NCBI GenBank assembly: GCA_963422205.2
Contig: CAXMWX010000005.1
Span: forward strand, 640,001 to 704,000
Source of the DNA: Gammaproteobacteria bacterium
Lineage (GTDB): Bacteria > Pseudomonadota > Gammaproteobacteria > Eutrophobiales > Eutrophobiaceae
Length of the DNA: 64,000 bases
Direction of reading: 5' to 3'
Numbering within the stretch: position 1 is the first letter of the stretch; every line of letters starts with the position of its first letter. The position numbers and the translations under genes are program-made. A model generated the notes under the pieces. The model made no database searches. It saw nothing but the letters and a program-made list of their open reading frames with translations, and had not been told where the DNA came from. Below are positions 1 to 64,000 of the stretch, piece by piece.

Positions 1-963
1 AAGTGCCTCACCAGGGCGGGGATATCCTCGGTACGCTGCCTCAGGGGCGGGATATTCAGCTCAATGACATTGATTCGGTAATACAAATCCTGCCTGAACT
101 CGCCTGCCTGCACCAGGCTTGCCAGGTCTTTATGCGTGGCGCAGAGGATGCGGACATCAACCGTCTGCTCCTGACTGGCGCCGATGGGGCGCACAGCGCT
201 TTCCTGAATGGCACGTAACAGCTTCACCTGAAAATGCGCTGACAACTCGGCCACCTCATCCAGGAACAGAGTACCGCCATCGGCTGCGCTGAACAGGCCC
301 GCCCTGTCTGTGCTGGCACCGGTAAAGCTGCCTTTGGTATAGCCGAAAAACTCGCTCTCCATCAAATCGTGCGGGATAGCACCGCAATTCACCGGGATGA
401 AGGGCTTGTCAGCACGTGCGCCCTGGGCGTGGATAAGGCGGGCGACCAACTCCTTGCCCGTGCCGGATTCACCGCTGATATAAATCGGTGCCTGGCTGCG
501 CGCCAGCCTGGCAATCATCTGCTTGACCTCGGTCATGGCAGGGCTCTCGCCAATCAACTGATCCTGGCTGGCTGATGGTTGGGCTGGCTGTCTGGACAGC
601 GCAAGTGCGCCACGGACGACATTACGCAGCAGACCGAGATTCAACCGGCTTGGTCAGAAAATCAAACGCACCGCGCTTTAAGGCCATGATGGCGGTGTCT
701 ATACTGCCATGGGCGGTGATCACCGCTATCGGCATCGCCGGGTAGTTGTCCTGTACAAAGCCGACAAACTCCACGCCATCGCCGTCCGGCAGCTTCATAT
801 CGGTCAGGCAGATATCAAATGCCGCCGATTGTAAATGCTGCTTTGCGGTGCCAAGATCAGCCGCCGATAAGGCATCAATGTGCATCCGGTTCAAGGTGAT
901 CTCCAGTAGCTTGCGGATATCCGGCTCATCATCAATGATCAGGGCAGTGGCTTTTCTCTGCAT
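1..963 (-). CDS. pilR: Sigma54-dependent two-component response regulator PilR (runs off the window edge; +1 indel near 640)
   Basis: Receiver domain (IIDDE...CLTDMKLPDGDG...FLTKP) in ORF 622-963. Removing one base at about 640 (GAATCTC to GATCTC) continues as KPVDLGLLRNVV...LIGESPAM...GESGTGKELVAR...ESEFFGYTKGSFTGA, a sigma54-activator AAA+ domain. Directly downstream of pilS. Confidence 0.9.
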
Positions 964-965
964 GA

Positions 966-2594
966 CTAGAACACTGTATGGTGTTGCTCAATGCGAGAGA
1001 AGGTCAGCCGAAAGCAGCACCCGCCCCTTAGGGGTTCGTCTTTGTTCATCGCCGGATTCATCAGAGACAAGGTGGCCTGATTCACTTCGGCCAATTCTCT
1101 GGCGATATACAACCCTAATCCGCTGCCACTGTTGTTGGTGGTAAAAAACGGCTCAAACAAGCGCTCCTGGTTCTCTTTCGCAATCCCCGGCCCGGTGTCA
1201 ATGATGTCCAGATAGGGCCGGTCGGTGTCCGCTTTAACGCCGCAGTGCAAAGTTAGCAGGGGTGAATGCTGGCTGTATCTGATGCCATTCTCGCACACAT
1301 TCCAGACTATCTGATGTAATTGTTGCGGGTCGGCCTGTACGGCAATCGGCGTCTCTTGTCGTGCCACCTGCACCTCATGCTCAGCCAGCGCATTTCTCTG
1401 CCGGAACTCCTCGCTGAAGCGGCTGACCCATTCACCCAGGCTCACCTCTTCCAGAACCACCTGATCACGGCGGCTGATATTCATGACGTTTTCGATGATC
1501 CTGTTCACCCGACCGGCATGTTCAACAATGATACCCGTCAGCCGAGTCTCTTCCGGTGTGCCGTGTGTCGATTCTGATAACAACTGGCCGGCATGGCTGA
1601 TGGCGCCGAGGGGGTTTCTGATCTCATGGGCGATGCTGGCCGTCAAGCGCCCCAGAGAGGCGAGCTTCAGCTGCTGTGCGCGCTGCCTCAAGGTGGAGAC
1701 ATCTTCAATGAAGATCAGCAATTCAGTCACGCCGGCCAGTTCAATGCGGCTGAAGGACGCCTGAATATCCACACCGGCTGCCGCTTTGAAAGTAACACTG
1801 CGCTCGCCCCTGGCATCCCGCCAGCGCTTGACCAGGGCGGCCAACTCAGGGGTCATGGCCGACAAGCTGTTACCGGTACTGTGTTCGCTGATCCCCAGCA
1901 GCCGGGCGGCGGCGGCATTGGTCAGGTGTATATTCAGCGTATTATCCAGCACGATCACGCCCGATTGCAGACGCTGCACGATATGCTCATTTAAGCTGGA
2001 TACATTTGCCAGATCAGTGGCGTGGCGCCGGGCCAGCGCCTCTGACTGCTGCAACCGGCCAGCCAGGGTATAGCTGATAAAGGCAGTGACAAAAAAGGCA
2101 ATCCCCAGAAAGCCGGTCTGGGTATGGTTGATGTAATAGTCATACCAGCTTAACCGGGCGTAGACTTCATGTGCAAACACCGAGAGCGTGGCCACGGCGG
2201 CGAAGAAAAAACCGATGCTGTGCCGAGAGGGGATCAAGGCCCCGCCACCCGCCACGGCGATCACCAGCAGCACACCAAAGCCACTGTTCAAACCCGCACT
2301 GGCAAACATCAGTATCGTCAGTATCAGCAAGTCAGCGATGACATGGGTGATGACCTGAAACAGGTAGCGTGGCCTTTGCAGGCGGATAAAAACCCCGAAG
2401 GCCAGCGAGAGAAGGAGATACAGCAAGGCCGCAACCGAGAACAGCGTACCATCATGCACACCGAGCGGTGCGGGTAACTGGCCGGCTGAGACCAGGCTGA
2501 CAAACAAAGCGCTGAGCAAAAAACGGTACACATTAAAGTAAGCCAGCGCCCGCCAGGCAACCGGCATGGCGGGTGGTAACTCAACCCCGCTCAT
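966..2594 (-). CDS. pilS: Sensor histidine kinase PilS
   Basis: About six N-terminal TM segments, PAS-like region, H-box AHEIRNPL, DTGPG and GSGLGLY G-boxes; upstream of pilR. Confidence 0.88.
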   Translation of the reverse strand: MSGVELPPAMPVAWRALAYFNVYRFLLSALFVSLVSAGQLPAPLGVHDGTLFSVAALLYLLLSLAFGVFIRLQRPRYLFQVITHVIADLLILTILMFASAGLNSGFGVLLVIAVAGGGALIPSRHSIGFFFAAVATLSVFAHEVYARLSWYDYYINHTQTGFLGIAFFVTAFISYTLAGRLQQSEALARRHATDLANVSSLNEHIVQRLQSGVIVLDNTLNIHLTNAAAARLLGISEHSTGNSLSAMTPELAALVKRWRDARGERSVTFKAAAGVDIQASFSRIELAGVTELLIFIEDVSTLRQRAQQLKLASLGRLTASIAHEIRNPLGAISHAGQLLSESTHGTPEETRLTGIIVEHAGRVNRIIENVMNISRRDQVVLEEVSLGEWVSRFSEEFRQRNALAEHEVQVARQETPIAVQADPQQLHQIVWNVCENGIRYSQHSPLLTLHCGVKADTDRPYLDIIDTGPGIAKENQERLFEPFFTTNNSGSGLGLYIARELAEVNQATLSLMNPAMNKDEPLRGGCCFRLTFSRIEQHHTVF

Positions 2595-2839
2595 CTTTCC
2601 TGTTCCTGCCGGGTGGCAACCTGCCGATGCGCTTCACTGCAATAGCTCTTCCCCAATGCCGTAACAGCCGATTGCTCCGGCACATACAGGCCACAATGCA
2701 GACACCTGACCATTTTATCGTTCAACCGCTCCTGCCGCTTGCCGCTTGCCTTACTCGCGGCCATATACCTGAAAAAGCACTTTCTAATCAATACGATAGC
2801 AGCAAACAACCCGCCTGTTATCAGGATAAAACGCAACAC
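2591..2839 (-). CDS. PP0621-family small membrane protein
   Basis: N-terminal TM, MVRCLHCGLYVP...YCSEAH motif; overlaps the pilS start (ATGA), the usual position for this family. Confidence 0.8.
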   Translation of the reverse strand: MLRFILITGGLFAAIVLIRKCFFRYMAASKASGKRQERLNDKMVRCLHCGLYVPEQSAVTALGKSYCSEAHRQVATRQEQER

Positions 2840-2858
2840 AGCCTGGTTATCCCGTGGT

Positions 2859-2886
2859 TTGTATTCATACAGACACCTTATATAAT
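2859..2886 (+). promoter_or_regulatory. Putative sigma70 promoter for sucCD
   Basis: TTGTAT-16 bp-TATAAT in the divergent intergenic region. Confidence 0.4.
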
Positions 2887-3057
2887 GTCGCCTCTCCAGT
2901 CATTAACAAAGCCAGTTTAGCCGCTTTCACAGGGCTTGGCAGGGGATTTAAGCATCGATCCGGCCACAGTGCTGGTGTTGTGCCGTGATCGTAACATCAG
3001 CCCGCCATTGATGATTCGCCAAAGACAAGCCGTGATAACCTTAGATAGGGAGAGAAA

Positions 3058-4224
<1,167 letters not shown>

Positions 4225-4228
4225 TCAA

Positions 4229-5101
4229 ATGGCCATACTTGTGGATAACAACACCCGGGTTATCGTTCAGGGATTTACCGGCAGGCAGGGGACGTTTCAT
4301 GCAGAACAGGCGCTTGCATACGGCACACAGATCATCGGCGGTGTTACGCCTGGTCGGGGCGGGCAAACACACCTTGACCGGCCGGTGTTCGATACCGTTG
4401 CCGCCGCCGTTGGTGCAACCGGGGCCGATGCCAGCATGATCATGGTGCCGGCGGCCTTTGCCGCCGAGGCCATCACCGAGGCCGCCGAGGCCGGCATTAC
4501 GCTGATTGTCTGCATCACCGAAGGGATCCCGGTGATTGATATGGTCAAGGCCCGGGCCTGTCTGGATCACTACCCGAAGGTGCGGCTCATCGGCCCGAAC
4601 TGCCCGGGGATTATCACGCCGGAACAGTGCAAGATTGGCATTATGCCGGACCGCATCCATCAGGCGGGCGGGATTGGTATCGTCTCCCGCTCTGGCACGC
4701 TCACCTACGAGGCCGTGCATCAGACCACGAAGACGGGCCTGGGGCAGAGTACCTGTGTCGGTATCGGCGGCGACCCTATCCACGGAATGAACTTTATCGA
4801 CTGCCTGGCCTTGTTTGAGGAGGATGAGGCGACCCGGGGCATCATCATGGTGGGTGAGATCGGCGGGACGGCGGAGGAAGAAGCGGCGGCCTTTATCAAA
4901 GATCACGTGACCAAGCCGGTGGTCGGCTATATCGCCGGCGTGACGGCACCGCCGGGCAAACGCATGGGCCATGCCGGGGCGATCATATCCGGCGGCAAGG
5001 GCACCGCAGATGACAAGTTCGCCGCCCTGGAGGCGGCCAATGTGACAACGGTCAGATCGCCCGCCAGCCTCGGCGAGGCCATCGCCAACCGGCTTGGCTA
5101 G
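4229..5101 (+). CDS. sucD: Succinyl-CoA synthetase alpha subunit
   Basis: [20 protein letters not shown], phospho-His motif MGHAGA. Confidence 0.97.
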
Positions 5102-5243
5102 GCATTTGCCTACATTGCTGATCCTGTGCTGACAGATAACAGCCGTGGCGTATAGCACCGCCCTGGCTCTGGCGGCAGCAAGCGGCCAGGATTCAGGCAC
5201 TTGACACTCGCTGCGATAACCATCCGATGACACGCCATAGACC

Positions 5244-6962
5244 ATGTCGGCTGATGATTTAAACCGTATCGCCATCGCACAGATGAATGCCTGTGTTGGC
5301 GCCATCGACAATAACGTCCGCCGCATCATCGATAACATCCGCACCGCCCGCCAGCGGCAGGCCGATATGATCATCTTCCCGGAGCTGGCCATCTCCGGCT
5401 ACCCGCCCGAAGATTTGCTGCTACGGCCGGATTTTCACCGCCAGGTGGCCAGCGCCGTTGAAGCCATCACGGCACAAACCCAAGGTATCACACTCATCCT
5501 CGGCCACAGCGAAAGCGTACAGGGCAAGCTGTATAACGTCTGTAGCCTGATTCAGGACGGCAGGCGCATACACAGCTACCACAAGCGCTGCCTACCCAAC
5601 TATGGCGTGTTTGATGAGAAGCGCTATTTCACGCCAGGCACCAACAGCAGCCTGTGTCATGTCGGCGGCAGAAAGATCGCCTTGAGTATTTGCGAGGACC
5701 TCTGGACGGATGGCCCTGCCGCCGAGGCCGCCGGTCAGGGCGCCCAGCTGTTAATCAACATCAACGCCTCGCCCTATCATACCGACAAGGCCAGGCAGCG
5801 GCAGCAGCTTATCTGTCAGCGAGCCAGCGAGAATGCCTTGCCCATTATTTATGTCAACATGGTGGGCGGCCAGGATGAGCTGGTGTTTGATGGCGATTCC
5901 ATGTCGGCTAATGCCGCCGGGGAGATCGTGTTCCGGGCACCGCGTTTTGTGGATGATCTCTTCCTGCTTGAGGCGACCACCGATGCCCCCGTGGCATTGA
6001 CCGGCAACAGCATCGCCCAACCGCACGATGATGCGGCGGCTGTTTATCAGGCCATCGTCCTGGGCGTTAAGGATTATGCGGCAAAAAATCACTTCGCCGG
6101 TGCGGTCATCGGCCTGTCCGGCGGCATTGATTCCGCCCTGACCCTGGCCATCGCCGTGGATGCCCTGGGGGCGGAGAATGTGGAAGTCCTGCTCATGCCC
6201 TCGCGCTACACCGCCGAGATGAGCAATACCGATGCAGAGCAGATGGCCACCGCCCTGGGCGTCACGTTCCACCGCTACAGCATAGAAGCGCCGTTTGCGG
6301 CCTTTCTTGATTTACTCCAGCCCGCTTTCAAGGGGCGGCAGGCCGATGCCACTGAAGAGAACATCCAGGCGCGCTGCCGCGGCATCCTGCTGATGGCCAT
6401 CTCCAATAAAAGCGGCAAGCTGGTATTGACCACGGGCAACAAGAGCGAGATGGCGGTGGGGTATGCCACCTTGTACGGCGACATGGCCGGTGGGTTTGCA
6501 CCACTGAAAGATATCTCCAAGACCCGGGTGTACGAACTGGCAAACTGGCGCAACCGGCAAAGCCCTGTCATCCCGCCACGCATGATCGATCGTCCGCCCA
6601 GTGCCGAATTACGGCCAGGGCAAAAAGACACCGACTCGCTGCCCGCATACGAGATACTCGATGCCGTGCTGGAGCGGTATATCGAACGGGATAACAGCCC
6701 GACAGAGATCATCGCTGCCGGCTTTGATGCGGCTGTGGTAAGCAAGATCAGCCGCCTGGTCGATCGTAATGAGTATAAACGCCGACAGGCCGCGCCGGGG
6801 GTGAGAATCACTGCCCGCGCCTTTGGCCGGGACCGGCGCTATCCGATCAGCTCCGATTATCAGGAAAAGCCGCCGCCCGCCGAGGCAGGCGATGGGTCAG
6901 GCGATGGTCAGGGCAGCGAGGGCCAAGGCAGCGAAGGTAAGAGCAGTGCTAACGGACGGTGA
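5244..6962 (+). CDS. nadE: Glutamine-dependent NAD+ synthetase
   Basis: Nitrilase-fold domain (FPEL, FDEKRYF, ICEDLW) fused to synthetase domain (GLSGGIDS, ENIQAR, TGNKSE, YATLYGD, PSAELR, EYKRRQ). Confidence 0.95.
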   Translation: MSADDLNRIAIAQMNACVGAIDNNVRRIIDNIRTARQRQADMIIFPELAISGYPPEDLLLRPDFHRQVASAVEAITAQTQGITLILGHSESVQGKLYNVCSLIQDGRRIHSYHKRCLPNYGVFDEKRYFTPGTNSSLCHVGGRKIALSICEDLWTDGPAAEAAGQGAQLLININASPYHTDKARQRQQLICQRASENALPIIYVNMVGGQDELVFDGDSMSANAAGEIVFRAPRFVDDLFLLEATTDAPVALTGNSIAQPHDDAAAVYQAIVLGVKDYAAKNHFAGAVIGLSGGIDSALTLAIAVDALGAENVEVLLMPSRYTAEMSNTDAEQMATALGVTFHRYSIEAPFAAFLDLLQPAFKGRQADATEENIQARCRGILLMAISNKSGKLVLTTGNKSEMAVGYATLYGDMAGGFAPLKDISKTRVYELANWRNRQSPVIPPRMIDRPPSAELRPGQKDTDSLPAYEILDAVLERYIERDNSPTEIIAAGFDAAVVSKISRLVDRNEYKRRQAAPGVRITARAFGRDRRYPISSDYQEKPPPAEAGDGSGDGQGSEGQGSEGKSSANGR

Positions 6963-7728
6963 TCCGCTCCACTTCACGAATACCCGGATGATTGGGGTAG
7001 TTCAGCCCCAGCACCCGAAGCGCATCCGCCGAGAGATCATCCATCTCCAGAATCTTGTACGCCTTTGCCATGATGACCAGGGCATCGGGCACCGAGGAGG
7101 TGCGCTGATAGGTCTCCACCACATAGCGGGCGCGGTTGGCCGCCGCCACATAAGCACCGCGTTTTAAGTAATAATTGGCGATGTGGATCTCATGTCGGGC
7201 AATGATGCCACGCAGATAGACCATGCGTTTTTGTGCATCTTCGGCATATTGCGTGTCCGGGTGTTGTTCCAGTAATTCGGAGAAATCCTCAAAGGCAGCC
7301 AGGGCGGCATCCTGGTCACGTTGCGAGAGATCAAGCGGCAGATAGCGCTCCGTGAAGCCTTTACCGCGATGATAATTGACCAGCCCTTTAAGGTAATAAG
7401 CATAGTCCACATGCGGGTTTTGCGGGTACAGCCGGATAAACCGGTCACAGGCAGCAATCGCCGCCTCGGCATCGTCTGTCTTGTAGTACACATAGGCCAG
7501 ATCAAGCAGGGACTGCTGCCCGTAGACACCGAACGGAAAGCGCGTTTCCAGAAATTCATAATACTGTACAGCCTTGCTGTAGTAGCCAGAGTCCAGCGCC
7601 CCCTTGGCCTCGGCGTACAGACGTTCCACCGTCCAGTTGTTAGCCGCATCGTCCTCGCCGTCCTTATCGCCAAACAAAGCGCAGGCGGAGACGGATACCA
7701 GCAAAAAAAGCAGGAATAAAATTCGCAT
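6949..7728 (-). CDS. bamD: Outer-membrane assembly lipoprotein BamD (ComL)
   Basis: Start moved to MRILFLL with lipobox VSAC; RFPFG, RFIRLYP.NP.VDYAYYLKGL, RGAYVAAANRA; divergent from rluD. Confidence 0.93.
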   Translation of the reverse strand: MRILFLLFLLVSVSACALFGDKDGEDDAANNWTVERLYAEAKGALDSGYYSKAVQYYEFLETRFPFGVYGQQSLLDLAYVYYKTDDAEAAIAACDRFIRLYPQNPHVDYAYYLKGLVNYHRGKGFTERYLPLDLSQRDQDAALAAFEDFSELLEQHPDTQYAEDAQKRMVYLRGIIARHEIHIANYYLKRGAYVAAANRARYVVETYQRTSSVPDALVIMAKAYKILEMDDLSADALRVLGLNYPNHPGIREVERITVR

Positions 7729-7850
7729 GTTGCCTACACTCATGTTCGGTACGTAAATTAGCATTAAGATGATAACAAACTTCGGCCATTGCATGTACCC
7801 TGGGCCAAGCACCGGGGCAGGCTGGATGCACCACGGGCAGGCAAACTGAT

Positions 7851-8804
7851 ATGGATAACGATCTGATGTCATTCACGATCACGGCTGAATGTTCAGGCCT
7901 GCGGCTGGATCAGGCGCTGGCAAAGCTGTGTCCGCAATTCTCCCGTGCCCGTTTGCAGGCATGGATCAAGTCCGGCCATGTGCAGGTCAATGGCCATCCG
8001 GCCAGGCAACGGGATCGCACCCGGGCCGGTCAGCGGCTTGATTTAAGGCCCCGGCCTGAGACACCGAATGCAAGCTGGGCGGCTGAAAATATCCCGCTTG
8101 ACATTGTCCATGAGGATGAACACATCCTCGTGTTGAACAAGCCCGCTGGCCTTATCGTGCATCCCGGTGCCGGCCATCCCGATGCGACCCTGTTAAATGC
8201 GCTGCTGTATCATTGCGATGCCTTACGGCAGCTCCCCCGTGCTGGCATTATCCAGCGGCTGGATAAAGATACCTCCGGGATCATGATCATCGCCAAATCA
8301 TCACTCGCCCATACCCGGCTGGTCAAAGACATGCAGCAGAGGAAGATCAGGCGGCAATACCGGGCGCTGGTGCATGGCGAGCCGATCAGCGGTGGCCGCA
8401 TCGCCCACCCTATTGGGCGAGACCCGACACAGCGGCTGAAGATGGCCGTGATCCCAGGCGGTAAGCCAGCCGTAACGCACTATCGGCTGGCGGGCAGATA
8501 CAATGGCATCACGGAATTGCAAGTCAACTTGGAGACCGGCCGTACCCATCAGATTCGGGTACACCTGGCCTACATCAAGCACCCGGTTATCGGCGATCCG
8601 GTGTATGCCCATCGCAACCCGCTGCCTAAAAAAATATCGGCCGAGTTGCGCCAAGGCATTCAGGGCTTTACGCGCCAGGCGCTGCATGCCGAGGTGCTGG
8701 GCGTGACGCATCCGCTGACCGGTGTCCGGCAGCATTGGCAGGTGCCAGCACCTGCTGACTACCAGCACCTGTTGGCGATGATAAAACAAGCCCATGCAGA
8801 ATAA
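7851..8804 (+). CDS. rluD: 23S rRNA pseudouridine synthase RluD
   Basis: S4 domain (RLDQAL), NKPAGL.VHPG, RLDKDTSG, LETGRTHQIRVH, QALHA. Confidence 0.93.
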   Translation: MDNDLMSFTITAECSGLRLDQALAKLCPQFSRARLQAWIKSGHVQVNGHPARQRDRTRAGQRLDLRPRPETPNASWAAENIPLDIVHEDEHILVLNKPAGLIVHPGAGHPDATLLNALLYHCDALRQLPRAGIIQRLDKDTSGIMIIAKSSLAHTRLVKDMQQRKIRRQYRALVHGEPISGGRIAHPIGRDPTQRLKMAVIPGGKPAVTHYRLAGRYNGITELQVNLETGRTHQIRVHLAYIKHPVIGDPVYAHRNPLPKKISAELRQGIQGFTRQALHAEVLGVTHPLTGVRQHWQVPAPADYQHLLAMIKQAHAE

Positions 8805-9567
8805 TGCCATCTGGCTGCCCGCCGCCTGGCCGGCCCCCGCTTCGGTACGGGCGGGCACAACCCTGCGGCACGGCCCGGGGCATGATTCCGGCAATGATGA
8901 TCTAGAAGAGAATGATCCTTATGCCGGTTTTAATCTGGCCACCCACGTCGGCGCCGCACCCGATACAGTAGAGATAAACCGCCGCCAACTGATCCGGCGG
9001 CTGAATTTACCGGCACCGCCGCTCTGGTTAGGGCAGGTGCATGGCGGCGATGTCCTCGCCTGTTGCCCGCCGACAAGCCCGCCTGCCAGGGCCGATGGCC
9101 GCTATGCGGCGGCGCCCGGGCAGGTGTGCGTTGTACTCACCGCCGATTGCCTCCCCCTGTTGCTCTGCAACCGGCAAGGCAATCAGGTTGCCGCCGTGCA
9201 TGTCGGCTGGCGCGGGCTGTGCCAGCATATCATCACCCGGGCGTTGCGCCGGTTCACCGGGCCGGTCAATGCGATTCTGGCCTGGCTTGGCCCGCATATC
9301 TGCCAGCGACATTACGAAGTCGGGCCAGAGGTGCTACAGGCGTGTACACAACACATCGGCGATGTCAGCCAGTTCCTGCACACCACCCGCCCGGCCCATG
9401 CCTGCCTGGACTTGGGCGGGCTGGTGCGTGCCTTGCTGATGCGGGCCGGCGTATCAGCGGTGTATCGTGCAAACAGATGCACATTCGGCAACCAACGATT
9501 ATTCTATTCATACCGAAGGGCGGCCATCACCGGCAGAATGGCGAGTTTAATCTGGATAGAAAGCTGA
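8794..9567 (+). CDS. pgeF: Peptidoglycan editing factor PgeF (YfiH)
   Basis: FNLATHVG, QVHG, TADCLP, H.GWRG, FYSYRR, TGRMAS; overlaps the rluD end. Confidence 0.92.
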   Translation: MQNNAIWLPAAWPAPASVRAGTTLRHGPGHDSGNDDLEENDPYAGFNLATHVGAAPDTVEINRRQLIRRLNLPAPPLWLGQVHGGDVLACCPPTSPPARADGRYAAAPGQVCVVLTADCLPLLLCNRQGNQVAAVHVGWRGLCQHIITRALRRFTGPVNAILAWLGPHICQRHYEVGPEVLQACTQHIGDVSQFLHTTRPAHACLDLGGLVRALLMRAGVSAVYRANRCTFGNQRLFYSYRRAAITGRMASLIWIES

Positions 9568-9612
9568 TAAAATTTCACGCCAACAGCATCGTAACATCTT
9601 ACAGGGGAAAAC

Positions 9613-11040
9613 GTGAACACACAGGCCACCACACGCCATCTGTCTTTTAGCGAAAGCGTCAATCACATGGCAGACCGCGCCTTTGCCGTCATGGGTATGG
9701 AACCAGGCGTGGCGAACGCCATCAAGGCCTGCCATGCCGTCATCCAGATCAATTTTCCCATCAGTATTAACGGCAGGATCGAGGTGTTCACCGGCTGGCG
9801 CGCCGTGCATAGCTCGCACCGCCTGCCCGTTAAGGGCGGGATTCGCTTCGCCCCGATTGTCGATCAGGACGAGGTGGAGGCCCTGGCCGCGTTGATGACC
9901 TACAAATGCGCCATCGTGGACGTGCCATTCGGTGGCTCCAAGGGCGGCCTGCTGATTGACCCGTCAAAATACAGCCGTGATGACATGCAGCTCATCACCC
10001 GACGCTTCGCCCGCGAACTCATCCGCAAGGATTTCCTCAGCCCGGCGACCAATGTGCCGGCCCCGGACATGGGCACGGGCGAACGCGAGATGGCCTGGAT
10101 AGCCGACACCTACAAACAACTGCATCCAGAGAATATCAACTATGCGGCCTGCGTCACCGGCAAGCCGGTAGCCCACGGCGGGATCAGAGGCCGCAAAGAG
10201 GCCACGGGGCGGGGCGTGGTGTATGCCATGCGCGAGTTTTTCCGTCATGCTGATGATGTCAAGGCGGCCGGTTTGAGCGGCGATCTCGGCGGTAAAACAG
10301 TGGTACTGCAAGGTCTCGGCAATGTCGGTTATCACGCTGGCAAGCTGCTGGATGAGGAGGATGGCTGCACGATCATCGCGGTGATTGAGCGCGATGGCGC
10401 CCTGCTTAACCCTGACGGGCTGAATATCGAGAACATCCGCCAGCATATCAATCAGCATAAAACGATAAAAGGCTTTCCTGATGCTGAGTTTACCGCCGAT
10501 GGCCGCTCGGCCCTGGAGCTTGTGTGCGACATTCTCATCCCGGCCGCACTGGAGGCACAGATCAATGCGGACAATGCCGGGCGCATCAAGACGCGCCTTA
10601 TCATCGAGGCGGCCAACGGGCCGGTCACGTTTGCGGCCGATGAGCTATTGCGCGGCCGGGGCGTTACCATCCTGCCCGATGCCTATGTGAATGCCGGCGG
10701 CGTCACCGTGTCGTATTTCGAATGGATTCGTAACCTGTCACATATTCGCTTTGGCCGCATGGAGCGGCGCTTTGATGAGATGCGAGGCCAGCATTTTATC
10801 TCGGCCATGGAATCACTCACCGATGGCATCGTGCCGGACTGGATGAGGGCCGAGATCGTCCGTGGTGCTGATGAGTTGGATCTGGTGCGCTCGGGGCTGG
10901 ATGATACCATGCGTAATGCCTATCAGGAGTTAAGCCATACCCTGCACGGGAATGAGAAGATCACCGATTTCAGAACCGCATCGTATGTGGTTGCCGTCTC
11001 CAAGATCGCCCGTTCATATTTTGATATTGGCGTGTATTGA
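9613..11040 (+). CDS. gdhA: Glu/Leu/Phe/Val-family glutamate dehydrogenase
   Basis: KGGIR, MTYKC, PFGGSKGG, PAPDMGT, ATGRG, QGLGNVG, EAANGP, NAGGVTVSYFEW; GTG start with AGGGG RBS. Confidence 0.92.
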   Translation: MNTQATTRHLSFSESVNHMADRAFAVMGMEPGVANAIKACHAVIQINFPISINGRIEVFTGWRAVHSSHRLPVKGGIRFAPIVDQDEVEALAALMTYKCAIVDVPFGGSKGGLLIDPSKYSRDDMQLITRRFARELIRKDFLSPATNVPAPDMGTGEREMAWIADTYKQLHPENINYAACVTGKPVAHGGIRGRKEATGRGVVYAMREFFRHADDVKAAGLSGDLGGKTVVLQGLGNVGYHAGKLLDEEDGCTIIAVIERDGALLNPDGLNIENIRQHINQHKTIKGFPDAEFTADGRSALELVCDILIPAALEAQINADNAGRIKTRLIIEAANGPVTFAADELLRGRGVTILPDAYVNAGGVTVSYFEWIRNLSHIRFGRMERRFDEMRGQHFISAMESLTDGIVPDWMRAEIVRGADELDLVRSGLDDTMRNAYQELSHTLHGNEKITDFRTASYVVAVSKIARSYFDIGVY

Positions 11041-11097
11041 CCCCTTAAAGCCCGCCAGTACGTGGGCGCATCACGCTGATTTACCGGTAAGAAAATT

Positions 11098-12461
11098 ATG
11101 CTGGAGATAAAAGAGACTCCTTATTGCTATGAAGAATCCCAACAGTCTGGATTCCAAGAACTGGCCGACAGGGTTCAACACCTAAGAGACAGCGGAGAAC
11201 TGTCACCGGACAGCCTTTATCGGATCCGCCGTTTCTTCCGAATGAAGAATATCTACCATTCAAACGCCATTGAAGGCAACCTGCTGGATGTGGGTGAAAC
11301 CCGGCAGGTGGTTGAACACGGATTAACCCTCGCCGGCAAGCCGTTAAAAGACCAGGCAGAAGCGCGCAATCTCTCTGATGCCATCGATTTTCTGGAGGAT
11401 CTGGCGGCAGGGGACAGCCCGATCACAGAGCATGATCTCCGGCAAATTCACCATCTGGTTTTGAAGGGAATCAACGATGAGGAGGCTGGAAGCTACCGCA
11501 AAGTGCCGGTTGAAATCTCAGGGTCTGACTACACGCCTCCTCGACCTGAGTCGATCCCGATTGAGATGGCAGCGCTGTCCTCCTGGCTTGCAGATGTGAG
11601 CATAGCGGGCGATGACTATGCTACTCTGAAAGGTCTCCTGGTAGCCGCCGCTGCCCATACCTGGTTCGTTACCACTCATCCTTTTATTGATGGTAATGGC
11701 CGGGTTGCGCGGCTGCTGATGAATCTGTTGCTGATGAGATACGGCTTTCCTATCGGGATCATCACCAAGGAAGACCGGCTTCGCTACTACGATGCGCTGG
11801 AGGAGTCACAAGCCTCGGACTTGACCGCATTTTTAATCCTGCTCGCCGAGTGCATTCACGAAAGCCTGGAGGAGTATGAAAAGGCGGCGGCAGAGCAGCA
11901 GGAACAGACCGAATGGGCGGCATCTCTCGCCCAAAAATTCACCGAGCCAGAACGTGTTCATGCGTACAATGCGTATGAAATCTGGCGCGACGCCATGAAC
12001 GTCCTGAAAAGTTACTTCCGCCAGACGGCCACTACCTTGAACGAGCAAGCAGACTTCGGAAAGATATATTTCAAGGACTTCGGGCAGCTGGAATTTGAGA
12101 AATACGCCATGCTTTGTGCAGGAAAATCGGCAAAAAAACCTGGTTTCTCCGGGTTGATTTCATACGGGGGGATCGCACCGCCCGCTATCTTCTGTTCTTT
12201 GGCTATGGCAGCCATCACTTAAAGAGCAAATGTAAAGTCACCCTGTGGGTAGCCCGGGAGGAACCCGCCGGATCGTTTTACTACGAGCCTACCGACAGGA
12301 TCACCGCCCCCAATGTGCCCGCACTTGCCGAAGTCGGTTATGACATAGCCGGGGAGTGTTTCATAGCCAGAAACATCGATAACAACACATCCAGCCGCCC
12401 TGTGGAGACCATAGGCAGAACATTCTTTGAGGAGATTGTCGCCAGGCATTTCTCCAACTAG
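11098..12461 (+). CDS. Class II Fic-domain protein with uncharacterised C-terminal domain (frameshift at A7 run 12132-12138)
   Basis: Inhibitory motif SNAIEGN and catalytic HPFIDGNGRVAR. Adding one A joins ORF 11098-12222 to the 12114-12461 frame (SAKKTWFLRVDF...), giving about 454 aa. Confidence 0.85.
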
Positions 12462-12528
12462 AAACTGCTTGCTGGATTGAGTTTCACCACCACCCTCATC
12501 CAGTACGCCTGTAGCACCAACAGGTCTG

Positions 12529-12557
12529 CTTGAAACGGCCTGGCATCAGCCTCATAT
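12529..12557 (+). promoter_or_regulatory. Sigma32 (RpoH) heat-shock promoter of clpB
   Basis: CTTGAAA-14 bp-CCTCATAT against consensus CTTGAAA-N13/14-CCCCATNT, 31 bp upstream of the clpB ATG. Confidence 0.8.
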
Positions 12558-12588
12558 AGCAGTTATTCAACGCAATTTGATTCAGGCG

Positions 12589-15162
<2,574 letters not shown>

Positions 15163-15325
15163 GTAATTTTTATATAATTCAGGCAGTTAAATGCCATGCC
15201 CTTCACCGGGCCACCACCCCGGGCGGCCTGATGATGCGCCCATATACAAGCAAAAGCTGATCTGTAAGCCACATCAGCACCAGAGAATAACCACCCTGAT
15301 CTGCTGCAAAAGCCGAATAAAGTGT

Positions 15326-15346
15326 TGGTATAATCTGCAATATAAT
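15326..15346 (+). promoter_or_regulatory. Putative extended -10 promoter(s) for pilBCD
   Basis: TGGTATAAT (perfect TGn-TATAAT, 15326-15334) plus a second TATAAT at 15341-15346. Confidence 0.5.
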
Positions 15347-15388
15347 CTACCATCTGATCCGGGCAATACATTTTAAGGATCATCTGCC

Positions 15389-17110
15389 ATGTCTGTTTCA
15401 CAGAAAAAAATCCGCCTGACCGGGCTGGCCCGGAAACTTGTCATTGATGGCTTGCTGGAAGAAGCGGCAGCGGTGCAGCATTTCCAGAAATCACTCGCCA
15501 AAAAAACCTCGTTTGTCTCGTATCTGGTTGATAACAAACTGGTCGACAGTGCCGCCATCGCCATCGCCGCCGCCCAGGATTTTGGTATGCCGGTGCTGGA
15601 TATTAACTCCGTTGAGCTGGATCTTGATATCATCAAGCTGGTCAAAGAAGACCTGCTGAGAAAACAGCACGCCCTGCCCATATTCCAGCGTGGCAAACGC
15701 CTGTACATTGCCGTGTCTGATCCGACTAACTTACAAGCCCTGGATGAGATTAAATTCGCCACCGGTATGAACACCGAGGCGGTGCTGGTGGAAGAGGACA
15801 AACTGAAAAGCTGCATTGATAAAGCAGCAGAGCAGATGGACAGTGGTCTGGGGGGCATGGAAGATGATGAATTTGGGGAAATGGATGATCTGGAGGTGGC
15901 AGAAGAGGCCGGTCCCGATGCCAGCGATGATGCCGATGTTGATGATGCGCCGGTGGTTAAATTCGTCAACAAATGCCTGCTGGATGCCATCAAGAAAGGG
16001 GCCTCTGATCTGCATTTCGAACCCTATGAGAAGGTGTATCGGGTCCGGTTCCGCATTGATGGTGTGTTGCAGGAAATCGCCAAGCCGCCCACTGCCCTGG
16101 CGGGCAAGATCGCTGCCCGTATCAAAGTCATGTCACGGCTGGATGTCTCAGAAAGGCGGGTCCCCCAGGATGGCCGTATCAAGCTGAAGCTGTCCAAGAC
16201 CAAGTCCATGGATTTTCGCGTCAACACCTGCCCGACCCTGTTTGGCGAGAAGGCGTGTTTGCGTATCTTGAACTCCGATGCAGCCGCCCTGCAAATCGAC
16301 CAGCTAGGCTATGAGGACTTTCAGAAAAAGCTGTTCCTGGATAACCTGCACAAGCCCTATGGCATGTTTCTGGTGACCGGCCCCACCGGTAGCGGCAAGA
16401 CCGTCTCTTTATATACCGGCATCAATATCTTAAATCAGGAAGATATCAATATCTCCACGGCGGAAGACCCGGTGGAGATCAACTTGCCCGGCGTCAATCA
16501 GGTACAGGTGGATGAGCGTACCGGCATGTCGTTTGACAAGGCATTAAAGGCGTTTTTGCGCCAGGACCCGGATATTATTTTGGTGGGTGAGATTCGCGAT
16601 CTGGGCACCGGTGCGATAGCCGTTAAAGCAGCACAGACCGGCCACATGGTGATGTCCACTCTGCATACCAACGACTGCCCACAGACCTTGACCCGTTTGC
16701 AGGACATGGGAATCGCTGCCTTTGCTGTCGCAACGGCGATTAACCTGATCACGGCACAGCGCCTGTGTCGGCGTCTGCATCCTGAATATAAAGAGGCGCT
16801 GGATATTGATGATAAATCGCTCTTAAAAGAGGGCTTCTCGCAGGAGTTGATTGATGAGGGCGTCACGCTGTACGGGCCGGTGACCGGCAATGAAGATTGC
16901 CCCAGTGGCTATAAGGGTCGGGCCGGCATCTACCAGGTCATGCCCATCTCCGATGCCATGAAACGCCTCATCATTGAAGGGGCGAATGCCGTGCAACTGG
17001 CCGACCAGGCAGGCAAAGAGGGGATCTGGGATATTCGCCGTTCCGGATTGGCAAAAGCGATGCAGGGCGTGACCAGCCTTGCTGAAGTGAACCGAGTAAC
17101 CGTGGAGTAG
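15389..17110 (+). CDS. pilB: Type IV-A pilus assembly ATPase PilB
   Basis: ASDLHFEPYE, ERRVPQDGR, Walker A GPTGSGKT, TAEDPVE, LRQDPD, TGHMVMSTLHTND. Confidence 0.96.
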   Translation: MSVSQKKIRLTGLARKLVIDGLLEEAAAVQHFQKSLAKKTSFVSYLVDNKLVDSAAIAIAAAQDFGMPVLDINSVELDLDIIKLVKEDLLRKQHALPIFQRGKRLYIAVSDPTNLQALDEIKFATGMNTEAVLVEEDKLKSCIDKAAEQMDSGLGGMEDDEFGEMDDLEVAEEAGPDASDDADVDDAPVVKFVNKCLLDAIKKGASDLHFEPYEKVYRVRFRIDGVLQEIAKPPTALAGKIAARIKVMSRLDVSERRVPQDGRIKLKLSKTKSMDFRVNTCPTLFGEKACLRILNSDAAALQIDQLGYEDFQKKLFLDNLHKPYGMFLVTGPTGSGKTVSLYTGINILNQEDINISTAEDPVEINLPGVNQVQVDERTGMSFDKALKAFLRQDPDIILVGEIRDLGTGAIAVKAAQTGHMVMSTLHTNDCPQTLTRLQDMGIAAFAVATAINLITAQRLCRRLHPEYKEALDIDDKSLLKEGFSQELIDEGVTLYGPVTGNEDCPSGYKGRAGIYQVMPISDAMKRLIIEGANAVQLADQAGKEGIWDIRRSGLAKAMQGVTSLAEVNRVTVE

Positions 17111-17114
17111 AACA

Positions 17115-18335
17115 ATGGCACAAGCGGCTAAAGATCAGATGTTTGTATGGGAAGGTACGGATAAGAGCGGAAAGAAAGTCAAGGGTGAGATAGCCGGGCA
17201 GAGTGATGCCCTGGTCAAGGCCCTGCTACGAAGACAAGGCGTCAACCCATCCAGGGTCAAGAAAAAACCCAAGCCGTTGCTTGGCGGCGGTGGCAATAAA
17301 AAAATCACCACCAAAGACATTACGATTTTCGCCCGCCAGCTGGCCACCATGATGTCATCGGGTGTGCCACTGGTGCAATCGTTTGACATTGTCGGTCGGG
17401 GTCATGAAAACCAGGGGATGCAGGAATTGATCTTGACGATCAAGGCAGACGTTGAGGCGGGCAGCACCTTAACAGAAGCCCTGTCCAAGCATCCGCTGTA
17501 TTTCAACGAGTTGTTCGTCAACCTGGTGGGGGCGGGCGAGCAAGCCGGTATTCTGGAATCCATTCTGCACAAGCTGGCGATTTATCTTGAGAAAACCGAA
17601 TCACTAAAGGCCAAGATCAAAAAAGCCATGTTCTACCCCATTGCGGTTATCGTGGTTGCCTTTATCATCACCACCATCTTGATGATCTTCGTGGTGCCGC
17701 AGTTTGCCGAGTTGTTTGAAGGCTTTGGCTCGGCCCTGCCAGCACCCACGCAGTTTGTGGTGAATGTCTCCGAATTCTTCCAGTCTTACTGGTACATCAT
17801 GGTGGCGGCAGCCTATGTTGGCGTCAAGGGCACGACTGAACTGAAAAGGCGCTCAAAGCCGTTTGCCCATGCGATTGATCGTTACTCTCTCAAGGCGCCG
17901 GTGGTCGGAGATATTCTGAACAAATCAGCCATCGCCCGTTTTGCCCGTACCTTATCCACCATGTTCGCTGCGGGTACACCGCTGGTCGAGTCCCTCGTAT
18001 CTGTGGCCGGTGCTTGCGGCAATATTGTGTACTACGATGCCACCATGAAGATGCGTGATGATGTCTCCACTGGTACACAACTTCAGACCTCCATGCGTGA
18101 GTCTGGCCTGTTTCCCAATATGGTCGTGCAGATGGTGCAGATTGGCGAGGAGGCCGGCTCGCTCGATCAGATGCTGGGCAAGGTGGCCGACTTCTATGAT
18201 GAGGAGGTGGATAATGCGGTTGATGCACTGACCAGCCTGCTGGAGCCGATCATCATGGCCTTTTTGGGTGTTGTCATTGGTGGCCTGGTGGTTGCCATGT
18301 ACCTGCCTATCTTCAAAATGGGCGATGCCTTGTAA
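17115..18335 (+). CDS. pilC: Type IV pilus platform protein PilC
   Basis: F.WEG.D..GKKVKGE, RQLATMMSSGVPL, IGEEAGSLD.ML.KVA, AMYLPIF. Confidence 0.95.
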   Translation: MAQAAKDQMFVWEGTDKSGKKVKGEIAGQSDALVKALLRRQGVNPSRVKKKPKPLLGGGGNKKITTKDITIFARQLATMMSSGVPLVQSFDIVGRGHENQGMQELILTIKADVEAGSTLTEALSKHPLYFNELFVNLVGAGEQAGILESILHKLAIYLEKTESLKAKIKKAMFYPIAVIVVAFIITTILMIFVVPQFAELFEGFGSALPAPTQFVVNVSEFFQSYWYIMVAAAYVGVKGTTELKRRSKPFAHAIDRYSLKAPVVGDILNKSAIARFARTLSTMFAAGTPLVESLVSVAGACGNIVYYDATMKMRDDVSTGTQLQTSMRESGLFPNMVVQMVQIGEEAGSLDQMLGKVADFYDEEVDNAVDALTSLLEPIIMAFLGVVIGGLVVAMYLPIFKMGDAL

Positions 18336-18367
18336 GTCATAATTTTTTTCGGGCAGCAATCTACCAT

Positions 18368-18403
18368 CAGGCAGCCCAGATCACACCTGATCTGGGCTGC
18401 CTG
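18368..18403. repeat. Perfect 16-bp inverted repeat between pilC and pilD
   Basis: CAGGCAGCCCAGATCA-cacc-TGATCTGGGCTGCCTG; no U-tract on either side. Confidence 0.85.
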
Positions 18404-18432
18404 TCCCTGCCACTTCACCTCAGCCCTGATCC

Positions 18433-19317
18433 ATGCAGTTCATTGAATTGCTACAAAGCTCCCCTGGATTTTTCTATGTGGCGGTTGGCCTGCTTGGATT
18501 GGTTATCGGCAGTTTCTTGAATGTCGTCATTGTGCGCCTGCCGGTGATGATGGAGAGAGACTGGCGCCGTGATTGTTGCAGCTTCCTGAAAATTGACGAC
18601 AACAACCAAGACCAGGATGAGCGGTTTAACCTGTTGCACCCTCCGTCACAATGCCCGGTTTGTCACCAGCCCATTGCTCTGTTGGAGAACATCCCCCTGC
18701 TCAGTTATTTTTTTCTTGCTGGCAAGTGTGCAACATGCCAGGCCAGCATCTCTTTACGTTATCCCCTGGTGGAGTTACTGACTTGCCTGCTGACATTGGT
18801 GGTTGCCTTGCACTTCGGGGCGAGGGTGGAGACACTTTTTGCGTGCCTGCTGGTGTGGGCCTTGATCGCATTAAGCTTCATCGACCTTGACAAACAGCTA
18901 TTGCCTGATGAGATCACCTTGCCACTCTTATGGTCAGGTATCCTCTGCAACCTGTTCGGGATATTCGAGCAAACCCTGAAGGTGAATCTCCACACCAGCA
19001 TCATCGGCTGTATCATCGGCTACCTTATCTTATGGGGTGTGTTTCATGTATTCCGGATCATCACCGGCAAGGAAGGCATGGGCTACGGCGACTTCAAACT
19101 GCTGGCCGCACTGGGGGCCTGGTTAGGCTGGCCGTATATCCCTGGCATCATCTTGTTGTCCTCTGCCACTGGTGCGCTTGTTGGCATCGCCATGATCCTC
19201 TGCCGTCATCACACACGAGAAACACCCATCCCCTTCGGCCCGTACCTTGCGCTTGCCGGTTTTATCAACCTCATCTGGGGACCGAAGATTCTGTCTTTGA
19301 CCGTCAACCTGTCATGA
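18433..19317 (+). CDS. pilD: Prepilin peptidase/N-methyltransferase PilD
   Basis: GSFLNVVI.RLP, two CxxC motifs, FIDLDKQLLPD, GMGYGDFKL, PFGPYLA. Confidence 0.95.
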   Translation: MQFIELLQSSPGFFYVAVGLLGLVIGSFLNVVIVRLPVMMERDWRRDCCSFLKIDDNNQDQDERFNLLHPPSQCPVCHQPIALLENIPLLSYFFLAGKCATCQASISLRYPLVELLTCLLTLVVALHFGARVETLFACLLVWALIALSFIDLDKQLLPDEITLPLLWSGILCNLFGIFEQTLKVNLHTSIIGCIIGYLILWGVFHVFRIITGKEGMGYGDFKLLAALGAWLGWPYIPGIILLSSATGALVGIAMILCRHHTRETPIPFGPYLALAGFINLIWGPKILSLTVNLS

Positions 19318-19916
19318 CCGGCTTGCTGAAAGTTGGACTCACGGGCGGTATCGGCAGCGGCAAAACGACTGTCACCGCCTTGTTCGCTGATTGCGGTGCG
19401 CCCTGTATTGATGCCGATCGAATATCACACGCCGTCACCGAGCCAGACCAGCCCGGTTATGATGGTATCATCGCCTTATTCGGCACCGGCGTCATAGCCG
19501 CTGATGGACGCCTGGACAGACGCAAGATAAGAGACATTGTTTTTCGTGATGATGTGCTGAAGACCAAGTTGGAAAACGTGATTCATCCCCTGGTCAAGGC
19601 CGCCATTGGCGAGTTGACAGGACAAGTGAAATACAAATACTGCATAATCAGCATCCCGCTGTTACTGGAAACAGAGACCAGCGCCGAGGTGGATCGGGTG
19701 CTGGTGGTCGATCTGCCCGAGGACTTGCAGATACTGCGTGCCTGCAACAGAGATAATGCAACAACACAAAGCATAAAAAATATTATCAAGGCGCAAATAC
19801 CCAGAGAGCAACGCCTGACGAGCGCCGATGATGTGATACACAATACCAGGGATTTCAGCTTTCTTAGGCAACAGGTGGAAGTTCTGCACGAGAAATATCT
19901 TCAGTTAGCTGAATGA
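19314..19916 (+). CDS. coaE: Dephospho-CoA kinase
   Basis: ATGA overlap with the pilD stop; VGLTGGIGSGKTT, IDAD, LDR, IHP, IPLL.E. Confidence 0.95.
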   Translation: MTGLLKVGLTGGIGSGKTTVTALFADCGAPCIDADRISHAVTEPDQPGYDGIIALFGTGVIAADGRLDRRKIRDIVFRDDVLKTKLENVIHPLVKAAIGELTGQVKYKYCIISIPLLLETETSAEVDRVLVVDLPEDLQILRACNRDNATTQSIKNIIKAQIPREQRLTSADDVIHNTRDFSFLRQQVEVLHEKYLQLAE

Positions 19917-19950
19917 AGAGATATAGCCAGGCATACATGATCTGGATGTT

Positions 19951-20358
19951 TTATCTGGATGTATGCAACATGGAATCAATGATCTTCATATTGCCGCTCA
20001 GCATATTGACAGACAAGAGTTGCTCCGGCCTGACCCATTTAATCGGCTGATTTTCCCTGGCAGCTAACTCACCCTGCCATAGACTTACCTGATGAACATA
20101 AAGCCTGACCTGCTCATACCCGTGATCATCATAGTCATAATCATATTCAAGTAAGGGTGTGCATTTAATCACCTCAATATTAATCTCTTCCAGCAATTCC
20201 CTCCTAAGCGCGGCCACAGCATCTTCATGTGTTTCTATCTTGCCACCGGGGAATTCCCAGTAGCTCGATCGATCCCGGCCCCCGGGTCGTTGTGCGATCA
20301 AGATTTCCTGGCCATCCGGGCTGTAAATAACGCCAACCGCTACCTTAATCCGGCCCAT
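19951..20358 (-). CDS. mutT: 8-oxo-dGTP diphosphatase MutT (Nudix)
   Basis: Nudix box WEFPGGKIE...ALRRELLEE; follows secA-argJ. An alternative TTG start lies at 20367. Confidence 0.85.
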   Translation of the reverse strand: MGRIKVAVGVIYSPDGQEILIAQRPGGRDRSSYWEFPGGKIETHEDAVAALRRELLEEINIEVIKCTPLLEYDYDYDDHGYEQVRLYVHQVSLWQGELAARENQPIKWVRPEQLLSVNMLSGNMKIIDSMLHTSR

Positions 20359-20369
20359 CAGGAACAAGA

Positions 20370-21578
20370 CTAGGTGCGGTAGGCGGCATTGATCGTGACA
20401 TATTCATGAGAGAAATCGCATGTCCATACATGATAGTCCGCACTGCCCCGGTTTAACTCGACTGTTATGGTGATATCTTCTGTCTGCATGATTCTCTGCC
20501 CCTGTTGTTCAGTGTAATGATGACAGCGGCCACCATTTTCAACAACACAGATCTCACCCAGGTAGATCCGTACCCGGTCAATGGCAAGATCGCTGATATC
20601 CGCTCTGCCAACAACGGCAAGAAGGCGTCCCCAGTTCGGATCAGAGGCATACAAAGCGGTTTTAACCAACGGCGAGCTGGCCAGTAGGAAGGCCAGATTT
20701 TTGCATTCCAACGCAGACTTGCCAGCAGTCACCTTCACAGTGACAAACTTGGTGGCCCCCTCTGCATCTTTGATAATCGCCCGGGCCAGTGCCCGGCAGA
20801 CATGCTCGATGGCATCTGCAAAGGATTGACAGGCGGGATGCGATGGCTGGATTTCGGTATTGGTCGCTCGCCGGGTGGCCGTCAATATACAGGCATCATT
20901 GGTTGAGGTATCACCATCCACACAAATCCGATTAAATGTGTTAGCCACACTTTGTGCCAATACCGCATCCAGACATGTCGGTGCAACAACAGCATCCGTA
21001 CAGATAAAGGCCAGCATCGTTGCCATATCGGGTTTTATCATGCCGGCCCCTTTTGCAATCCCGGATATCGTCACGGTTTGCCCGTCGATTTCCAACTGCC
21101 TGCTGCAATATTTCGCCTGGGTATCCGTGGTCATGATGGCATGAGCAGAGGCCAGCCAGTTATCCTCGCTCAATCCCTTAACTAAAGTCTTCAACTGGGC
21201 AATGATGTTATCTGTCGGCAGATATTCGCCGATGACCCCGGTAGAGAATGGCAGCACAGCATCAACATCTGTATCCACCAAATCAGCCAGCACCTGGCAG
21301 ATCTGTCTTGCATCATCCAGGCCCTTATCACCGGTACCAGCATTGGCATTACCGGCATTGATCAACAAATAGCGAGGGGACGATCGGCTTATCCTGTCTC
21401 TGGCGATAATCACCGGGGCTGCCAGGAATTTATTTTTGGTGAAAACTGCTGAGGAGATTGATGTGGGTGCAAACTCAAATAATGCCAGATCATGACGCCG
21501 GTGATCATACATGCCGGCAGTGGCAGCGGCTAACCTGACCCCGTGAACAGGCAAGCACAGATCATCCGCCAGGCTCAT
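20370..21578 (-). CDS. argJ: Ornithine acetyltransferase / N-acetylglutamate synthase ArgJ
   Basis: NAGNANAGTG, STGVIG, IMTTDT, KGAGMIKPDMATML (autocleavage Thr), DGDTSTND, DPNWGR. Confidence 0.96.
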   Translation of the reverse strand: MSLADDLCLPVHGVRLAAATAGMYDHRRHDLALFEFAPTSISSAVFTKNKFLAAPVIIARDRISRSSPRYLLINAGNANAGTGDKGLDDARQICQVLADLVDTDVDAVLPFSTGVIGEYLPTDNIIAQLKTLVKGLSEDNWLASAHAIMTTDTQAKYCSRQLEIDGQTVTISGIAKGAGMIKPDMATMLAFICTDAVVAPTCLDAVLAQSVANTFNRICVDGDTSTNDACILTATRRATNTEIQPSHPACQSFADAIEHVCRALARAIIKDAEGATKFVTVKVTAGKSALECKNLAFLLASSPLVKTALYASDPNWGRLLAVVGRADISDLAIDRVRIYLGEICVVENGGRCHHYTEQQGQRIMQTEDITITVELNRGSADYHVWTCDFSHEYVTINAAYRT

Positions 21579-21600
21579 GGGGTTGATGCTGTATGCAGGA

Positions 21601-24318
21601 TCATGTATTCAGCCTGCCGTGGCACTGTTTATATTTTTTCCCCGAACCACACGGACAACGCTCATTACGACCAATCTTCCGATCAGTTCTTATAAAGGTT
21701 TTATGCTGCGCTGCTTTGCTGTCAGTCTGTTCAGCGTCGGCGGGTGTATTAATGTCAGGATGCTGGAATTGCATATCGCCGGGTAAAGTGCGATTCTCCA
21801 GCACATCAATATCCCGCTCTTCCCTGATCTGTATTTTTGCCAGCAAGCCAGTCACATCGTTTTTGATGTTCTCCAGCATAACGGTAAACATCTCATAGGC
21901 TTCCCGTTTGTATTCCTGTTTCGGATTCTTCGCTGCATAGCCTCTCAAGCCAATGCCCTGGCGCAGATGATCCATACTGACCAGGTGTTCTTTCCAATGC
22001 CTGTCCAGTGTATCCAGCAGCAGATCTTTCTCCAGCCTTCTCACCAACTCATCAGACAGACCGCTGTTTCTTGCCAGAAAATGCGCTTCAACTTCTGCGG
22101 CAACTCTCCTCGCCAGGGTCTCCTCATACAGGCTCTTGTCATCTTCCAGCCACTTATCAAGCGGCAGGCTGATATCCAATTCATTATGCAGTGCCGCCAT
22201 CAGACCCGGCACATCCCAAAGCTCATCCAGACTGCCGGGCGGAATATAACTCCTGAAGATGGCATCCACCACATCCTGGCGCATGGTAATAATATCTGCT
22301 GAGATGTCATCGGTATTTAATAGCTCATTACGCCATTCGTAGATCACTTTCCTCTGATCGTTGGCAACATCATCATATTCGAGCAGGTTTTTACGAATAT
22401 CAAAATTGTGCGCTTCAACTTTTCGTTGTGCATTCTCAATCGCTCGGGTAACCAGATTGGACTCAATGGCCTCGCCCTGCTCCATGCCCAGCTTCTGCAT
22501 GATACCCGCCACCCTGTCGGAAGCAAAAATACGCATCAGGCTGTCATCAAGTGAAATATAAAAACGGCTTGAACCGGGGTCGCCCTGACGGCCGGAACGC
22601 CCTCTAAGCTGATTGTCTATACGCCTGGATTCGTGCCGTTCAGAGCCGATGATCCGCAAGCCACCACAGTCAATGACCCTGGCATGATGCTGCTGCCAGC
22701 TGTCTCTGATCTTATCCAGCTTTGCTGAATCAGCCGCAGCATGATTTTTCAATTCCGCTTCCAAGCTGCCACCCAAAACAATGTCGGTCCCCCGTCCGGC
22801 CATATTGGTAGCGATCGTCACACTGCCCGAACGCCCCGCCTGACTGATGATCTCTGCCTCTCTCTCATGATATTTTGCGTTCAAAACCTGATGTTTTATC
22901 TTGCTGTCCTTGAGCAGACCGGATAAATATTCAGAGACCTCAATCGAGGCAGTGCCCACCAGCACCGGCTGCCCTCGTTGCTGACAATCCTGGATATCTT
23001 CAATAATGGCATCGTATTTCTCTTTCGCCGTGAGAAAGATCATATCGGGCTGATCATCTCTAATCATCGGCATGTGTGTGGGTATGACGATAACTTCCAG
23101 GCTGTAGATTTGCTGAAATTCGTAGGCTTCGGTATCGGCGGTGCCGGTCATACCGGCAAGTTTGTTATAGAGCCTGAAATAATTCTGGTAGGTGATCGTC
23201 GCCAGGGTCTGATTCTCATTTTGTATTGGCACGCCTTCTTTTGCCTCTATCGCCTGATGCAAGCCATCCGACCAACGCCGGCCCGGCATTGTTCGACCGG
23301 TAAATTCATCGACAATCACTACCTGTTCATCCTGCACGATGTAATCCACATTTTTATGATACAGACCGTATGCACGCAATGCCGCATTCACATGATGCAA
23401 AATGGGAATATTGACTGGATCATACAAACCGTTACCTTCGGTCATGATTTGCTTCTCCAGCAATAATTTTTCCAGGCTGTCGTGACCACGCTCGGTAAGA
23501 TGGGCTTGTTTCGTTTTCTCATCAATGGTGTAGTCGCCAATCCTCTCCGCTTCATCCTCATCCTCAGATGCCTGTAGTTCCAGGCTCGGGATGAGTGCAT
23601 TTACACGGATATAAAGATCAGAGCGATCATCCACCATGCCCGAAATGATCAGCGGGGTTCGGGCCTCATCAATAAGTATGGAATCGACCTCATCGACGAT
23701 GGCATAATTCAACTCCCGCTGCACCTTGTCGTCACCACGAAACTTCATATTATCGCGTAGATAATCAAAGCCGAATTCATTGTTTGTGCCATAGGTAATA
23801 TCACAGCCATAGGAATTTTTCCTCTCCTCCTGACTCAAGCCGGAGACGATCACGCCCGTGGTCAAGCCTAATAACGCATAGATAGCGCCCATCCATTCGG
23901 CATCACGCCTTGCCAGATAATCGTTGACGGTGACGATATGTACGCCTTTACCGGTCAGGGCATTCAGACAGGCCGGCAATGTCGCCACCAGCGTCTTGCC
24001 CTCGCCGGTACGCATCTCGGCAATGCTGCCCTGATTGAGCACCATGCCGCCAACAAGCTGTACATCAAAATGACGCATGTCCAGCGTCCGCCGGCCGGCC
24101 TCACGTACCAGTGCGAATGTCTCAGGCAGCAGCTCGGCCAGGCTGGTACCTGCTTGATGGCGCTGCTTCAACTCGGCTGTTTTGTGAGGAAACTCATCAT
24201 CTCCCAGTGTCATGATGTCCTCTTCCAGCGCATTGATCTGCTTGACCACTTTAAGCAAACGCTTGATGACACGCTGATTCCGACTACCAATAATTTTGGT
24301 TACTAAATGACTTAACAT
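21601..24318 (-). CDS. secA: Preprotein translocase ATPase SecA
   Basis: [47 protein letters not shown]-terminal [17 protein letters not shown]. Confidence 0.98.
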
Positions 24319-24411
24319 AGGTTCCTCTTACACCAGAACAAACTTACAAGCAGCACACCAGCCCGGCGTGGTCAGGCTGGCAGAGACATCTGGGGAGATT
24401 TGTGAAATGAG

Positions 24412-25344
24412 CTACCGCAGGGACAGATACTGTTTCGGGTTAATGTGTTTTCCATTTTTCAACACCTCAAAGTGCAAATGGGTTCCTGTGGTTCGACCTG
24501 AGTCACCCATCAAGGCAATGACTTCTCCTTTATCCACCTTCTCACCGACTATGACGAGATTTTTAACATTGTGTGCATAACGGGTTGCCAGGCCGTTGCC
24601 ATGATTGATTTCCACCAGATTGCCGTAGCCATGTTGATCGCCAGACCAGGTGACAATCCCTGCCGCTACTGCAATGATCGGTGTGCCCGGCTTGCCGGCA
24701 TAGTCCACACCCTGGTGAAATTCCCGGTTGCCCGTCATCGGATCCGCCCGGTAACCATATAATGAAGATAACCACCCCTGCTCTGTGGGCACCCCGGCCG
24801 GCAGGGTGCGCTCCTGCAAATTTCTGTCAATCAGCATCGACTCCATCGCCAGCAATTTATCCTGCCGGTTCAGCAGCGATTCCTCCAGATGGCTCAACGA
24901 CTTGATAAAATCGGAAATCTGCCGGGATGAGGCAACAACGGGTGCTTCAGGCCCGCCCATGCCCGGCGGGTTTTCGATGGCAAAATCGATCTCCTCAAGA
25001 TCAGCCATAACCGCCAGGCGAGCACCCAAGGCATCAAGCCGCATGACATGACCCTGCAGCAAACTCAGGCGACCCGCCATTGCGCTGAGTGATTTTTCAG
25101 CCCGTTGTTTTATCGTCCTTAGACTGCTCAATTCCTGCGTCAACTCGGCCTGCCAAACCGCCTGTGTCTGCGTGCGTGTGGTGCGTACCATATCCGCCGT
25201 CTCTTCGCTGGCATGTCTGTACCCTGACTGATACACCATAAAAATGGCACAGCAAAAGAAGCTGAACAAGCCGATGCAAACCATCGGGTGCAGAGTGACG
25301 GTCAGCCGCTTCTTTCTTTTCTGTGAAAGGAATATGATATTCAT
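24412..25344 (-). CDS. M23-family metallopeptidase
   Basis: N-terminal TM and coiled coil, HQGVD (HxxxD), TRYAHN, TGTHLHFEV (HxH); usual position upstream of secA. Confidence 0.9.
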   Translation of the reverse strand: MNIIFLSQKRKKRLTVTLHPMVCIGLFSFFCCAIFMVYQSGYRHASEETADMVRTTRTQTQAVWQAELTQELSSLRTIKQRAEKSLSAMAGRLSLLQGHVMRLDALGARLAVMADLEEIDFAIENPPGMGGPEAPVVASSRQISDFIKSLSHLEESLLNRQDKLLAMESMLIDRNLQERTLPAGVPTEQGWLSSLYGYRADPMTGNREFHQGVDYAGKPGTPIIAVAAGIVTWSGDQHGYGNLVEINHGNGLATRYAHNVKNLVIVGEKVDKGEVIALMGDSGRTTGTHLHFEVLKNGKHINPKQYLSLR

Positions 25345-25376
25345 TCGATCAAAAATTATTATTTGTTTTTATTGTA

Positions 25377-25829
25377 ATGTATAAAAAAGTCGCTGATCTA
25401 CTCGCCAGTGACAGGCAACTGGCAGACATACACAAACACATAAGCAAGTTATCTGCCTTGCAAAATCGACTCCGCCAGGAACTCAAGCCGCCTGTAAATC
25501 AACATGTTATTGTAGCGAACTTTGATGCCAAAACACTACTAATTCATACCGATAGTGCAAACTGGGCAGCAAAATTGCGATTTATGATCCCGGAACTACT
25601 AGATATTGTGAAAAACCACTGTGAAGTGCCTACAATTAGTACCATCCGCATTAAAATTGTTATCCCTAAAACGACACAACATGCCGCAAATCACGCCATG
25701 CAGGACTTATCAAAGGAAAATGCGGCGTATTTGCAGACACTGGCAGCCACCACAGACGATGCAAGGCTGGCAAAGGTACTGATCAGACTGGCCCAACACA
25801 ATCCGCCACAAAAAGACACGGGCAAGTGA
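25377..25829 (+). CDS. dciA: DUF721 / DciA-family helicase-loader-like protein
   Basis: LLIHTDSANWAAKLRF..PELL motif; C-terminal DARLAKVLIRLA; sits between the M23 gene and lpxC. Confidence 0.75.
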   Translation: MYKKVADLLASDRQLADIHKHISKLSALQNRLRQELKPPVNQHVIVANFDAKTLLIHTDSANWAAKLRFMIPELLDIVKNHCEVPTISTIRIKIVIPKTTQHAANHAMQDLSKENAAYLQTLAATTDDARLAKVLIRLAQHNPPQKDTGK

Positions 25830-25838
25830 GGCCGGGGC

Positions 25839-26756
25839 TTAGGCCAGGGCAGGGGCTACCGGCTGTGCAAATGTGATGGGCAGGGCGTGTTCATCCTCAA
25901 CAGTGAATATTTCATAGGCATCGGTGTCAGCGATTAACTGCCTTAACAACACATTATTCAACGCATGGCCTGAACGGTGGCCGTGGAATGCACCGATGAT
26001 GCTATGGCCAAGCAGATACAGATCACCGATAGCATCCAGAATTTTGTGCTTAACGCACTCATCCCGATAACGCAGACCGTCCTGATTGAGAATGCGGTAG
26101 TGATCAACAACAATGGCATTGTCCAGGCTGCCGCCGAGGGCAAGGCCTTTCTCTCGCAGTAATTCCACATCTTTCATAAAACCAAAGGTTCTGGCCCGGC
26201 TGATCTCTTTGATAAAAGAGGTGGTGGAGAAATCGATCGTTGCGGTGCAGTCCTCTGCCTGAAATGCGGGATGGTCAAAATCAATGGTAAAGGTCACCTT
26301 AAACCCATCAAAAGGCTCAAACCCCACCCATTTATCCCCCTGTTCCACACGCACCGGCCGTTTAATTCGGATGAATTTTTTTAACTCAGACTGTGGCTGA
26401 ACCCCAGCCGACTGGAGGAGAAAGATAAACGGGCCGGCACTGCCGTCCATGATCGGCACTTCCTCGGCGGTCAGATCAATATAGGCGTTATCGATCCCAA
26501 AACCGGCCAATGCAGCCAGCAGATGTTCAACTGTGGACACCCTGACATCAGCATTTGCCAGGGTTGTGGAAAGCCGGGTATCACTGACGTTCTCGCAATG
26601 TGCCGGTATTTCAACCGCGGGGCATAGGTCCGTTCGCCGAAATACGATGCCCGTGTTGACCGGGGCAGGTCGTAATGTGAGATAGATTTTTTTGCCGGTA
26701 TGCAGGCCCACGCCCGTGGCACGTATTACGTTCTTGAGTGTACGCTGTCTTATCAT
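25839..26756 (-). CDS. lpxC: UDP-3-O-acyl-GlcNAc deacetylase
   Basis: [51 protein letters not shown]. Confidence 0.97.
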
Positions 26757-26824
26757 GTTATCCGCCACTTCCAACGGCCATTGTTAACCATTCTTAACAA
26801 CACCCCATTAACTGATGGGTGATC

Positions 26825-26853
26825 GTTTTACGGATAAATGGCGTGGCTGTCAA
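26825..26853 (-). promoter_or_regulatory. Putative sigma70 promoter for lpxC
   Basis: Minus strand TTGACA-17 bp-TAAAAC in the ftsZ-lpxC spacer; weak -10. Confidence 0.4.
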
Positions 26854-26903
26854 GCAATAGTTCAGGTCATCGACTGCCCCCTGCATCGGGCTGATGATCG
26901 CAT

Positions 26904-28043
26904 CTAATCGGCCTGGCGGCGCAGGAAGGCCGGTATATCCAGATAATCAGGATCTGCCTTGGCAGAACTCGCCTCTGAATTGGCCTTTTTCTTTCGCAGC
27001 ACGGTCGGGTCATCCAGTTTCTTATAATCGACCTGGCCGCCTGTTTGCTGCATCGGCTGTATTCTCGACAAGTTCTCAGCAGGGCCCGCCTGCCCAAGAC
27101 CTGTGGCAACAATGGTGACCCGCATCTCGCCGCTGATATCCGGATCGATCACCGTACCCAGCACCACGGTGGCATCCTCAGAAGCAAAGCCCTTGATGAT
27201 GTCACCCACTTCACTAAAATCCCTCATCGAAAGATCCATGCCGGCAGTGATGTTCACCAGTATGCCCTTGGCGCCGGATAAATTAATATCCTCAAGCAAG
27301 GGACTGGAAATCGCCGCCTCAGCCGAGACCCGTGCACGATCTTCCCCCTGTGCCTTGCCAGAGCCCATCATCGCCATGCCCATCTCCGACATCACGGTTC
27401 TGACATCAGCAAAGTCAACATTGATCAGGCCCGGGCAGGTGATGAGCTGGGCAATGCCCTGCACTGCCCCAAGCAGGACATCATTCGCCGCACTAAAGGC
27501 ATTGATCAGACTGATGTCCTCACCTAACACAGACTTCAGCTTCTCATTAGGGATCGTGATCAGCGAATCCACAAACTGACTTAACTCGGCGATGCCATCA
27601 TCAGCCTTCTGTGCCCTCACCCTGCCTTCAAAGGCAAATGGCTTGGTCACGACCGCCACTGTCAGGATCCCCATCTCTCTGGCCACCTGTGCAACCACAG
27701 GTGCAGCACCCGTGCCAGTACCCCCCCCCATGCCGGCCGTGATAAACACCATATCAGAGCCTTCCAGAACATCGGTGATACGATCCCGATCTTCCAGGGC
27801 CGATTGACGCCCGATCTCCGGGTCCGTACCAGCACCCAGGCCCTTGGTGATGTTACTGCCTAATTGCAAAATGGTTTTTGCGGTTAATTTCTTCAGCGCC
27901 ATCACATCGGTATTGGCACAAATAAAATCAACCTCCTCTATCTCGGAATTAAGCATGTGCTGAACGGCATTACCGCCGCCACCGCCTACGCCTATTACCT
28001 TTATGGTTGCAGTTTGATTGGCTGCATCTACAAGTTCAAACAT
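26904..28043 (-). CDS. ftsZ: Cell division GTPase FtsZ
   Basis: [24 protein letters not shown]-terminal [13 protein letters not shown]. Confidence 0.98.
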
Positions 28044-28091
28044 GCTTGGTACCTCCTGCCTGATTAAAAGTTAATATGTTAAAAATTACCC

Positions 28092-29327
28092 CTAAAAATT
28101 ACCTTGAAACCAACTCTTCAGTCGCTCCCAGATATCGCTTGTGGCAGTGCCGGGATGCAAACTCACCGCCGCATCCTGGAACTGCCTGTGTCCAAATAAC
28201 AATAACCCGACACCAGTGGAATAGATCGGATTCTTAACCACATCAGATAAACCGCTCACGCCTTGCGGCACACCAATTCTTACCGGTATATGAAAAATTT
28301 CCTCCGCCAGCTCTATCACGCCTTCCATCTTTGAACTGCCACCGGTCAGAACAATGCCGGCGGCGATCAGGCTTTCATAACCACTGCGGCGAAGCTCTGC
28401 CTGCACCAGGGTAAACAGCTCCTCATACCGAGGCTCAACCACCTCCGCCAGAGTTTGCCTTGCCAGTCTTCTTGCCGGACGGTCGCCCACACTGGGCACT
28501 TCTATGGTCTCCTCGGCATTGGCAAGCTGCGTTAAGGCACAGGCATATTGCACTTTAATATCCTCGGCATGTTGTGTGGGGGTACGTAAGGCAACTGCGA
28601 TATCATTGGTGACTTGATCACCGGCGATAGGTATGACGGCGGTATGGCTGATCGCCCCATCGGTGAAGATGGCGATATCTGTCGTGCCACCACCGATGTC
28701 AACCAGGCATACGCCCAAATCCTTCTCATCATCTGTCAACACCGAATAGCTTGACGCCAGCTGTTCCAGAATAATGTCATCCACCTCCAGCCCGCAGCGC
28801 CTGACGCACTTGATAATATTTTGTGCGGCACTGACGGCACCGGTGACCATGTGAACCTTTGCCTCCAGCCTGACGCCCGACATACCGACCGGTTCTTTGA
28901 TCCCTTCCTGGGAGTCGATCACAAATTCCTGCGGCAGAATATGCAGAATTTTCTGATCGGCAGGAATGGCAACTGCCCGGGCCGCATCTATCACCCGATC
29001 AACATCACCAACGCTGACCTCATTATCACGAATGGCAACAATGCCATGTGAGTTCAGACTGCGAATATGGCTGCCTGCTATGCCTGCATATACGCCATGT
29101 ATCTCACACCCCGACATTAATTCCGCCTCTTCAATTGCTCTTTGTATCGTCTGCACAGTCGACTCAATATTAACCACGACCCCTTTCTTTAAGCCTCTTG
29201 AACAGCTGGAGCCTATTCCAATGATCTCCACCTCGCTCTCAGGCGACATCTCACCAACGATTGCCACGACCTTTGATGTGCCAATATCCAAACCAACGAT
29301 CAGGTTTTTATCCATGCGTTTGACCAT
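28092..29327 (-). CDS. ftsA: Cell division protein FtsA
   Basis: Start moved to MVKRMDK; GLDIGTSK, VDIGGGTTD, VLTGG, C-terminal amphipathic WERLKSWFQGNF. Confidence 0.96.
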   Translation of the reverse strand: MVKRMDKNLIVGLDIGTSKVVAIVGEMSPESEVEIIGIGSSCSRGLKKGVVVNIESTVQTIQRAIEEAELMSGCEIHGVYAGIAGSHIRSLNSHGIVAIRDNEVSVGDVDRVIDAARAVAIPADQKILHILPQEFVIDSQEGIKEPVGMSGVRLEAKVHMVTGAVSAAQNIIKCVRRCGLEVDDIILEQLASSYSVLTDDEKDLGVCLVDIGGGTTDIAIFTDGAISHTAVIPIAGDQVTNDIAVALRTPTQHAEDIKVQYACALTQLANAEETIEVPSVGDRPARRLARQTLAEVVEPRYEELFTLVQAELRRSGYESLIAAGIVLTGGSSKMEGVIELAEEIFHIPVRIGVPQGVSGLSDVVKNPIYSTGVGLLLFGHRQFQDAAVSLHPGTATSDIWERLKSWFQGNF

Positions 29328-29331
29328 CTTG

Positions 29332-30108
29332 CTATTCCCGGCCCGCCAGTTCATCAACGGCGTTTGGCTGCACAGAAAATCCATTGGGATAACGCATATC
29401 GATCGCACTGACAGCAGCCCGATTGATGTTTATCTGTGCTGGAACGTACCGCAAAAACCGCGCTATTCTGCCCTCGATATTCTCATTGCCTATTTTTAAT
29501 ACCGTGCCGTTGTGCAGTGTAAATGATAGCGATCGACGGGCATCCATAGCCAACTGGATGACCTGCATCTTATGAGCGCGCAGCCTGTCGTTCAGGTAAT
29601 TCAGCAGGGCGAGCAGTTCCAGATGGGTTCCCTTCGGGCCGGACAGTGCTGGTAAACCGGCGGGGATAGAGCTGGCTTCAGGTGCAAACAACACACCGGC
29701 TTCATTGATCAGCTGGTGGCTGTTCCAGGTGCTGACAGGGGATTGCTCATCCACATAAAGCACCAGCGTATCCGGCCATGAACGCCTCACGGTGACGGAA
29801 CGTACCCACGGCTCTTTGAGTAGCGTCTCTTTGATGATGCTCACATTCACATTGAAAAAACCGCCGCTGACGATACGTGCAGACAGTGTTTTTAACTTTT
29901 CCGGTTTTAAGTGTAAAAATTGCCCTTCTATCTTTACATGTTGTATCGGTAAAATATTCGGTTGCAGGAGTTTGAACCATAGGGCAGCCAGGGCGAGCAG
30001 CAAGACGATGGCAACGGACAGACTCAACAGGTATTTGCCATGCGGCCTGTCATTTTCATGCACAGCCATATCGCCTGTATTGTGTATTGCCATATAAGGC
30101 ATGTTCAT
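29332..30108 (-). CDS. ftsQ: Cell division protein FtsQ
   Basis: Single TM, POTRA (PWVRSVTVRRSWPD), DMRYPNGFSV. Confidence 0.92.
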   Translation of the reverse strand: MNMPYMAIHNTGDMAVHENDRPHGKYLLSLSVAIVLLLALAALWFKLLQPNILPIQHVKIEGQFLHLKPEKLKTLSARIVSGGFFNVNVSIIKETLLKEPWVRSVTVRRSWPDTLVLYVDEQSPVSTWNSHQLINEAGVLFAPEASSIPAGLPALSGPKGTHLELLALLNYLNDRLRAHKMQVIQLAMDARRSLSFTLHNGTVLKIGNENIEGRIARFLRYVPAQININRAAVSAIDMRYPNGFSVQPNAVDELAGRE

Positions 30109-31079
30109 AAGGCCTTCTCTCTGGGCTTGGCATTATCTGCCTCATTTATCAGGCTTGTCTTTAGTATCCGAAGCACCAGATCATTGAAATCAATCCCGGC
30201 CTGCCTGGCAGCTAAGGGGACAAGGCTGTGGCTGGTCATGCCGGGGATGGTATTCACTTCGATCAAAAAAGGTGTACCATCTTCGGCCAGCATCAGATCG
30301 ACACGCCCCCAACCACTCGCATTCACCAACTGAAATGCCTGCAATGCAAGCCCGGCGAGATCAGTTTCCTGCTGTTGTGTCAAACCACATGGACAAAGAT
30401 AAGCGGTATCCTCATCCAAATATTTTGCTTCATAATTATAAAAATCACGCCGGGTCTGCAATTTTATCGCCGGCAATGCCTGCCCCTGTAACAGGCCGAT
30501 GGTATACTCAGCACCGCCTATCCACTCCTCACACATCACCCTGTCATCCAGCCGACTGGCCTTTATCCATGCCGGTTCAAGCGATGCGGCACTCTCAACA
30601 CGTGAGATGCCACAGCTTGACCCTTCATTAACCGGCTTCACCATCAGGGGAAATGTCAGGCTGTTGATAACCTCGTTTAAATCCTCCGGCCGGCTTGTCT
30701 CCATAAAAGCAGGCGTTGACAAACCCTGTGCTGACCATATCCACTTGCAACGCACCTTATCCATGGCCAGTGCTGAGCCTAAAACCCGGCTGCCTGTATA
30801 GGGGATGTTGATAGATTCCAGTGCGCCCTGGATCACCCCATCCTCTCCGCCACGACCATGCAGGGCGATGAATGCGCGCTCAAAACCATCGCCGGGCAGA
30901 TCCAGCACAGAATAGGATTTTGTATCCAGCAAATGGGCATCTATGCCGGTTTGTATCAAGGCGGCATGCACTGCACTGCCGGTCTCAATGGAGATCTCCC
31001 TTTCTGCCGAAACACCGCCATACAACACGGCGACTTTGCCGTACATCTCAGGGGTTAAATTGGGTTGCTGTTTATTCAT
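30105..31079 (-). CDS. ddl: D-alanine--D-alanine ligase
   Basis: GGVSAEREIS, LHGRGGEDG, EGSS, FYNYEAKY, EVNTIPGMT. Confidence 0.96.
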   Translation of the reverse strand: MNKQQPNLTPEMYGKVAVLYGGVSAEREISIETGSAVHAALIQTGIDAHLLDTKSYSVLDLPGDGFERAFIALHGRGGEDGVIQGALESINIPYTGSRVLGSALAMDKVRCKWIWSAQGLSTPAFMETSRPEDLNEVINSLTFPLMVKPVNEGSSCGISRVESAASLEPAWIKASRLDDRVMCEEWIGGAEYTIGLLQGQALPAIKLQTRRDFYNYEAKYLDEDTAYLCPCGLTQQQETDLAGLALQAFQLVNASGWGRVDLMLAEDGTPFLIEVNTIPGMTSHSLVPLAARQAGIDFNDLVLRILKTSLINEADNAKPREKAL

Positions 31080-32032
31080 CAGCGGTCAGCATGAGGTGTT
31101 ATCGCCTCACCTGTCACCTTGACTTCAGGGATCAAGGCGATATTGAACCGCTGGTTGACAACGGCCTGGACATGCCCCATCAGTTGCTCTATATCTGCCG
31201 CCGATGCCTGCCCTGTGTTAATAATAAAATTGGCATGTTTGTCAGAAACACAGGCACCGCCCATGCAGTGACCTTTCAGACCACAGGCTTCAATCAGCCG
31301 GGCCGCATGATCGCCCGGCGGATTCTTAAAGACAGAGCCACAGCTGCGCCAGCCAAGCGGCTGGGTCCTGGCGCGTTGTTTTAACAAGCTCCGAAGACGT
31401 TGTTTTATGGCGGTACTGTCATCATGCACCAACTGGATGTACGCCCCGATAAACCAGTTATCCGGCGGCAGTTCTATATGGCGATAACCCGGCTTAAACA
31501 ATTCGGCTTGTTCAAGCCGGACAGCCCCCTGCCGATCAATCACCTCCACCTGTTTGACTATCTGCCAGGTCTCGGCACCAAAGGCACCGGCATTCATCGC
31601 CAGCGCACCGCCGATGGTGCCGGGGATCCCGGCCATAAACTCTGCCCCCCCCAGGCCCCAGGCCGAGGTCTTGCGCGCAAGTTTGGCACAAGGTATCGCT
31701 GCACTGACGTATACCTCGGCCCTCTCTCTGCGCTGAATACGGTGCGCCATATCACCCAGGCTGATCACCGTGCCACGGATGCCGCCATCACGTATCAGCA
31801 GATTGCTGCCAAGGCCAATCCAGAGCAGCGCCTCGTCATCGGGCAATGTCTGCAAAAAATCAACCAGGGCCTGTTTATCAGCAGGGGCAAAAAACCGGTC
31901 GGCATTCCCGCCAACGCGCCATGAAGTATGGTTCGACATCGGCTCGTTTAACAACACCCCGGCATGTTTATTCATTTGCTGATACTTAACTGGCATAGCC
32001 TCAACGGGCCTGCATGTGTTTGCATGGCTCAT
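31079..32032 (-). CDS. murB: UDP-N-acetylenolpyruvoylglucosamine reductase (start uncertain)
   Basis: GLGSNLL, GIPGTIGGAL.MNAGA, GSVFKNP, HANFIIN, LIPEV. Confidence 0.94.
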   Translation of the reverse strand: MSHANTCRPVEAMPVKYQQMNKHAGVLLNEPMSNHTSWRVGGNADRFFAPADKQALVDFLQTLPDDEALLWIGLGSNLLIRDGGIRGTVISLGDMAHRIQRRERAEVYVSAAIPCAKLARKTSAWGLGGAEFMAGIPGTIGGALAMNAGAFGAETWQIVKQVEVIDRQGAVRLEQAELFKPGYRHIELPPDNWFIGAYIQLVHDDSTAIKQRLRSLLKQRARTQPLGWRSCGSVFKNPPGDHAARLIEACGLKGHCMGGACVSDKHANFIINTGQASAADIEQLMGHVQAVVNQRFNIALIPEVKVTGEAITPHADR

Positions 32033-32034
32033 TC

Positions 32035-33450
32035 TCAATTAACTGCCGTCCCGTATTGCTGATAGAGATGCGGGCCTAACTGACCAATGTCGCCAGCACC
32101 GAGTATGAGTAACATGTCTCCCTCGTTGATGACATGGGCAATCATGGCGGCCACATCATCCTGTGCTGTTACATATATCGGATGAACGCCACCCTTCACA
32201 CCGATAGCACGGCACAAGGTGCGGCTGTCCACGCCGGTGATGGGTTGCTCGCCTGCCGGATAGATATCCAACACAAGTAACACCTCAACCACGGCCAGCA
32301 CCTGACAGAATTCCTCAAACAGATCTCTGGTGCGGGTATATCGGTGCGGCTGGAATACAACCACGATGCGCTTAGCTGGCCAGCCCGCAGCAACCGCCTG
32401 ATAGACAGCACGAATTTCAGTCGGGTGATGGGCATAGTCATCTATCACCTGCACGGTTTTACCCGACAAACAGACACTGCCCAGCAGGCTTGAACGCCGG
32501 TCAATGCCGGCAAATCGGGCCAGCCCGGCGGTAATGTGCTCAAGGCTTACCCCCAGCTCGGCGGCCACAGCACAGGCTGCTAGGGCATTCGACACATTAT
32601 GTCGACCGGGCATATTCAAACGCATGTCCATTGCCTGCCTGATCTTGTTGCCCGCCAGTTCAAACCGGGTTTCTGATGCGCTGAACTGCATATTTCTGGC
32701 GATATAATCTGCCTGCGAATCGATGCCGTAAGTGACAACCGGTTTATGAATGTCGGCCAGGATGTCCTGCACACCCGCATCATCCAGACAGACAACAGCC
32801 AGGCCATAAAAAGGCAGCCGATAGAGAAACTCGGTAAAGCCTTGCTTTAAGTTATCGTAACTCGCCTGATAGTTTTCCAGATGATCTGCATCAATGTTGG
32901 TGATGACCGCATACACAGGGCAGAGATGCAGAAAAGAGCCATCGCTTTCATCTGCCTCTGCCACCAGATAACGGCCAGCACCCAGCCGGGCATTGCTGCC
33001 CGTGCTATTGAGCCGCCCGCCGATAACATAGGTTGGATCCAGCCCGCCCTCTGCCAACAGGCTGGCGATTAAACTGGTCGTTGTCGTCTTGCCATGCGTG
33101 CCGGCGATGGCGATGCCCTGCCTGAAACGCATCAGCTCAGAGAGCATTTCTGCCCGTGGCACAACCGGTATTTTTTTATTGCGGGCGGCGAGTATTTCAG
33201 TATTATCCTCAGCAACAGCCGCCGAATAGACAACAACATCACTGCCATTGACGTGTGCCTCGCTATGCCTGTGATGAATGCGTATGCCCATAGCGTCAAG
33301 GTGTTGCGTGATGGCAGTTATTTTCAGATCCGTGCCGGACACCTCATAACCCAGGTTATGCAATACTTCGGCAATGCCACACATGCCCGCACCACCGATC
33401 CCCACAAAATGGATATGATTAACACGCTGCATATCATTAGTCGCCCTCAT
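32035..33450 (-). CDS. murC: UDP-N-acetylmuramate--L-alanine ligase
   Basis: HFVGIGGAGM, GTHGKTTTT, EADESD, DDYAHHPTE, FQPHRYTR; start chosen at the ATGA overlap with murG. Confidence 0.96.
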   Translation of the reverse strand: MRATNDMQRVNHIHFVGIGGAGMCGIAEVLHNLGYEVSGTDLKITAITQHLDAMGIRIHHRHSEAHVNGSDVVVYSAAVAEDNTEILAARNKKIPVVPRAEMLSELMRFRQGIAIAGTHGKTTTTSLIASLLAEGGLDPTYVIGGRLNSTGSNARLGAGRYLVAEADESDGSFLHLCPVYAVITNIDADHLENYQASYDNLKQGFTEFLYRLPFYGLAVVCLDDAGVQDILADIHKPVVTYGIDSQADYIARNMQFSASETRFELAGNKIRQAMDMRLNMPGRHNVSNALAACAVAAELGVSLEHITAGLARFAGIDRRSSLLGSVCLSGKTVQVIDDYAHHPTEIRAVYQAVAAGWPAKRIVVVFQPHRYTRTRDLFEEFCQVLAVVEVLLVLDIYPAGEQPITGVDSRTLCRAIGVKGGVHPIYVTAQDDVAAMIAHVINEGDMLLILGAGDIGQLGPHLYQQYGTAVN

Positions 33451-34535
33451 CTGCATAAATCCATGCAATACTCAGCAATCACACGGGCAGCATTCGGGCG
33501 GGCCAGGGCGCGGCTGTTCCTGGCCATGGTGAGCAGGCGCCGTCTGTCGCAACACAAATCCAACAAGATGGCTTGCAGTCTCTTAGCATCAAGCTCGGTT
33601 TCCTGACATATAACAGCGGCACCCGCTGCACACAGATAACGCGCATTGCAGGTTTGATGATCATCAACGGCATGGGGATAGGGGATCAGGATTGCCCCCA
33701 GACCGGCGGCGCATAACTCAGCGATGGTAAGCGCCCCGGCCCGACAAATGACCACATCCGCCCAGGCATAGGCGCTCGACATCTCTTCAATAAAGCCACT
33801 CAAACGCACATCAGCCAGGCTTAATCTGGCATACACCTGCCGGGTGTCTTCATATTTTGCCATACCACACTGATGCCATATCGAGACCGGATAACTGTGA
33901 TTAACTGCCATCAGTGCCGCTGGCACAATACGGTTCAGGCTGGCAGCGCCCTGACTGCCGCCCAGTATCAGCAGCTTGATACGATCATCATGGTCGCTTA
34001 TGCGCTGCTCAGGGGCAGGCAGATCAGCAATGCTGGTGCGTACCGGATTACCACAGGTGATGGCCCTGATCCTTGCTCTGGCTGGAAAGCTGTCAGGAAA
34101 CCCCTGAAATCTAACCCGTGCCAACGGTGCCAGCAGTCTATTCGTCAGCCCGGCGATGCTGTTTTGCTCATGAATACATAAGGGGATGCGTAGCAGCCAG
34201 GCAGCCACACCGCCCGGCCCGCTGACAAACCCACCCATGCCTAACACAACGGCGGGTTTAAGCTGCAAAAAAATACGCAGCGCCTGATAGACAGAGATAA
34301 GAATTTTTATCGGCGCATACAGCAAACGCACCGCGCCCTTGCCCCTGATACCGGCAATGCTCAAGGTAAATAATGTGATCCCCTGCTCTGGAACAACACG
34401 GGCTTCAAGACCACGCTGTGTACCAAGCCAGTACAGCGGGATTTTATTGGCACGGATGATATCGGCAATGGCCAGGGCCGGATAAATATGCCCGCCAGTA
34501 CCACCGGCCATAATCATGACAGGTTTATGCGGCAT
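33447..34535 (-). CDS. murG: Lipid II GlcNAc transferase MurG
   Basis: GGTGGHIYP, HEQN, GNPVR, GGSQGA, RAGALT.AE. Confidence 0.96.
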   Translation of the reverse strand: MPHKPVMIMAGGTGGHIYPALAIADIIRANKIPLYWLGTQRGLEARVVPEQGITLFTLSIAGIRGKGAVRLLYAPIKILISVYQALRIFLQLKPAVVLGMGGFVSGPGGVAAWLLRIPLCIHEQNSIAGLTNRLLAPLARVRFQGFPDSFPARARIRAITCGNPVRTSIADLPAPEQRISDHDDRIKLLILGGSQGAASLNRIVPAALMAVNHSYPVSIWHQCGMAKYEDTRQVYARLSLADVRLSGFIEEMSSAYAWADVVICRAGALTIAELCAAGLGAILIPYPHAVDDHQTCNARYLCAAGAAVICQETELDAKRLQAILLDLCCDRRRLLTMARNSRALARPNAARVIAEYCMDLCR

Positions 34536-35721
34536 AGTGTGTCACCGCATCAGGGGGCTGTGCCTTTATGTGATGATGCGTCTCATAGCCAATGCGTAAC
34601 AACAGGGCAATAAACAGACAGCTGACGATAATACTGTTACTGCCATAGCTGAGCAGAGGCAGGGTTAGCCCCTTGGTCGGCAACAGACCGGTGTTGACCC
34701 CCATGTTCACAAATGCCTGTATGCCCAGAATGAGACCGGTGCCATAGGCCATATAAGCGGAAAATCTCCTCCCGGCATCATAGGCGGTATGGCCGATGAC
34801 AAAGGCGCGCCAGGCAATGGTAAAAAATGCCATGATCACGGCAAGACAAAATAACAAACCCATCTCCTCTGCAAGCACGGCAAAGAGAAAGTCCGTGTGT
34901 GCCTCTGGCAGGTAAAATAATTTTTGTACGCCGCTGCCAAGCCCGACCCCGAACCACTCTCCCCGACCGAAGGCTATCAGGGCTTGAGTGAGTTGGAAGC
35001 CCGAATGAAACGGGTCCTGCCAGGGATCGATAAATGCGGTCAGCCTCTGCATACGATAAGGTGATACAATAGCCAGGCAGACAAGCGCAAGCGTTGCCGT
35101 CAATACCCAGACGATGAATCGACTTAACGGCACACCGGCCATAAACAACATGCCTAAAATTGTGGTAAACAACACCACCATTGAACCATAATCAGGCTCC
35201 AGCAATAGCAGTGCTGAAATTATCGTTACGATGATAATTGGCTTGATAAAACCCGAAAAAGTCTGCCGCACCTGTGCATTATGTCTGACCAGATAAGCCG
35301 CGATATAGGTGATCACAAAAAGTTTAACCGGCTCTGAGCTTTGAAAATTTACCGGTCCGATCGGGATCCAGCGCAGACTGCCATTGATCTCCTTGCCCAC
35401 CCCCGGAAGCAGCACAAGTATTAATAAAAATAACGCCAGGAAAAGCAGGGCGGTGCTCATGCGCTGCCAGATTCTTAGCGGCATATTTAAGACCACCAAG
35501 GCGCAGAGCAATCCGATGACTATGGCGAATCCCTGTCGCCATAAAAAATAATACGGATTGTGATATAACCTCTCGGCCATGGTTATGGATGATGAGAGAA
35601 CCATGATGATGCCGGTGGATAACAGAAATAAGACAGCACAGATCAGCACCGCATCATACTTGAACAATGGTTCTGCTGGCTTGTCGCCGGAATCGATCCT
35701 GATGGCCTGTGCCCGGCTCAT
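34525..35721 (-). CDS. ftsW: SEDS peptidoglycan polymerase FtsW
   Basis: Polytopic; RWI, QSSE.VK, EPDYG, YLPEAHTDF, PTKGLTLP..SYG. Confidence 0.95.
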   Translation of the reverse strand: MSRAQAIRIDSGDKPAEPLFKYDAVLICAVLFLLSTGIIMVLSSSITMAERLYHNPYYFLWRQGFAIVIGLLCALVVLNMPLRIWQRMSTALLFLALFLLILVLLPGVGKEINGSLRWIPIGPVNFQSSEPVKLFVITYIAAYLVRHNAQVRQTFSGFIKPIIIVTIISALLLLEPDYGSMVVLFTTILGMLFMAGVPLSRFIVWVLTATLALVCLAIVSPYRMQRLTAFIDPWQDPFHSGFQLTQALIAFGRGEWFGVGLGSGVQKLFYLPEAHTDFLFAVLAEEMGLLFCLAVIMAFFTIAWRAFVIGHTAYDAGRRFSAYMAYGTGLILGIQAFVNMGVNTGLLPTKGLTLPLLSYGSNSIIVSCLFIALLLRIGYETHHHIKAQPPDAVTHYAA

Positions 35722-37085
35722 GTAACCCCCTCATGATTGGCTGACAATGCCAGCACGGCTGTACAAAAACTCGCCCCGCGCGCTTCAAAGTTTGCAAACA
35801 TATCCAGACTTGAACAGGCCGGTGATAACAAGACGATATCCCCGGCTGTGGCCCTGCTTGCAGCCATCATCACCGCTGCTGGCATATCCTTAACAAAACA
35901 ACAGGCGTTTTTATCCGTATGGATGTTTGCCAATTGTTCGGCATCTTTGCCCAGCAGCACCGAGTATTTTACATGGCGTACAACAGGTGTACGCAGCACA
36001 CTGAAATCCGCCTCCTTGCCATCACCACCAGCGATAAGAATGATATTTGCCGGCACCTCTCCGAGACCATTAATCGCCGCTACAGTCGCCCCCGGATTGG
36101 TGGCCTTGGAATCGTTAATCCAGCGCACCTGATTGATCTCTGCAACAGTCTCACAGCGATGAGCCAGCCCGGTGAATTTTATGGCAGCGCTCGCCATCGC
36201 CTTAAAATCAAGCTCAAGCGCCTTGCCCAAGGCAAAGCAAGCCAGCAGATTGGCAAGATTATGCCTGCCTTGCAAAGCCACCTCATCAACGGCCAGCAGT
36301 TTCTGCCCCCGGCAGGTGAAATAATCACGCTGTGCTACCCTCTGGATACAGAAATCGCCCGCCTTCTTATCTGATAATGAATAACTGATCACCTTGCTAT
36401 CGGAACGGGCCATGGCATGGCAATAAGCATCGTCAAAATTAATCACCATCACCTCAGAGCCAGCATAGATTTTCTCTTTGGTCTTTGCATAAGCGGCCAG
36501 ACTTTCATAGCGATCCATGTGGTCTTGCGAAATATTCAACACCACGGCGGCCTTTGCATTTAAGTTAGCTATTCTCTCAAGCTGAAAACTGGACAGTTCC
36601 AGTAAATAATAATCAGGCACGGCACCTGCCAGTAATGTAAGCGCAGGCGTGCCAGTATTGCCGCCCACCGCCACCGACCTGCCTGCCGCCTTTAGCATCT
36701 CGGCAAATAAACTGACCACCGTGGTTTTGCCATTGGCACCGGTCACAGCAATAATTGGTTGAGTACAATGCTGGATAAAAAGCTGGATATCGCCGGTCAA
36801 TTTATCGGCCATATCAGCCGCTGACTCATACAAGCTGCGCTCAAGTTTTATCCCGGGGCTGACGATAATATGCGCTGCACGATTAAACAAAGCCGCATTG
36901 AACTCACCGAATATCACGGGTATATCGGGATAGTGCTGCTGCAATTTTTTCAGATATGGGGGGTTGCGGTGCATATCAGCGACAACGATACGCTCTGTCC
37001 TGGCGGATAGAAACTCAACACAGGAATAGCCCGTCCTGCCAAGCCCCAGTATCAGATACGCTATGTCGGCATTATCCTCAGACAT
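35718..37085 (-). CDS. murD: UDP-MurNAc-L-Ala--D-glutamate ligase
   Basis: GLGRTG, VSPG, GANGKTT, ELSSFQL, DHMDRY, NDSKATN, LSPAC.S.D.F. An alternative GTG start lies at 37115. Confidence 0.95.
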   Translation of the reverse strand: MSEDNADIAYLILGLGRTGYSCVEFLSARTERIVVADMHRNPPYLKKLQQHYPDIPVIFGEFNAALFNRAAHIIVSPGIKLERSLYESAADMADKLTGDIQLFIQHCTQPIIAVTGANGKTTVVSLFAEMLKAAGRSVAVGGNTGTPALTLLAGAVPDYYLLELSSFQLERIANLNAKAAVVLNISQDHMDRYESLAAYAKTKEKIYAGSEVMVINFDDAYCHAMARSDSKVISYSLSDKKAGDFCIQRVAQRDYFTCRGQKLLAVDEVALQGRHNLANLLACFALGKALELDFKAMASAAIKFTGLAHRCETVAEINQVRWINDSKATNPGATVAAINGLGEVPANIILIAGGDGKEADFSVLRTPVVRHVKYSVLLGKDAEQLANIHTDKNACCFVKDMPAAVMMAASRATAGDIVLLSPACSSLDMFANFEARGASFCTAVLALSANHEGVT

Positions 37086-37121
37086 GATCGCATCGTTTGC
37101 CAAAGCGGTAAGCACCCGTTA

Positions 37122-38204
37122 TCACCTTACCTTAAGACTGGCCAGGCCAATCAACACAAGAATGACAGTAATTATCCAGAAGCGGACGATAACCCTGGGC
37201 TCAGGCCAACCCTTCAATTCATAATGATGATGTAACGGGGCCATACGAAAAATGCGTTTGCCGGTAAGTTTGTAAGAGGCCACCTGTAAAATAACCGAGA
37301 CGGTTTCGATCACAAACACCCCTCCCATGATGCCCAAGATCAACTCTTGCCTGACAACGACGGCGATAACACCCAATGCCGCCCCCAAAGCAAGCGCACC
37401 AATATCCCCCATAAAAACCTGTGCCGGGTAGGTGTTGAACCATAAAAATCCCAGCCCTGAACCGGCAATCGCACCGCAGATAATGCACACCTCTCCAACA
37501 CCCGGAACATAGGGAATAGCAAGATATTCTGCAAAGCGAACATGCCCTGCCGCATAGGCAAAAACTGCCAGCGCAGCGACCACCAGCACAGTAGGCATGA
37601 TCGCCAGGCCATCCAGCCCATCTGTCAGGTTGACCGCATTACTCGAACCAACGATAACAAAATAAGCAAACACCACGTAAAACCAGCCCATGTTAAAACT
37701 GACATCCTTGATATAGGGCAGGATAAGCTGTGTCTCGGCCGGCAGGGTCGCCGTAGTAAACAAAAACCCGGCGGCAAGAAAACCAATGACAGACTGCCAG
37801 AGGTATTTCCAGCGGGGCCTGAGACCCACCGGATCAGACTTGACGATCTTCTTGTAATCATCAATGAAGCCGACCAGCGCAAAGCCGAGTATGACGAAAA
37901 AGACAACCCATACATAGCGGTTATTAAGGTCTCCCCAGCACAAGACACTGAATGCGATGGATAAGATGATCAGCATCCCGCCCATGGTCGGGGTACCGGC
38001 TTTGGTGAAGTGTGTCCTGGGGCCATCATCTCTGACAGCTTGCCCAATCTGATATTGATTTAACCAGCGGATTAACGATGGCCCGGCAATCAGGGCAATA
38101 AACAATGCCGTCAATGCGCCCAGTATGGTACGCATGGTAATGTACTGGAAAACATTAAACCCACTGTGGAACTGAGTTAAGTAGTCGGTCAGCCAGAGCA
38201 ACAT
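37122..38204 (-). CDS. mraY: Phospho-MurNAc-pentapeptide transferase
   Basis: [42 protein letters not shown]. Confidence 0.97.
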
Positions 38205-38207
38205 GAC

Positions 38208-39575
38208 TTAATGTCCCTCACAGATTGCACTGATGATGGTATCCATTGCCATAGAGCGGGAGCCTTTGATCAGCACATTGCAATCCGGCTTCAGCAAGGA
38301 GATAAGTACAGCAATCAGTTCCTCTCTCTCCCGGTAGAATACGGCGCCTTCACCAAACCCCCTCACCGCTTCAGTTGCCAGCTCGCCGGTCGCAATAAGC
38401 CGGCTGAAGCCTAACTCTCTTGCCTGCTGACCTGCTGTAAAATGAAACTCCTCGGCCTGCTGGCCTAACTCAGCCATGTCACCTAACACCAGATATTTCT
38501 CTCCCGAGTAGTGCCTGACCGCCTGCATCGCTGCGGCCAGTGAAACCGGATTGGCATTATAGGTATCGTTAAATATCCTCGACTGCTGCCTGCCCATCAG
38601 TATCTGCATTCGGCCAGCCACAGCCTGCACCGACTGTAACCCAGTCTTTATTTGCGCTAATGAAGTCCCGACAGCCAGAGAACACGCCGCTGCGGCAAGG
38701 GCGTTACGAATATTGTGCTTTCCGGGCAGAGGCAGGCTGACAGCGATCTGCCCGGCCATGCTGTGCAGGGTAAAATGTGAGCCATTTATCTGCTGATCAA
38801 AACAGACATCATGTGCTGATACCGAGGCTGGCTTATCGATACCAAAGGTTATCTGTGTTATATCACCAAGCTGTGCCCGCCAGTACGCATAAAAATCATC
38901 ATCGGCGTTAATGATGGCCGTATTGCCCTCATCATTACCTTCGGTCAGCCCGGCATAGACCTCGGCCTTGGCACGGGCAACGCCGGCAACCGAGCCAAAA
39001 CCATCGAGATGAGCAGGCGCACACAGCGTGATAACAGCAACTGTAGGTTGAGCAATCGCACACAAACCGGTGATCTCGCCGGGGTGATTCGCCCCCATTT
39101 CGATCACAGCATAGTCATGTTTTTTATCCATGCGAAACAAGGTCAATGGCACACCCAGTTCATTATTCAAATTCGCCTCGGTGGCCAATACCTCACTTCT
39201 GAGAGAGAGGATGGTGTTGACCATCTCCTTCACGGTTGTTTTGCCGTTACTGCCGGTTATCGCAATGACTGGCAGAGAAAAATGGCGGCGCCACTCGGCG
39301 GCCAGGTTGGCAAGCCGAATCCGGGTATCATCAACCTGTATCCGGGTTGCCTTAACTTGCCTGTTTTTGCTATCAACCAATGCGGCAACCGCACCCCGGG
39401 CAATCGCCGACTGAATGAAGTCATGGCCATCAAACCGATCACCCTGAATGGCTATAAACAACTCGCCCGGTGCAATCGTTCTGCTGTCGATGCCACACCC
39501 CTGAAAGCAATCGTCCTGCCCCAGCAAAGTGCCTTGCATGATCTTGGCAGCTTCAGATAACCGCATCGCTATCAT
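38208..39575 (-). CDS. murF: UDP-MurNAc-tripeptide--D-Ala-D-Ala ligase
   Basis: FDGHDF, TGSNGKTTVKE, EMGANH, DTYNANP, LGDMAELG, KGSR. Confidence 0.96.
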   Translation of the reverse strand: MIAMRLSEAAKIMQGTLLGQDDCFQGCGIDSRTIAPGELFIAIQGDRFDGHDFIQSAIARGAVAALVDSKNRQVKATRIQVDDTRIRLANLAAEWRRHFSLPVIAITGSNGKTTVKEMVNTILSLRSEVLATEANLNNELGVPLTLFRMDKKHDYAVIEMGANHPGEITGLCAIAQPTVAVITLCAPAHLDGFGSVAGVARAKAEVYAGLTEGNDEGNTAIINADDDFYAYWRAQLGDITQITFGIDKPASVSAHDVCFDQQINGSHFTLHSMAGQIAVSLPLPGKHNIRNALAAAACSLAVGTSLAQIKTGLQSVQAVAGRMQILMGRQQSRIFNDTYNANPVSLAAAMQAVRHYSGEKYLVLGDMAELGQQAEEFHFTAGQQARELGFSRLIATGELATEAVRGFGEGAVFYREREELIAVLISLLKPDCNVLIKGSRSMAMDTIISAICEGH

Positions 39576-41086
39576 TGCCGCCCCTCGATACAATTACGTA
39601 CCTGCTGTCGATCACTGAAGGGGTAGCGCTTGTTTTTTATTTCCTGCCAGGTCTCATGCCCTTTACCGGCGATCAAAACAATATCGTTGCCGGTGGCCAT
39701 GGCGATAGCCTGTGTGATCGCCTTCGAACGATTATGCTCAATAACGACAGCATCAGGCAGCGGTATGCCCGATAAAATATCCTGTACGATTTTCTCAGGC
39801 GGCTCATGACGGGGATTATCATCCGTGATAATAATCTCATCAGCCAGTTGCGATACCACAGCGCCCATTTTTGGCCGCTTGCTGTTATCCCGGTCGCCAC
39901 CACAGCCAAACACACAGATCAACCTGCCTTTGCAACGCCGTTTCAGCGTTGACAGAACCTGTCCCAGGGCATCGGGCGTGTGGGCATAATCCACATACAC
40001 TTTTGCACCGGCATCTGTAGTAAACTCTTCAAGGCGACCAGGCACGGCCTGCAAACCTTCAAGCGCAGGAACGATATCGACCAAGCGAAAACCCAAACGC
40101 AGCAGGACAGCTGTCACGGCCAACAGATTGGATATGTTGAATGTGCCTTTGATCTTTGTCATGAAGTCGATCTTGCCAAATGCACCGGAGAGCCACACGT
40201 GATAAAAATCATCATTGATGCTTTCAATTCGTGCCTGTAGATGCTGCTCTGCCGCCTTCACGGTGGCAGCAGCGGGGCTTGCAGCATAGGTAATCATGTC
40301 AAGTTCAGCGGCAAGCATCTCGGCAAATAACCGTCCCGTTGCATCATCGAGATTAATAACAGCACACCTCATCCCTTCATGCCTGAACAGGCTGGCCTTA
40401 CTCTCCCGATAAGATTCCAGATCACCGTGATAATCCAGATGTTCATGGGACAGATTGGTAAACACACCGGTATCAATTTTAAGACCGGCTGTCCGGCCCT
40501 GTACCAGGGCATGGGATGAGGCTTCCATAAAGGCGGCCTTGACATTCTCAGCGGCAAACTGCGCTAAGTATTTATGCAGGGTAATGGCATCTGGTGTGGT
40601 GTGGGCAGTGATATCCAGATCAGGAAATTTACCGGCGCCCAATGTACCGATCAAACCACATGGCTGGGCACTTAGCCTGGCATAAAGTTGTGCCAGCCAC
40701 CAGCTGACCGAGGTTTTACCATTGGTACCGGTAATGGCGATCAACGACAATGCCTTTGAGGGATGTTGATAAAAACGGCTGGCAATGATGCCGACTTTTC
40801 TGGCCAGGCAAGGCACAATATAAACAGGTACGTTGATTTTATCCGGGCAGATAAGCCCCTGTTCAATAGCAACAGCACAGGCACCGGCCTCTATGGCGTC
40901 ATTGATATAATCGACACCATGTGAACGCATGCCTTTGCACGCCATGAATAAATCGCCCAGCTCGGTCATCCGGCTGTCCGTGCTGATGCCGTTCACGCTT
41001 AAATCTGTATTGATATTCTCATCAGTCAAGCCCGCTAACAGTTGCTGTAACGGGATCCCGGTTGATTGTTCGTGTAGGGCCATCAT
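39572..41086 (-). CDS. murE: UDP-MurNAc-dipeptide--meso-DAP ligase
   Basis: TGTNGKT, HTTPD, EASSH, HLDYH, DYAHTPD, DNPR (DAP-type), AGKGHE. Confidence 0.96.
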   Translation of the reverse strand: MMALHEQSTGIPLQQLLAGLTDENINTDLSVNGISTDSRMTELGDLFMACKGMRSHGVDYINDAIEAGACAVAIEQGLICPDKINVPVYIVPCLARKVGIIASRFYQHPSKALSLIAITGTNGKTSVSWWLAQLYARLSAQPCGLIGTLGAGKFPDLDITAHTTPDAITLHKYLAQFAAENVKAAFMEASSHALVQGRTAGLKIDTGVFTNLSHEHLDYHGDLESYRESKASLFRHEGMRCAVINLDDATGRLFAEMLAAELDMITYAASPAAATVKAAEQHLQARIESINDDFYHVWLSGAFGKIDFMTKIKGTFNISNLLAVTAVLLRLGFRLVDIVPALEGLQAVPGRLEEFTTDAGAKVYVDYAHTPDALGQVLSTLKRRCKGRLICVFGCGGDRDNSKRPKMGAVVSQLADEIIITDDNPRHEPPEKIVQDILSGIPLPDAVVIEHNRSKAITQAIAMATGNDIVLIAGKGHETWQEIKNKRYPFSDRQQVRNCIEGRQ

Positions 41087-42819
41087 GGGTTACTTTGCGC
41101 CATGGTTTGTCCCGGGTTTAAGTGATGCTTGTTTAATTGCTCACGATTATCGGGCGGAATATTCAAAATACGTAACGCTGCTTTCATGACAGAGGCAAAC
41201 ACCGGGGCGGCCACCTGGCCACCAAAATACTGCCCGGCCTGTGGCTCATCGATCACCACGACCATCACCAGTCGTGGTCGGCTGGCAGGTGCTATACCGG
41301 CAAACAAAGATAAATATTTATCTCCCTCATAGCCTGTGGCAGCGAGTTTATGCACTGTGCCAGTCTTGCCGGCGATGTGGTAGCCAGGCACGGCAGCACG
41401 TGAGCCGGAGCCGTCATCATCTACCACGGCCTGCATCATCTGCCGTATCTGCCTCACCATGCCCGCTGGCAATATGCGCTCGGCAGACGGCAGGCGAGGC
41501 TGCTCCAGCTTGACAAAGCTGACCGGTCTTAACAGCCCGTCAGCAGCGAGCAGGCTATACGCCTGTGCCAGTTGCAAGGTGGTGACAGACAAACCATAAC
41601 CAAAGGAAATGGTCGCCAATTCCAACTCCGACCACTGCCTGAAGTCATTTAATAAACCGCTCACCTCGCCCGGATAGCCGCTGCCCGTCTGCTTGCCAAA
41701 ACCGATAGCACTGTGTACCTGCCATAATATTTCAGGCCCCAACTCAAGTGCGATCCGGCTGGTGCCCACATTACTGGATTTTTTGATGATATTTTTCATA
41801 TCCAGCACACCGTAATTATTGATATCTTTAATGGTATGCTGGCCTATGGTAAAAAAACCGGGCGCAGTCGATATCCTGCTATCGCTGGTGAACACCCCTG
41901 AATGCAAGGCAGCAGCGATCGTAAAGGGTTTTATGGTTGAACCTGGCTCAAAGACATCAGTAACCACACGGTTGCGGTAATGATCGCTTCGCAGATTTCG
42001 GCGGTTGTTGGGGTTAAACGAGGGTTGCCCGGCAAGCGCCAGCACTTCACCAGTCGCTGCATCCAGCAGTAACAACATGCCGGCCCTGGCCTGATGGTGT
42101 TTCACCGCCGCCTTCAACTCACGATAAGCCAGATACTGCAAACGCTTGTCAATACTGAGCGTTAATGTCTTGCCTGGTCTGGCGGGTTCTATACTTTCAA
42201 TATTTTTAATAATATGCCCCAGCCGATCTTTCAGCACACGCTTGGCACCATCTGTGCCTTTTAACCAATGATCAAAAGCCAATTCCAGCCCTTCCTGACC
42301 GGCATCATCGACATTCGTAAAACCCAGCAGGTGGGCAGTTACCTCTCCGATGGGATAATAGCGTTTATACTCACGCTGCATATTGACCCCGGGAACTTTA
42401 AGCGCCAGGATTTGCTGTGCCAGTGCTGGCTCAACATGACGTTTCAAATAAACAAACTTGCGCTTGCGCCTTTGCTGTAGAAGCGAGATGAGCGCATCGC
42501 TGTCCATGGCAAGCAGCCTGGCCAGAGGCTCAAGCGCCTGGCCGGAAGCCAGGACATCATCTGGCCTTACCCATATTGATGCCACCGGTGTGCTGACAGC
42601 CAGCGGCTCGCCATGGGCATCGGTGATAAGCCCCCGGTGTGCGGGTGTTGCAATGACCCTGACGGCGCGTGCATCGCCATGATTGATGAGAAAGTCTTTG
42701 CTGAATATCTGCAAATGGATCACCCGCCAGCCCAGGATGAGCGTAGCAAGCACGAGCAGACCTGAAAGAATATGTCTTCGGCCCTTGCCGGCCTGATGAT
42801 GCGTGCTATTGCTATTCAT
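41083..42819 (-). CDS. ftsI: Division transpeptidase PBP3
   Basis: RGLITD, KRYYP, GQEGLE, EPGSTIK (SxxK), KSSN (SxN), KTG. Confidence 0.96.
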   Translation of the reverse strand: MNSNSTHHQAGKGRRHILSGLLVLATLILGWRVIHLQIFSKDFLINHGDARAVRVIATPAHRGLITDAHGEPLAVSTPVASIWVRPDDVLASGQALEPLARLLAMDSDALISLLQQRRKRKFVYLKRHVEPALAQQILALKVPGVNMQREYKRYYPIGEVTAHLLGFTNVDDAGQEGLELAFDHWLKGTDGAKRVLKDRLGHIIKNIESIEPARPGKTLTLSIDKRLQYLAYRELKAAVKHHQARAGMLLLLDAATGEVLALAGQPSFNPNNRRNLRSDHYRNRVVTDVFEPGSTIKPFTIAAALHSGVFTSDSRISTAPGFFTIGQHTIKDINNYGVLDMKNIIKKSSNVGTSRIALELGPEILWQVHSAIGFGKQTGSGYPGEVSGLLNDFRQWSELELATISFGYGLSVTTLQLAQAYSLLAADGLLRPVSFVKLEQPRLPSAERILPAGMVRQIRQMMQAVVDDDGSGSRAAVPGYHIAGKTGTVHKLAATGYEGDKYLSLFAGIAPASRPRLVMVVVIDEPQAGQYFGGQVAAPVFASVMKAALRILNIPPDNREQLNKHHLNPGQTMAQSNP

Positions 42820-42828
42820 GACATAAGA

Positions 42829-43092
42829 TCATGGCATAAGAAAAATTTGCGCCGCCTGCCCTGGTTCATACATGCCCAGTTCCTGTCTTGCCAGATTTTC
42901 AATCCGATCACTGATAGCCCAGGTACTCTGCTCAAGCTGTAGTCTCCCCCACTCCTCATCCAGCTGATCACGGGTGTTCTCCAGCACCTGTAATTCGATA
43001 AAATGATTCCGGGCGTTATGTTGTACTATCACCACTTCAATAGCCGATCCGATCACCCCGGCCAGTAACGTCAGCATCAGCAGATACCTCAT
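42829..43092 (-). CDS. ftsL: Cell division protein FtsL
   Basis: TM then coiled coil EWGRLQLEQST...RIE.LA...LGM; between rsmH and ftsI. Confidence 0.9.
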   Translation of the reverse strand: MRYLLMLTLLAGVIGSAIEVVIVQHNARNHFIELQVLENTRDQLDEEWGRLQLEQSTWAISDRIENLARQELGMYEPGQAAQIFLMP

Positions 43093-44039
43093 GCAGCAGC
43101 CCTCTCAGCAATCCGTAATACCGCACTTCTGGCACGGATATTAATTGCAACTTCCGCCGCACTTGCCTTCACCGCCCGGCCTATACGCAACAGCCCTGGC
43201 TTGATCTGTGCTGCTGTTACCGGCAGGCCATCTGGATACGGGTCGGCTCTTTCCTGTTCACGCATAAAACGTTTCACCAGGCGATCTTCCAGTGAATGGA
43301 AACTGATAATGACCAGCCGGCCCTTAACGGCTAACACATGACGTGTTTGCGGTAATACGTCCTCCAGCTCCTCAAGCTCCCGGTTGATTACAATACGAAT
43401 CGCCTGAAATACCCGGGTTGCCGGATGTTTTTTTCTCTTGCGCCCAGCCATGTTATGCGGCGGCACGCTGGCACAGATGACATCTGCCAACTGCCTTGTG
43501 GTCTCGATCACACCCTGCTGGCGCTGGTGTGCAATCGCACGGGCTATCCGGCGAGCAAACTTCTCTTCGCCGTATTGCTTAAATACCTTAGCCATTTCCT
43601 GTACCGGCGTTGCGTTAATCCACTCCCTGGCTGTGATACCCGTCATCGTATTCATTCTCATATCAAGCTCGCCTTCCTGCTGAAAGCTGAACCCTCTTTG
43701 TGGCGTATCCAACTGTAGCGAGGAGACGCCAAGGTCAAGCAGGATGCCATCAACCCTGCCGACAGACACAAAGCGCTCGATAACCGACTGTAATTGTGTG
43801 AACGAGCCGTGTATGACGCTGACTCTGGCATCATCGCCATACAGGCGGTCAGCCAGTTCAATCGCTTGCTTGTCTTTATCGAACACAAACAGGCGACCGG
43901 ATGCGCCCAGGTGTTGCAATATCGCCTGGCTATGGCCGCCGCCGCCAAATGTGCAATCGACATAACATCCATCCGGTCGTATCGTAAGACCATCTATCAC
44001 CTCTTGCAGCAGTACGGGCTTGTGCCTTTGTTCAGTCAA
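43089..44039 (-). CDS. rsmH: 16S rRNA m4C1402 methyltransferase
   Basis: HKPVLL, DCTFGGGGHS, DLGVSS.QLD, RGFSF, FQAIRI, SFHSLEDR. Confidence 0.96.
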   Translation of the reverse strand: MTEQRHKPVLLQEVIDGLTIRPDGCYVDCTFGGGGHSQAILQHLGASGRLFVFDKDKQAIELADRLYGDDARVSVIHGSFTQLQSVIERFVSVGRVDGILLDLGVSSLQLDTPQRGFSFQQEGELDMRMNTMTGITAREWINATPVQEMAKVFKQYGEEKFARRIARAIAHQRQQGVIETTRQLADVICASVPPHNMAGRKRKKHPATRVFQAIRIVINRELEELEDVLPQTRHVLAVKGRLVIISFHSLEDRLVKRFMREQERADPYPDGLPVTAAQIKPGLLRIGRAVKASAAEVAINIRARSAVLRIAERAAA

Positions 44040-44144
44040 TGCAGTTATCAGAGCCTGAAATCTCTGCTGCCTGCCCGTACCCGGTCAGGCAGTCAAAGCA
44101 TTGCCGATGGTAAGCCAGCCCCCACCGACAAGACGCATTGATGC

Positions 44145-44603
44145 TCACAACGACAAAGACTGTAAAGTCTCTGATGGCGCCTGTTCTGCGTTCACTAACG
44201 CATCCAACCAGAGATCACGCTGTTCCTGCCATAATGTTTTATCCCAGATTTCAAATTTATTCCCCTGCCCCAGGATGACGATCTGTTTGCCCAGTTGTGC
44301 ATAATCACGCAGCTCGGTCGGGATCAGGATGCGCCCCTGTGAATCGAGCTGACAATCGGTGGCGTAACCTCGCATCATCTGCTTGGCACGACGGCTTTGC
44401 TTGTCAAAATCAGACAAGGCCGCCAGCTTGGATTCGATCGATTCCCACTCAGGTAACGGATACAGCCACAAGGAGCGATCCAGGGGACTCAACGTCTGCA
44501 CCAGACAGCCCGCCGCAATACCACTCAAGCGGTCACGAAACCGGCTTGGAACAGCCACTCGGCCCTTGTTGTCTACACTGACTTCACTTAATCCTCGAAA
44601 CAC
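44145..44603 (-). CDS. mraZ: Transcriptional regulator MraZ
   Basis: GTG start (VFRG) after AGGAG; DNKGRV and DSQGRI repeats, GQGNKFEIW. Confidence 0.95.
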   Translation of the reverse strand: MFRGLSEVSVDNKGRVAVPSRFRDRLSGIAAGCLVQTLSPLDRSLWLYPLPEWESIESKLAALSDFDKQSRRAKQMMRGYATDCQLDSQGRILIPTELRDYAQLGKQIVILGQGNKFEIWDKTLWQEQRDLWLDALVNAEQAPSETLQSLSL

Positions 44604-44640
44604 ACGAAGCTCCTGTTTTACAGGGAAATTTACAGCAAAA

Positions 44641-44665
44641 ACCACTTTAACCCACAATTCCCCAC
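44641..44665 (-). promoter_or_regulatory. MraZ operator: three GTGG(G/T) boxes at 10-bp period
   Basis: Minus strand GTGGG-gaatt-GTGGG-ttaaa-GTGGT just downstream of the promoter. Confidence 0.85.
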
Positions 44666-44673
44666 GAACTAGA

Positions 44674-44703
44674 ACTATAGGAAGTTTGAATCTGGTGTGT
44701 CAA
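44674..44703 (-). promoter_or_regulatory. Sigma70 promoter of the dcw cluster (Pmra)
   Basis: Minus strand TTGACA-18 bp-TATAGT. Confidence 0.75.
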
Positions 44704-44906
44704 GAGAATCTTGTAAATTCCCGGCAAAAATCTATCGTTCTAACAGTGACTTAGCAGATAAAAGTTAGAAACTGCCGTGACTTCAGAAAAAATGAAATAT
44801 ATAAATCTTTTCAGATCATTAAGTTATAGAGGGAACTTAAACCAAGAAAAGAAGATAGGGGTGATGGCATCCGGCCAGGCGGGAATGCGGCCTGTTTGCA
44901 ACCAAA

Positions 44907-45272
44907 GTGGGGAGCCAGCCGATAAGCCGGGTTCTGTCGAGGACAATCATCCATCTTAGGATGTATGTCACCATACACCTCCAGCAGCCTACCCGGGGAC
45001 AATGCAGGCGGCATTATCGTCCCTCTATTTGGCCTTGCTCCGGATGGGGTTTACCTTGCCAATACTGTTACCAGTGTTGCGGTGCGCTCTTACCGCACCT
45101 TTTCACCCTTACCCGCCATCCCTGCCGATAAGTCGGGAGATGATGGCGGGCGGTCTGTTTTCTGTGGCACTGGCCGTCGGCTCACGCCGCCCAGGCGTTA
45201 CCTGGCACCCTGCCTTGTGGAGCCCGGACTTTCCTCTGTATCACTACAGCGATTGCCTGGCTGGCTCCCCGC
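44907..45272 (-). ncRNA. rnpB: RNase P RNA, bacterial type A
   Basis: GAGGAAAGTCCGGGCTCC, AGTGCCACAGAAA, GGTAAACCCC, ACAGAACCCGGCTTA; P1 closes (GGGGAGCCAGCC/GGCTGGCTCCCC); P6 AGGC/GCCU pairing; downstream of rsmI. Confidence 0.97.
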
Positions 45273-45321
45273 TTTGGTCACACTTGCCAGCTTACAAACA
45301 AAACCCCCTCATGGCTACGGC

Positions 45322-46170
45322 TCAAGGCGCCCTGCTGCGTATGGTCAGGGCAAGCGCATAGACCTGATTTTTGTTTGCACCGGTGATCTCACAAGTCAAT
45401 TCTACCACATCACGCAGAGACAACGACTCCGGCAGCAAGGTAATGATGCGTATCAACTCATCCGTATCCGTCCTGGTAACAGCCGCCCCGGCCACGATCA
45501 CCACAAATTCCCCGCGCTGGTGATCCGGGTTTGAAGCCAGCCAGATCATGAGCTCGGCCAGATCGGCCTTTCTCACCTGTTCGAATTTTTTTGTCAACTC
45601 CCGCCCCAGCATGGCCTTGCGGTCTGGCCCGAACACCGCCTTAGCCGCCGCCAGAAAATCAGCGATTCGGTGGGGGGCTTCGTAAAAAACCAGGGTTCGG
45701 GTTTCATGCTGCAATGCCTGCAAGGCCCTTAGCCCTGGGGCCTTGCGTGGTGGCAGAAAACCGGCAAAAACAAAGCTGCTGGCCGCCATCCCGGAAATCG
45801 ACAAGGCAGCCACCAGGGCACAGGGGCCCGGGATGACATGCACGGTCAGCGCATGGTCATGGGCCTGGCTGATAAGGAAGCTGCCGGGATCGCTAACCAG
45901 CGGCGTGCCCGCATCACACACCAGTGCCACATCCTGCCCGGAGCGCAGGCTGTTGATGATGCTGGCCGTTTTTGTACGCTCATTATGCTCATGGAAGGAG
46001 CGCATCGGCGTAGTCACGCCCAACTGCTGCATCAGCCTGCCCGTGTGTCTGGTATCCTCGGCCAAAATAAACCCCACCCGCCTCAAGGTGGCAATCGCCC
46101 GGGCACTGATATCATCGAGATTGCCGATGGGTGTGGCGATGACATACAGTGTTCCACTGTCAGCAGGCAT
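45322..46170 (-). CDS. rsmI: 16S rRNA Cm1402 2'-O-methyltransferase
   Basis: LYVIATPIGNL.D, AEDTR, DAGTP.VSDPG, YEAPHR, RELTK, GEFVV. Confidence 0.96.
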   Translation of the reverse strand: MPADSGTLYVIATPIGNLDDISARAIATLRRVGFILAEDTRHTGRLMQQLGVTTPMRSFHEHNERTKTASIINSLRSGQDVALVCDAGTPLVSDPGSFLISQAHDHALTVHVIPGPCALVAALSISGMAASSFVFAGFLPPRKAPGLRALQALQHETRTLVFYEAPHRIADFLAAAKAVFGPDRKAMLGRELTKKFEQVRKADLAELMIWLASNPDHQRGEFVVIVAGAAVTRTDTDELIRIITLLPESLSLRDVVELTCEITGANKNQVYALALTIRSRAP

Positions 46171-46228
46171 AGTTAAAACTCGCGCAAAAATAACTTATCA
46201 TATACCGATTACACCAGAGATAAGGATT

Positions 46229-48093
46229 ATGCGTTATATCGTCATGATACTCATTGCCGGGGCCTTGTCAGGCGGCTGCAACACACAAACCACCAAGACG
46301 GGTGCGGTGGTTGAGCCAGCGGCAACGGCAAAACAACTCATGGCCAATGATGACTATGCCGCCGCTGCACAGGCGTACCTCAAGCTCGCCAAGAGAGATA
46401 AAAAAAATGCCGGATACTATCAACTGCGTGCCGCCGATTGCCTGGTTGTCAGCCAATGAAAATCAGCCGTGCTGAGGAGATTATCGATTGCGGTTCACAC
46501 CGAAAACAAGATGATGTTTCGGACGGCCCTACCTGAAAACGCCTGCTACAGGGAAAAAGCGGCGCTGTAATCAGAAATCAGCCCAAAACACGCCTTGAAA
46601 ACTGTTTGGCCACAGGAAAACCGCCGGGGCGAGGTTTGCGCTGGATATTGCCGCACAAAACCTATCTGCTGAGGGGCGCAGTCCTATGCGCTGCTGGCAG
46701 AGTATCTGGCAAACAGTCCAGGGAGCGATTTGCAGTAATCAAGGCTACCTCCATCAACCGGAGGCAATCAGACAAAATGCCGCTGCCATCTGGTCGGCAT
46801 TGAATCAGCTGGATACGGCGACATTGCAGGGGTTAAGAGCTAACAGCCCAACCGGGTTGAAAAGCTGGATCGAACTCGCCTTGATTCACAAGACGCTGAT
46901 CAGCAATCCGGCGGTGTTAAGGAAAAGCCTGTTATCCTGGCAGCAGGCCCACCCTGAACATGCCGCCAGTCCACAGATCATCGACAAGTTATTACAACTC
47001 AGTCGGCAATCTGCCCGGCAACCGCAGCAGCTCGCCCTGTTATTACCGCTCACCGGGCAATACCGCAAAGCGGCCGAGGCCATCAGGGGACGGCTTCCTG
47101 GCGGCCTGGTACCATAGCAAGACCTATCGACCCGCCATCAGGATCTACAGCGCTGATGCGATTAACATCAGGGATGTGTATAACAACGCCGTCATGGAAG
47201 GGGCGGATTTTATTATCGGCCCCCTGGAAAAAAACAGGCGGTTGTCCAGCTGATAGAATCGGGGCAGCCTGCCAATTACCACGCAGACCTTAAACCAAGT
47301 AGACCTGGTAGCCGAAGATAATACGGGCCTGCTGCCTAACCTGATTCAGTTCGGGCTGGCACCAGAGGATGAGGCCAGGCAGGCGGCCGAGCGATCTTTT
47401 TTTGATGGGCATAACAAAGCCCTGGTGCTGACACCGCAAAACGGCTGGGGGAGGCGCATGGCGGCAGCATTCAAACACGCCTGGCAGGAAACCGGCGGAC
47501 ACGTGCTGGAGGAGATTCACTTTCCGATAAACAACGGTGACTTCGCCAACCCGGTAAAACGACTGTTAAATATTGACAGCAGCGAACGCCGGGCAAAAAA
47601 ATTACAACAGATAATAAACCGCAGAATACAACGTGAAGCACGCTTACGGCAGGATGCAGACATGATCTTCCTAGCCGCCCCGCCGCTGTATGCACGACAA
47701 CTGTTGCCACAGTTCAGGTTTCACAAGGCCGACTCCCTGCCGGTGTATTCGACTTCGCATATCTTCTCCGGCATTGTAAACCCTGAAATCGATGCTGACA
47801 TGGACGGCATCAGATTCACCGATATCCCCTGGGTATTATCTGAAGATACGGATGTTTTGAAAGACAAGATCAACCGCAACTGGCGGGCAGAAAAATCACC
47901 TTACCGACGGCTGTATGCGCTGGGCATAGACAGCTTCAACCTGATCCCTCACCTGTCCAGACTGGCGCTTGAACCTGCCGCCACCTATGCCGGGCAAACA
48001 GGCATCTTATCCATGACCGATGATGGCCTGATACAAAGACGGCTGTTGTGGGGCAGAATTAAAGCCGGCAGGCCGCATTTGCTGGCCGATTAA
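46229..48093 (+). CDS. lpoA: Penicillin-binding protein activator LpoA (LppC family), broken by many indels
   Basis: Lipoprotein-like N-terminus (MRYIV...SGGC); fragments WQQAHPEHAA, LALLLPLTG, DGFLAA, IIGPLEK, YSTSH, RLYALGIDS, GQTG.L in different frames; between rsmI and yraN. Confidence 0.8.
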
Positions 48094-48110
48094 GACCGCA
48101 TACCAGGGCG

Positions 48111-48477
48111 ATGCACAACAGCAAAAACCGGGGCGATGCCGCCGAAGCACTCGCCCTGGATTTTTTGCACAGGCAAAAACTCACGCTGATTTGCAGAAAT
48201 TTTTATTGCCGTTTCGGTGAAATTGATCTGATCATGGATGACGGGCGTTATATTATTTTCATAGAAGTGCGCTACCGAAAAGATGCCGTCATATCAGACC
48301 CGGCGGAAACGGTTGATCGCTGCAAACAAAAAAAAAATTATTCTTACCAGCCAGCATTTTCTCCAACAACACCAATCACACTATCCAGAGCATGACTATC
48401 GCTTTGATGTCATCACGGTCACCGGCGAGGCGGGCAATGATAAAATCAACTGGATTCAAAACGCATTTAGTGCATAA
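48111..48477 (+). CDS. yraN: YraN (UPF0102) nuclease-like protein; extra A in A10 run 48328-48337
   Basis: RG..AE, RNFYCRFGEIDLIM, FIEVRYR; with A9 it continues KQKKIILT...YRFDVI...INWIQNAF. Confidence 0.88.
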
Positions 48478-49076
<599 letters not shown>

Positions 49077-49077
<1 letters not shown>

Positions 49078-49661
49078 TGCACCAGATAAAAACCATCGGC
49101 ATGATCAGCATCTTTGCCTGCCTGCCTGCCATTCTGCAAGGCTGTGCAGCGGTAGCGGTCGGCGGGGCAGCCGCCGGCGCCTCGGTGGCGACAGATGCGC
49201 GCACGGCTGGTACCTATGTTGAAGACCAGGCCATTGAATTGAAGGCCAAGCGTGCGCTGTTAAAAAATAAAGCACTTAACAAGCAGGTGCATATTAACTT
49301 CACCAGCTATAACACCAACGTGCTGGTCAGCGGCGAAGCGCCCACCGAGGCACTGCGGCAACAGGTGATTGATATCGTCAAGAACATCGAAAAAGTGGGC
49401 CGTGTATATAATGAAGTTATCCTTGCTGCACCGAGTTCGCTTTGGACCCGCAGTGGGGATACCACATTAACGGCGAGGGTGAAGACCAAGCTGCTGGCTG
49501 AGAAATATCTGGATGGTATCAATATCAAAATCGTGACAGAGAACGGCACGGTGTTTTTGATGGGCATCATCACGCGGGCGGATGCTGACAGGGCAACGGA
49601 GATCGCCAGGACGACGGGCGGTGTGGAGAGAGTCGTGAAACTGTTCGAGTACACTGACTGA
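49077..49661 (+). CDS. dolP: Dual BON-domain lipoprotein DolP (YraP)
   Basis: Lipobox LQGC, DART.G..VED, two BON repeats, TENG.VFLMG. Confidence 0.88.
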
Positions 49662-49860
49662 CTGCTCACGGCAGATCATATCTTCTGTTTTTCTATGCGC
49701 TCATCCGCTCCCAGGGACCGCATAGTCAAACTGAATTATCCTCATCCACACAGCCCTGTCCATCAGGCCATCGGGCAGCGATTCATTGGCGGCATCGGCA
49801 ATCGCTGACAGGGGTCAGCTTCGTGTTATTGCCCTGAATAAGCCTCGGTATAAGTAAAAA

Positions 49861-50241
49861 CTACTTAACCACTTTAAGGTGGGGGCGGGTTGTCTCCTGC
49901 ACGGTCGCTGCGGGTTCGTGTTCCACAGCCGCATCTTCGGTTGTAAACACCATGTTTTGACCATTCTCCCGGGCATAGATAGCCTGTACTGCTGGCATCG
50001 GCACGGCGACATTCATTGCCTGACCGTTGAAACGGGCATTGAATTGAACCCACTCATTACTGATCACCAACTCCCTGATGGCATCAGGTGAGATGTTCAA
50101 TACAATGCTGTCTTCCCTGACATATTCAGTCGGTACCTGTACGCCAGAAACCGAGGCATCGACCAGAATATACGGGGTTAAGCCATTGTCCAAAATCCAT
50201 TCATGCAGCGCACGCAGTAAATACGGCCGGTTTGATGTCAT
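49861..50241 (-). CDS. sspB: ClpXP adaptor SspB
   Basis: MTSNRPYLLRALHEWI.DN, FNARF.G, AIYARENG, C-terminal RPHLKVVK. Confidence 0.95.
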   Translation of the reverse strand: MTSNRPYLLRALHEWILDNGLTPYILVDASVSGVQVPTEYVREDSIVLNISPDAIRELVISNEWVQFNARFNGQAMNVAVPMPAVQAIYARENGQNMVFTTEDAAVEHEPAATVQETTRPHLKVVK

Positions 50242-50894
50242 CAGCTATTGACCTGCATAACCCGGTTGACCAGCCTCAATTCACGCTCCTGCTCTGACAT
50301 GCTGATCTTAAATGCCGACCGCTCAAATAGCCGCTCGGCATAATTATCCAGCGCCCTCGCAGGTGCGGGTAATTTGATTCCATAACTATCAAGCCGCCAT
50401 AACAGTGGCGCCAGACAACAATCAGTCAAGGTATATTCTTCCGACATAAAATAAGGCAGTTGTGAGAAAACAGGCGCTATCGCCGTTAAATGATCACGAA
50501 TATTTTTTTTCGCATTCGCTGCCGCTATCTCATTGACTCCGGTTAAATCATCCAGCAGGGAATATAAATCCCGCATCACCCGATAACGCAGTTGCCGGTT
50601 GCTTGCCCGGGAGACCGGATCAACAGGCATCAGCGGCGGGTGCGGAAACCTTTCATCCAGGTACTCCATGATAATCTGTGCATCGTATAAAACCAGGTCT
50701 CTGTCAATCAAGGTCAACACGGTGTTATAGGGATTAAGCTCGGAGACATCTTCCGGTCGACTATCCGCATTGATGTAATTCACTTCGGCATGTATATCTT
50801 TTTCAGCAAGCACGATACGCACACAATGACCAATCGGGCTGATGGCATCAGAATACAACACCATCACCGAGCGTCTGTTAGCGACTATGGCCAT
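50241..50894 (-). CDS. sspA: Stringent starvation protein A
   Basis: ANRRSVM.L, LNPY, IIMEYLDERFPHPPLMPVDPV, DC.LAPLLWRL. Confidence 0.94.
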   Translation of the reverse strand: MAIVANRRSVMVLYSDAISPIGHCVRIVLAEKDIHAEVNYINADSRPEDVSELNPYNTVLTLIDRDLVLYDAQIIMEYLDERFPHPPLMPVDPVSRASNRQLRYRVMRDLYSLLDDLTGVNEIAAANAKKNIRDHLTAIAPVFSQLPYFMSEEYTLTDCCLAPLLWRLDSYGIKLPAPARALDNYAERLFERSAFKISMSEQERELRLVNRVMQVNS

Positions 50895-50942
50895 AACAGG
50901 TAATCAATCCTTAGGGTAAATTCTTAATTTTGCGGGAGATGC

Positions 50943-51707
50943 TCAGTGTACGTCTTTCCAGTATTCACGTTTAAGCAGGTAGACGATGAGTAAAAAGACC
51001 AGTAGATAGGCGATGACCCACATGCCGATCTTATGGCGCTTTAAGCGTATCGGCTCGCCCATATAGACCATGAAGTTGACCAGGTCTGCGACTGTTTGTT
51101 CATACGTCTCATCGGCATAGGCGACGGGCTTTGATGCAGGCGGCGTTTGTAATTCCAGATGCGAGACGACCTGGCTGACTGTCCCATCTTCTGCCGTATA
51201 CTCCTCATACACCGGTCTTTGCCACCCCTGCAATTCCCACAATACATGCGGCATACCGGTATCTTTGAAGATCAGATTGTTCGCCCCCGTGGGACGGCCA
51301 GGATCATAATAGAAAGTCATCAGGTAGGAATACAGCCAGTCTGCACCACGAGAACGCGCAGTCACAGAAAGATCCGGCGGTCCGACCCCAAAATACACCT
51401 CCGCCTCGCGCTTTTGCAGGGCGATCGTCATCGTCTCACCCGGCTTGTCGGTACCGAACATCAGATTTTCTTTCAGCACGTCTTCAGTAATGCCCAGATC
51501 GGTGGCGATACGGTTGTAACGCATATAGGCAGCAGAATGGCAACCAAGGCAATAATTCACAAAGGTACGCACACCTCTTTGCAAGGATTGCTTGTTGGAC
51601 AAGTCCACCTCAAAATGCTGCATGTGCCTGCCATCACCAACCGCCCAAGTAACCAAGGCGGCATTCAGCATAAGCAGGAAGACAAAGAATTGCAGTAATC
51701 GCTTCAT
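50943..51707 (-). CDS. petC: Cytochrome c1
   Basis: Start moved to MKRLLQF; SLQRG, heme motif CLGCH, PPDLS, MPHVL, C-terminal TM and KREYWKDVH. Confidence 0.95.
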   Translation of the reverse strand: MKRLLQFFVFLLMLNAALVTWAVGDGRHMQHFEVDLSNKQSLQRGVRTFVNYCLGCHSAAYMRYNRIATDLGITEDVLKENLMFGTDKPGETMTIALQKREAEVYFGVGPPDLSVTARSRGADWLYSYLMTFYYDPGRPTGANNLIFKDTGMPHVLWELQGWQRPVYEEYTAEDGTVSQVVSHLELQTPPASKPVAYADETYEQTVADLVNFMVYMGEPIRLKRHKIGMWVIAYLLVFLLIVYLLKREYWKDVH

Positions 51708-51708
51708 A

Positions 51709-53112
51709 TCAGCGCACCCTTGCCGGCACCGGCTTGTCACGATCAGTAAGATAAAACTTGCTGTATTCCATGCCGACAACCAGCAGCAGGATGGCGGCGG
51801 CAAAATAATTCGATACCACATCGCCATCGCTTGCCGCCATGGCGACTGCAAGTACGGCGATAAACCAGAACAATCCCCTCACCAGCCATCTGTATACGGT
51901 AATGACCGGGCCAGCACCTCTGGTCGAATAACAGGGCAGCAACAAAAAGAAGGCAAAGTAGATGATGGATAAAAACCGTGCCGCCCAGGTATAGGTCGGC
52001 GTGGCAACCTGTATGCCGAGATAACCTAATATCAGAAAGCTGACAGTAAAACCGGCCAGGGCCGTCTTGTGCTTCCAGCCGCGATAGCGTATCGACTTCA
52101 CCGAACTGCGATCAATCCACGGCAAGGCCATGAACGCCATCGTTGCCGCTCCCATGGCGATGATCCCGCCGAGCTTGTCCGGCACGGCCCGCAGGATGGC
52201 GTAGAACGGCGTGAAATACCATACCGGGGCAATATGCTCAGGCGTCTTTAAGGGATCGGCCGGGACAAAATTGGCATGTTCCAAAAAGTAGCCGCCCATC
52301 TCCGGCGCAAAAAACACCACCGAGCAGAAAATAATCAGGAACACCACCGCACCGACAATATCCTTGACCGTGTAGTATGGATGAAAAGCGATCCCATCAA
52401 CCGGAACTCCGGCAGCGTTTTTGTTCTGTTTGATCTCCACGCCATCGGGATTATTCGAGCCAACCTCATGCAAGGCCAGGATATGCGCCCCCACCAGGGC
52501 GCATAAAATCAGCGGCAGGGCAATCACATGCAAAGAAAAGAAGCGATTGAGCGTCACATCAGAGACCACAAAGTCGCCCCTGATCAGCAAGGCCAGATCA
52601 TCGCCGATGAAGGGAATAGCACCAAACAGGGAGATAATCACCTGCGCCCCCCAGAATGACATCTGCCCCCAGGGCAGCAGATAACCAAAAAAAGCCTCGG
52701 CCATCAGCGTGAAGTAAATCAACATGCCGAAGATCCATAGCAACTCCCGCGGCCTCTTGTAAGAACCATACAGCAAGGCACGGTACATGTGCAGATACAC
52801 CACGACAAAAAATGCAGAGGCACCGGTAGAATGCAGATAGCGAATCCACCAGCCCCACTCCACATCCCGCATAATATACTCCACCGAAGCAAAGGCCAGA
52901 TCGGCGGCGGGCTTGTAATTCATGGTCAGCCAGATTCCGGTAACCAGCTGGATGATAAGTACCAGCAAGGCCAGCGAGCCAAAGAAATACCAGAAATTAA
53001 AGTTCTTTGGCGCATAGTATTCAGCAACATGCTCATTCCATTGTTTGGTTAAGGGGAAACGGGTATCAATCCAGTCCCGGCAGGCTGTCAAGGCATTGAT
53101 TACCCCGCTCAT
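51709..53112 (-). CDS. petB: Cytochrome b
   Basis: NFWYFFGS, RYLHSTGAS, YLH, PWGQMSFWGA, RFFSLH, PVWY Qo motif. Confidence 0.96.
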   Translation of the reverse strand: MSGVINALTACRDWIDTRFPLTKQWNEHVAEYYAPKNFNFWYFFGSLALLVLIIQLVTGIWLTMNYKPAADLAFASVEYIMRDVEWGWWIRYLHSTGASAFFVVVYLHMYRALLYGSYKRPRELLWIFGMLIYFTLMAEAFFGYLLPWGQMSFWGAQVIISLFGAIPFIGDDLALLIRGDFVVSDVTLNRFFSLHVIALPLILCALVGAHILALHEVGSNNPDGVEIKQNKNAAGVPVDGIAFHPYYTVKDIVGAVVFLIIFCSVVFFAPEMGGYFLEHANFVPADPLKTPEHIAPVWYFTPFYAILRAVPDKLGGIIAMGAATMAFMALPWIDRSSVKSIRYRGWKHKTALAGFTVSFLILGYLGIQVATPTYTWAARFLSIIYFAFFLLLPCYSTRGAGPVITVYRWLVRGLFWFIAVLAVAMAASDGDVVSNYFAAAILLLVVGMEYSKFYLTDRDKPVPARVR

Positions 53113-53708
53113 GATGCCACCCCGGAATCATCGCCGATCAGCACCCGGGTATCGCTTAGGAATTGATACGGCGGCACCATCAGGTTAATCGGTGCAGGCA
53201 CACCTTTGTAGACCCGGCCGGCGAGATCAAAGCGGCTGCCATGACAGGGACAGAAAAAACCACCGGGCCAGCCATCACCCAAATCATATTCCACATCACC
53301 GCTTCTAACATAGCTGGGGGAACAACCCAGATGCGTACACAGACCGATGACGATGAGAAATTCCGGCCTGACCGAGCGATATTCGTTTTTCGCATAATCC
53401 GGCTGTTGTGCATCGTCTGAGGCCGGGTCACGCACCTTGTCTGTCAGATCAGACAGATGAGACAGCGATTCTTTGTCTCTTTTCAATATCCACACGGGCT
53501 TACCCTGCCAAAGCTCCACCTTCAGATCGCCGGGCTGCATATCACCGATATCCACCTCCACGGGCGCACCCACGGCCCTGGCCTTGGCGCTGGGGATAAA
53601 GGTCTTGACAAAAGGCACCGCCGTGGCAACCGCCCCGGCACCCCCTACCACGGTCGCCGCAGCGGTCAGCAATAACCTTCTGTCTTTATCGATCGTCTCA
53701 TCGCTCAT
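53109..53708 (-). CDS. petA: Rieske iron-sulfur protein
   Basis: Tat-like RRLLL, CTHLGC, CPCHGS, PAP.NL. Confidence 0.96.
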   Translation of the reverse strand: MSDETIDKDRRLLLTAAATVVGGAGAVATAVPFVKTFIPSAKARAVGAPVEVDIGDMQPGDLKVELWQGKPVWILKRDKESLSHLSDLTDKVRDPASDDAQQPDYAKNEYRSVRPEFLIVIGLCTHLGCSPSYVRSGDVEYDLGDGWPGGFFCPCHGSRFDLAGRVYKGVPAPINLMVPPYQFLSDTRVLIGDDSGVAS

Positions 53709-53762
53709 GTCCGATGCCTCCAGGAAGATCTATTCTGTATCATAGCTCTCCTGTCAGTATAC

Positions 53763-53938
53763 CATGCAAAGACAACTGCCAGCGTAATTTGCTCAATTCT
53801 CATCATGCAAAGACAAGATGCCCCTGCTGCATGTCAACATAATCAACAGCATCTGCCAGCCTGATTGCCCGGCCTGTTGCTGATTTTCCCTTGCAATTCA
53901 ACTAAATAAAACCCCCCAATTCAATTAAATAAAGCCCC
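53763..53938. repeat. Two pairs of direct repeats in the petA/degS divergent intergenic region
   Basis: CATGCAAAGACAA at 53763-53775 and 53804-53816; CAATTCAA(C/T)TAAATAAA(A/G)CCCC at 53894-53915 and 53917-53938. Confidence 0.8.
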
Positions 53939-54070
53939 GGCAAGGCGTACAGAAACAGCGGGGGCGAAGTTTACGCCACCCCGCCCAGCACCTTCAAGCT
54001 GGCATTAGGCAGTCGATTACGTAAAGATAAGCACCTGACAAACACCAGGGCATAATGCACACAGCAGCAG

Positions 54071-55213
54071 ATGAGTAACAGCCAACTTATACAGATGTTG
54101 CGGTTTTTGCTGCGCTCGGTTGTGGCCGGGCTGGCGATTGCCTTTTTGCTGCTGTATGTCTTTCCAGGGATCCTGCCGGAGAGAAATGATAATCGCAAGC
54201 TGCTGGACTTCGTGCAGGATCAGGTGCACGGCCCTGCCTCTTACCGTGCGGCGGTTGATGCCATCTCCCCCGCCGTGGTGAATATTTATGCCACCAGAAT
54301 AGAGCGACAGCGGCTGCATCCTTTATTTCAGGACCCCTTGTTTCAGCGTTTCTTTGATCTTCCTGTACCTGCGGAGCGCCGCAATAACACCTTAGGCTCC
54401 GGTGTCATCATGAGCACTGAGGGCTATTTGCTGACCAATGCCCACGTGATCAGCCAGGCCGATGAGATTACCGTCACCTTGAATGATGGCCGCCGCACCC
54501 AGGCCACGATCGTCGGCATTGATGCCGAGACCGATCTGGCAGTGCTGAAAATCCTGATGCAGAACATCATGGCGGCCACCGTGGCAGATTCAGCCCGGGT
54601 GCGGGCGGGTGATGTCGTGCTGGCTATCGGCAATCCCTACGATTTGGGGCACACGGTCAGCCAGGGGATTGTCAGCGCCACCGGCAGGAAACGGCTGGGG
54701 ATCACCACGTTTGAAGACTTTATTCAAACCGATGCGTTTATCAATCCGGGGAACTCCGGCGGCGCCCTGGTCAACGCCGAGGGCAGGCTCATCGGCATCA
54801 ATACAGCCATCGCCCGCACCGCCGAACAAACCCAGGGGATCGGTTTTGCCATCCCCATCAACCTGGCACGCAACATCATGCAGCAGTTGATTACCCAGGG
54901 CTATGTGATACGTGGCTGGCTAGGTATTGAAGCCCAGGTGTTGCCAAAAGACATTGCCGATGCGGCCGACATCATGGCAGGTGGCGTACTGGTTGCCGGC
55001 GTGCTGACCGGCGGCCCGGCGGCTAAGGCGGGCATCAAGCCGGGCGATATCCTCATCAGCATTAACGGCGAGAAATTGCGTCACCCACAACATGCAATTA
55101 CCCTGATTACCGGTTTCAGACCCGATATGGCGATCACGATCGAGATGATGCGTGGCTGGGAGAGAATGACGCTGGATGCCGTGGTTGCCCAGCGGCCCGG
55201 GTTTGCGAATTAA
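54071..55213 (+). CDS. degS: HtrA-family serine protease DegS/AlgW (one PDZ)
   Basis: N-terminal TM, SY..AV, LTNAHV, ETDLAVL, INPGNSGG, single PDZ (RGWLGI). Confidence 0.88.
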   Translation: MSNSQLIQMLRFLLRSVVAGLAIAFLLLYVFPGILPERNDNRKLLDFVQDQVHGPASYRAAVDAISPAVVNIYATRIERQRLHPLFQDPLFQRFFDLPVPAERRNNTLGSGVIMSTEGYLLTNAHVISQADEITVTLNDGRRTQATIVGIDAETDLAVLKILMQNIMAATVADSARVRAGDVVLAIGNPYDLGHTVSQGIVSATGRKRLGITTFEDFIQTDAFINPGNSGGALVNAEGRLIGINTAIARTAEQTQGIGFAIPINLARNIMQQLITQGYVIRGWLGIEAQVLPKDIADAADIMAGGVLVAGVLTGGPAAKAGIKPGDILISINGEKLRHPQHAITLITGFRPDMAITIEMMRGWERMTLDAVVAQRPGFAN

Positions 55214-55216
55214 ATC

Positions 55217-56274
55217 ATGAGCAGGCTCTGGAGTCCGGCAGTGAGGAGGCTGACACCCTATACAGCCGGCGAACAACCGCAGGATGATGGCGGTATTAAA
55301 TTAAACAGCAACGAAAACCCGTGGCCACCCTCGCCGCTGGTGATTGCACGCCTGAAACAGGCGATGGATACAGGTTTGCAGCGTTACCCTGATCCAGACA
55401 GCAGGGCGTTACGGGAGAAGCTGGCCGCCTACCATGATCTCTCGCCTGAGAATATCTTTGTCGGCAACGGCTCAGATGAGGTGCTGGCACATGCGTTCAA
55501 GGCATTTTTTCAACAGCCGCTGCCTATCTATTTCCCGGACATAAGTTACAGTTTCTATCCGGTATTCTGCCAGTATTTTGCGATCAATTACCGGACACTG
55601 GCGGTGAATGCGGCGTTGCAAATCGAACCAGAGGCGTACCCGGAAAAAAACGGCGGGGTGATTTTCCCCAACCCGAACGCCCCTACCGGACACTATCTTG
55701 ACACCGAGAGGCTGGTGGGGTTACTGGAGCGCAACACAGATTCTGTCATCATTATTGATGAGGCGTATATCGACTTTGCCCCACAATCCGCACTGCCCTT
55801 GTGCAGGCAATTTAACAATCTGCTGATCACGCAAACGCTGTCAAAATCCCGCTCCCTGGCAGGTATGCGTATCGGTTTTGCCGCGGGCGATCGAAAGCTC
55901 ATCACCGCACTACAGCGGGTGAAAAATTCTTTTAACTCCTATCCGCTGGACCGGCTGGCGAGCATCGCCGCCATAGCGGCTTATGAGGATGAGGCGTATT
56001 TTCGCCAGCGTTGCCATCACATTATTCAGACCCGGGACTGGACAATGACACAATTAACACAACTGGGTTTTAACGTTCGCCCGTCACACGCCAACTTCAT
56101 CCTTGCCCAGCCGCGGGCTTGAGCGCAAAGGATTACTACCTGGCACTGAAAGCGCTGGGGATCCTGGTACGTTATTTTGACAACGAGCGCATCAACAACT
56201 ATGTGCGGATAACCATCGGCACACCCGAGCAGATGCAGACACTGATTACCGCCAGCCAGCAGGTGCTAAGTTAA
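55217..56274 (+). CDS. hisC: Histidinol-phosphate aminotransferase (1-nt deletion near 56113)
   Basis: KLNSNENP, YPD, GNGSDE, NPNAPTG, DEAYIDF, TLSKSRSLAGMRIG; the other frame continues ILVRYF...VRITIGT to TAA at 56272-56274. Confidence 0.9.
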
Positions 56275-56374
56275 GCCCGCGCAACCTTGCACAAAATCGC
56301 TATCTGCCACAAACAGACGAATGCCCTGCAAGCCGCCTTGACTGCCCCTTTTAAGTTGACAGGCGATACCCGGC

Positions 56375-57679
56375 TCAGTCTTTGGTGATTCTCAATGCCG
56401 CCGCACCCGCATGGGCAAATAACCCCTCGGCCCTGGCTACCAGCACCGCCGTACCGGCAAGCCGGGATGCAGAACTCTTGCTGCATTTTATGAGTGAGGT
56501 GCGCTTCTGAAAATCATATACCCCCAGCGGCGATGAGAAACGGGCGGTCCTGCCCGTGGGCAAGACATGATTCGGGCCGGCGCAGTAATCACCCAGAACC
56601 TCAGCAGCATAATGCCCCAGAAACATCGCCCCGGCATGGCGTATGTTCCCTGCCAGCCTGTCAGGGTCGGCAACCGCCAACTGCAAATGCTCCGGGGCGA
56701 TCTGATTGGCCACCTGTGCCGCCATCTCCAGGTCGGCCACCTGAATCAAGGCGCCGTTATTCTCAAGTGAGGCCACAATCACAGCCCGCCGGGGCATGGT
56801 CACTAACCGCTGGTCAATGCACTGCTGCACGTTATCAATGATAGCGGCATCCGTGCTGATCAGAATCGCTCTGGCGTCCTCATCGTGCTCGGCCTGGGCA
56901 AGCAAATCCATCGCCAGCCAGTCCGGATCAGCACTGGCATCCGCAATGATGACCACCTCTGATGGCCCGGCGATCATATCAATCCCCACCATGCCAAATA
57001 CCAGCCGCTTCGCTGTCGCCACATAATGATTCCCGGGGCCGACGATCTTGTCAACCGCCGGCACTGTGGCAGTACCAAACGCCAGTGCCGCCACCGCCTG
57101 TGCGCCGCCGATGGAGAAACCATAATCCACGCCAGCAATATGTGCCGCCGCCAGTACTACGGGATTCAACTCCCCTTGCCGTGCCGGCACCACCATCACG
57201 ACCTCATCCACACCAGCCACCCTGGCCGGTACGGTATTCATGATGACCGAGGAGGGATAGGCCGCTTTACCACCAGGGACATAGATACCGACTTTGTCCA
57301 TAGCCATCATCTGCTGACCTAACACCGAGCCATCGGCATCCTCATAGCGCCAGGATTGCTGTCGCTGATGCTCATGGTAGGCAGATACCCGGTCATTGGC
57401 TTGTTGCAGAGCGGCGCGCAATTCTGCCGGTATCTTATCAGCAGCCTCAGCCATCGCCTCTGCCGAGATCCGAATATCGTCAATCGTCACCTTGCGTTGA
57501 TCAAGGCGCCGGGTATAATCCAGCAAGGCCACATCGCCCCTCTCCTGCACATCCTTGAGAATCGTGGTCACCGTTTTAGTTATCTCCGGGTCAAGCCACT
57601 GATTGCAGGCAAACAGCCCCTGTAACTGCTGATCGAAATCAGCATCGGTGTGCGTCAGTCGTTGCAACGCCAGCATCAA
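56375..57679 (-). CDS. hisD: Histidinol dehydrogenase
   Basis: YVPGGKA.YPSSV, GGAQA, GPGN, DMIAGPSE, QAEHD, APEHL, GPNHVLPT. Confidence 0.97.
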   Translation of the reverse strand: MMLALQRLTHTDADFDQQLQGLFACNQWLDPEITKTVTTILKDVQERGDVALLDYTRRLDQRKVTIDDIRISAEAMAEAADKIPAELRAALQQANDRVSAYHEHQRQQSWRYEDADGSVLGQQMMAMDKVGIYVPGGKAAYPSSVIMNTVPARVAGVDEVVMVVPARQGELNPVVLAAAHIAGVDYGFSIGGAQAVAALAFGTATVPAVDKIVGPGNHYVATAKRLVFGMVGIDMIAGPSEVVIIADASADPDWLAMDLLAQAEHDEDARAILISTDAAIIDNVQQCIDQRLVTMPRRAVIVASLENNGALIQVADLEMAAQVANQIAPEHLQLAVADPDRLAGNIRHAGAMFLGHYAAEVLGDYCAGPNHVLPTGRTARFSSPLGVYDFQKRTSLIKCSKSSASRLAGTAVLVARAEGLFAHAGAAALRITKD

Positions 57680-58305
57680 TCAATCACCTCCTCTAACGCC
57701 TTTAGCAAAGGAGCAATCGCATCATGCTTCATCTTCATGGCGGCTTTGTTGACGATCAACCGGGAGCTGATTGCAGCGATCGTGGCCAGCGGCACCAGAT
57801 CATTCGCCGCCAGGGTATTGCCGGTATCGACCAGATCGACAATCTGATCGGCCAGGCCCAGCAAGGGTGCCAACTCCATGGCGCCATACAGCTTAATGAT
57901 CTCTACCTGCCTGCCCTGCCGGGCAAAATATTTTCTCGTCGTTGTTACATATTTGGTCGCTATCTTCAAGCGGCCGTTAGTGACAGACCTGTCCTTCGGG
58001 CCAGCCAGCACCAGCCGACATTGGGCAATCTTCAGATCAACCGGCTCATAGACATGTTCACTCGGATTCTCCAGTAACACATCCCGGCCGGCGATGCCGA
58101 GATCAGCACCGCCTTTTTCAACATAGGTCGGGACATCGGCGGCACGCACAATCACCAGGGTGATATCTGGCCGGTTGGTTGCCAAAATCAGCCGTCGCGG
58201 CGCCCCTGGATCGTCCACCGGGCGAATGGCAATCCTCTCCAGCAAGGGCAGGGAGTCTTCCAGTATGCGCCCTTTGGAAATGGCGATGGTGATAGGTTGT
58301 GTCAT
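57676..58305 (-). CDS. hisG: ATP phosphoribosyltransferase, short form (HisZ-dependent)
   Basis: IAISKGRI, DVPTYV, IATKY, KLYG.MELAP, IVDLVDTGNTL; 209 aa with no C-terminal regulatory domain. Confidence 0.95.
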   Translation of the reverse strand: MTQPITIAISKGRILEDSLPLLERIAIRPVDDPGAPRRLILATNRPDITLVIVRAADVPTYVEKGGADLGIAGRDVLLENPSEHVYEPVDLKIAQCRLVLAGPKDRSVTNGRLKIATKYVTTTRKYFARQGRQVEIIKLYGAMELAPLLGLADQIVDLVDTGNTLAANDLVPLATIAAISSRLIVNKAAMKMKHDAIAPLLKALEEVID

Positions 58306-58332
58306 GGCTTTACTCAGGCGGGGCAGGCTGTT

Positions 58333-59604
<1,272 letters not shown>

Positions 59605-59859
59605 CTAGCCTAATCGCAGGGATTTTTTCTCCTCCCACTGCCGAGGGGTAAAGGTCTGCATGGACAAGGCATGTATCTCCTGACCCATTTTATCGCCCAA
59701 GGCGGCATAGACGATCTGGTGTTGCTGCACCCTGGACTTGCCGGCAAATTGCTCGCTGACAATCACGGCATCGAAATGGGTCCCATCATCACTCTGCACG
59801 TCAGCCACACAGCCGGGAATGGCGGCCACGAGCATTGCTTCAATGTCATTGGTCTGCAT
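59605..59859 (-). CDS. ibaG: BolA-family protein (IbaG-like)
   Basis: DGTHF, F.GKSRVQQHQ.VY..L, IHALS; immediately upstream of murA. Confidence 0.88.
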   Translation of the reverse strand: MQTNDIEAMLVAAIPGCVADVQSDDGTHFDAVIVSEQFAGKSRVQQHQIVYAALGDKMGQEIHALSMQTFTPRQWEEKKSLRLG

Positions 59860-59992
59860 GTGTATTCACCTTAGGAAATGGATGGGAAAGTCAGCCCCCC
59901 AGGATAGCGCATCGGATAGCACATCATCATCCCAATCCCCAGGCGGTTAGCGGGAGATGATGCCGGAATTGCGAAGAGAAATTTCAGTAAAA

Positions 59993-60637
59993 CTAATCGA
60001 GCACGGTCTTGGCCAGATTTGCGTTTTTCTCGACCAGCTTCTGGATTAACGAATCAATGCCGTTATTGTTTACCTCCGAGGCGAATGACTGCCGATAGGT
60101 CTTGACCAGATTCACGCCCTGAAATGCCACATTGATCACCCGCCAGTTGCCCGCACTTGGATGCAGCCAGTAATCCACCGGGGTTGCCAGGCCACCGTTA
60201 GCCGAGATGATCTCGGTCTTCACCTTGACGATGCTGGAATTCGGGTTGGAGATGGTTTCGACATAGTTAATGGTCTCATCTGAGTAACCCAGCAGGGCCT
60301 TGGCATAGGTACGCACCAACAGGCTGGTGAACTGACTGGTAAAATCGGCATGTTGTTGGGCCGAGCTGTTTTTCCAAGTGTTTTTACCTAACACGGCCTT
60401 CGACATAAACTCAAAATCAAAGTTGGGCAGGATCAACTCATCAATAACATCATAGATCTTCTCAGGCTGGGCAGCCAGCAGGCCCTGCTCCCGCTTCACA
60501 CGCTCAATAACCCCCTGCACCGTCCCGGTAACGACTTCATGAGGTTCTCTGGCATGCGGCTCTTCGACGGCCGCCAGGGGCGCAGCCGCTATTAAGGATA
60601 TGGACAACAGGGTCACTATCACGGCCCGAACATTCAT
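59993..60637 (-). CDS. mlaC: MlaC/Ttg2D (HpnM-like) periplasmic lipid-binding protein
   Basis: Signal peptide; P.FDF..MS..VLG..W, F..LLVRTY, VDY, WRV.NV..GV.LV..YR.SF, GID.LI..L. Confidence 0.85.
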   Translation of the reverse strand: MNVRAVIVTLLSISLIAAAPLAAVEEPHAREPHEVVTGTVQGVIERVKREQGLLAAQPEKIYDVIDELILPNFDFEFMSKAVLGKNTWKNSSAQQHADFTSQFTSLLVRTYAKALLGYSDETINYVETISNPNSSIVKVKTEIISANGGLATPVDYWLHPSAGNWRVINVAFQGVNLVKTYRQSFASEVNNNGIDSLIQKLVEKNANLAKTVLD

Positions 60638-60809
60638 AGTCTATACTCTCCTTGGGGTTAAAAACGCCAATGCCACGGCTAACGGGTGGGCATTTTACCG
60701 ATAGACATGGCATCAAGACAAGCGTTTCCGGCATAAAAGTTCCGCCCAAAGCGCACCATGCCGACTGCATCTATAACCATCATCAGCAGATACTTTGCAA
60801 ACCTCAGGA

Positions 60810-63305
60810 TCAAAATGGCCGCCAAAGCAGGAGCAGCCGGGGTAACAGGGTCAGGGCGGCCAGCAAGGCAATAAACATGGCCAGGGCGGTCAGCAGGCCG
60901 AAGTAAATCGTCGGAATAAAGTTCGACATCACCAGGATAGAGAAACCGATAATGATGGTAATAGCGGTGTAGAAAACCGCCCGACCGATATTGGCATGGC
61001 AGTAGTACATGGTTTTGACATAGTCCTGCCGCTTGCCGTATTCCTCTCTGAAACGATAGATATAATGGATGCTGTTATCAACGGCGATGCCGATGGTGAT
61101 GGCGGCAATGGTGATTGTCATCATATCCAGCGGGATATTAAGCAGGCCCATCAGCCCAAGGATGATCGCCGCCGCCAGCATGTTCGGAATGATACCGATG
61201 ATCGCCAGGGAGATGGAGCGGAACAAGATAACCAGCATCAAGGCGATACCCGCCATGACCAGGCCTAAGGTTTCGATTTGTGATGAGAACAGGCTCTGCA
61301 ACATGTTATTGTACAACACCATCATGCCACTGATTTGAAACTCATCCGGCCCCAAGCCAAGTTCATGTTCAAGATCATAACGTATCTGCTCCAGCAGTTG
61401 TTTACGCCTGAGATCAGGCAGGGAATCCAGTATACGCAGGCTGATCCGTGCTTCATTATTCTCAATGGAGATATAGGGCGTAATGGTGCTGGCCTTGATC
61501 TCATCCGGCATCTTTTTATTGATGACACCTAACTCAAAGGCATCAAAGGCCACGCCTTCGTTTAACTCTTCGGCCAATCGCAACACATTCGCCAGCGACT
61601 GCACCTTGCCCACCGCTTCAAGCCCGTCAAGGTAATCATGCACGGACTTAATGCGATCGATCTTAAATTCCGTAAACCAGGCATCGGCCGGGTCTTCAGG
61701 CTCCTCATCGAACGTGCCAAACAAATCATCTATATCGGAGAACTCATCATCACCACCCTCTGCTGGCTGTGCATCGACAACAGCAGGCCGATGCTCTGAG
61801 TCAAAGTTGATGATGATATCCAGCGGTGTCGTACCGCCCAGCTTCTCATCGATAATTTTCAGGCCCTGGTAGATTTCCGTATCCTTGCTGAAATAATTAA
61901 TAAAACTGTTCTCCACGATCAAACGGCTTATCCCGTAAGCACTGACAACAGCCAGCAGCAGGGCGGCCACCAGCACTTTATTGCCGTGTCTCTCGGTCAG
62001 ACCTGCCAGCACCGCGGTGAACGGCACGGTTTCACTCTCATGCACTTTGGTCTGTTTATCAAACAGGGCCAGCACCGCGGGAAAAACAATAAACGAGGTC
62101 AGGAAGATAACCGCCAGCCCAAGGGTCATCATCCAGCCAAAATCAATCACCGGTTTGATATCGCTGACCACCAGGGAGCCAAAACCTATCATGGTGGTCA
62201 ATGCGGTATACAGGCAAGGCAGGGCCATTTTCTGCGTGGTGTTCAAGACCAGCTGATGTTGCGACATGTCGGGAAAATCACGGCACAACTGGCGGTAACG
62301 CACGATCAGATGCACATTCATGGACATGGTCAAGATCAGCATCAACGAAATAAAATTCGATGAGATGACCGTCACCGGCCGGCCAGCCAGCCCCAGAATA
62401 CCCAGCATGACAGTCACAGCGAACAGGCAGCTTAACAGCGGCAGCAAGACAAATCGGGGCTGGCGAAACACGATCGACAACATGAACACCAAAAAGACAA
62501 ACACACCGGCACCAAACATCGCCAGATCATTTTTAATGAAGGTGATCATGTCATCGGCGATCATCGGTACGCCGCCAAGATAAAGCTCGCCAGAACTTTG
62601 ATAGCGCGCAATGATCGCCCTTATCTGCTCAATATTGCTGTGATTCTCCTTGTCCGCCTGTTGTTTTAATTCATTGTATTGCAGCAGGATATCCGGCAAC
62701 TCGCTGTGCTCTGCCGCCGTCAAACCGTCAAGATTGCGCTTGATCAGCAAGCTGTTTTTCTTTTTCTGTAATTCTGCGAACTCCTCTCTCGGCCGCAGAT
62801 TGATCAACAAGGCGGTGGCATCGCCAGCAGCACTGATGATCAGATCCTTAAAGATCGGGCTGGTGATTAATTCCTCTCTGGCCTTGCCCCTGTCAACAGT
62901 CGGGTCATCCAGCGTGCGGTAGTTCTCAACAATCTCAGACAAGCTGCCACCGACTATCTTCACCAGCGGCACATCCAGCAGGGAGACCACGGACTCGACA
63001 TGGTCCAGCTGGCTTAACTCCTCTCTCAAGCTGGCGATGACATGCAGCGATTCTGGCGAGAACAGATCCGCATCCGGCACAAAGACCACAAACAAAAATT
63101 CCCGGGTGTCATAACGCTCGTTCAAATCTCGAAAAACCCGCAGATCATCATCGCTTTCCAGGATCAGCGAATCTGCCGAGGCATCCAGCCGAAAGTGCTG
63201 GCCGAAATAGGCCATGCTGGCAAATAGCAACACCACCACAAACAAGGTGAGCGTCGGCCTGATGAGAATAATGCGGGCGTAAATTTCAGCAAGGCGGGTC
63301 GGCAT
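60810..63305 (-). CDS. MMPL-family RND inner-membrane transporter
   Basis: Two halves, each with one TM, a large periplasmic loop and about five TMs; LDASADSL, GVPMI..D, TT.IGFGSL, LGGTTPLD, GIAVDNSIHY, GFSILV.S.F.P...FG.LT. Confidence 0.88.
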   Translation of the reverse strand: MPTRLAEIYARIILIRPTLTLFVVVLLFASMAYFGQHFRLDASADSLILESDDDLRVFRDLNERYDTREFLFVVFVPDADLFSPESLHVIASLREELSQLDHVESVVSLLDVPLVKIVGGSLSEIVENYRTLDDPTVDRGKAREELITSPIFKDLIISAAGDATALLINLRPREEFAELQKKKNSLLIKRNLDGLTAAEHSELPDILLQYNELKQQADKENHSNIEQIRAIIARYQSSGELYLGGVPMIADDMITFIKNDLAMFGAGVFVFLVFMLSIVFRQPRFVLLPLLSCLFAVTVMLGILGLAGRPVTVISSNFISLMLILTMSMNVHLIVRYRQLCRDFPDMSQHQLVLNTTQKMALPCLYTALTTMIGFGSLVVSDIKPVIDFGWMMTLGLAVIFLTSFIVFPAVLALFDKQTKVHESETVPFTAVLAGLTERHGNKVLVAALLLAVVSAYGISRLIVENSFINYFSKDTEIYQGLKIIDEKLGGTTPLDIIINFDSEHRPAVVDAQPAEGGDDEFSDIDDLFGTFDEEPEDPADAWFTEFKIDRIKSVHDYLDGLEAVGKVQSLANVLRLAEELNEGVAFDAFELGVINKKMPDEIKASTITPYISIENNEARISLRILDSLPDLRRKQLLEQIRYDLEHELGLGPDEFQISGMMVLYNNMLQSLFSSQIETLGLVMAGIALMLVILFRSISLAIIGIIPNMLAAAIILGLMGLLNIPLDMMTITIAAITIGIAVDNSIHYIYRFREEYGKRQDYVKTMYYCHANIGRAVFYTAITIIIGFSILVMSNFIPTIYFGLLTALAMFIALLAALTLLPRLLLLWRPF

Positions 63306-63403
63306 AATGGCTGTCTCTAACTATCATCAGCGACATCGGGGGAACGTGCCTGACAGTTTTTGTTTCTCAAAGTACAGTTATTTTTCTTAACATGGCGCTT
63401 GTA

Positions 63404-63418
63404 TGATAAACTTTATCG
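63404..63418. promoter_or_regulatory. AT-rich palindrome, possible Fur-family operator
   Basis: tGATAAA-c-TTTATCg in the divergent MMPL/DUF4399 promoter region; 11 of 14 match to TGATAATnATTATCA. Confidence 0.35.
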
Positions 63419-63461
63419 TGAAAAAATTAAATTTAACATTAAGCTCAAGATCAAGTCACTG

Positions 63462-63905
63462 ATGATATATCACACGCTGCTCCGTGTTGCCCTGCTGCTG
63501 CTCTTGCCCGCCAGCCTGACAAATAGCCTGGCAGATAGCACGGCAGGAGCGGGGCGTCCGGCCCCGGCAGAGGCAGCCGTGTATTTTATCTCGCCTGTGG
63601 ATGGTGCCATCGTAACCAGTCCGGTACTTATCCAGTTCGGACTGAAAAACATGGGCATCGCCCCGGCCGGCATACAGATGCCGGAGACCGGGCATCACCA
63701 CCTGCTGATCAACACCCCCCTGCCTGCACTCAACCAACCGATACCCAGCGATGATAAACACCGTCACTTTGGCAAGGGTCAGACGGAGGCTGGCATCGAA
63801 CTGCCCCCCGGTGAACACCGGCTACAGCTCCTGTTGGGCGATTTCGCCCACATACCGCACACCCCGCCGGTCATGTCCGAGGTGATCACTATTACGGTGG
63901 AATAA
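63462..63905 (+). CDS. DUF4399 secreted His-rich protein
   Basis: Signal peptide from MIYHTLL; VYFISP.DG, FGL..M, TGHHHLLI, HFGKGQTE, LPPGEH.LQLLLGD..H.PH. Confidence 0.85.
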   Translation: MIYHTLLRVALLLLLPASLTNSLADSTAGAGRPAPAEAAVYFISPVDGAIVTSPVLIQFGLKNMGIAPAGIQMPETGHHHLLINTPLPALNQPIPSDDKHRHFGKGQTEAGIELPPGEHRLQLLLGDFAHIPHTPPVMSEVITITVE

Positions 63906-63916
63906 GTACACTGTAC

Positions 63917-64000
63917 TTAATCAACAGGCAGGACAATCTCGCCCGCAACAATCCCGGCCACCGTGCTGACATACAAGCGGTGTTCCTGCCGCTGCACCCG
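63917..64000 (-). CDS. C-terminal end of an unidentified gene entering from the right edge
   Basis: Open frame RVQRQEHRLYVSTVAGIVAGEIVLPVD-TAA converging on DUF4399; too short to identify. Confidence 0.35.
   Translation of the reverse strand, partial: RVQRQEHRLYVSTVAGIVAGEIVLPVD

Follow-up and report, generated by a model that had tools for sequence, protein, structure and literature searches.

The window, a stretch of 64,000 nucleotides (64 kb) of gammaproteobacterial DNA, contains six co-oriented genes on the minus strand. The first, at 60810–63305, encodes an RND/MMPL-type inner-membrane transporter of 831 aa, which matches Pfam MMPL (PF03176) in two stretches with 112.5 bits (cut-off 20.5) and hence belongs to the RND superfamily. 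After a spacer of 172 bp (60638–60809, minus strand, from the ORF coordinates) follows mlaC (59993–60637). Its product of 214 aa is an MlaC-family periplasmic lipid-binding protein, covering positions 3–165 of the 166 in Pfam PF05494 with 167 bits (cut-off 26). Next come a bolA/ibaG homologue of 84 aa (59605–59859; Pfam BolA, 70.9 bits) and, as context, murA (58333–59589; TIGR01072, 595.6 bits, cut-off 392.7), hisG (57676–58305) and hisD (56375–57679), the latter two identified by Pfam and NCBIfam profile matches. The RND and mlaC reading frames are both intact and of full length. This is the gene order given in the earlier note, and the distances reported there hold as well, namely 172 bp between the RND gene and mlaC and about 130 bp, measured here as 133 bp, between mlaC and bolA, a gap into which a 97-aa MlaB would not fit. 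On the 5' side of the RND gene the window covers 695 bp, up to a divergent DUF4399 gene on the plus strand (63360–63905; Pfam DUF4399, 129.5 bits). It is treated as context outside the module; only two of 80 related loci (L004 and L028) carry it at the same position. The base-level quality of the window assembly is imperfect, as hisC and the lpoA/LppC gene each seem to be frameshifted.

The genes of the canonical ABC-type Mla system do not accompany mlaC in these 64 kb. Profile scans (Pfam, NCBIfam) of all 58 non-overlapping window ORFs with 80 aa or more detected no MlaF, MlaE, MlaD, MlaB or MlaA. A second search with E. coli K-12 MlaA–F as seeds (phmmer/HMM, every window ORF from 50 aa upwards) gave matches confined to the six genes named above. 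Both searches thus agree with the earlier claim that mlaF, mlaE and mlaD are absent 5' of mlaC. Within 10 kb of the RND gene, neither MlaE nor MlaB was matched among the 7,385 ORFs of the 80 related loci and the window, and MlaD gave a single weak match (L062). As a positive control, the MlaE seed recovered MlaE in six of six control loci, down to 33% identity.

The RND–mlaC linkage is conserved in relatives. The two genes directly adjoin each other in 42 of the 80 related loci, and in 33 of the 58 loci that have at least 1 kb on each side. Three arrangements occur among the 42: mlaC downstream on the same strand (28), upstream on the same strand (10) and convergent (4). The phylum labels of these loci are Pseudomonadota, Thermodesulfobacteriota, Myxococcota and Nitrospirota. 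An adjacent mlaA gene, lacking in the window, is present in 15 of them; all five mlaA calls sampled were confirmed by Pfam (219–259 bits). Adjacency across several phyla and in three gene orders, joined by mlaA in 15 loci, argues for a common function of RND and MlaC. In addition, the RND and MlaC trees share a window clade, an Acidiferrobacteraceae/SUP05 clade, a gammaproteobacterial mlaA clade and the delta clades. This congruence suggests that the two proteins have been co-inherited.

The order RND–mlaC–bolA of the window (type 1) is found in 22 of the 80 related loci, which stem from independent assemblies and include closed chromosomes. In these loci murA is the next gene in 21 and hisG follows murA in 11. 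The wider surroundings reveal which site the RND gene occupies. In Acidiferrobacteraceae and SUP05 the RND gene stands between kdsD-lptC-lptA-lptB-rpoN and mlaC-bolA-murA, as in L009 and L020 with the order rpoN-lptB-lptA-lptC-kdsD / ORF-RND-mlaC-bolA-murA. The corresponding order in Legionella (L089) is lptB-lptA-lptC-kdsC-kdsD / mlaF-E-D-C-B-bolA-murA, and E. coli (L081) is arranged likewise. In Legionella, Aeromonas and E. coli, mlaFED and mlaB hold this same site, and ibaG has the position of the bolA/ibaG homologue. Thus, the RND gene sits at the exact mlaFED site within a conserved kdsD-lptCAB / mla-bolA-murA neighbourhood. The mlaB gene is missing from all 23 type-1 cases, in which mlaC and bolA are 7–287 bp apart. 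The earlier proposal of a non-orthologous replacement inside the core Mla locus therefore stands as a positional swap with loss of mlaB, while its functional part is treated conditionally below. For these lineages we found no published account of an RND gene that replaces mlaFED within the core mla locus.

The mlaC ATG has an AGGAG motif 8 nt upstream. The spacer contains a single weak sigma-70-like site (60721–60692, 9/12 matches), and a weak terminator-like hairpin is located within the 3' end of the RND gene (60838–60817); sites and hairpins of this kind both occur near their background counts. Because of the 172-bp spacer and its weak promoter-like site, co-transcription of RND and mlaC is only putative in the window. 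This arrangement would suit two genes that are mere neighbours. MlaC would then serve an MlaFEDB complex encoded elsewhere. The RND protein would be unrelated to it, exporting solvents, hydrophobic metabolites or a different lipid, and its gene would have come to lie beside mlaC by chance as the mla operon broke up. Such a separation has a precedent in C. jejuni, where mlaFED is placed in another operon than mlaC and its RND gene in the accessible part of a preprint (bioRxiv 10.64898/2026.08.28.747810), and our search of the source genome covered the 64 kb of the window. Moreover, the RND gene has no adjacent mlaC in 38 of the 80 loci. While 13 of these are truncated at a contig end, in the remaining 25 the neighbouring genes are unrelated, for example alr/radA, dnaB/cvpA or MCP genes, so the RND protein needs no mlaC in cis. 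Nevertheless, we consider a chance neighbourhood unlikely. It hardly explains the recurrent adjacency described above or the congruent clades of the two trees. The spacer in relatives ranges from −148 to 351 bp, and the genes overlap in 4 of the 42 linked pairs and lie 0–30 bp apart in another 12.

Structure prediction of an RND–MlaC complex also speaks, weakly, against mere neighbours. The pair scored 0.39 (runs 0.39, 0.43 and 0.38), compared with 0.00 for the best of three controls. Of 157 solved complexes, 116 attain the pass mark, as do 2 of 215 mismatched pairs; these counts hold only roughly for RND–MlaC, since we supplied alignments of our own to the prediction. It is a weak pass, because scores of 0.60 or below account for only 18 of the 157 solved complexes among the passes and for both passing mismatches. 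The runs share at least 84% of their contacts and the partners have pLDDT values of at least 72, but no interface was returned. The model lends weak support to a physical complex of the two proteins, as the earlier note had envisaged.

The RND protein is a member of a tightly conserved family of its own, which is distinct from HpnN, MmpL3 and BstA and has an MmpL/HpnN/NPC1-like fold. It aligns over its full length with the homologues listed at 62–75% identity, and at least 578 species-representative genomes match two peptide patterns of the family, a lower bound on its size. The top NCBIfam model is HAE3 (TIGR00921), but the score of 203.2 bits lies below the cut-off of 351.9 and membership was rejected. 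Likewise, an identity as the sterol transporter BstA (NF045600) was rejected with 42 bits versus 1400. The AlphaFold model (pLDDT 76.4) comprises twelve long helices and two periplasmic domains, in agreement with the layout of MMPL-type RND proteins, in which a large periplasmic domain follows helix 1 and another follows helix 7 of the twelve transmembrane helices. Foldseek places it at TM scores of 0.63–0.69 to MmpL3/4/5, HpnN and NPC1. The best PDB fold is MmpL5 (9dp6_A, E 1.4e-24, TM 0.68/0.76), followed by HpnN, MmpL3 and NPC1-type structures. All 72 family members compared have His332 and His747, together with an acidic side chain at position 743 (Asp in 66, Glu in 6).

The window MlaC has a hydrophobic N-terminus ending in ...AAAPLAA, which reads as a signal peptide, and no lipobox cysteine. 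Its matches to MlaC/Ttg2D structures in the PDB span 59–85 bits, with 2qgu (84.7 bits), Ttg2D 6hsy (80.7 bits) and MlaC 8oj4 (72.6 bits) among the relatives. In the MlaC tree it falls within a clade of 13 RND-linked MlaCs (support 96/91). The mlaFED-linked MlaC of Legionella is placed among RND-linked MlaCs as well (support 87/60); the deep branching is not settled by this tree, and it gives no sign that RND-linked MlaCs form a specialised lineage.

Some of these matches could point to export of hopanoids, or of another polycyclic isoprenoid, by an HpnN/HpnM-type pair instead of phospholipid transfer. HpnN (6wu0, 39.8 bits) is the nearest PDB sequence match of the RND protein, a Sterol-sensing Pfam domain is matched with 26.9 bits, and the window MlaC scores higher with HpnM (TIGR03481, 102.6 bits, cut-off 160.1) than with E. 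coli-type MlaC (NF011697, 78 bits, cut-off 195), although it is below both cut-offs. However, this score order is uninformative, since the mlaFED-linked Legionella MlaC has the same order (79.6 versus 75.1) and MlaC-like proteins adjoining true HpnN reach only 83 and 69; the two models fail to separate mlaFED-linked from HpnN-linked controls. For the RND protein an HpnN identity was rejected, with 90 bits versus a cut-off of 1100 (NF052374) and 117.8 versus 751.85 (TIGR03480), whereas true HpnN proteins reach 1305 (Cupriavidus) and 1381 (B. cenocepacia). In the tree, HpnN attaches to the RND family through a branch of 3.27 substitutions per site, and the window MlaC lies outside the Burkholderiales HpnM clade. 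No hopanoid biosynthesis gene (shc, hpn) is present among the 58 window ORFs. Furthermore, the RND family has members in MAGs of SUP05 and Pelagibacteraceae, groups that are not known for hopanoids. Hence, a hopanoid route is very improbable here. The HpnN/HpnM parallel drawn in the earlier note is useful as an analogy and fails as a relationship. Finally, an artefact of assembly is a practically negligible explanation of the juxtaposition, and so is a recent rearrangement private to this lineage and without functional meaning: although the frameshifts elsewhere in the window might suggest an artefact, the two reading frames are intact and the recurrence of the RND–mlaC–bolA junction in 22 loci from independent assemblies answers the concern about a misassembly at 60638–60809.

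Taken together, RND and MlaC probably form a two-part lipid transfer system, in which RND has taken the place of mlaFED and mlaB in the mla cluster. The RND protein, an inner-membrane transporter with twelve helices and the structural class of MmpL, HpnN and NPC1, would use the proton gradient via a buried network of Asp743, His332 and His747. It would move a membrane lipid, presumably a glycerophospholipid and not a hopanoid, between the outer leaflet of the inner membrane and its own periplasmic domains. There the lipid may be exchanged directly with soluble MlaC, which would carry it across the periplasm. An MlaA-type outer-membrane lipoprotein would be the third part, encoded elsewhere or, in other lineages, next to the pair. 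On the chromosome, the RND gene has taken the place of mlaFED (and mlaB) in an ancient mlaFEDCB-ibaG-murA cluster in this and several other gammaproteobacterial lineages. As to direction, we slightly favour export, from the inner membrane via MlaC to the outer membrane, over import, because the bacterial lipid RNDs characterised to date are, to our knowledge, exporters. In the case of NPC2 and NPC1, however, the same fold takes lipid from a soluble carrier into the membrane.

A further-reaching version of the two-part system is that MlaFEDB has been lost genome-wide in several lineages, namely the Eutrophobiales-like clade of the window, Acidiferrobacteraceae and the abundant marine SUP05/Thioglobus group, so that MlaC (with MlaA) is driven by the proton gradient through the RND protein. 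We regard such a loss as possible but rather doubtful; by analogy with C. jejuni, MlaFEDB may be encoded elsewhere in the source genome.

The route of phospholipids between the two Gram-negative membranes and the direction of Mla transport are still disputed. Against this background, the RND family is widespread, its genes recur beside mlaC and mlaA, and some lineages have it at the mlaFED site. If the two-part system exists, MlaC has a second, proton-driven engine in a little-studied lipid route between the membranes. If, in addition, MlaFEDB has been lost genome-wide, a core envelope pathway has undergone a natural non-orthologous engine swap. Such a swap would also offer a handle on the disputed direction, since a proton gradient in proteoliposomes can set the direction of an RND protein. 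Genomes with such a swap would provide a setting to ask which cargo MlaC carries, and could account for outer-membrane upkeep in ecologically dominant groups such as SUP05. A prediction arising from this proposal is that MlaC docks on a periplasmic domain of the RND protein. If MlaFEDB is present elsewhere, the locus would be a further case of the dual arrangement which, from the available text of the preprint, is proposed for C. jejuni.

Partnership of an RND protein with MlaC has already been published as a hypothesis for two systems, as far as the accessible text of both sources shows. For the C. jejuni operon Cj1371–Cj1373 (mlaA-mlaC-RND), an RND-driven Mla route was hypothesised (bioRxiv 10.64898/2026.08.28.747810). 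As in the window, an MMPL-type RND gene adjoins mlaC. Loci L063, L066, L070 and L075 of the window RND family repeat the mlaA-mlaC-RND order, their genes overlapping or lying very close together. Proton-driven hand-off to MlaC is proposed for both systems, in C. jejuni likewise as a hypothesis. The window differs in having no mlaA, in the order RND–mlaC and in the location of the pair, which replaces mlaFED at the ancestral mla-ibaG-murA site. One of the nearest look-alikes is a Campylobacterota-dominated Atlas cluster (score 0.99, 241 of 256 features in common), which serves as a lead only. For the hopanoid route of Burkholderiales and others, cooperation of RND and MlaC-type proteins was hypothesised in HpnN/HpnM/HpnS, with the common logic of an RND, an MlaC-like and an MlaA-like protein (PMC12324291, accessible part). 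We confirmed an architecture of mlaA-like/HpnN and mlaC-like genes in Cupriavidus CH34 (L088) and B. cenocepacia (L090).

At the structural level, HpnN resembles the window RND protein in overall fold (5khn_A, E 3.4e-22, TM 0.64). Sequence and gene context separate the two systems, as set out above, and so does the position of the acidic residue. In the window protein it lies in helix 10 (Asp743), where HpnN has Ala, whereas HpnN has an Asp at the helix-4 position aligned with Ser328. Mycobacterial MmpL3, MmpL4 and MmpL5 and eukaryotic NPC1, the best structural matches with sequence identities of only 11–15%, are RNDs for lipids or siderophores that act together with small partner proteins in the periplasm or lumen; the partner in the window has the MlaC fold and is neither MmpS nor NPC2. 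A helical hairpin in the periplasmic part of the model (residues 174–233) recalls the coiled coil of MmpL4/5, but it lies in the first periplasmic domain, while the coiled coil is located in the second. The canonical MlaFEDB–MlaC–MlaA system of E. coli, Legionella and Aeromonas has the same slot for an MlaC-family shuttle, followed by ibaG/bolA and murA, and shares the divergent kdsD-lptCAB-rpoN flank with the SUP05 and Acidiferrobacteraceae relatives. What sets the window locus apart from it is the RND gene, which stands in place of the ATP-driven MlaFEDB engine with its MCE-domain MlaD ring and mlaB.

The RND transporter gene at 60810–63305 (minus strand; 831 aa; Pfam MMPL 112.5 bits, Sterol-sensing 26.9 bits) is followed by mlaC (59993–60637, 214 aa, Pfam MlaC 167 bits) and by bolA (59605–59859), murA (58333–59589), hisG (57676–58305) and hisD (56375–57679), the last four assigned by Pfam/NCBIfam profile matches. 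All six ORFs share one orientation on the minus strand of the window (56.4–63.3 kb), so that the co-oriented cluster described in the earlier note was confirmed. An AGGAG motif lies 8 nt 5' of the mlaC ATG, and the N-terminus of MlaC is a hydrophobic signal peptide. The RND-mlaC spacer measures 172 bp; a scan of it gave 9 promoter-like (4.3 ± 2.3 expected) and 6 terminator-like motifs (3.6 ± 2.0 expected), which is near background. The mlaC-bolA spacer is 133 bp long and hence provides insufficient space for mlaB, since MlaB has 97 aa. The window extends 695 bp upstream of the RND gene. Comparison of its 58 non-overlapping ORFs (80 aa or longer) with Pfam or NCBIfam profiles identified no MlaF, MlaE, MlaD, MlaB or MlaA and no hopanoid gene. 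E. coli K-12 MlaA-F seeds likewise gave no further match in the window outside the cluster genes. Within the window, the proposed lack of mlaF/E/D upstream of mlaC and of room for mlaB therefore holds. The window otherwise represents ordinary gammaproteobacterial housekeeping DNA (sucCD, bamD, clpB, pilBC, secA, lpxC, the dcw cluster, RNase P RNA, sspAB, petABC).

For the RND, at least 8000 candidate relatives pass E ≤ 0.001, and the 119 listed ones are 62–75% identical over essentially the full length. A scan of GTDB (one genome per species; query alignment of 31 family members, A1) matched at least 588 stretches, and 578 of these proved to be relatives. The analysis used the 80 best loci together with flanks of up to 10 kb, a set without the source genome itself. 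These loci and the window yielded 7,385 ORFs of 50 aa or more, which were searched with E. coli MlaA-F, IbaG and MurA and the window proteins as seeds, followed by one HMM iteration. In these best 80 of the 578 relatives, mlaC directly adjoins the RND gene 42 times (28 downstream and 10 upstream on the same strand, 4 convergent), with gaps of -148 to 351 bp. Where 1 kb or more of sequence flanks the RND gene on both sides, the count is 33 of 58, or 33 of 57 without one locus (L047) that has full flanks and no MlaC but whose RND ORF contains a stretch of N. The window's order RND-mlaC-bolA recurs in 22 of the 80 loci, with murA next in 21 and hisG next in 11. Closed chromosomes with the order continued to murA are OZ000552.1, OZ271833.1, OZ244890.1, JAYQJO010000001.1 and JAYPQE010000003.1. 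A possible misassembly at the RND-mlaC gap, considered in the earlier note, is contradicted by this recurrence: the same junction across 22 loci is genuine and conserved, and the two genes are linked far more often than chance would give. The suggested survey of linkage also brought in mlaA, which is present as well in 15 of the 80 loci (orders mlaA-mlaC-RND, mlaC-RND-mlaA or RND/mlaC/mlaA). Pfam checks of sampled genes confirmed MlaA in 5/5 and MlaC in 7/7 cases.

Five of the 80 loci carry mlaC only; three of them break off no more than 900 bp from the RND gene, and in a fourth (L053) the contig start truncates the RND gene itself. No adjoining mlaC was found in 38 loci, among them Marinobacter, Granulosicoccaceae, alphaproteobacterial and Pelagibacteraceae loci; 13 of the 38 lie at contig ends and the others have unrelated neighbours. 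Pfam analysis of 39 flanking ORFs from 29 such loci identified unrelated genes only and no alternative partner. In the nearest member of the set (L001, 75% identity, 3.7-kb contig), the RND gene is followed not by mlaC but by a YhgA-like transposase gene (3035–3694, plus strand, Pfam 78.8 bits), after which the contig ends; the locus may have undergone disruption or rearrangement there. Across all 7,385 ORFs, MlaE and MlaB gave no match and MlaD a single weak one (74 bits, L062). As a positive control, the E. coli MlaE seed recovered MlaE in 6/6 loci chosen for carrying it, down to 33% identity. The plasmid collection contains no member of the RND family (best tblastn matches 19–25% identical).

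The usual gammaproteobacterial order mlaF-E-D-C-B-ibaG-murA was verified in three genomes. E. coli K-12 has murA-ibaG-mlaBCDEF divergent from yrbG-kdsDC-lptCAB, Legionella adelaidensis has lptB-lptA-lptC-kdsC-kdsD next to mlaF-E-D-C-B-bolA-murA, and Aeromonas also shows the canonical mla arrangement. In an Acidiferrobacteraceae locus (L009) and a Thioglobus/SUP05 locus (L020), the divergent side reads rpoN-lptB-lptA-lptC-kdsD, while the other arm contains a DUF72-like ORF, RND, mlaC, bolA and murA. The flanks are kept on both sides and the RND gene occupies the mlaFED position; the non-orthologous replacement suggested for the core Mla locus is upheld at locus level. With the window included, mlaB is missing in 23 of 23 cases of the RND-mlaC-bolA order (mlaC-bolA gap 7–287 bp). 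Upstream, the clade of the window is rearranged to secDF, pdxB, purN, gloA and DUF4399. Downstream it reads mlaC-bolA-murA-hisG, as in Pseudomonas behind the mla genes. In L050, L057 and L068, a third gammaproteobacterial group, hisG-murA runs divergently from RND/mlaC/mlaA.

Between kdsD and the RND gene, loci of the Acidiferrobacteraceae/SUP05 type contain a conserved ORF of 217–241 aa on the RND strand (L009:9166-9891, L012:9327-9980, L020:9333-9989, L024:9276-10001, L027:9268-9924). These five ORFs were Pfam-scanned together with the flanking ORFs of the mlaC-less loci and match DUF72 only weakly (20–28 bits), past the cut-off only in L027; they may share a transcript with the RND gene. 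Six alphaproteobacterial loci (L059, L060, L030, L033, L026, L047) place the RND gene between alr and a radA-like gene, or between dnaB and cvpA. In Azospirillum (NZ_CP029834.1) mlaE-mlaF comes straight after dnaB-alr. Judged from this one comparator, the alphaproteobacterial RND may be a second, independent case at the site of a relative's Mla ABC genes.

Membership in known RND families was assessed with NCBIfam models. The RND is not BstA (42 against a cut-off of 1400), and HpnN was rejected as well, with scores of 90 against 1100 (NF052374) and 118 against 752 (TIGR03480). The HpnN proteins of Cupriavidus CH34 and B. cenocepacia, both encoded beside mlaC-like and mlaA-like genes, reach 1305 and 1381 on the HpnN model. 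The parallel to HpnN/HpnM drawn in the earlier note is thus an analogy only. HAE3 is the best model, yet below its cut-off (203 against 352). In a FastTree phylogeny of 72 family members and two HpnN, the family is compact and HpnN joins via a branch of 3.27. The nearest solved structures by sequence are HpnN (about 40 bits) and MmpL3 (about 26 bits). An AlphaFold model (pLDDT 76.4, pTM 0.66) has 1+5/1+5 helices and two periplasmic domains; its top fold matches are MmpL5 and MmpL4 (TM 0.68/0.76), then HpnN, MmpL3 and NPC1/NPC1L1/Patched. His332 in helix 4 and Thr730 and His747 in helix 10 are invariant in 72/72 members, and position 743 carries Asp in 66 of them and Glu in the other 6. HpnN, in contrast, has Ala at the position aligned with 743 and an Asp in helix 4 instead. 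Judging from conservation, the His and Asp residues may form a family-specific proton relay. Residues 174–233 (DNA about 62607–62786) are modelled as a confident helical hairpin (H174-192 and H197-233, pLDDT 79–88) that protrudes from the first periplasmic domain and is poorly conserved in A1. It resembles the periplasmic coiled coil of MmpL4/5, the best fold matches, and in the model could represent a docking or reach element.

According to Pfam and PDB matches, the window MlaC is a normal MlaC-fold protein. The NCBIfam HpnM model outscores the E. coli-type MlaC model on it, but this order was rejected for typing MlaC, because the mlaFED-linked MlaC of Legionella shows it too and real HpnN-adjacent proteins score lower still. 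An IQ-TREE phylogeny of 51 MlaCs (43 RND-linked, 4 mlaFED-linked, 2 HpnN-linked, 2 orphans) was built to ask whether mlaC was kept after mlaFED loss or brought with the RND; the A. baumannii MlaC was excluded, since it is spread over two frames in its record. The window MlaC belongs to a clade of 13 proteins from loci of the RND-mlaC-bolA order (support 96/91), the Acidiferrobacteraceae/SUP05 MlaCs form a second such clade (100/99), and the Burkholderiales HpnM pair is placed elsewhere. Deep nodes are poorly supported (89/78 and 87/60), the latter placing the Legionella mlaFED-linked MlaC among RND-linked ones; the four mlaFED-linked controls do not form one clade, and two of them sit on long branches. 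The MlaC clades agree with those of the RND tree, as expected if RND and mlaC were inherited together.

For the proposed MlaC-RND complex, a single prediction combined RND 15–831 (A1) with MlaC 32–214 (MlaC alignment A2). The score of 0.39 (runs 0.39, 0.43, 0.38) stands against 0.00 for the best of three controls, with a contact agreement of at least 84% and a partner pLDDT of at least 72 across runs. Of 157 solved complexes 116 reach the pass mark, as do 2 of 215 mismatched pairs, counts which hold only roughly for the custom alignments used here. Scores up to 0.60 comprise only 18 of those 157 complexes and both passing mismatches. The result was rated as weak support, and the model would raise the odds of a direct contact slightly, no more.

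Taken together, the interpretation in the earlier note is partly supported: replacement at locus level and a conserved RND-MlaC partnership hold, and independence from the ABC transporter is putative. On balance we favour a mechanism in which the RND, driven by protons, would move a membrane lipid and exchange it with MlaC in the periplasm, MlaA being the putative outer-membrane end of the route. The mlaA gene is next door in the 15 loci mentioned; in the window genome it is presumably unlinked, as in E. coli. We lean towards phospholipid as the substrate. The family is set among core envelope genes (lpt, kds, murA) and occurs in lineages not known for hopanoids. As to direction, we lean towards export; as far as is known, characterised bacterial lipid RNDs are exporters. 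Import is possible too, given the precedent of NPC2-to-NPC1 transfer.

Several other features of the window deserve mention. The hisC gene (55217–56274, plus strand) looks frameshifted: its ORF ends at 56122, which corresponds to position 296 of 349 in the HisC profile, and a typical HisC C-terminus runs on in another frame to a stop at 56272–56274. The break reflects a base-calling indel or a pseudogene. The lpoA/LppC gene between rsmI and yraN (46250–48093, plus strand) is split over several frames, with at least three shifts between stop-to-stop frames and LppC pieces at 46686–47117 and 47425–48093 (profile positions 131–239 and 352–561). Both breaks suggest assembly indel errors, or gene decay. 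Within 18336–19916 (plus strand), 600 bp after pilC appear non-coding, and the 328-aa coaE ORF has about 130 extra N-terminal residues. Since pilD is usually placed between pilC and coaE, a broken pilD may sit there. The class A bacterial RNase P RNA (44907–45268, minus strand, 336 bits) lies between mraZ and rsmI and is overlapped by an ORF (45002–45361, plus strand) that is probably not a gene. A Fic/DOC-domain protein is encoded between gdh and clpB (11098–12222, plus strand; Pfam Fic 76.5 bits) and weakly matches the XopAC/AvrAC effector model (53.8 bits, cut-off 450).

In the literature searched, we found no description of an RND replacing mlaFED at the mlaC-ibaG-murA locus, of a broad and conserved pairing of this RND family with MlaC and MlaA, or of an RND standing exactly in for mlaFED and mlaB at the ancestral site, as in the window clade, Acidiferrobacteraceae and SUP05. 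Tripathi et al. reportedly described multiple MlaC copies, including an extra mlaC beside hpnN, in 2025 (Arch Microbiol 207:107). A 2025 preprint cites them for the extra mlaC copies beside hpnN and proposes HpnN-HpnM-HpnS as an Mla-like hopanoid route (PMC12324291). A lipid RND with an MlaC-like shuttle has therefore already been proposed, and nowhere demonstrated. If mlaFEDB is absent genome-wide, the window would represent a true exchange of the engine; if it is present, the arrangement would be a dual system like that of C. jejuni, where an mlaA-mlaC-RND operon (Cj1371-1373) exists and mlaFED lies in another operon.
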